Both the position numbers and the translations under genes were made by a program. DNA of 63,376 nt, the filler included, from Octopus bimaculoides (lineage: Eukaryota), in NCBI RefSeq assembly GCF_001194135.2. It is 4 parts of 4 records of this genome, joined end to end, with 100 filler letters (N's around TTAATTAATTAA, not from the genome) between each part and the next. Parts side by side here need not be neighbours in the genome. Positions count along the whole stretch, not along the records: positions 49,505 to 61,273 come from NC_069006.1; 3 more parts are not named here. One strand, 5' to 3'. Below the pieces are notes generated by a model, which saw nothing but the letters and a program-made list of their open reading frames with translations, ran no database searches and was not told the DNA's origin. This document shows, piece after piece, positions 1 to 63,376 of this stretch. Numbering within the stretch: the stretch's first letter is position 1; each line of letters begins with the position of its first letter.

Positions 1-37
1 ATATAAAGAGAGAGAGAGAGGGGGGAAATAATATTTT

Positions 38-228
38 TCTACAATAGGCACAAGGCCTGAAATTTGGGTCACTATGCAAGTTGATCACATTGACTCCAGT
101 GTTTCACTGGTACTTATTTCATCGACTCTGAAAAGATGAAAGGCAAAGTCGACCCCGGCAGAATTTGAACTCTGAATGTAGCGATGGACGAAATACAGTG
201 AAGCATTTCGTCCATCTTGCTGAATAAT
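38..228 (-). mobile_element. tRNA-derived SINE, family A (octopus OK-like), degenerate copy
   Basis: Reverse complement matches the + copy at 45632-45845 (ggcacaaggcc...tcgaccc...gatgaaaggcaaagtcgacc...gaatttgaactc, the reverse B-box). Confidence 0.8.
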
Positions 229-247
229 AAAAATGGTTTCAAATTTT

Positions 248-452
248 GGCACAAAGTTAACTATTTGAGGTGGGGAGGGTTGTAAACCAGTTACATTGAT
301 CCCAGTAACTCAACCGGTACTTATTTTATCAACCCTGAAAGAATGAAAGACAAAGTTGACCTTGGCAGCATTTGAACTCGAAATGTGAAGACTGATGAAA
401 TTCTGCTAAGCATTTTACCCAGCATGCTAATGATTCTGCAAGCTTGCTTCGT
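248..452 (-). mobile_element. tRNA-derived SINE, family A, degenerate copy in tandem with the previous one
   Basis: Same motifs: ggtacttattttatcaaccctgaaag...aaagttgaccttggcagcatttgaactc. Confidence 0.75.
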
Positions 453-694
453 TAATAATAACAACAACAACAATAATAATATTAATAACAACAATAATTA
501 GTAATAATCCTTTCTACCACAAATATTTTTTACAGCATGACTAACCTGTCTTATAAACAATTGAAACTGGCAACATATTTTCATAAAAATGTGAATTTTT
601 TTTTTTATGTATAATAAAGTTCTCAAGGCATTTTCTTTGTTTTGTTTTTTAATAATTTATTTGTTTGAAACTTCTCTTAACCTTCTTAACACAG

Positions 695-756
<62 letters not shown>

Positions 757-2179
757 GAAGATAGTAATAAGAATAACAATTGAATAAGAACTAGCCTTTG
801 GCAACCCATCCCACCCATGTCAACTTGGAAAATAAGCTATAAAATAATGTTGAGATTCCTGATAATATTGTCTTGAATACATTGTCTTGTATTTAGTGTT
901 TTATTAGTGTATTCACCCTCTCCCCTCCATGCTTCCATCTTATTTTGTACGGTACTATATTAAGATTGCTTTAGGTTTAATTCTTCTGCTCCTGTTTGAA
1001 CCACCAATTCTCATATAATTATTTAACTCTATTTCATAGTCAACAACTTAGAATAATTTTTTCCTTCTGTGATAAATGTGAAATTTCAATGGATGTCTTT
1101 TAATTAAAGATTTGTTACTTCATGCAACAGTATTTATGTTTGCAACACTATGCTATCAGACTCACTATGAAAATTCCTTTTATTTTAAAAATACTTCTGT
1201 TCAGTGCATTTCAAATTATTTTTCTAAATCACTTATGTTTTCTTTCCCCTTAAGCTGGAGTCTACTATATTAAATGCAAAATTTGTTTTTCCCATGTGCT
1301 CTTGCTTTTAGACAATATAGACATAATAATCTGAATTCTATGTTCAAACTTGATGTATATGTGTGTGTAATGAGTAAGATTATGGAGGCAAGGAAGACAA
1401 ACGAAACATAATTAAAGCCTAAAAGTAGTTAACAAAAACAACAATGGAAGAAATGTATCCAATGAAAATAAATATACCAATGAAAAAAAAAAAAATACTT
1501 TTATTAATCAACTCTAATAATTCTTTATACAATTATATAATCATAAACTTGGTATATATTTTCAGTTGAAATATTGTCTGATATTCATTTTGTTTTTTTT
1601 TAATTTGTAGAAATTTTGCATTTATATAGTAACTGTTATTCTCTTACATAACTTTCAACAAGCATGCTTGCTTCTCTTATTAGATAAATCATTATATCTA
1701 ATACTTATGCAGATTGAAGAAATTTTTTCTAATCTTCATTAATTTATTTAATTATATTATTTCTTATATTCCAAACAGATTTGACCTTTTCATTTAATTT
1801 TTTCTCATGCTTCATCTTTTTTTTTTTCTGTTTTAAGGAAGATATCATTTTTTCCTTATAACGCATAACCCCTATAGTTCAATTTTCCCTGGTTTTAAAT
1901 GAGTTGTTCTTTAGATTTTTACCACAGAAGGAATATAACTTCATTTTTGGATTATTTTTATTCTCCCCACAGATAGCCTAGTTTGAGTTTTCTATTTATA
2001 TCTTTATAATACAGAATGTCTTTCCAGCTCCTTTATAGCCTTCAAGATATTTTTTCAGAGTTTTCAAGCTCCATTTATATGAACAGTTAAATTTATTACA
2101 TTAAATAAATCTACAGGACAAAACTCTAATTCTTTCCTCTATCATTCATTTATATTCCATTCTTTTCTCCTGATAGTTA

Positions 2180-4510
2180 CATCATCACCATCATCATCAT
2201 TTAACATTTGTTGTCCGTAAGTTGGATGGTTTGACCGGAGCTGGCAGGCTGGAGAACTGCACCAGGGCCCCAGGTCTGATTTCAACCAATAGTTATTGAT
2301 TGTGAACAACTTTGCTTCTCTCCATGGGGACAAGGTTTAGCAAATTATTTCCCAACAAACTTTTCCAAGTTCTGTCCCACTGTTGAGCAGAATAGAGAAG
2401 TGCTTTTCTACAATATGGAGGGAGTAAAGAAAGCCTTGTGATTAAAAACTGACAGAAGTATGGTTGCATATTTACTTATTCTGAAGTAGTGGTTTCTCAA
2501 GCATGGCATAGTCATTGCCTCCATGAGGTCCAGCACTGAAAAGGTGCTTTTCGTGTGCCACTGGCATCAGCCACTTTGCTCCCATGAGGCCCAATGCTTG
2601 AAAGGTGCTTTTTATGTGACACCACCGTCGGCCACGACTGATTTCACTTAACTTGGCAGGTCTTCTTAAGCACAGCATATTGCCAAACATCTCAGTCACT
2701 AGTCATTGCCTCTGTGAGGTCCAACATTCAAAGATCATGCTTTACCCCCTCGTCTCATATCTTCCTGAGTTTACCTCTACCACAGGTTCCCTCCACAGTT
2801 AGAGATTAGCACTTCTTTACACAGCTGTCCTCATTCATGTACATCACATGACCATACCAGGGCAGTTGTCTCTCTTGCACATCACATCTAATGCCTCTTA
2901 TGTCTAATTTTTCTCTCATGATGCTTACACTCTGTTGAACGTGTGCACTGACATTGCACATCCAGTGAAGCATACTGGCTTCATCTCTTTCAAGCCTATG
3001 CATGTCCTCAGCTATCACAGCCCATGTTTCACTGATGTATAGCATAGTTGTTCACACAGAGGCATCATACAATCTGCCTTTTACCTTTTGTTGTCAGCAG
3101 AGGTAGGAGCTCTCTGAATTTTGCCCACCCTATTCTTATTCTCACAGCTATGTTTTTGGAGCATCCACTTCTGCTACTAACTTGGTCACCTAGATATGGA
3201 AGCTGTTTACTACCTATAACTTACCCACCTGGCAGTGAATGGAATCTATTTTCTGTGCATCTTCCACACATGAAAGCTATTTTTCTTGTTAATTTTCCTC
3301 TGATATTGCTGCACCTCTTATGTGTCCATAACCTACACTGGGTACATCTTATGGAGTTTCTATCTATGCCTTTTCTACAGATCAAGCAGGGCTGTCTTCC
3401 TGAGGGGATTTGTAATTTGTCTGCTTTCCTATTTACAAAGACTTTGGTTTTTGTGAAGTTAACTCTAAAACCTTTTGATTTTAGACCTTGCTTCCATACC
3501 TGAAACTTTTTCTCTATTTCTGGCAGTGATTGAGCTATTAGAGCAAGGTCATCAGTGTAGAGGAGCTCCCTGAGCAGCCTGTCTTAAATTCCTCTGTTAT
3601 TGCCTGGAGGACTAGAATGAACAAAAGGGGGCTGAGGATTGATCCTTGGTAAACCCCTACTTGTACTCTGGATTCCTCACTGTACTTGTTGCCAACCTTC
3701 ACCTTACTGACAACATCCCTGTACATCACTTGTACAGCTTCCACCTACCAGTCATCTATCCTTCCTTTCCACATAGAGCACCAGATAAGGGTGATCCTGT
3801 CAAAGGCTTTCTCCAAGTCAACAAAAGCCAAGTACAGGGGTATATCTTTGACTATGTATTTCTCCTGCATCTGCCTTCGCAGAAATATAGCATCAGTGGT
3901 GCTTCACCATGACACAAAACCAAGCTGGATCTCATCCAGACCAACTCTCTCCCTGATTACTTGGGCTATGAACCTCTCTGTAAATTTCATCCAACAATTT
4001 GATACCTCTGTAATTAGTTCTATCTCAGGTATCACTTTTACCTTTGTTGCATTTGACTATGATGTTGCTACACCAGTCATTGGGTATAACTCTTCCGCGT
4101 ACCACCTGGTTTACAATACGAGTGACTAGACCATAACCCACACCGGCAGATATTTTAAGTATCTCAGCGGGGAGCTTTCCCTGTTTTCATCTTAATTGCT
4201 TTATCTACCAAGGTACTGTCAATTTGGATAGCTGGTCCCTCAGTTAGATCAACATTTAGCAGACTCTCCTCCTCCCATTCATTATCTACATTCAGCAGTC
4301 TTTCATAATGGCAACTCCAAGCCTCTTTCTTTGCAGAATCATTAAATGCAAGTACACCAACATCCATGTGGACAGATTTCTCTCCTGTGACATCGCAATT
4401 TTCTCTCACACACTGCCTTGCAATCCAAAACACTTCAAGTCTTTGGGCCTCACATTGCTGAACATTGGCAAACTTGTTCTTTTCTGCTTTTCCCCTGGCT
4501 AGATATACAG
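2180..4510 (-). mobile_element. RTE-clade LINE, 5'-truncated and decayed (RT region, 3' UTR, (GAT)n tail)
   Basis: ORF fragments GVYQGSILSPLLFILVLQAITEEFKTGC (RT motif), KAIKMKTGKAP (pre-RT) and ETWAV...RLERDEASMLHWMC...LPWYGHV (RTE C-terminus). (CAT)n at 2180-2200 is the tail. Confidence 0.9.
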
Positions 4511-7039
4511 ATTGAATAACCCTTACAATTCCCTAGTTTTCAAACAAGGTTACCATATTGCCTATAGAAACCATGATTTCTCTCTTTTACTGAATATGAC
4601 ATGCATATATAATGAAATTATGGATATAGAATTAAATACAAAAAATGCCCCCCCCCCCAAAAAAAAGAAAAATTGCATATAAATGGCTTAATTAACACTA
4701 TTTCTTGTGGAACCTTAAGCGGCCTCTCAGGAAACCCTGGGGTTTGGAGGTATCTTGATTAGAAATGATGCATTGGAATATTTAGCTAAATAAGAGGTGT
4801 ATATCACGATCATAGTCCATAAACAGAATTTTTACCTCTATTTCAAAATGCAGAAGCACAAATGCATACCCTCTTAATCAGTTATGCAACTTTGAAGTAA
4901 TTATCTATGAGGCAAAGGTCACTTCAACTAAACCAAATTTAAATAATGTGCCTCAACATATTTTGATGGATGAAACAATTATTTTGTCTCGTTTTGGAGC
5001 ATAAAAAAGCATAACTTTGCTTTTGATCACGATAATTATTGAATTATGTTTCAGCATTGAAAGATGTAAAGTATTGGCAATAAAATGAATAATCCACAAA
5101 GTATGTAAATCACCAAAAAGACAAAAAAAAAAAAATGCATATGGATTTATGCTGAGAAGAAACTCATAGTAATAAAACCCATTAAATTTGCTATTTAAAC
5201 ATCTGTTGAGTATTCTTCAATAAATGTTGTCACTTCTGTAAGGATCCACTGAGAAAATTGGGAAGCTTGGCCACCTCTGAAATCAATAGATTAACAACTA
5301 GCTATTTACCAAGGTAACTTACATTATTCTGTTTCTGTTCAGCACTCCTTTTATAAACTATTTTCTGCTCTATCTCTAATGTGGACAGCCCTTTACTGTT
5401 ATAGTCTCTGTCACACTATATCAACCTTTATTTCTAATTCAATACAGTGAGCATGACTTCCTCGTCTATTATCACAGTGCAATGTATGTTATCTCAGGAA
5501 TTCAACCTTTTAATTATATATAGGCACCTATATTGTAAGCATTTATCTCTGTTTCACACCTTTATTCAAATCTAGTGAAATCACTCATCTTAAACTATTC
5601 CTAGTCAACAAGTAATGAGTTATATCACTTACCACAACAATTAGAAGTTTTACTTACCATTTCAAATCATTTCCCATTATCAATGTTATGCATAGTAAAT
5701 TATGTGGATTTTGCTATGTCATTTGGTGATTATGCCGGTATCATCCGGATGTTGCGTGTGTCCTGTCTTATGAAACTTGATGACAGGAAGAATAATCACT
5801 AAAGCAGTATATTTTAATATATGTATGCATGTATGTGTGTGTGTGTGTGTGCACATGCATGCACACGCACACACACACACGTGTTTTGGTTGCTTCAATT
5901 GTCTAACCTTAATTATTTTGGTGAGCATGATATGGTGTTTGACTTCTGTAAAGCCAATTGCTTTGATACCTCTCTGTTCTGTAGTATCTTATCTCTTAGT
6001 CATCCAGTCAGTATATACACAAATAATGGAATTTCCTTGGGCTGCTGAACCCATGTGTTTACCATAAAATACATGATTTATTCACCCTACATTTAGGTTC
6101 TACTGTTGTAGTAACTCTTATTCTTGATCACTTAAACTCACTGACCAGATATTTTATTCTCAGAAGTCTGAGATGAGTTATTGTTAATGAAATTTTTCAG
6201 CCTATTAGAATTGACCTTATGAATGAAATACTCGTTAATATTTACATCTAAACTAAATTTCCATCAGCATGATCTCCAGTTGCCATCCTGGGTACCTACT
6301 TAGTAACATGCAGGATTCAAACAAGGAACTTCTATTTCTAAAGTAAAAGTAATAATTGTTTTTTTTCTTTTTTTTTTTTTTATACTTAATGTGTCATTAT
6401 GTTAGTTTAGCAACAAATAAAATACTCCTTGTTTCAATCCAGTCCAGTTTGATGTACGTAACCACTGGTATGACATTTGATGAGAGTGACCAGTGCTCTG
6501 GAAATGTATTGCAGAAATAAATATTAAAAAATATTTCATTAATCAACTTAGGAGCTTCAAAAAATAGTAGTTCTAATGAAAAATATCTACATTTCTATCT
6601 AAGTTTATTTCAAAATGTGATTCAAATGTTTTAGTCTCTCTCAGCAGATTCCATGTATATCCATACATACACACATAAATAAATATACAAATATGTATGT
6701 ACACATGTGTGTGTGTATGCACATATATGTACATATACATACACACACACATACACATAACACTTTAGCTAGGTGTAAAATACACCTAAGGGATATTTAA
6801 TATCTAAAGAATTTACTGGTTTATATTACCTATATCAATAGTTAAGAAGGTATGTTAATTTGATGAAGCATCATTATATATTTAAACGGATCTGATTATT
6901 CTTAAAAAACTTTGTTATTAATGAAGCAGAAACAGCTGTAATTTACGAGATGTGTGATTTGCTTGTATAAATATTTAAATTTAATTGAATTCATAATTGT
7001 TCAATTTATTGTTTTGTTTTTGAATTTCTGATTTATATC

Positions 7040-7335
7040 CATCATCATCATCGTTTAACGTCCACTTTCCATGCTAGCATGGGTTGGACGATTTGACTGA
7101 GGACTGGTGAAACCGGATGGCAACACCAGGCTCCAATCTGATTTGGCAGAGTTTCTACAGCTGGATGCCCTTCCTAACGCTAACCACTTAGAGAGTATAG
7201 TGGGTGCTTTTACATGCCACCGGCACGAAGGCCATTCAGGCGGTACTGGCAACGGCCATGCTCAAAATGGTGTATTTTATGTGCCACCCGCACAAGAGCC
7301 AGTCCAGGGACACTGGCAACGATCTCGCTCGAAAA
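7040..7335 (-). mobile_element. RTE LINE 3' UTR fragment with (GAT)n tail
   Basis: catcatcatcgtttaacgtccactttccatgctagcatgggttggac is the reverse complement of the tail at 17340-17403. Confidence 0.85.
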
Positions 7336-7852
7336 TTCTTACACATGTAAGGGGCAAGAGAGAGAGATGTATATGTTGGACTGATGAAAGTGGCATGGTA
7401 CAATCAAGAAAAGTTGGTGACGCATTTGAATAGAATAGCATTTAACTTGCTATTTGAAAGCAAGAACAAGTGCCTACTGACTTTGAGGGAAGATTCGTAT
7501 GAGTTCCGTGTAACTGCCAATTCTTATGAAAAGCTGAATTAGTAAGTCATGAGCGGTCATACGGCAAGGACAAAAGTGAGACTCATATTGGAACATACTT
7601 CCTCCAAGACCAAAACAAAACTTGTATCTAATTTATAAAATGGTTTTTAGGTGTACTAGGGGCCTGAAAAAGAATATAAGAACATACAAAAATGCAGCTG
7701 CCAAGCTATTCGAGACCCATCACAAACTTGCCAATAGTTAAAGGAAAGTATGTTAATCAGAAGCTGGACACACGAGTAATTCAAACAAGCATGCTTGTGC
7801 AGAGTTTAGAAACATGAATATTTAAAAAGCGATAGCTATCTTATATGCATGT

Positions 7853-7888
<36 letters not shown>

Positions 7889-7964
7889 CATACATATAAG
7901 AGGTGTAACAAATGTGTAGGTACAATAAGCACTAAAAATGTGCAGACGATAAGCTCCCTCAAAT

Positions 7965-8796
7965 GCTCAGGGGGTCATTAGATGTTGTTGATAGCTTCTG
8001 TTACCTAGGAGACCAAGTTAGCAGTGGAGGAGGAAGTGTATTTGCTAGAATAAGAATGGGCTGGGCAGAGTTCAGAGAGCTTCTACCCTTTTTGGTAACT
8101 AAGGGCCTCTCCCTCAGAGTGAAAGGCAGATTGTATGATGCTTGTGTATGTACAATTATGTTACATGGCAGGAGGAACATGGGCTTTGACTACAGAAGAC
8201 TTGAAGAAGCTTGAACGAAATGAAGCCAGTATGCATTACTTGATGGGTAATATCAGTGCACACACACACACAACAGAGTGTAAATGATTTAAGAGGAAAA
8301 CTGAGTATAAAAAGCATCAGATGTTGTGTGTTGACTGGTTTGGTTCTGTGATGCCTATGGATGGGGACAGCAGCTTAAAGAAGTGCCGAGCTCTAATTGT
8401 AGAGAGTATCTGTGGAAGAGGTAGCCCCAGGATAACACAGGACAAAATGGTGAGAAAGGATCTTCAAGTGCTGGGCCTCATTGAGAAAATGACAAGGGAC
8501 CAGGAGTTGTGGCAGTTTGCTGTACTTGATAAGACACGTCAAGCTAAGTAAGATTGCTATCTTCCACACATACAGGCTTGTCGTTTCAGGTGCCTGGGCT
8601 ACATAAAAACGCACCTATGCTTGTGCTGCATAACACACCCCAGCACACTCTATTAAATGGTTGACAGTAAGAAGGGCACCTTGCCATAAAAACCATGCCA
8701 CAACAGACAATTAGTGTCTGAACAGCTGGCCAGCTCCATGTCAAACAGTCCAATCCATGCCAGCATAGAAAGCAGACATTAAAAAATGATGATGAT
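7965..8796 (+). mobile_element. RTE LINE 3' fragment
   Basis: GSLDVVDSFCYLGD...RIRMGWAEFRELLPFLVTKGLSLRVKGRLYDACV, then GRGSPRIT...DL..LGL...WQFAV. The 3' UTR ends in gatgatgat. Confidence 0.9.
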
Positions 8797-8805
8797 TATT
8801 ACATG

Positions 8806-8919
<114 letters not shown>

Positions 8920-8927
8920 CACACACA

Positions 8928-9789
8928 CAGTGTGTGGCAAAATGATTTGACATATTTGTAGGTTTAATAAAAATGAAATAAAGTAAAGAACGAAAAATGT
9001 GTTTGTATTTTCAAAATGACCATATAATACCATTTTGTCTCATTTGGTTTTAAAAATTAAATCAGTTAAGTGGTGTTGTTACTGTTGAAGGCATTCATGA
9101 AAGTTGTCTCGACGGGTCATTTCATGTGGAATGGCAGCAATTGCTTGATGAATGGCATCTTTTAATTGTTCAAAAGATCGAGGGCGATGAGTGTATACTT
9201 TTAATTTCATGTATCCCTACAGAAAAAAATCGCACAGCTTCAAATCAGGTGATTGGGTGGGCCAATTGATGTCACCACGCAATGTGATCAAATGACTAGG
9301 GAACATCTCACTCAAAATCACCATCACACATCGAGAAGTGTGGGCTGTTCTACAATCCTGTTGAAACCAAACATTGTGCCTATCGTCAAGTTCTTTCGAT
9401 TTGCATTTCAGAAAAGTCTCTAGAATCCACACAATATCAATCAGAGTTCACAGTCACCATAACATTGTCTTCTTCAAAGAAATACAGACCCCAAATACCA
9501 AATCCTGCTGCCACAGAATTTCGAGTAGGTATGTGCTCACGGAACACTCATCGTATTGCGGTTATGGATTCATTGTTCTTGATAAACTTTTCCCTCAATG
9601 AAAACGCGATGCTCGCCCACCCAATACATGTTGACAGCTGAAAATGAAATTAAATAAAATGTTACAAATTCCACCAATTGAAACAAAATGGTATTATATG
9701 TACATTTCGAAAATAAAAATACATTTTTCGTTCTTTACTCTATTTCACTTTTATTAAACCTACAATGTGTCAGATCATTTTGCTGCACC

Positions 9790-9792
<3 letters not shown>
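8928..9792 (-). mobile_element. Internally deleted Tc1/mariner-superfamily element, DD41D (rosa-type), ~110-bp TIRs
   Basis: TIRs at 8928-9037 and 9684-9792 (CAG.GTG..GCAAAATGAT...) with TA-repeat flanks. Transposase remnant WFQQD...WPTQSPDLKLCDFFL has 41 residues between the 2nd and 3rd Asp. An N-terminal remnant lies at ~9560-9630. Confidence 0.85.
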
Positions 9793-9844
<52 letters not shown>

Positions 9845-11790
9845 NNNNNNNNNNNNNNNNNNNNNNNNNNNNNNNNNNNNNNNNNNNNNNNNNNNNNNNN
9901 NNNNNNNNNNNNNNNNNNNNNNNNNNNNNNNNNNNNNNNNNNNNNNNNNNNNNNNNNNNNNNNNNNNNNNNNNNNNNNNNNNNNNNNNNNNNNNNNNNNN
10001 NNNNNNNNNNNNNNNNNNNNNNNNNNNNNNNNNNNNNNNNNNNNNNNNNNNNNNNNNNNNNNNNNNNNNNNNNNNNNNNNNNNNNNNNNNNNNNNNNNNN
10101 NNNNNCCCCCCCCCCCTATTTCACTAATTTTACACACTTACATAGTGTACACATTCATATATACCTTTTCATTTCACTTTGGTATGGAACAAGAAACTAT
10201 GGATAGTTATCCAGATTCCCCCACCTCCACCTGCTATAACACCAAATGAACTTTAACCATTATGTTATCACTAAACAACCTCCAGCACTAATTCTGTGTC
10301 ATAGATCTTATCTACTGTTACCAGTGAGTCATGTAAGCATTTCATTGTCTCCAGTCTCATGACTACCCTCACTGTTAAGATTGTTCAGTGCTTCTCAACT
10401 ATCTTTGCTTCATTTCATTCTTCTATAATTCTCTTTGTAGTTATTTTCTAATTATTATTTTCACTGATCATAATATCATGTTCAATTAAATTTTATTCTT
10501 TCATACTGATTGAGGCTACTCTTGTGGTGACTCAGCTGGGCTTTTGTAGTTGTTATTATTTCCACACCAGTTTTCATCAGGTTTGCTGTATGCTTTTATG
10601 ATTGTGGTTAAATGTACGACTTCCTTATTAAGGTGGCAATGAGTGTGATACCTAATTGTTCTTATTTTCTGATAATTTGATAGATTAGTGGAGAGAAAGA
10701 GAGACATGATGTATTAATCCTTGCTTACCCATGTGACAGAATTAGCAATAAACTTAACTTTTAACACCCTGTTGATAAACTTTTATTTTGAACAAGACAT
10801 AACTCATACAAAATGGACATGATAATGTAAAGCAAAATATTAGAGGCATTGCAATTTTAAAATTAATTCTTAACGTTCAGTTGAAAATTTTGTAAATCAG
10901 TTATTCCTTTAATAAGCAAAAAACACCTAAAAATGGACTTGTTTATTCAAATGTTTATAGTATATTTACATGTTATCGTAATATCATGAAAATTGGTATT
11001 ATGGTAAAAAAAAAAAAAAATTTTTAATGTAAATAGTCACTATGCTAATGATAAAGTTGTGCATGTGTGATTAGTGATATATTGCATAATGTTTAATTTG
11101 TTATTTAATAGCTAAAAGAGATACACCAAGAAAAACAATCAAAAGCATAAATGATATGGGATTACTGACAGACATAAACAGCAAAAAATGTTTTTCCTTA
11201 GAATTTTAGCAGCTTTCCATTATGAAATTTACAGATAAGTTTAGTTCCTTCCTTTAGAAATTAGTTAGCCAACCAAGCACCAAAATTTCAATAGGAAAAA
11301 CTCCAAAAGTAAATTGAAAGTATTCAACATATGAATTCATTTTGGTAATAATTATGACGTTTGTAAACAATTTCTAGATACAAGAGAAGAAGCTTAACGA
11401 GCAGCAGTTACTTAGATCCCCCCCCCCCCNNNNNNNNNNNNNNNNNCATCAGACTTCTTTCAAAGCAAGATACTATTTCACTCCTCCTGCAATATTTTTC
11501 TGTCTTTTAAATATTAATTGTAATGTGGAATTAGGATTATCCACGGCTGCTCTCCTCCATTCTGTAACATTTCCAATGTTATGTTATTTTTTCCCCTTCT
11601 GGCATTGTCTTTATCAATTTTAAAGCAATGATCAAATGATTAGCATTTTTTACTATCTGAACGAATAGAGAGTTGAGCATCACTAATGATTTAAAAAGAT
11701 GGTTCTAAAAGGTTTCACACACATCTTCTCTTTGCTTACTGTGAGTTCATCTTTGTACTTGAGTGCCATCGCTCTCTTTTATCTCTTCAA

Positions 11791-12010
11791 CCAATTAGCA
11801 TTCAGATTACTCTGTCAAATGCTGTGCTTATTTAGTCACATTGTTTTAAATTAATCATTTACTATCTCATAGCTTTGAGATTTTGATGATGTGACTGTTT
11901 ATCTTTAGAATGACTTTGTAGGGTAGATGTGAGAGACTGAATCTGGCTGGTTTGAACATAAAACAGGTAGAATATTTGGGCCAGGTATATTTGATTTAAA
12001 TGCTAATGGG
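11791..12010. mobile_element. piggyBac-like MITE (degenerate)
   Basis: Ends cc..ttagcatt and aatgctaatggg are short TIRs, with TTAA-like flanks (tcaa / ttag). Confidence 0.55.
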
Positions 12011-14536
12011 TTAGGCTTTACCTGTCTTCTGCAGCTTTTCTAATCTCTATTTCTCAAACTCTCTCTTCTGATATTCTCTCATCACCTTTCAGAGAGCTGA
12101 AAACTCAAAGTGATTTTTCCATGATCTGTGTCTGTTGCATTTTCTTTATTTCTTTCAAGATTCTTTCATTTGATATCTACAAGACAACTGTCGTTGTTCT
12201 CCACATGCAACCTTTCATTTTCAACACCTGTGAATTGTAGTCATTGTTAATGCCAAGTTTACTTCCATATAGAATCTTACAATAATATCACATTAAAGAC
12301 TTTGATATAGGGATTCTTCAAGGAGATGTGCAGTGTCTTTTTCTCTTCAATCTTGTCCATGACAATCTATGTTCATAGCTCGTGACCATTTGCTGGTGTT
12401 GAATGGTTCAGCAGCTGAAATATCTTGTGTTGTTTGTCAATTGCAATATAAGCAATTTCTATGAATATATTTTAAATAATTTTACAATTAAGCGAAATGA
12501 TAAAGTAGAATGGTCTAAGATTAATTAGTTTTCCATTTTGATATATATTTGTATGTGAGAGAGTTGCTTGTGCATGTCCATGTGTGTATGAATGTGTATC
12601 ATATGTTTATAATACAAACACATTAAATGATATATTTGTATGAAGTAGACATCATTGTGTTGTTTCTAATCCTTTGTGTAACTAATGCCATCCAACACTC
12701 TGTGTGTGTGTTGTTCTTTTATATGTGTATCTACTGTAGTATTGGTGTATGCATATATGTATGCGTTTGATTTTATCTGTGCTTGTCTGTCTGCTTACAC
12801 GTGTTTGTCCATAAAAATACATTCAGAGATGCATGTATGTATAAAGAAAGATAAACTTTGACTGCCATGTTATTTATATTTATATATTATTATATAATAT
12901 CATAGAATGTACAACAAAGCTGCCAATTTTCTTCTATCTGTAATGGCAATTATTCTGTATATATGTGTGATGTTCTGGTACATTAGCAAATAATTCTTTG
13001 ATACACAGGTATCAGCACTTATTTTAAATATTTTTGTTTAGTGAATGATACTTCAGTGCTCAGCTGCTGAGAAAATACAATAGTTTTGTGTGTGTTGGTT
13101 TTTTGTTTAGTTATTTAAAATGTTTAATATATTTGTCGAGATTAGTACAAGAAAAATAGGTCTATTGTTGCTACATTGTCAAAGGTCAAGTGATATTCAC
13201 TAATTATCATGATTTGGGTTTTTTTCCCCTCCAATTTTATTTCATTTAATGCTTAGTTTCTATGGTTGTTATTTTTTCTTTCAAATATCTTCCTGTAATT
13301 TTCTTTAAGGAATGTTATTTGTATTGTTTGCTACTTAGTTTCAAAAATTTGTTCTATTTTTTGATGACACTATGCTAGATAGAGATTCCTTATTTAGCAA
13401 TATAGTTGGATCATTGTGAACCCAGTTTTTTTTCCCAAACCTCTATGTAGTCTATTGTTTGTTTGTTTGTTTGTGTGTGTGTGTGTGTGTGCTATGTTAA
13501 AAAGCACCCAGTACATTCTCTAAAGTGGTTGGTTTCAAGAAGTGCATCCAGCCATAGAAACTAGAGCAAAGCATACAGTAGAGCTAAGCATACAGTAGAG
13601 CTTAGCATATATGGTAGGCCCAAGGTTAGACTTGAAACCATATTTCAAACTTGTATACCACTTTATCACATACATATATGTAGATAGGTAGATATATGTA
13701 TGTACTTGATACAAAGATTAGAAACAAAACACTGTGAATACGGCTGAAAAACAGCATGTGTACATGCACACACATACACACGCAAAATCCACCAATATCT
13801 TTTACATGCAAAATAGTTCAATAAGTTTAATACTTGAAGTGAAGATGTTCAATCCTTCACCTGAAAGAAAATGCAGTGAAGGAAAAACATATGGAAAGAG
13901 AGAGAGAGAGAGAGAGAAGTGAGTGAAAAAGGTTTATAATAATTATAATTGAGGAAAGGAGCAAAAAGAAGATGAAAGGCTATAAGCTATTGATAAATAG
14001 AGGTATGATGGATGCTGTCCTTTGAGATGGAATGAGAAAGGGATGGGTATGGGTGTCAGAGTGTGTACACTCAATAGCAGGCATGTAGTGAGGTATAGTT
14101 GTGTGTTTGGTTGAGATGTCTGTGTATGTATGTGCAAATTTGGTGAACTGGTGAGAGCATGAATTTCCATATATGTATGAATATATTAACCAATAAAGTG
14201 GTGTTGTCAAATTTGAATAATAATTATAGTACAGGGGTGGTGTTGGGGGTGGGGGGTTGTTGGAGAGATAGAAAGAGCTTATGTGCTTAAAATGATCTTG
14301 GAAGAAAAAATTAGATTTGAGAGAGTAAAATGGGCACGTAATCTACTTACAAGCTGAAGAAAATGTAAACTTAGAGCTAGAACATGTATTGTGAAAGTGG
14401 AAGCTAAAATTAAAGCCAGTTTTATAAAAAAAGAAAAGCCAAGCCCAAGAAATGGAGGTATAGCCAGAGAAGCAAGGTGTGTCTGTAAGTGCTTTGAATG
14501 TGTCTGACTCCATTGAAAGTTCAAATGTATGAGTAT

Positions 14537-14537
<1 letters not shown>

Positions 14538-14573
<36 letters not shown>

Positions 14574-16160
14574 ATGTTTGTTCTCCATGCTGGCATAGGT
14601 TGGATAGTTTGACAGAAGCTGGCAAACTGGAGAGCTACACTCAGCTCCATTCGTTTGGTATGGTTTCTATGGCTAGATGACTTTTTTGATGCCAACCCTT
14701 CCAAGAGTGTAATGAGAGCTTTCTATGTGCCACTGGCATGGGTGCTTCTACATTCCACTGGCACAGGTGTCAGTTACGTGACACTAGAATTGACCATCAC
14801 TACAATTTCACTTGGCTTCACTAATCTTCTCAATCACAGCATATTGTCAAAGGGCTTGGTTACTTGTCATTGCCTCTGTGAGGTCTAGCATTTGAAGATC
14901 GTGCTTCACCACCTTGTCACATGTCGTCCTGAGTCTACCTCTTCTACAGGTTCCCTCCACAGTTAGAGATTAGCAATTCTTTACACAGCTGTCTTCATCC
15001 ATATGCATCACATGACCATACCAGTGCAGTTGTCTCTCTTTCACATCACATCCGATGCCTCTTAAGCCCAGTTTTTTTCTCGGGACACGCTCTGTCAAAC
15101 ATGCACACTGATATTACATGTCCAGGAAAGCATATTAGCTTCATTTCTTTCAAGCCTACGCATGTCCTCTGCAGTCACAGACCATATTCCACTGCTGTGT
15201 AGCATGGCTGTTTGCACATAGGTATCATGCAATTTGCCTTTCACTCTGAAGGAGAAGCCCTTTGTTGTCAGCAGAGGTAGGAGCTCTCTGAACTTTGCCC
15301 ACCTCATTCTTATTCTCACAGCTATATTCTCGGAGCATCCACCTCCGCTACTAACTTGATCACCTAGATAATGGAATCTATTTTCTGTACATTGTCAGTA
15401 TTTATTGTACCTGTGCATCTTCCACACACAAAAGCTATTTTCCCTGTTAATCTTCCTCTGATATTGCTGCACCTCTTATGTGTCCATAGCCTACACTGGG
15501 TACATCTTATGGGGTTTCTATCTATGCCTTGTTTACAAACCAAGCAGAGTCATCTACTTGGAGGCATTTGTGATTTGTCCTCTTTCTTACTTCCTAGAAC
15601 TTTGAATTTTGCTAAATTAGCTCTAAAGCCCCATGGCTTTTGTCCTTGTTTCTATACCTGAAATGTCTTTTCTAGTTCTGGTAGTAATTCAGCTATAAGA
15701 ACAAGAACATCAGCATTGAAGAGCTCCCAGGGGAAGCCTGTCTTAAATTCCTGTTATTGCCTGAAGGACTATGATCAATAAGAGGGGGCTGAGGACTGAT
15801 CCTTGGTGAATCTCTACTTATACCCTGAATTCATTACTATACTCATTGCCAACCTTCGTCTTACTGACAGTATCCATGTACTTGGCTTGTACAGCTCTCA
15901 GTAACCATTCATCTATCCCTAATTTCCTCATTGACTACTAGATAAGGGAGCAGGGGACCCCGTCAAAGGTTTTCTCCATGTCAACAAGAGCCAAGTACGA
16001 GGGTTTATTTTTGGCTAGGTACATGTTTTGCCGGTGCCTTAACTGAAATATATCATGTCCGGTGCTTCTCCCCAGCACAAAACTAAACTGCATCTCCTCT
16101 AGACCAACTCTCTTCCTAATTAGTTGGGCTACAACCCTCTCCATAACTTTCATCACTTGT
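14538..16160 (-). mobile_element. RTE LINE, 5'-truncated and decayed
   Basis: KVMERVVAQLIRKRVGLEEMQF...YLALVDMEKTFD (RT) and RIRMRWAKFRELLPLL...RLERNEANML. (CAT)n tail at 14538-14572. Colinear with 2180-4000. Confidence 0.9.
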
Positions 16161-16311
16161 AATATATATGTGTACATATATGTGTGTGTGTATATATGTA
16201 TGTATGTATGTGTGTGTATATGAGTAAATATATATGCTTGTGCATATATATGTGTATATATATATTTCTATACACGTGTGTGTGTATCTATATATATATA
16301 TGATAGCTTCC

Positions 16312-17403
16312 GACGCATGTGTACGAACAGCCATGCTACATGTCAGTGAAACATGGGCCGTGACTGCCAAGGACATGCGTAAGCTCGCAAGGAATGAAGC
16401 CAGTATGCTCCGATGGATGTATAATGTGAGTGTGCATACCCGACAGAGTGTAAACACCCTGAGAGAAAAGTTGAATCTAAGAAGCATCAGTTGTGGTGTG
16501 CAAGAGAGATGATTGCGCTGGTATGGTCATGTGGCGAGAAGGGATGACAATAGCTGTGTGAAAAAGTACCACTCCCTAGTAGTTGAGGGAACCTGTGGAA
16601 GAGGTAGGCCCAGGAAGACCTGGGATGAGGTGGTGAGGCACGACCTTCGAACATTGGGCCTCACTGAGGCGATGACTTCTGACGACACCTTTGGAAATAT
16701 GCTGCGCGTGAGAAGACCCGACAAGCCAAGTGAGACGTAAATCCAAGGCCTCCGCCAGGGGTGTAGCCAGCTCACTTATGTGTACCTTCCTTCATTGGAC
16801 ACAAAACTCTGCTTGCAAAGACATGGTGAGGCAAGTGAAATCGAAATCGAACTAAATTTGTAGACTGGCACCCATGCCAACTTCTCTTCATTGAACACTA
16901 AACTCGGCTTGCGAAGACCTGTTGGGGCAAGCAAAAGCGAAATCGTGATGGCACCTGTACCAGTAAATCACTAAGAGCACCGTCCAAGCGTGATTGGTGC
17001 TAGAGCACCAGCTGTCTGGCTTCCGTGCAGGCGGCACATAAATAGCCCCATTCAAGCATGACCGTTACCAATGTCGCCTTCCTGGCACTTGTGCCAGTGG
17101 CACATGAAAAGACATTCGAGCGAGTTTGTTGCCAGTACCACTGGACTGGCCCCTGTGCAGGTAGCACGTAAAATACACCATTTCAAGTGTGGCTGTTGCC
17201 AGTACCTTCTGACTGGCCTTCGTGCTGGTGGCACGTAAAAGCACCCACTACACTCTGTGCTTGGCGTTACGAAGGGCATCCAGTTGTAGAAACTCTGCCA
17301 AATCAGATTGGAGCCTGGTGTAGCCATCTGTTTCACCAGTCCTCAGTTAAATTGTCCAACCCATGCTAGCATGGAAAGTGGACATTAAATGATGATGATG
17401 ATG
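16312..17403 (+). mobile_element. RTE LINE 3' fragment with a long modular 3' UTR
   Basis: DACVRTAMLHVSETWAVTAKDMRKLARNE...RWYGHVARRDDNSCVKK...GRGRPRKTWDEVV. Tail gatgatgatg. Confidence 0.9.
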
Positions 17404-17410
17404 AGATATA

Positions 17411-17448
<38 letters not shown>

Positions 17449-17651
17449 AGTCAGTAAATAGTGGGGTTGTGTTAACCGCATGTGGAGAAATAATAGGAAA
17501 AGGAAAAATAATAAGGCAGAATGCTAAACTGGAAGCATATTTTAATAAAGANNNNNNNNNNNNNNNNNNNNNNNNNNNNNNNNNNNNNNNNNNNNTTAAT
17601 TAATTAANNNNNNNNNNNNNNNNNNNNNNNNNNNNNNNNNNNNNNNNNNNN

Positions 17652-17686
<35 letters not shown>

Positions 17687-18295
17687 TACGCACACATTCA
17701 ATGGCGAGACTTGAGCACAGATATATTAACAGTTGAAACAAAATAAATTTTCTTCTCATTTTCAGTAATTGATTCTGACAAACAGATTTATGCAATTTTA
17801 AATTTCTTTTCAAAGATGCTTTTGAAAGACAGCATTAAACAAACATTAACGGAAATATTATTGAAACATTTTAATAATTTTGAATAGCAATGTAGACAAT
17901 TTTGCGGCTTATCTATCAATGTTTTCATTCCTACTCAGCAAAGACGTATATATTATCGTAACAGCAGCTTAGAGAATATTGTGAGATTTGGATTGGTTTT
18001 GATGCTGCTGTTTTGGTTAATAATAGCTATTCAACTCCAGGCCAACACTCGTTTACCAAAGGTGTTCTTGCCATAACTTTTAGTTATTTCTAAACATCTA
18101 TGATGTAGTGTTCAATGTCCCCTACTTTTTATCTTTTAAGGCGGATGGTTTGAATTGTAGAAGATTTACCGGCTATGTCTTGTAGCTTGAATGACCTTGT
18201 TTAGGTAAAAATGGTGTTAGTTTCATTTAGCTTTACGACCTTCTGAAATATGGGTGGATCGGTTGATAAAATAAGTACTATTTAAGTTCTATCGT

Positions 18296-19035
18296 TGTGG
18301 AGGCACAATGGCCCAGTGGTTAGGGCAGCGGACTCGCGGTCATAGGATCGCGGTTTCGATTCCCAGACCGGGCGTTGTGAGTGTTTATTGAGCGAAAACA
18401 CCTAAAGCTCTATGAGGCTCCGGCAGGGGATGGTGGCGAACCTTACTGTACTCTTTCACCGCAACTTTCTCTCACTCTTACTTCCTGTTTCTGTTGTGCC
18501 TGTAATTCAAAGGGTCAGCCTTGTCACACTGTGTCACGCTGAATATCCCCGAGAACTACGTTAAGGGTATACGTGTGTGTGTGTGTGTGTGTGTGTGTGG
18601 AGTGCTCAGCCACTTGCACGTTAATTTCACGAGCAGGCTGTTCCGTTGATCGGATCAACTGNNNNNNNNNNGCGGTCATAGGATCGCGGTTTCGATTCCC
18701 AGACCGGGCGTTGTGAGTGTTTATTGAGCGAAAACACCTAAAGCTCTATGAGGCTCCGGCAGGGGATGGTGGCGAACCTTACTGTACTCTTTCACCGCAA
18801 CTTTCTCTCACTCTTACTTCCTGTTTCTGTTGTGCCTGTAATTCAAAGGGTCAGCCTTGTCACACTGTGTCACGCTGAATATCCCCGAGAACTACGTTAA
18901 GGGTATACGTGTGTGTGTGTGTGTGTGTGTGTGTGGAGTGCTCAGCCACTTGCACGTTAATTTCACGAGCAGGCTGTTCCGTTGATCGGATCAACTGGAA
19001 CCCTCGACGTCGTAAGCGACGGAGTGCCAACAACA
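18296..19035 (+). mobile_element. tRNA-derived SINE (octopus OR1-like), well preserved; shown twice because of an assembly overlap
   Basis: A-box tggcccagtggttag, B-box ggtttcgattccc, internal (GT)n, 3' tail caacaacaa. 18336-18661 is repeated at 18672-18997 across a 10-N gap. Confidence 0.85.
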
Positions 19036-19119
19036 AAGTTCTATCGTTGACCAAATCGATTTAATCCATGCTTTTAAATTTCTAGGCTTTGTCTCAATAT
19101 TTGAAGTCATTATTACACA

Positions 19120-19556
19120 AAGGCGGAGGCCGAAAGAATTGTTAGCACACCGGACAAAATGCTTAGTTCCAGTTTCTTCGTCATTAAGTTCTGAGTTCAA
19201 ATTCCACCAATGTTGACTTTGCCTTTCAACGTTTCGGAGTCGATAAAATAATTACCAATCGGGCACGCGATCGATCTAATCGACTTACACCCTTCCCCCA
19301 AATTGGTGGCTTTGTGCTAAAATTTGAAACCATTATTAAAGTAAGGCGGCATGCGGGCAAAATCGTTGGCATGCCGGGCAAAATGCGTAACTACATTTCG
19401 TCAGTAAATACATTCTGAGTTCAAATTCTATCAATGCCAACTTATTCTTGTATCTTTTTCGTGATCGATAAATTAAGTACCAGTTGCACGTGGGGTCGAT
19501 ATGACCAACTTACCCTCACTATCTAAAAATCAAGCCTTGTGCCTATAGTAGAAAGG
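19120..19556 (+). mobile_element. Two tandem family A SINEs (19120-19335 and 19343-19556)
   Basis: Each starts aaggcgg..., has the B-box ctgagttcaaattc and ends ...gtgc(c)ta..agtagaaagg or similar. Confidence 0.8.
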
Positions 19557-20577
19557 ATTAGTAGATTAAGGGTGTAAAATGAAGAGAAACGCTGACTCGG
19601 CTTTGCAAAACATTTACTACTTACATACAATTTCATTGTAAATTAACGTGTCACTTTAGTAGTTTACAGCGCTGAGATCAAATTATCTAAAAGATCGTAA
19701 ATAAGTGGAAGAAATAGCTTGTTCACGTGAGATCTGGTTACAGAATAAAACAAAAACATTAAAGTGCCATCAACTATATCAGACTCTGCGCCATCATTTA
19801 AATTGTCGCCTGTTTATATGCAAGCAATGCTTATTATGCCGGCTAGCACACACGCACATGTATGATTATTTATATATACATGTGTATATATATATATNNN
19901 NNNNNNNNNNNNNNNNNNNNNNNNNNNNNNNNNNNNNNNNNNNNNNNNNNNNNNNNNNNNNNNNNNNNNNNNNNNNNNNNNNNNNNNNNNNNNNNNNNNN
20001 NNNNNNNNNNNNNNNNNNNNNNNNNNNNNNNNNNNNNNNNNNNNNNNNNNNNNNNNNNNNNNNNNNNNNNNNNNNNNNNNNNNNNNNNNNNNNNNNNNNN
20101 NNNNNNNNNNNNNNNNNNNNNNNNNNNNNNNNNNNNNNNNNNNNNNNNNNNNNNNNNNNNNNNNNNNNNNNNNNNNNNNNNNNNNNNNNNNNNNNNNNNN
20201 NNNNNNNNNNNNNNNNNNNNNNNNNNNNNNNNNNNNNNNNNNNNNNNNNNNNNNNNNNNNNNNNNNNNNNNNNNNNNNNNNNNNNNNNNNNNNNNNNNNN
20301 NNNNNNNNNNNNNNNNNNNNNNNNNNNNNNNNNNNNNNNNNNNNNNNNNNNNNNNNNNNNNNNNNNNNNNNNNNNNNNNNNNNNNNNNNNNNNNNNNNNN
20401 NNNNNNNNNNNNNNNNNNNNNNNNNNNNNNNNNNNNNNNNNNNNNNNNNNNNNNNNNNNNNNNNNNNNNNNNNNNNNNNNNNNNNNNNNNNNNNNNNNNN
20501 NNNNNNNNNNNNNNNNNNNNNNNAATATATATATATATGTATATATATGTATGTATATATATATATATATGTATATG

Positions 20578-20618
<41 letters not shown>

Positions 20619-20719
20619 GTATGTATATATATGTGTGAGTGTGTGTGTGTGCGTATGTGTGTATGTATAGCTATATATGTGTATGTATATATGTATGTAT
20701 GCATGTAAGGATATATTTG

Positions 20720-20791
<72 letters not shown>

Positions 20792-21384
20792 TGTGCGTAT
20801 ATCAAATGGTGATATACTACTCTATTGGTTATTTATTTTTTCTGCTTTTATTATTATACATTTAACACCTGCATCCACACTGAAAATGTAGACGATGTGA
20901 ATCTCTCCTCTGGCTTAATTACGATTGGTCTTGTTATTCCTAAGCTGCACAATTGGTAACGCCAGTGGAAATTTCATGTGGTATTTAGTTACGTCCCTTC
21001 ATGTTCTGTGCTCAAATCCTGCCGAGTTTGAATATATTTTTCATGCTTTTAATATTGATCATCTACATACTTGTCAAGCACAAGTGTACGTCGTGGTCTC
21101 GTTAGAAATCTCGTTAGAAATCCTTACGATAGAGTCGCAACTTATCAATTAAGTAGAGTGACAGAATCTAAATGAATAGTAAGTAATGTTCTGTCACCAG
21201 TGCTATGCTTGCTTCAAAAGTTCTTTAATCGCAAAGTCCACTCATATATTTTTAAATAAAGTAAGACAGAGTAAGTTATATTTGCAAATGGCCGCCATAT
21301 TGTAAACATGACTTTGGTTTGCAGTGTTTACTCAAATCTTTATAAAGGAACAACTAAGTTAACGTTAATATATTTAATGGACTA

Positions 21385-21590
21385 TAAGGCTGCTAGGTGG
21401 CAGAATTGTTTGGACGCCTGGCAAAATGCTTACTGGTATTTCGTTCTAAGTTTAAACTCTGCCAGGGACGACTTTATATTTTATCCTTTTGGAGCCGATA
21501 AAATACGTACCAGTTGAGCACACGGGTCGATGTTATCGTCTTGCCCTCTCTCTCCGCCACATTGCTGGCCTTGTGTTGTACTTTGAAACC
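21385..21590 (+). mobile_element. Family A SINE, degenerate
   Basis: aaggctgctaggtggcagaattgtt...gccgataaaatacgtaccagttgagcac...ggtcgat. Confidence 0.7.
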
Positions 21591-21746
21591 AATGTATTTA
21601 ATGGACTGAGGCGGTGAGATGGCAGAATCGGTAACTCCTTTGTCAGTCATTAGGTATAGTGCTTTAGTGGCTTTAGAGTCAATTTAAATCTTATTTTAAC
21701 ATAAGCGGTGCTAATCAGCACCCTCCTTCATTTTTGTGACCGCTAC

Positions 21747-21945
21747 TCTTTTACTTGTTTCAGTCATTTGACTGCGGCCATGCTGGAGCACCACTTTTAG
21801 TCGAGAAAATCGACCCCAGGACTTATTCTTTGTAAGCCTAGTACTTATTCAATCGGTCTCTTTTTGCCGAACCGCTAAGTTACGGGGACGTAAACACACC
21901 AGCATCGGTTGTCAAGCGATGGTGGGGGGGAACAAACACAGACAT

Positions 21946-22011
<66 letters not shown>

Positions 22012-22191
22012 NNNNNNNNNNATATATACGACGGGCTTCTTTCAGTTTCCGTCTACCAAATCCACTCACAAGGCTTTGGTCGGCCCGAGGCTATAGTAGA
22101 AGACACTTGCCCAAGGTGCCACGCAGTGGGACTGAACCCGGAACCATGTGGTTGGTAAGCAAGCTACTTACCACACAGCCACTCCTGCGCT
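21747..22191 (-). mobile_element. CORE-type tRNA SINE (octopus OR2-like), full length, with internal (TA)n(GT)n microsatellite
   Basis: Sense strand reads gcgcaggagtggctgtgtggtaag...ggttcagtccc...ggcaccttgggcaagtgtctt (resembles the CORE domain gaccttgggcaagt), then the microsatellite, then 3' ...gactgaaacaagtaaaaga. Confidence 0.9.
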
Positions 22192-22362
22192 TATAAATTA
22201 AATAATCTGAACGTCAAAGTCGACCTCGGTGAAATTTGAATTCAAAACGTAAAGACAGACGAAAGACCGTTAAACATTTCGCCCGGCGTGCAAACGCTTC
22301 TGCCAGCTCGATTAATTTTGCCTTTAAGTTCTAATTGCTAATAAGGCACCCTTCTAAGGTGT

Positions 22363-22419
<57 letters not shown>

Positions 22420-23664
22420 GTGTGTTTGTGTTTGCGAGTGTGTGTGAAAGAGAGAGAGAGAGAGGTAGACAGACAGACAGATATACATCTGTCTATTTAC
22501 ATAATTAGAAGATCTAAAAAACACGATTTTTTCCATTTTTTTTTTCTTTTGCAGTCTACCAAAGCCCATCGCAGAAACCCGCCTCCACAAAGAAATAAGG
22601 ATATTTTTGATTTAGCCACAACAATGATAAGGTAAAAATATTCTGTTTCATGTTTCAAGGTTTGCTTTCTGCAAATACTATCATCCGTATGCGCCTTCAA
22701 CATAACCTCTCATGTATTCAACGAGTAAAATTTGAGTAGTCTTGTTTTCTTGTTCTCTTTTAAGACGTTCACTAGGTAACGTGCGGAAGAATCTCATTAT
22801 TGTCTGATACCAATGGCTGCATTATTCTACGCATTGTTATCTAATAAATACACCATCATTTGACCAATTAGAAATAATCCTACCAGTGTTATTAAACAAT
22901 AGCAGGATGTCTAGCAGATCAGAGAATGGCTTAGAGACTCCCTCATTCTCTCAGACTAAATATAAAAGATAGTGGTTAGTCGACAGCGTTTTTAATGTAA
23001 GGTCCACATTGAACCTACAACGATGGAATTATTTTAGTCCCATCATGCAATGTAATATCAAAATTACTTATCAAAATGACGCTTCCCCTTGTTAGCTTGG
23101 TCACTTTACGCGACGATATTCCAATATTCAATGTAAGTATAGATCCTTCTACGCCAAGAGATGTAGGGTACTTTGTGCCAACCTTCCACTGCATCCTACC
23201 AGGTTTGGCTTTGGTGTGCAGTTATGCTCACACATTCTCCTTCAATTCCTCTTGGCTTGGTAGATCTTGCATATCTCACATTCATTCGTGTTATATCATA
23301 CTACAATGCATTCTGTAATGTACACTTCTGGTTATTCATATAACATATATGCGCTCACTGAAGTATTCAAGAATATGCATAAAATTTATTCACTAAATAA
23401 ATAAGCAGACATGTACACGTATACAAATATGTCTGTAGGATGATTTCTAAATTAAACAATGTTAACTACACACTTATGTGATATATGTGTGTGCGTCTGT
23501 GTGTTTATAAATATATATATATGTTCGTGTGTGTATGTATGTATGCATGTATGTATGAATGTATGAATGTATGTATGCATGTGTGTGAATCTGTATGTGT
23601 GTATGTACGTATGTATGTATATATGTATGTTTATGTATATATATATATAAATATATACATACCG

Positions 23665-23765
23665 GAGTAAGCACATAAATGTGAAACACGGTGGAAAAAA
23701 GAGTACTCAAATACCAGAGGTAGAGTAATATGCTTTATTTAAAAGCAGCAGAAATATAACAAAAG
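23665..23765. mobile_element. Short interspersed repeat fragment between TA microsatellites, possibly a Penelope-like terminal repeat relic
   Basis: ccggagtaagcacataaatgtgaaacacggtggaaaaaagagtactcaaatacc...: non-repetitive block embedded in TA-rich repeats. Family assignment is from recall only. Confidence 0.3.
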
Positions 23766-23768
23766 ATG

Positions 23769-23800
<32 letters not shown>

Positions 23801-23828
23801 AGTGTATATGTGTATGTNNNNNNNNNNN

Positions 23829-23878
<50 letters not shown>

Positions 23879-24193
23879 ATATATTGATAAATGCATCTAA
23901 TTGGCTAATACCCATTCTTATAATGCATAGATGTGTATAGGTTATATATATTTGTGGCATTGAATGCTAAACTTTCAGTTGCACATAGGTCAAATTGGGT
24001 TAATTATTACTGCAGTAATTACGAAATGTGAGGAATTGAACAAGATCATTATCTGCATAGTTAAGAATTATTAATTATTATATTTACTAAACTATGTTTT
24101 AATTAACATATAGTTACATAGTTTTATGGACCAGCACGTCAAAGAGATTTTAATCCTATATGTGCAACATTCATATTGCGCTAGATCAAAAAG

Positions 24194-24275
<82 letters not shown>

Positions 24276-24386
24276 ATGTATTTATGTATATATATATGTG
24301 TGTTTGTATGTATGTATATATATATGTATATATATATATATGTGTGTATATATATATGTATTTATCTATATATGTGTGTGTGTATG

Positions 24387-24417
<31 letters not shown>

Positions 24418-24456
24418 ATATGTATATATATACATGTATATATATGTATATATATG

Positions 24457-24517
<61 letters not shown>

Positions 24518-25558
24518 GTATATACATATATGTATATATATATATGTATGTATATATATATATGTATGTATGTATATATGTATGTAATGTATCTTTATAT
24601 ATGCATGTGTGTATGTATATATATGTATATACATATGTCTGAGGAGAGTCTTTATGCCAACATTATTAACACACGCTGCTTTAACTTCACTCCTTTATTA
24701 TTAATCAATTGATTAAATATACAACTAACTAATCGATTATTTGTTTAATATGGTTAAATTGTAAGTCGTTTGTTTGTTTGTTCTTTCGTTTGTCAGAGCT
24801 CTTTCATTGTGACTTTCAACCTTCCCAATTGACTTTTGACTTAGTCAGTTACGATGGCTGCGTTTGTCTGCTTGAGACTTTGTTGCGTGTATTTGTGTAC
24901 ATGCCAGTGTGTGCGTGTGCTTGCGTACGAATGTATTCTTCTTCTATGGATTTATGTGTTTGTGTGTGTATCTGTGTGTGTGTGTGCACGCGTGCGCGCG
25001 TTTGTGTATGTACGTATGTGTATGTTTGTGTGCATACTTCTGCTTCTTTGTGCGTACGTGGTTGAGTGTGTCTATACGCATGACTTTCAACTAAAGCACC
25101 GTAAAGGTAGAATTATAAATAGGAAATAATGTCACAACAAGGCACCAATGTTTGATGGAAATAGCAGTCGATGTAAAGCTTCACTGAATGTATTAAGGCA
25201 TAAGCGTGTGCGTGCGACGAACATAAAGATTGCTTATGTGATTTCGTGCGTTGTTTCGTACATACATACATACATACATACATACATACATACATACATA
25301 CATACATACATACATGATGATGATGGCTGCCCCCTCGTTATCGAGTATGGCCATTGCACGAAGCTTAACTTAACGGTGCTGTGATCGAATGTGACTTTTT
25401 AGCCCAGCCAAAGATCTACAATGTCTTGCACAGAGTTGGCATCCAAAACCTTCACTGGCAATAGCTGGCTGTTGTTGTAACTGGGCTCCATATACCTTTG
25501 CGTGTCATACATACATACATACATATATACATACATATATATATTACATACACAGGAA

Positions 25559-25591
<33 letters not shown>

Positions 25592-25629
25592 GCATACATA
25601 TATATATTACATACACAGGAATACATACA

Positions 25630-25662
<33 letters not shown>

Positions 25663-25669
25663 TCATACA

Positions 25670-25830
25670 CGACGAGTTTCTAGTTTCTGTCTACCAAATT
25701 CATTCACAAGGTATTGGTCTGCCCGGTGCTATAGTAGTAAACACTTGCCCAAGGTGCTGTGCATTGAGAATGAGCCCGAAAACGTTTGCACATCGAACTT
25801 CTTAACCACACAGTTATGCCTGTACCTATT
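25670..25830 (-). mobile_element. OR2-like SINE, 5' half, degenerate
   Basis: acacttgcccaaggtgc, gtctaccaaattcattcacaagg. Confidence 0.75.
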
Positions 25831-26904
25831 TTGTTTTCATTGTTACAAGAAGTCATTCACCTTCAGCCGTCAACATCTTGCAACTATGTAAATGTTATTG
25901 CGACAATGACCGTATTCCTTTGTATTTTAGTTAACAGGCTTCAACAATTGTTATCGGTCACTGCGAGTAGTGGTCAGTGAATACCGGTGAATTATTCAAT
26001 AACAACTAAAACAGATGATTCTCTCTTGATATTAAGCTGTCGAAAACACTATCGCGGATCTAATTTCATAACCTAAATACAAAAGAATATAAATTCGTAT
26101 ACGCACGTGCACACACATACATACATTCATATAAGTTGATAGGTAAATATATATATAACCCCTATACATTTTCTTCTCTCTCCGTTTTTTTTTTTTTTTT
26201 TTTTTTNNNNNNNNNNNNNNNNNNNNNNNNNNNNNNNNNNNNNNNNNNNNNNNNNNNNNNNNNNNNNNNNNNNNNNNNNNNNNNNNNNNNNNNNNNNNNN
26301 NNNNNNNNNNNNNNNNNNNNNNNNNNNNACACACACACACACACACACACGCACGCACACACACACACACACACATGCACACACACAATACATATATGCT
26401 ACTTAATATACATGTATGCATATATGCATAGTTATACATGTATATTTATGTATGTATATATTCATAGCGGTAGATGGATGTGTGTATATATGTATATATA
26501 TATGAATATACGCATATATATTAGTGTCTGTATTCTCGCGCGCGCCGTATGTAATTTTGCGAAACAGTAATGAAACGACCTGCAAGTGGATAAGTGAAGA
26601 AAGTGGGTCCAAAAAGCTTAAATTAAGCGAAGTGAGAGAGAAAACGCCAGAAATTATTCTTCCTGAAGTTTTACTGGATGATTCTCCTTCCGAACAATAA
26701 ACCTCTTCTTCTCTGTTCCATCGTCTTCCTCTCGCACAATTCGTCCCATCTTTCAGGTAATTAAACTAATAAAGCCAATTTACATATTTCTTTTGCATTC
26801 TCTTTTATTATGTTTTTATAATTGTCATTTTCCTTCTAACTGCATCTTTTCTGTTTTAAAACTCATAAAAATTACTTCTGAGTGTTTTTTTTTTTTTTTT
26901 GGCG

Positions 26905-27109
26905 GGGGCTGGAACGGATTAATTATATCTTAATTAATTTCAATGGGGAAAATTGATTTGTAAAACGAGTAAATCATAAAACGAGTATATCGTAAAACGA
27001 GTATATCGTAAAACGAGTATATCGTAAAACGAGTATATCGTAAAACGAGTATATCGTAAAACGAGGTCGGTCATGGAACAAATTAAACTCGTACTGCATG
27101 GTATCATTG
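26905..27109. mobile_element. pogo/Tigger-like element end containing a 16-bp tandem expansion
   Basis: ggaacggattaatt...caatggggaaaa and the terminus ...ggtatcattg|ta resemble Tigger ends. (gtaaaacgagtatatc) occurs ~6.6 times at 26960-27065. Confidence 0.6.
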
Positions 27110-27117
27110 TACTATAT

Positions 27118-27191
<74 letters not shown>

Positions 27192-51578: not shown

Positions 51579-51969
51579 CTTCGGGTTACTTTTGTCACCA
51601 TTCCAGAAAGCAAGGCTTACCGAAATACAAAGAATGGCAGTCTTTTCATCACCTGTTTCCTCAATGGCTATGAAAATAATATAGAAAAGTGTGATATCTC
51701 ATTATCTAAAACAAATAAATTCACAAGTGGCTAAGATAGACGATCAGATTCTTAAGGATCAGGGTTCTAAGCATCAGTGTTCTAAGGATCAGATTTCAAA
51801 GGATCAGGGTTCTAAGCAGCAGTGTTCTAAGGATCAGATTTCAAAGGATCAGGGTTCTAAGCAGCAGTGTTCTAAGGATCAGGTTTCTAAATATCAGACT
51901 GCTGAGAATCAAGTTTCAAGTAATCATTCCACTTTAAAGAGAAAGGTGATACTTCAAGCCACAGACTAA
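51579..51969 (+). pseudogene. Inverted 3' fragment of the caspase-like gene (small subunit only), frameshifted
   Basis: LRVTFVTIPESKAYRNTKNGSLFI...EKCDIS aligns to LYVTFATVPESKAFRTEESGSVFI...EKCDIS of the 54799-56111 gene. A frameshift near 51700-51712 is followed by QINSQVAK, the (SKDQx)n array and STLKRKVILQATD*. The 3' flank matches that gene for ~90 nt. Confidence 0.85.
51742..51897 (+). repeat. 15-bp coding minisatellite (SKDQx pentapeptide) with a 45-bp higher-order unit
   Basis: Units tctaaggatcagatt / tcaaaggatcagggt / tctaagcagcagtgt repeated about 3 times. Confidence 0.9.
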
Positions 51970-52002
51970 CCAAATTCCATCCCTATTCTCTCTTCTTGTT
52001 TC

Positions 52003-52008
52003 ATTAAA
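52003..52008 (+). promoter_or_regulatory. ATTAAA polyadenylation-signal candidate conserved behind all three caspase copies (also minus strand 54760-54765 and 60422-60427)
   Basis: ttcATTAAAatataaag ~27-33 nt after each stop codon, followed by ggtatgtac. Confidence 0.6.
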
Positions 52009-52164
52009 ATATAAAGAAATTGAAGAACAACGGTATGTACATTAAACGCTTCCAAATTTGCCCCTTTCCTCTCCATGATGTGTTTATCTTAGATTCCACG
52101 AACTAAATTCTTGCCCCACATCACCTGACCAATAAGTATTTCACATTTAGACAAAAAACTTGTA

Positions 52165-52310
52165 ATTTTAAGATTGACGAAGTATTAGAAACCCTTCCAT
52201 TGTATTGATCCCAGTGGAGATAAAAATCAAGGTTTGACTCAAACGGATTTGAACTCACAGCTTTAACAGCTTGAAGGAATGACGCAAGCAATTTTATCCA
52301 ATGCTCTAAT
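52165..52310 (-). mobile_element. Family A SINE, degenerate
   Basis: attgatcccagtggagataaaaatcaaggtttgactcaaacggatttgaactcac. Confidence 0.55.
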
Positions 52311-52418
52311 GACTGGTTTTGACTTAATTACTAATAATTTTTCTTTTTAATTCCACCAAAATCTATTTTGTTATATGTGAGCTTTGCTCCTGCATGGCCT
52401 CGGTCGTGATGAGTTAAG

Positions 52419-52459
<41 letters not shown>

Positions 52460-53447
52460 GCGTGTGGATGTGTATTTATATCTATCAATATATTATAATG
52501 GAGAAAGCCGTTTATTAAACAGGTACATAAAAGTTACTAATACTACTAAAACAAAGTAATTATTAAAGGCTTGACCATCTGGAAATTTTTTTATAAATTC
52601 ATGTTGCAAGAAATTTCCTGTAATTTCCATTTCTAAAGTTTATTGAATATTTGAGCTGCAAGTTTTTCACAAATTTAGATATTTGTTGCATTCACTGCAG
52701 AGTAAATTTTAATTTGCTGCAGGCGAAATTTTCTGTTTTCATTTATAAGTCTCTCACTCTGTCTTGCCTCTATTTTTATTAATGATTATTTAATGTATTT
52801 TCATTTCAATGCTTTCATTTCAAGTTTTAACTCCCTATTTGCAAAACCCTCAGGTTATTCTATATACGTTATGTAAAATAAATCATTTATTGAATGAATC
52901 AATGCTATTAGACAAAAGGGTTACATAATTATGAGGCTTATGATACAAAGCACATACATACATATATAGGCATTCTTACGCTTCAACCCGAACACTTCGT
53001 TAATTTCTGTAAAAAACTTTTTATTTATTTACTTTTTGTGCGCCATGTTCAGTTCTATGTATTTGTAATTAGTCACACACAAACANNNNNNNNNNNNNNN
53101 NNNNNNNNNNNNNNNNNNNNNNNNNNNNNNNNNNNNATATATATATACAAAGATATAGATACACACACACACACACATATATAATTCATGTTCCATTAAT
53201 TGAGGGAAAGAAAGTGGAGAGTTGAAACTTAATAATTATTTATTATTACAAAATTAGTGCTCATTATTTCTTACAGCCGTTTCCATTAGTACCCAACAGG
53301 TAAATTACAAATTTATGCTTTAAATTTGCATTTATATGTTATGAGCATAATTTAATCAGTGAAAAATATATGCCTTCAGATGTTCCACACCAACCAATCA
53401 GTTCATGCCTGCAGACTAAACATGTTGATTTATTATTATTATTATAA

Positions 53448-53487
<40 letters not shown>

Positions 53488-53772
53488 CGTGTGTGAATGA
53501 AGGGTTCCTGGATTAATTAGAATATAATGAGGAATAAATTAAGGAGAAGAATAAAGTAGAATAAAACAGAAAAGTAAATCAAGTAAACATGAAACTATAA
53601 TAAATGAAGAAAATTTAAAATAAATAAGATAAATAAAATAAATAAGATAAAATAAATAAGATAAAGTAATTAATAAGAACAAAGATAACCATTTATAAGA
53701 TAGACATCAAAATGTAAATGCAGATACATTCATACCCATTCGCATACATAAAACAATTAACATAAACCCAAT

Positions 53773-53989
53773 ATTCTTTTCTACTCTAGGCACAAGGCCC
53801 GAAATTTGGGGGGACGGGTCCAGTCCATCAGATCAACCCCAGTGCGCAACTGCTACTTAATTTATCGACCCCGTAAGGATGAAAGGCCAAGTCGACGTCG
53901 GCGGAATTTGAACTCAGAACGTAAAGACAGAAGAAATACCACTAAGCATTTCGCTCAGAGTGCTTAACGTTTCTGCCAGCTCGCAGCCT
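53773..53989 (-). mobile_element. Family A SINE, full length
   Basis: ttctactctaggcacaaggcccgaaatttggggg...atcgaccccgtaaggatgaaaggccaagtcgacgtcggcggaatttgaactcagaacg...ctgccagctcgcagcc. Confidence 0.9.
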
Positions 53990-54289
53990 CAACATAGTTC
54001 TGATATTAATTACTCAGAGCCTATTGGATGAGGAACATTTCAATTAGTGTACATACGCCATAACGTCTCTAGAGAAAATGTATCTAGTCGTAACAGTTTT
54101 TCATTGTATGGGAGTGGGTGGAGTTATGCGGTCATATGACTAGCAGTAATAATAGCATGTTTATACATACACATATATATAGCTATACACACATGCATAC
54201 ATATATGTATATATACACACATACATATTCAGACACACACACACACATATATATATATACATATACATTTCAAAATGTAACCACATATG

Positions 54290-54425
54290 AATCGTCGGCG
54301 ATTTTCTTCCTCCGTCTTCCTTTTCTATTGGGCTTTCCTCTTTTTCCGAAGAAGAGCGTCTGCTCAAAACGTTAAACCATCTTCCTTTGCTTTGCTGAGC
54401 ATCTGCTAATACTTTACATGTACCA
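54290..54425 (+). mobile_element. Penelope-like terminal repeat relic with a degenerate hammerhead motif (54346-54377)
   Basis: ccgaaga-a-gagc-gtct-gctc-aaaacgtt has the same layout as the motif at 49935-49970, with two core substitutions. Lies next to a (TA)n tract. Confidence 0.5.
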
Positions 54426-54798
54426 CGTAGTTGACCCATGAAAATATACAAAACAGGATGAAAAGATATTAGATGGCACACAACTGTTCATCCCAAATGT
54501 GCAAGGAACGAGCAAACGGNNNNNNNNNNNNNNNNNNNNNNNNNNNNNNNNNNNNNNNNNNNNNNNNNNNNNNNNNNNNNNNNNNNNNNNNNNNNNNNNN
54601 NNNNNNNNNNNNNNNNNNNAAATTGTTGGTTTTGTACCGAAATCAGAAATAATTATTAGTCAGGTGAAGAGGAATCATAGAAGGACAGATTACGTTGTGG
54701 ATAGGGGCGAATTTGTAAAGGTTTAACGTACATACCATTGTTGTTCGATTTCTTTATATTTTAATGAAAGAAGAAGAGAGAATAGGGACGGAATGTGG

Positions 54799-56111
54799 TT
54801 AATCTGTGGCTCGAAGTATCACTTTTTTCTTCAAGGTGGAATAACAACTTGAAACCTGATCCTTAGAAATCTNNNNNNNNNNNNNNNNNNNNNNNNNNNN
54901 NNNNNNNNNNNNNNNNNNNNNNNNNNNNNNNNNNNNNNNNNNNNNNNNNNNNNNNNNNNNNNNNNNNNNNNNNNNNNNNNNNNNNNNNNNNNNNNNNNNN
55001 NNNNNNNNNNNNNNNNNNNNNNNNNNNNNNNNNNNNNNNNNNNNNNNNNNNNNNNNNNNNNNNNNNNNNNNNNNNNNNNNNNNNNNNNNNNNNNNNNNNN
55101 NNNNNNNNNNNNNNNNNNNNNNNNNNNNNNNNNNNNNTCAGGTGATAATGATGAGATGTCACATTTTTCTTTGTTCCTTTCATAAACAGTGAGTAAACTT
55201 TTGATGAAAACAGAACCACTTTCCTCAGTTCGGAAAGCCTTGCTTTCTGGAACAGTGGCAAAAGTAACATATAGATGTGGAACGTTGAAATATTGCTTCA
55301 CGTCTTCCTTTTCTGAATTAGTTTCACCACCTTTGCTACATTCCGCGTCCTCTTTGACTTGAGGTTTACTTTGACAAGTATTTTTATTAGTTGGACAAGC
55401 ATCGGTATCGTTCGCGACATTATTCTTATTAGATTTAATTTGATAAGTATTTATATAAATGAGTTTTGGTTTGTCGTTCAACTGAGTACTCTTTAGAATT
55501 GTATTAATAATGGAATAAGGTAATTTCTCACCATCAATTCCAACAATATTCCCTTGAGTCCCATGTGACATTAAGAACATGACGAAACAATCTTCACTTG
55601 CTGTACTTTTCTCCGATGCTCTCTCAATTATTATTTTCATTTCCTCGGCCTTTTTATCAGAATAAAGTTCAACATCGAAATTGAAAGCCTTGAAAAGTTT
55701 CATAATAGCTTCCACATCCTTTTCGCTTCCATGCCTTTCATTGTATGCCACCTCATCGTCAAATTTCACATTATTTATTAATATAACACGACCATGTGGT
55801 TTGAATTTCATCGGGTAGACTAGCGGATCGTCTAATAGCTTGAGTATTTCATTATGTTCTGACTTTTCCAAAGCCGACACAAATTTACTGGATCCATCTG
55901 GTAGTTTCTTATATAGGATATCATGTAACCGTCGATTCTGATTCCTAGAATCTCTTTCAGACATTATTGTCTCTCTATTGCTCTTAGTCAATAAACCATT
56001 GGCTAAAGCTTCATCCAGAAAGGATCCAATATCGTCCAAATGTTTTACAAAATCAACTCGGAGTTTTTGAAATTGATCCTTAGAAATATAATACAGTTGT
56101 TCAGCATTCAT
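54799..56111 (-). CDS. Intronless CARD + peptidase C14A caspase-like protein; catalytic His present, catalytic Cys replaced by Tyr (predicted pseudo-caspase)
   Basis: N-terminal six-helix CARD-like pattern (LRVDFVKHL...FLDEAL..GLLT...IM...NRRLHDIL....KFVSAL), YPM..PHGRVILINN, ERHGSEKD, CFVMFLMSHG (His183), KPKLIYINTY (Tyr223), FRTEESGSVFI. After the N gap (54873-55137) the true frame reads ISKDQVSSCYSTLKKKVILRATD* (stop 54799-54801), matching the paralogues. The ORF-track end at 54831 is a gap-length artefact. Confidence 0.92.
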
Positions 56112-56194
56112 GTTTATATAAAATTTTAAATATTAAAACAGTATAAATCTTTAAAAATATCACTTTTTACCTAGAGAAAAAAGCAAAACATTCC

Positions 56195-56340
56195 ACCCAT
56201 TCACTTCCTGGTTAACGAAGATAAACGTTTCGGGTACTGTAGTCTGATTAGATCGAACGTTTTATGAACTAAGCCTAAATTACCTTCAGCCAATCAAATT
56301 TTCTTCAGTTCTGGATAGTTTTGTTCCTGATGACGTAAAT
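56195..56340 (-). promoter_or_regulatory. Candidate proximal promoter of the caspase-like gene
   Basis: ETS core CAGGAAGTG (minus, ~56202-56210), CCAAT box (agccaatca ~56288-56296) and TGACGTAA bZIP site (~56331-56338), 90-230 nt upstream of the ATG. A polypyrimidine-AG acceptor-like site lies at 56171-56188 (minus). Confidence 0.35.
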
Positions 56341-56724
56341 CAGAGTTATTTTTCTTTCCATAGAAACCCAATAACAAAAAAATTACAAATATTTAAAGCT
56401 ATGTCGTTTCAGCGATTAAATGCTTCACCAGAATACTTGTAGAAAATGTGCATTTGACATAGTTCTAACTGCTTCTGTTAGACTGAGAACATTTGATCTT
56501 CGTGAGTCAGCGAAATATGCACCATTAAATAGAAGAGAAAGAAGGAAGTTATTTCTTACAGATTTTATTTTCCTGTTAATTCGATGTTACGGTCAGAATA
56601 CAAAATGCTGTAGTAGTCGGCTGCTTTACAGTGCTAAGGGGAAAATAATAAAGACAAAACGAGCGCACCTTTGGTAATAACTGTCTGTTACGGACGTTAG
56701 GAAGAAGTGGTTTGCTAAAAAATA

Positions 56725-56867
56725 GGCACTGTCATGCTATTAGCTGTCAGAAGTGAAAGTGCTCACTGCTAGTGAAGTATCTGTCTGTCTGCCTGCATGC
56801 CTGTTGCTGGCCTGTCGATTCTTTGGCTACTGACAGCTAATACCATGACTGGCCGGAGCGAGCTATA

Positions 56868-56918
<51 letters not shown>

Positions 56919-57305
56919 TACTCGAAAGTTCGCGCGTCCGCGCTAGCTAGTCGTGAGTGGTCGATACTATTATTTTTAAACTTCAAACTTCATTTGTTTT
57001 CTATTTTGATAAATTCTCTCTGTTGAAAATTATATTTTTATATTTTTAATAATTTGCAATTTCAGGAAATATGTTTTTATATTAAATTTGTGTTTTCTAC
57101 TCACGACTAGCTAGCGCGGACGCGCGAACTTTCGAGTGATAGATAGATAGATAGATAGGTAGAGAGAGAGACAGACAGACATATAGCTCGCTCGGGCCAG
57201 TCATGGTATTAGCTGTCAGTAGCCAAAGAATCGACAAGCAGACAGACAGATACTTCACTAGCAGTGAGCACTTTCACTTCTGACAGCTAATAGCATGACA
57301 GTGCC
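56725..57305. mobile_element. Young fold-back MITE, 581 bp, >200-bp TIRs, 8-bp TSD (Merlin- or MULE/Foldback-like)
   Basis: GGCACTGTCATGCTATTAGCTGTCAG... arms are nearly identical. AAAAAATA is duplicated at 56717-56724 and 57306-57313. AT-rich spacer of ~150 bp. Confidence 0.9.
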
Positions 57306-57721
57306 AAAAAATACTCTTGAGTGCGTCGTCTGAAAGCAAAAACGATTGTTCCCTAATATTCTGAGAGGATTCGAATTGTTGGATTGTTGAATGTGGATCG
57401 GAGTAGAATGGAAGATGAATTAGCTTATCTCTATTTTACCGAAAAATGCTGAGTTAATCAATAAACTCATCTAAGTTTGATGGGTGAACTTGGCAAACTT
57501 TTAAGTCCTAATGCAACTAAGAATGGAAATGATCTGGTGACTAGGGGTTCAATTTCCTGCAAAGGATCGAAAAGACGATTTGTATGATAGTTTTGCTTGG
57601 TGATGATGAAACTCTCGCTCCTTTATCCTTTATGATGAATTATTTAGCACATAAAGTTTTGTAATTTCAGCGAATCGAATGTTACCATTGTCCACACAGC
57701 TGAAGACCAAACAACCTGTAA

Positions 57722-57885
57722 TATTCTTTTCTACTCAAGGCACAAGATAAGAAATCTTGGGGGAGACGGCCAGTCGATTAGACTGACCCCAGTACGCAAC
57801 TGGTAGTTAATTTATCGACCCCGAAAGGATGAAAGGCAAAGTCAACCTCGGCGGAATTTGAACTCACAATGTAAAGATTGAAGAA
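57722..57885 (-). mobile_element. Family A SINE
   Basis: ttctactcaaggcacaag...atcgaccccgaaaggatgaaaggcaaagtcaacctcggcggaatttgaactc. Confidence 0.85.
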
Positions 57886-57965
57886 ACTACCTGTAATATT
57901 GGAATCTGTATTGTTTCAGTCTTTTAATCAGGGAAGGAAGCTCAGTGTGTGTGTGTGTATACATA

Positions 57966-58620
57966 CAACACAGGAAAAGAATTAAAAAAAAAAATTTCTG
58001 TGGCATGAGAATATTTTACTGATTCTGTCTTTTATGGGCTAATTTCTAATCTGTAATCGGGTTTGCTCCTCATGCTCTAGATTTCTTACGATTTGAAGAT
58101 TAACTTTTTATACTTTTATAGCTAAATTCGACATATTGACATACATCAAAAGAGAATTGGTCATTTCTTTTTTTTCAGATCTGATCATGATTTCTTCAAG
58201 TAGACACAGATGTGTGAATAATCCTGATGGCTTCTGTTATGTCTCTGGTTCCTTCACATAAAATTGCATTGTTTGTGAGTCAGGCTTATAAAGACTATTT
58301 TGGAATTCTCTGAGGTGATCAACACAAAACATGGGCCCCTCAATATTGTGTGTCATAATTGCGAAGAAACGCTTTGTGACTGTACAAAAGGAAAGCGAAA
58401 AGGTTTGCTCTTTAGAGTTCCTATGGTTAACGCAAAAAGCTTTGGCGAGAAAAATAGGCTTAAAGTATCTTATTCCAATATTCCTTCAGCAATGGGACCT
58501 ATTGTGCTCTGAGACACTCTCGATTTTGCCGCACCTAAAATTGTCTTTTGTATACACAAAGAGGAGTGTGAGAATGTTTTGGAAAAGTGTTGTGAAAAAG
58601 TCATAATGTTTTTAATACAT
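57966..58620 (+). mobile_element. Chapaev3-like (CMC) DNA transposon 5' relic; a second copy of its 5' end lies at ~59183-59310
   Basis: Frameshifted remnant RCVNNPDGFCYVSG...AYKDYFGI..DQHKTWAP..IVCHNCEETL..CTKGKRKGLLFRVPMV is the Cys-rich N-terminal domain I associate with Chapaev3 transposases (from recall). Confidence 0.6.
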
Positions 58621-58869
58621 TTAGAGAAGGCCTTTTGCTTAGCAGACATTCCTTTTTAAAAGGTAGGGAACATTTATAAAAAACATATTTTTACTCCCAA
58701 TCAAAATTACTGTAAATATTATTCAATGTGCCCCATGCCTAAGGCTTTGATTAATATGGTGGGGCTACATAAGAAGACATGTTCCCTAAGTACCTTGCAG
58801 TGGGAATGAACTTGTAAGTGCATGGTTGGGAAGAGAATTTGGGAGTACATTGTTGAGAAGAGAACTGGT

Positions 58870-59020
58870 TAATCACACATCTTGTGGTTGAGAAGCTCGC
58901 TTCCATAATCTGTGGTCTTGGGTTCAGTTCCATTGTGTGGCACCTTGGGCAAGTGTTTTCTATTATAACCAGAAGCTCATCCAAGCCTTGTAGGTAGAAT
59001 TGGTTGATGGAAACTGTGGG
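58870..59020 (+). mobile_element. OR2-like SINE 5' half
   Basis: gggttcagttccattgtgtggcaccttgggcaagtgttttctattataacc...aaagccttgtagg. Confidence 0.75.
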
Positions 59021-59095
59021 AAGCCTATCATTGGGTTGGGAGGGAAGACATTACATACATATATATACATATATATATATATATATTTATCTATG

Positions 59096-59156
<61 letters not shown>

Positions 59157-59499
59157 AGATATGTGTGTGTGTGTGTACATGCAACACAGGACAACAATCT
59201 TTAAAAAATTTCTGTAGTATGAGAATATATTTTACTGATTCTGTCTTTCATGGGCTAATTTCGAATCTGTAATTGGTTTTGCTTTCCATGCTCTCAATTT
59301 CTTGCAATTTGAAGATACATACATACATCAAGATATATACAGAGATATAAATATATATATACGTATATACACACATACACTATATATATATATATGTGTG
59401 TGTGTGTATGTATATATAAATATATACACTAATCTATACATGTCATGCCAAATCAGACTGCAACATGGTGCAGCTTCCAATCTTACTAGTTTTCAGTCA

Positions 59500-59750
59500 A
59501 ACCGAGCAGAATCGCAGCTGCGGCAGATACTGGTGGCATGTATATTGGCACCCATTCCAGTGGCATGTAAAAGTACACATTACACTTTCAGAGTGGTTGG
59601 CATTAGGAACGGTGCATCCACTCATAGAAAACCATGCCAATACAAACTGGAGTGTGGTGCAGCCTTCCAGCGTGCCGGCCCAGTCAAACTGTCCAACCCG
59701 TTCCAGCATGGACAATAGAGACGTTAAGTCATGATCATGATGATGATGTT
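59500..59750 (+). mobile_element. RTE LINE 3' UTR fragment
   Basis: gtggcatgtaaaagtacac...gagtggttggcattagg...gacgttaa...atgatgatgatg. Confidence 0.8.
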
Positions 59751-60453
59751 GATGATATATATATATATATATCCAAACACACAGACACAGATAATGACTC
59801 ATATATACAAATGAAACTGCTTGTGTTCGACATACAAAATATATATACATGTAAACAGAGAGAAAGCAGAGTGTGAAAAGGGTTTAGATGATGAATGTTC
59901 AAGGTTCAATATGTAGGGTTTTATATATTAGGAGAAGAAAGTAGAAAGATACAGAAAATTGAAGGGGAGAAAGTATGATGTTACCTGTCTGAAAGCTATT
60001 TCTGGGGGCACAGAGTTACTCCGTGTTGATGGCATATCTAGTTCACCAAAATACGGAACCAGTAATGGTGAAAAATAAACATAGGACAAACGCTGCCTCC
60101 TAAACTATGCAAAGAGAGAGAGAGGGGGGGGATCATGGAGTGTACGCGGATTGATTTATATTGAGCGAGCAGGTATAAAGAGAACAAAAATAGAAGACTG
60201 ACAAGCAAAGAATTTGGTACCAGTGGAGGAGGATATTTATTTCATGATAAGGGGTAGAAATAAAGGTAGGTATATTGATTTCTATGGCCCGAGGTCTCAC
60301 ATGAGGAGTGACCAAGTGAAGCGAATGAATCGTAAACATTGAGGAATAGTGTGTTGCTGATGGCGATGAATATGGAGATGTTTTAGGTACATACCAGTGT
60401 TCTACTGTGAACCCTTTATATTTTAATGAAATTAGGTAAAGAGAAAAATACAG

Positions 60454-61272
60454 TTAGTCTGTGGTTCGAAGTATCACCTTTTTCGTCAATTTGTGAGAAC
60501 CACTTGGAATTTGAGCGAATTCCTCATAATTCTGATATATTTCCTTAGAATTCTCTTCGTTTTTCTTGGAAACTTGTGATATTATTTGATCAGATAATGC
60601 AAAGATGTCACACCTTTCTTTGTTCCTTTCGTAGACGCTGATTAAACTTTCGATGAAGTAACTTCCTTTGTCACGAGTTCGGTAAGATAATCTTCCAGGA
60701 ACAGTGGAAAAAAATACATATAGGTCTGGAGCATCAAAATATCCATCCTTACCTTCCTTATCAGAATTAGCTTCACAAGCGTTGACATAAATGAGTTTTG
60801 GTTTGTTTTTCAGCTGAGAACTATCTTGTAGAATTGTATTAATAGTGGAATAAGGTAATTTCTCACCATCAGTTCCAACAATATTCCCTAAAACCCCATG
60901 TGACATCAAGAACATGACGAAACAATCTTCACGGGCTGTACTTTCTGCAGCTTCTTTTAGAATTACGTCTTCCATTTCCTCGGCCGTTTTATTAGAATAA
61001 AGTTGAACATCGAAATTAAAAGCAGTGAAAAGTTTCGTAATACCCTCCACATCCTTTTCGCTTCCGAGCCTCTCCGGATACTTCGCATCGTCAAATTTCA
61101 CATTATTTATTAATATAACACGACCATGTGGTTTGAACTTCATCGGGTAGACTGTCTGTTCGTCTAAAAGATCAAATATCTTAATATGTTTCGACTTTTC
61201 CAAGGCTGTCATCAATTTATCTGAAACCTTCGGAAGTTTCTTAAATATATAATCATGTAACTTTCGTATTTG
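60454..61272 (-). CDS. Intronless CARD-caspase paralogue, 5' end lost in a gap; His/Cys dyad intact in an atypical NACEA motif
   Basis: The frame extends upstream of the TTG-started ORF (QIRKLHDYIFKKLPKVSDKLMTAL, CARD helices). YPMKFKPHGRVILINN, ERLGSEKD, FLMSHG (His codon 60898-60900), KPKLIYVNACEA (Cys codon 60775-60777), SYRTRDKGSYFI, KKVILRTTD*. Confidence 0.92.
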   Translation of the reverse strand, partial: QIRKLHDYIFKKLPKVSDKLMTALEKSKHIKIFDLLDEQTVYPMKFKPHGRVILINNVKFDDAKYPERLGSEKDVEGITKLFTAFNFDVQLYSNKTAEEMEDVILKEAAESTAREDCFVMFLMSHGVLGNIVGTDGEKLPYSTINTILQDSSQLKNKPKLIYVNACEANSDKEGKDGYFDAPDLYVFFSTVPGRLSYRTRDKGSYFIESLISVYERNKERCDIFALSDQIISQVSKKNEENSKEIYQNYEEFAQIPSGSHKLTKKVILRTTD

Positions 61273-61373
61273 GNNNNNNNNNNNNNNNNNNNNNNNNNNN
61301 NNNNNNNNNNNNNNNNNTTAATTAATTAANNNNNNNNNNNNNNNNNNNNNNNNNNNNNNNNNNNNNNNNNNNN

Positions 61374-61405
<32 letters not shown>

Positions 61406-61631
61406 ATATATATATATATACATGATACTTGAATATGTAATGAAATACGTTACTATGCAGCATAATATAGATATATATATATGTGTGTATGTATAAATCT
61501 GTGTGGGTATAGATGTGAGCGTGTATGTAAATATAATGACGATGTATAGATGGAGAGCTAACTATGCGCCAGTGCACAGTGATTAAATTCTGTGATACGT
61601 TACTGTATACTCAGCTATACATACATATATG

Positions 61632-61701
<70 letters not shown>

Positions 61702-62104
61702 GAAGAGAAAGGGGGAGAAATAGGGAAAGGGGTAGAGAGACGAGAAAGCGTGCATGTGTAATGTAGTGGTTGTATATAATATGATTTTGTCTTTGTAGAT
61801 ATGATTTTTAAATATCAAGATGTTATCGTACCTATATTTCACGACGACAGAGAATATTCATTAACGCATATATTTATGTAGGAGAGATTGAGAAATGAAT
61901 ATATAATGAACGTGTATATGTGTGTGTGAGAGAGAAAGAGGATGGGAGAAAGGGGGGAGAGTGAAGGAGAGATGGGGGGGAAGGGGGGGAATAAAGAGGT
62001 CAGAGAGATATTTCTGATATCACACGAGCATTGCAACAATGATATCGATAGATTCATGCAGCAGGAGCATTGCATCTTAATAGTATATAAAAGAATAGTT
62101 TGAT

Positions 62105-62145
<41 letters not shown>

Positions 62146-63376
62146 TGCATAGATAGATAGATAGAGAACGACAGACAGACAGACAGATGCATAGATAGAT
62201 AGATAGATAAATATATAGATTTATAGATAGATATTTATATATATAATGCATATATACATATACGTCATAAATATGTAAATATATTTATGTACATATATAT
62301 AAGCATATTTGTGTATATATAAACACATATATATATACACACACATACATACACACATATATATATATATATATGCATACATCCATCTACGTCAGTACAT
62401 GTAGACATAGCTAACATACATCTGCATCATTTCTATGAATATAGATATATGTATATAAACACACACACAGATACACAGATACACGCACAGATTTATATAT
62501 ATACAATGCATCTCTGTATATATGTATATACGCATGTATGAATGTGTGTGAGTGCACATATACNNNNNNNNNNNNNNNNNNNNNNNNNNNNNNNNNNNNN
62601 NNNNNNNNNNNNNNNNNNNNNNNNNNNNNNNNNNNNNNNNNNNNNNNNNNNNNNNNNNNNNNNNNNNNNNNNNNNNNNNNNNNNNNNNNNNNNNNNNNNN
62701 NNNNNNNNNNNNNNNNNNNNNNNNNNNNNNNNNNNNNNNNNNNNNNNNNNNNNNNNNNNNACATATTATATATATCATAAGAGACATATTATATATATAC
62801 ATGAATATATATATATATTTGATACATATATATATATAATATATATAACATATCAACATACATACATGCATTTTCCCATATGCATGTATGTATATTAATA
62901 TATTTTGTTTCATCTACATATTTATAAAGCATTATTGAATATTCTGAGTGCGTACAGTGATGCAATCAGCAATATCTAGATAAGAGGGCATGAATTATAA
63001 TGCTGTGCGAGGGAGATAGATGCTTAGCTAGCGATGCAGAGATAGAGGGTTCATAAACAAAGATGGCGGACTGAGATTTGCAAACATCATACATGCAGCA
63101 TTACTAACATGAAACCTTTAGACATATATATATATATATATTTGTGTAAGTATACACGGAAATATTCATGGTGTAATTGCAATTCGTTCCAAAGTGTATA
63201 AATATATACACCTGTATAGATATGTATATATATATATATATATATATGTTGATACGCGATATGATATACTAAAATGAAGCGCATGAAACTTGTGTAATTA
63301 TATGTGCATACATATTTATATCAACATTTTGCGTATGTTGTATATAAATATATATACATATACATGTATGTGTGTG

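What the first reader, a model, noticed from the sequence alone, without database searches (positions are those of the whole stretch)
55443..55445. Catalytic Cys codon is TAT: one A-to-I edit would switch the caspase back on
Seen: the codon at the catalytic position (residue 223, after KPKLIYI-N-T) is TAT, the paralogue has TGT, and an internal repeat in the same gene reads AAT ACT TGT CAA versus AAT ACT TAT CAA here, so the ancestral state was Cys. Neighbouring differences from the paralogue (ATA/GTC, ACT/GCT) also have A in place of G, each preceded by T. Established: coleoids recode mRNAs extensively through ADAR, UAU to UIU is read as Cys, and 5' U is a favoured neighbour. Inference: the gene could be a genomically dead protease or decoy whose activity is gated by RNA editing in a tissue-, temperature- or age-dependent way. 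The null explanation is an ordinary G>A mutation, a polymorphism or an assembly error.
Basis: partly seen in the sequence, partly recalled or inferred. Interest (0 to 1): 0.85.

Follow-up and report, generated by a model that had tools for sequence, protein, structure and literature searches.

The report
Octopus caspase copy lacking catalytic cysteine
One gene in a tandem cluster of Octopus bimaculoides CARD-caspases has tyrosine in place of the catalytic cysteine; the same change is in eight Octopus vulgaris copies, so it is an old inherited substitution that makes a dead-enzyme paralogue, and nothing I could test suggests that RNA editing switches it back on.

Summary
On the minus strand, codon 223 (55445-55443) is TAT in KPKLIYI-N-T-Y-Q. 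By alignment to caspase-7 this is the catalytic Cys position. The neighbouring paralogue has TGT, and a real in-frame 69-nt tandem duplication carries a second NTC 23 codons downstream.

The piece is Octopus bimaculoides (XP_052832856.1), part of a tandem array of single-coding-exon CARD-caspase genes.

The same AAT ACT TAT is present in 8 of 15 array copies in O. vulgaris (4 intact, 4 broken). It is therefore neither an assembly error nor a private polymorphism. It most likely predates the split of the two species. The one O. sinensis copy of this type has TGT, probably through gene conversion.

This subfamily evolves under relaxed constraint: dN/dS is 0.67 against 0.24 for a neighbouring orthologue pair, and at least 1 among the recent Tyr copies.

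The editing idea has no support:
- there is no G>A excess in this gene;
- the "neighbouring A-for-G" sites are the family's majority states;
- the site lies in one of the least structured parts of the mRNA, with no complementary arm;
- the UAU context is shared by 25 other adenosines.

No RNA data could be reached, so editing is not excluded (about 3%). Best reading: a cFLIP-like pseudo-caspase, or a copy on its way to decay.

The parts
55138..56111 (-). Gene A (XP_052832856.1, 'caspase-7-like', O. bimaculoides). Coding sequence from ATG (56111) to the last sequenced base before the assembly gap: 324 codons plus 2 nt, with no intron.
   Evidence: ORF list and translation; 100% match to P0001.
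54873..55137 (.). Assembly gap of 265 N inside the p10 part of gene A. By comparison with orthologues it hides about 12 codons. Its length is arbitrary, so the frames on its two sides cannot be linked.
54799..54870 (-). C-terminal end of gene A after the gap: ISKDQVSSCYSTLKKKVILRATD plus stop TAA (54801-54799). The RefSeq model misses it and splices around the gap to an unrelated tail (…KFSCLLDLLFCFILLYSSP).
55836..56072 (-). CARD prodomain (residues 14-92).
   Evidence: Pfam PF00619, E = 9.9e-8; coordinates.
55146..55793 (-). Caspase domain (residues 107-322; the p20, the linker and part of the p10).
   Evidence: Pfam PF00656, E = 3.6e-30; phmmer to caspase-7/-3/-9/-8 structures for the orthologue.
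55563..55565 (-). Catalytic His183 codon (in FLMSHG), retained.
   Evidence: Alignment to caspase-7 LLSHG; invariant in the family; coordinates.
55443..55445 (-). Tyr223 codon TAT at the catalytic Cys position (N-T-Y-Q-I where caspases have Q-A-C-x-G).
   Evidence: in the AF2 model of the orthologue the residue sits at the end of the beta strand.
55383..55451 (-). Repeat unit 1 (NTYQIKSNKNNVANDTDACPTNK). It holds the Tyr codon and a conserved Thr-Asp-Ala.
55314..55382 (-). Repeat unit 2 (NTCQSKPQVKEDAECSKGGETNS). It holds the second NTC (Cys246 codon 55376-55374) and a conserved Asp-Ala-Glu-Cys. It lies in the inter-subunit linker, which is predicted disordered in the orthologue.
55734..55736 (-). 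Arg126 codon (ERHG), which aligns with the first S1-pocket arginine of caspase-7 (VRNGTDKD); retained.
55230..55232 (-). Arg294 codon (AFRTEESGS), which aligns with the second S1-pocket arginine (SWRSPGRGS); retained.
60454..61273 (-). Paralogue gene B (P0022). It has the end of a CARD plus a complete caspase domain, with catalytic TGT at 60777-60775. Its 5' end is cut by the edge of the piece.

Best explanation
Gene A is one member of an Octopus-specific tandem array of single-coding-exon CARD-caspase genes that evolves by duplication, gene conversion and loss.

In one subfamily, the catalytic motif and the start of the inter-subunit linker were duplicated in tandem (69 nt). In the copy of the motif that sits at the structurally correct place, TGT mutated to TAT. 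This is an ordinary G>A transition fixed in the genome. It most likely happened before O. bimaculoides and O. vulgaris separated.

The encoded protein keeps its CARD, the catalytic His and both S1 arginines, but has no nucleophile. It is a pseudo-caspase.

Shown here:
- the substitution and its position;
- its presence in two species;
- the duplication;
- the intact ORF on both sides of the gap;
- relaxed but not absent constraint.

Inferred: if the protein still does anything, it works without catalysis. The CARD would bring it into the same activation complexes as its active neighbours. There it would pair with or compete against them, as cFLIP-L does for caspase-8. Its long Asp-containing linker could also make it a cleavable substrate. 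Activity would then be set by how much of it is made, not by recoding.
For: Species and locus: 100% match to O. bimaculoides XP_052832856.1 on CM046626.1. The neighbours P0022, P0007 and P0012 lie on the same strand.

Position: Tyr aligns with caspase-7 Cys186; the His and both Arg are retained. In the AF2 model of the intact orthologue the strand (residues 227-235) ends at NTYQ, and residues 236-283, which contain the second NTC, have pLDDT below 50.

Age:
- AAT ACT TAT occurs in 8 of 15 O. vulgaris array copies. Four have intact ORFs of 362-370 codons (P0003, P0023, P0024 and the copy at 33,751,657).
- dS between gene A and these copies is 0.22, close to the 0.26-0.27 of a neighbouring orthologue pair.
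- The O. vulgaris Tyr copies differ from each other by dS 0.013-0.032 (P0024 and P0003 show no synonymous difference). That is at least the O. vulgaris/O. sinensis divergence of 0.010-0.016, so Tyr predates that split too.
- The only O. sinensis gene of this type has AAC ACT TGT. Its differences from P0003 cluster in about 130 nt ending at the catalytic codon, which is the pattern of a conversion tract.

Constraint:
- dN/dS of gene A against P0003 is 0.67 (bootstrap 95% interval 0.47-0.99). The Cys-bearing neighbour P0007 against its orthologue gives 0.24 (0.15-0.37).
- The CARD gives 0.41, the protease domain 0.72 and the linker 1.24.
- Under strict neutrality at d = 0.10-0.125, an ORF of this length stays free of stop codons in only 1-2% of simulations.
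Against: Constraint is weak.
- Changes private to gene A are 5 synonymous and 21 non-synonymous (omega about 1).
- dN/dS among the intact O. vulgaris Tyr copies is 1.1-2.3, though on only 3-7 synonymous differences.
- Half of the O. vulgaris Tyr copies carry stops or frameshifts.

All of this fits a copy that is simply decaying.

The CARD and p10 of gene A are closer to its neighbour P0007 (dS 0.16 and 0.125) than to the cross-species orthologue. Gene conversion from intact neighbours could therefore keep the ORF open without any selection on gene A.

The ratio of CARD to protease-domain constraint is the same as in the active control pair, so nothing points specifically to a CARD-only function.

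Expression, dimerisation and cleavage were not testable. About 12 codons are hidden in the assembly gap.
Confidence: 0.55

Rival explanations
1. Functionless relic. After losing the nucleophile the copy is drifting towards pseudogene status. Its ORF is still open only by chance and because gene conversion from intact neighbours keeps repairing it.
For: Omega on gene A's own lineage is about 1.0 (5 synonymous, 21 non-synonymous). Omega is 1.1-2.3 among O. vulgaris Tyr copies, and 4 of those 8 are broken. Linker omega is 1.24. There are signs of conversion with P0007 in the CARD and the p10. For the p20 plus linker, the part showing no sign of conversion from P0007, the chance of staying stop-free under neutrality is 11-16%, which is not small.
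Against: Pairwise omega between species is below 1 (0.67, P(omega >= 1) = 0.02). CARD omega is 0.35-0.41. The ORF is intact in O. bimaculoides and in four O. vulgaris copies, although the substitution is probably older than the species split. Cys-type copies of the array are also often broken (2 of 7 frameshifted and 1 truncated) and also show omega about 1 among recent duplicates, so these signs are not specific to the Tyr copies.
Confidence: 0.33
2. ADAR edits the middle A of UAU so that the codon is read as Cys (restorative editing), and protease activity is gated by the editing level.
For: The change is the right type: a G>A substitution at an essential site in a coleoid, where a single A>I restores the ancestral residue. 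The 5' neighbour is U. All other catalytic residues are intact. An ORF kept open for a long time despite a dead codon is what the harm-permitting model of restorative editing would allow (PMC6881472). A sister species has G at the site.
Against: - No RNA evidence exists. The protein's cluster holds a single genome-derived sequence and no Cys variant.
- No caspase or Peptidase_C14 row appears in the held part of a published table of O. bimaculoides neural recoding sites. That table is cut and uses the older annotation, so this is weak evidence.
- No dsRNA is predicted: z = -0.08 for 301 nt and local pairing in the 3.6th percentile. There is no complementary arm.
- The context is unspecific: 70 adenosines with a 5' U, 25 in UAU, 10 TAT codons.
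- There is no G>A excess and no dip in synonymous divergence near the site.
- Protease-domain constraint is relaxed.
- Published work reports median restorative editing levels below 2.5%, and high editing activity observed so far only in neural tissue (PMC6881472).
Confidence: 0.03
3. The second NTC (Cys246, unit 2 of the duplication) supplies the nucleophile, either directly or after unit 1 is removed from the transcript, so the enzyme is not dead.
For: NTC is kept in unit 2 in all copies of this type in three species. Unit 2 is slightly better conserved than unit 1 (14 against 11 of 23 residues between O. bimaculoides and O. vulgaris, counted from the sequences).
Against: Cys246 lies 23 residues beyond the end of the beta strand that positions the nucleophile. 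In the AF2 model of the orthologue it is in a segment with pLDDT 24-31. No in-frame GT-AG excision recreates KPKLIYINTC; every candidate deletes the strand itself. Because the O. vulgaris and O. sinensis linkers are nearly identical, conservation rests on only two independent lineages and is not significant.
Confidence: 0.03
4. Artefact: a sequencing or assembly error, or a rare allele of the reference animal.
For: The reference is a gapped short-read assembly and a 265-N gap lies about 300 nt away. No second O. bimaculoides individual could be examined.
Against: The same codon with the same synonymous neighbour (AAT ACT TAT) is in eight copies of an independent O. vulgaris assembly. The surrounding sequence reads cleanly in frame.
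Confidence: 0.03

Closest known systems
cFLIP-L (CFLAR), the vertebrate pseudo-caspase paralogue of caspase-8/-10
   Same: It is a full-length paralogue lying next to its active relatives. It keeps the recruitment domain and the caspase fold but lacks the catalytic Cys (PMC7281445; pseudoenzyme that heterodimerises with caspase-8, bioRxiv 10.1101/2023.01.04.522766). From my own knowledge, the replacing residue in human cFLIP-L is also Tyr. It has a long cleavable linker.
   Different: The recruitment domain here is a single CARD, not tandem DEDs. The His is retained here; from my own knowledge it is lost in cFLIP-L. The origin is independent and confined to one genus. Constraint is weak, and no binding or regulatory activity has been shown.
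CARD decoys derived from the caspase-1 locus (CARD16/COP, CARD17/INCA, CARD18/ICEBERG; caspase-12) - from my own knowledge
   Same: They are lineage-specific tandem duplicates of a CARD-caspase that lost catalysis and interfere with CARD-mediated activation of their parent.
   Different: Most of those are truncated to the CARD alone. Here the whole protease-like domain is kept and only the nucleophile is lost.
Restorative A-to-I editing under the harm-permitting model in coleoids (Jiang and Zhang 2019, PMC6881472)
   Same: A non-synonymous G>A substitution at a conserved site in a coleoid, where one A>I would give back the ancestral amino acid.
   Different: Editing at this site has not been observed. 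No duplex is predicted, the gene is not known to be neural, and typical restorative editing levels are a few per cent.
Mollusc caspase-3/6/7 genes with long inter-subunit linkers (PMC11543851)
   Same: They are tandemly duplicated mollusc caspases whose linker grew by intra-exonic insertion. In oysters the linker modulates cleavage activation.
   Different: That group is bivalve and gastropod, has linkers of 63-286 residues and keeps QACRS. Here the insert is about 39 residues, arose by duplicating the active-site motif itself, and is combined with loss of the Cys.

Membership tests
Caspase (peptidase family C14A) | Caspase p20/p10 fold | tested here: met
   PF00656, E = 3.6e-30, residues 107-322. 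The orthologue P0003 matches caspase-7, -3, -9 and -8 structures at E down to 1e-21.
Caspase (peptidase family C14A) | Catalytic His in SHG | tested here: met
   FLMSHG aligns with caspase-7 LLSHG and is invariant in 19 family members.
Caspase (peptidase family C14A) | Catalytic Cys in the QACxG pentapeptide | tested here: not met
   The pentapeptide is N-T-Y-Q-I, with Tyr223 at the Cys position. Active-looking relatives in the array have N-T/A-C-Q/E-x.
Caspase (peptidase family C14A) | Two S1-pocket arginines for Asp specificity | tested here: met
   Arg126 (ERHG) and Arg294 (FRTE) align with the caspase-7 arginines.
CARD-caspase (initiator-type architecture) | N-terminal CARD | tested here: met
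   PF00619, E = 9.9e-8, residues 14-92. In the AF2 model of the orthologue the N-terminal helical bundle has pLDDT 87-96.
Pseudo-caspase of the cFLIP-L kind | Caspase-like domain without the nucleophile, with the recruitment domain kept | tested here: met
Pseudo-caspase of the cFLIP-L kind | Maintained by selection (intact ORF, dN/dS below 1) | tested here: inconclusive
   The ORF is intact on both sides of the gap. Pairwise omega is 0.67 (0.47-0.99), but omega on the gene's own lineage is about 1.0 and is at least 1 among O. vulgaris Tyr copies, half of which are broken.
Pseudo-caspase of the cFLIP-L kind | Is expressed, and binds and modulates an active paralogue | not testable with these tools
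   No transcript or protein data were reachable.
ADAR recoding site | A in genomic DNA read as G in RNA of the same animal | not testable with these tools
   No reads were available. The protein cluster holds only the genome-derived sequence. The held part of one published recoding table has no caspase entry, which is weak evidence.
ADAR recoding site | Target adenosine lies in a stable RNA duplex with a complementary arm | tested here: not met
   z = -0.08 for 301 nt. Local pairing is in the 3.6th percentile and the best single partner has probability 0.22. The only inverted match is 12 nt of AT-rich sequence. These are predictions only.
ADAR recoding site | Favourable neighbours (5' neighbour not G) | tested here: met
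   The context is U-A-U. The feature is unspecific: 70 of 357 adenosines have a 5' U.
ADAR recoding site | Reduced synonymous divergence around a conserved site | tested here: not met
   dS is 0.19 for the p20, 0.21 for the linker and 0.175 for the p10, so there is no local dip.
Pseudogene | Stop codons or frameshifts in the reading frame | tested here: not met
   None in the 324 + 23 sequenced codons. About 12 codons hidden in the gap are untested.

The most novel reading that the evidence does not exclude
The Tyr codon is a restorative editing site. In some tissue or condition ADAR converts UAU to UIU often enough to produce an active CARD-caspase, so a protease would be switched on at the RNA level. 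That would also explain why an ORF with a dead catalytic codon has stayed open in two octopus species. The evidence here does not exclude it, because no RNA data were reachable. It only makes it unlikely.
Probability: 0.03. Interest if true: 0.8.

Novelty: new member of a known kind. Interest (0 to 1): 0.3.

Why it matters
If the main reading is right, octopuses independently produced a full-length caspase paralogue that lost its nucleophile to the same residue as vertebrate cFLIP-L, here on a CARD scaffold. In O. vulgaris it was then amplified to eight copies.

That makes it a compact natural system for asking how dead-enzyme regulators arise inside tandem protease arrays. It also shows how gene conversion can erase, and apparently restore, a catalytic residue at the DNA level.

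In practice, the current RefSeq model of this gene is wrong at its C-terminus because of an assembly gap. Automatic names such as 'caspase-7-like' or 'caspase-8-like' hide both the CARD and the missing cysteine.

The editing hypothesis remains cheap to test with existing public reads. It should be tested before anyone builds on it.

Tried and rejected
1. Hyper-editing footprint. I polarised substitutions against 12 other copies and found no G>A excess in gene A. Rejected.

2. Editing-complementary sequence. An inverted-repeat search over the gene and its 5' flank, a 301-nt fold with shuffles and a partition function over 1,163 nt found nothing.

3. Cryptic intron that would splice out unit 1 and bring NTC next to the strand. 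No in-frame GT-AG excision does this. Rejected.

4. Second NTC as the nucleophile. It lies in a segment predicted disordered, 23 residues past the strand. Rejected as unlikely.

5. Transcript-derived or edited protein variants in the 5.8-billion-protein collection. The cluster has one member. Nothing found.

6. Published editing tables.
- Liscovitch-Brauer 2017 and Albertin 2015 are not held.
- The Shoshan 2021 supplements have no caspase entry.
- The Cell Reports 2023 recoding table is cut and has no caspase or Peptidase_C14 row in the held part.
- Albertin 2022 treats editing in squid only.

7. Literature on octopus caspases, or on editing of caspases. Nothing specific was found.

8. Domain-specific relaxation (CARD kept, protease domain freed). 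The ratio is the same in the active control pair. Not supported.

9. Excess pseudogenisation of Tyr copies in O. vulgaris. 4 of 8 Tyr copies are broken against about 3 of 7 Cys copies, so there is no difference.

10. Rfam scan of the piece. No RNA family was found.
Full report
**What is in the sequence.**
- The piece carries two caspase genes on the minus strand.
- Gene A starts at 56111. It reads KPKLIYINTYQIKS, with codon 223 = TAT at 55445-55443; the + strand base at 55444 is T.
- Gene B (60454 to the edge of the piece) reads KPKLIYVNACEANS, with TGT at 60777-60775.
- Gene A matches Pfam CARD (residues 14-92) and Peptidase_C14 (residues 107-322). Gene B matches Peptidase_C14, and its CARD is cut by the piece's edge.
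- Gene A is 100% identical to O. bimaculoides XP_052832856.1 ('caspase-7-like') on chromosome record CM046626.1.

**Gene model and gap.**
- A run of 265 N (54873-55137) interrupts gene A in the p10 part.
- After the gap the sequence reads ISKDQVSSCYSTLKKKVILRATD and then TAA (54801-54799). This is the family's normal C-terminus.
- By comparison with orthologues the gap hides about 12 codons.
- The RefSeq protein instead ends in KFSCLLDLLFCFILLYSSP, and its model spans 2,573 nt for 334 residues. It splices around the gap, so its tail is an artefact.
- All sequenced codons (324 + 23) are open.

**Is Tyr223 the catalytic position?** Yes.
- The intact O. vulgaris orthologue P0003 aligns to caspase-7 as KPKLIYVNTYQF against KPKLFFIQACRG. 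It also aligns LMSHG with LLSHG, ERLGSEKD with VRNGTDKD, and AYRTEESG with SWRSPGRG.
- Gene A therefore keeps the catalytic His and both S1 arginines and lacks only the nucleophile.
- An AlphaFold2 model of P0003 has mean pLDDT 63. The CARD is confident, the p20 moderate and the p10 poor. It places a strand at residues 227-235 that ends at NTYQ. Residues 236-283 have pLDDT below 50.

**The internal repeat.**
- Unit 1 (55451-55383, NTYQIKSNKNNVANDTDACPTNK) and unit 2 (55382-55314, NTCQSKPQVKEDAECSKGGETNS) are 69 nt apart and in frame.
- They match at 44 of 69 positions. The null from 38,025 other in-frame segment pairs has mean 20, sd 3.8 and maximum 36.
- Paralogues without the duplication go straight from NTCQ-x to ...YFNVP.
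- The duplication therefore lengthened the inter-subunit linker by about 39 residues and left a spare NTC inside it.

**Other species.**
- All close relatives found are from O. bimaculoides, O. vulgaris and O. sinensis.
- The genes lie in tandem arrays, and each has a coding sequence without introns.
- Across about 90 kb of O. vulgaris OX597839.1 there are 15 copies. Eight carry both the duplication and AAT ACT TAT.
- Four of the eight are intact: P0003, P0023, P0024 and the copy at 33,751,657.
- The other four have a stop codon or frameshifts.
- Copies of this type with Cys also exist: P0009, P0011 and one truncated copy in O. vulgaris, and the single O. sinensis gene (AAC ACT TGT).

**Is the Tyr shared by descent?** Probably.
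- dS between gene A and the O. vulgaris Tyr copies is 0.22. A neighbouring orthologue pair gives 0.26-0.27.
- The O. vulgaris Tyr copies differ from each other by dS 0.013-0.032 (P0024 and P0003 show no synonymous difference), and from the O. sinensis Cys copy by 0.023-0.028.
- The O. vulgaris/O. sinensis divergence measured on two other orthologue pairs is 0.010-0.016. The Tyr copies therefore began to diverge at or before that split.
- The differences between the O. sinensis gene and P0003 are concentrated in about 130 nt ending at the catalytic codon. Upstream in that tract the O. sinensis gene is identical to its own downstream neighbour. This is the pattern of gene conversion.
- P0009 is a chimera. 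It diverges from the Tyr type up to about 20 nt past the catalytic codon and is nearly identical to it afterwards.
- One ancestral C>Y change followed by conversion or recombination explains the data with fewer events than parallel double changes (AAC>AAT and TGT>TAT) in two lineages.
- This is an inference. I put it at about two in three.

**Selection.**

| Comparison | dN/dS |
|---|---|
| Gene A vs P0003 | 0.67 (bootstrap 0.47-0.99) |
| Gene A vs the O. sinensis copy | 0.62 (0.42-0.94) |
| P0007 vs its O. vulgaris orthologue (Cys-bearing control) | 0.24 (0.15-0.37) |
| Gene A vs P0003, CARD | 0.41 |
| Gene A vs P0003, protease domain | 0.72 |
| Gene A vs P0003, linker | 1.24 |
| Control pair, CARD / protease domain | 0.16 / 0.29 |
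| Among intact O. vulgaris Tyr copies | 1.1-2.3 (only 3-7 synonymous differences) |
| Among Cys copies of the same subfamily | 0.9-1.2 |

- The relaxation in gene A is general rather than domain-specific, because the CARD-to-protease ratio is the same as in the control pair.
- Changes private to gene A are 5 synonymous and 21 non-synonymous.
- A neutral simulation keeps the whole ORF free of stop codons in 1-2% of runs. For the p20 plus linker the figure is 11-16%.
- Gene A's CARD and p10 are closer to its neighbour P0007 than to the orthologue. Conversion may therefore help to keep the frame open.

**Testing the editing idea.**
GTC and GCT are peculiar to gene B.
- Changes private to gene A show no G>A excess: 3 G>A, 3 C>T, 5 A>G, 1 T>C and 14 transversions.
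- The 5' U is shared by 70 of 357 adenosines. 25 sit in UAU, and there are 10 TAT codons.
- A 301-nt fold centred on the site has z = -0.08 against shuffles.
- In a partition function over 1,163 nt the best partner of the site has probability 0.22. The mean pairing of the +-10 nt around it is in the 3.6th percentile of all adenosines.
- The only inverted match is 12 nt of AT-rich sequence in the 5' flank.
- Synonymous divergence shows no local dip.
- Published work describes restorative editing under the harm-permitting model. It reports median levels below 2.5%, with high editing activity so far seen only in neural tissue (PMC6881472).
- I could reach no RNA data for this gene.

**Other routes to an active enzyme.**
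- No in-frame GT-AG excision puts NTC next to the strand.
- The second Cys lies in a segment predicted disordered.

**Conclusion.**
- The codon is a real, old, fixed G>A substitution in a fast-turnover caspase array.
- The protein is a pseudo-caspase. It is either weakly maintained as a non-catalytic CARD partner or decoy, in the manner of cFLIP-L, or on its way to decay.
- An RNA-editing switch is not excluded, but it has no support. I put it at about 3%.
- The closest described parallels are cFLIP-L, the CARD decoys of the caspase-1 locus, and mollusc caspases with expanded linkers.
- I found no paper describing this octopus subfamily.

Noticed in passing
window 51579-51969 (+ strand): A caspase remnant holding only the p10 part, on the opposite strand. 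It reads LRVTFVTIPESKAYRNTKNGSLFITCFLNGYENNIEKCDIS, then has a frameshift, then a tail ending STLKRKVILQATD*. A 45-nt tandem repeat (3.2 copies, 51742-51887) expands an SKDQ-rich stretch. No p20 lies upstream within the piece.
   Followed up: partly
window 54799-55137; L004:10001-12573: The RefSeq model XP_052832856.1 splices around the 265-N gap to an unrelated 19-residue tail. The true C-terminus lies directly after the gap.
   Followed up: yes
L003, L008, L001, L007 (O. vulgaris OX597839.1, 33.72-33.81 Mb): An array of 15 CARD-caspase copies. Eight are Tyr-type (four intact) and seven are Cys-type (two frameshifted, one truncated). One block lies on the opposite strand.
   Followed up: yes
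L002:34819-35904 (O. sinensis) against L001:10001-11110: The only O. sinensis gene with the duplication has Cys. Its differences from O. vulgaris P0003 cluster in about 130 nt ending at the catalytic codon. Upstream in that tract it is identical to its own downstream neighbour (L002:38109). This looks like gene conversion restoring the Cys at the DNA level.
   Followed up: partly
L003:10001-11080 (O. vulgaris P0009): A chimeric gene. It is highly diverged from the Tyr type up to about 20 nt past the catalytic codon and nearly identical to it afterwards, so a recombination breakpoint sits right beside the active-site codon.
   Followed up: partly
window 55836-56111 and 54802-55300, against L005:10001-10963: Gene A's CARD and p10 are closer to its neighbour P0007 (dS 0.16 and 0.125) than to the cross-species orthologue (0.31 and 0.175). 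This points to gene conversion within the species.
   Followed up: partly
all family members (alignment A1): The whole Octopus family has N-T/A-C-Q/E-x where caspases have Q-A-C-x-G. The S1 glutamine is Asn and the final Gly is missing. Whether the Cys-bearing members are conventional Asp-specific proteases is untested.
   Followed up: no
P0002 (O. vulgaris, 472 aa; L001:19191 onward): The annotated protein begins with three near-identical partial CARD segments in a row (MSMNEDRVYYIYKDQFQKL...). This is either a real repeat or a gene model that merges broken copies.
   Followed up: no
window 55398-55409 and 55344-55355: Two Asp-Ala sites in the linker, NDTD|A and VKED|A, are conserved as GTD|A and KVD|A in O. 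vulgaris and O. sinensis. They are candidate caspase processing sites, one in each repeat unit.
   Followed up: no
window 54162-54259, 59055-59154, 59333-59426: TA/CA microsatellite tracts give rise to several of the long spurious ORFs in the mechanical ORF list.
   Followed up: no
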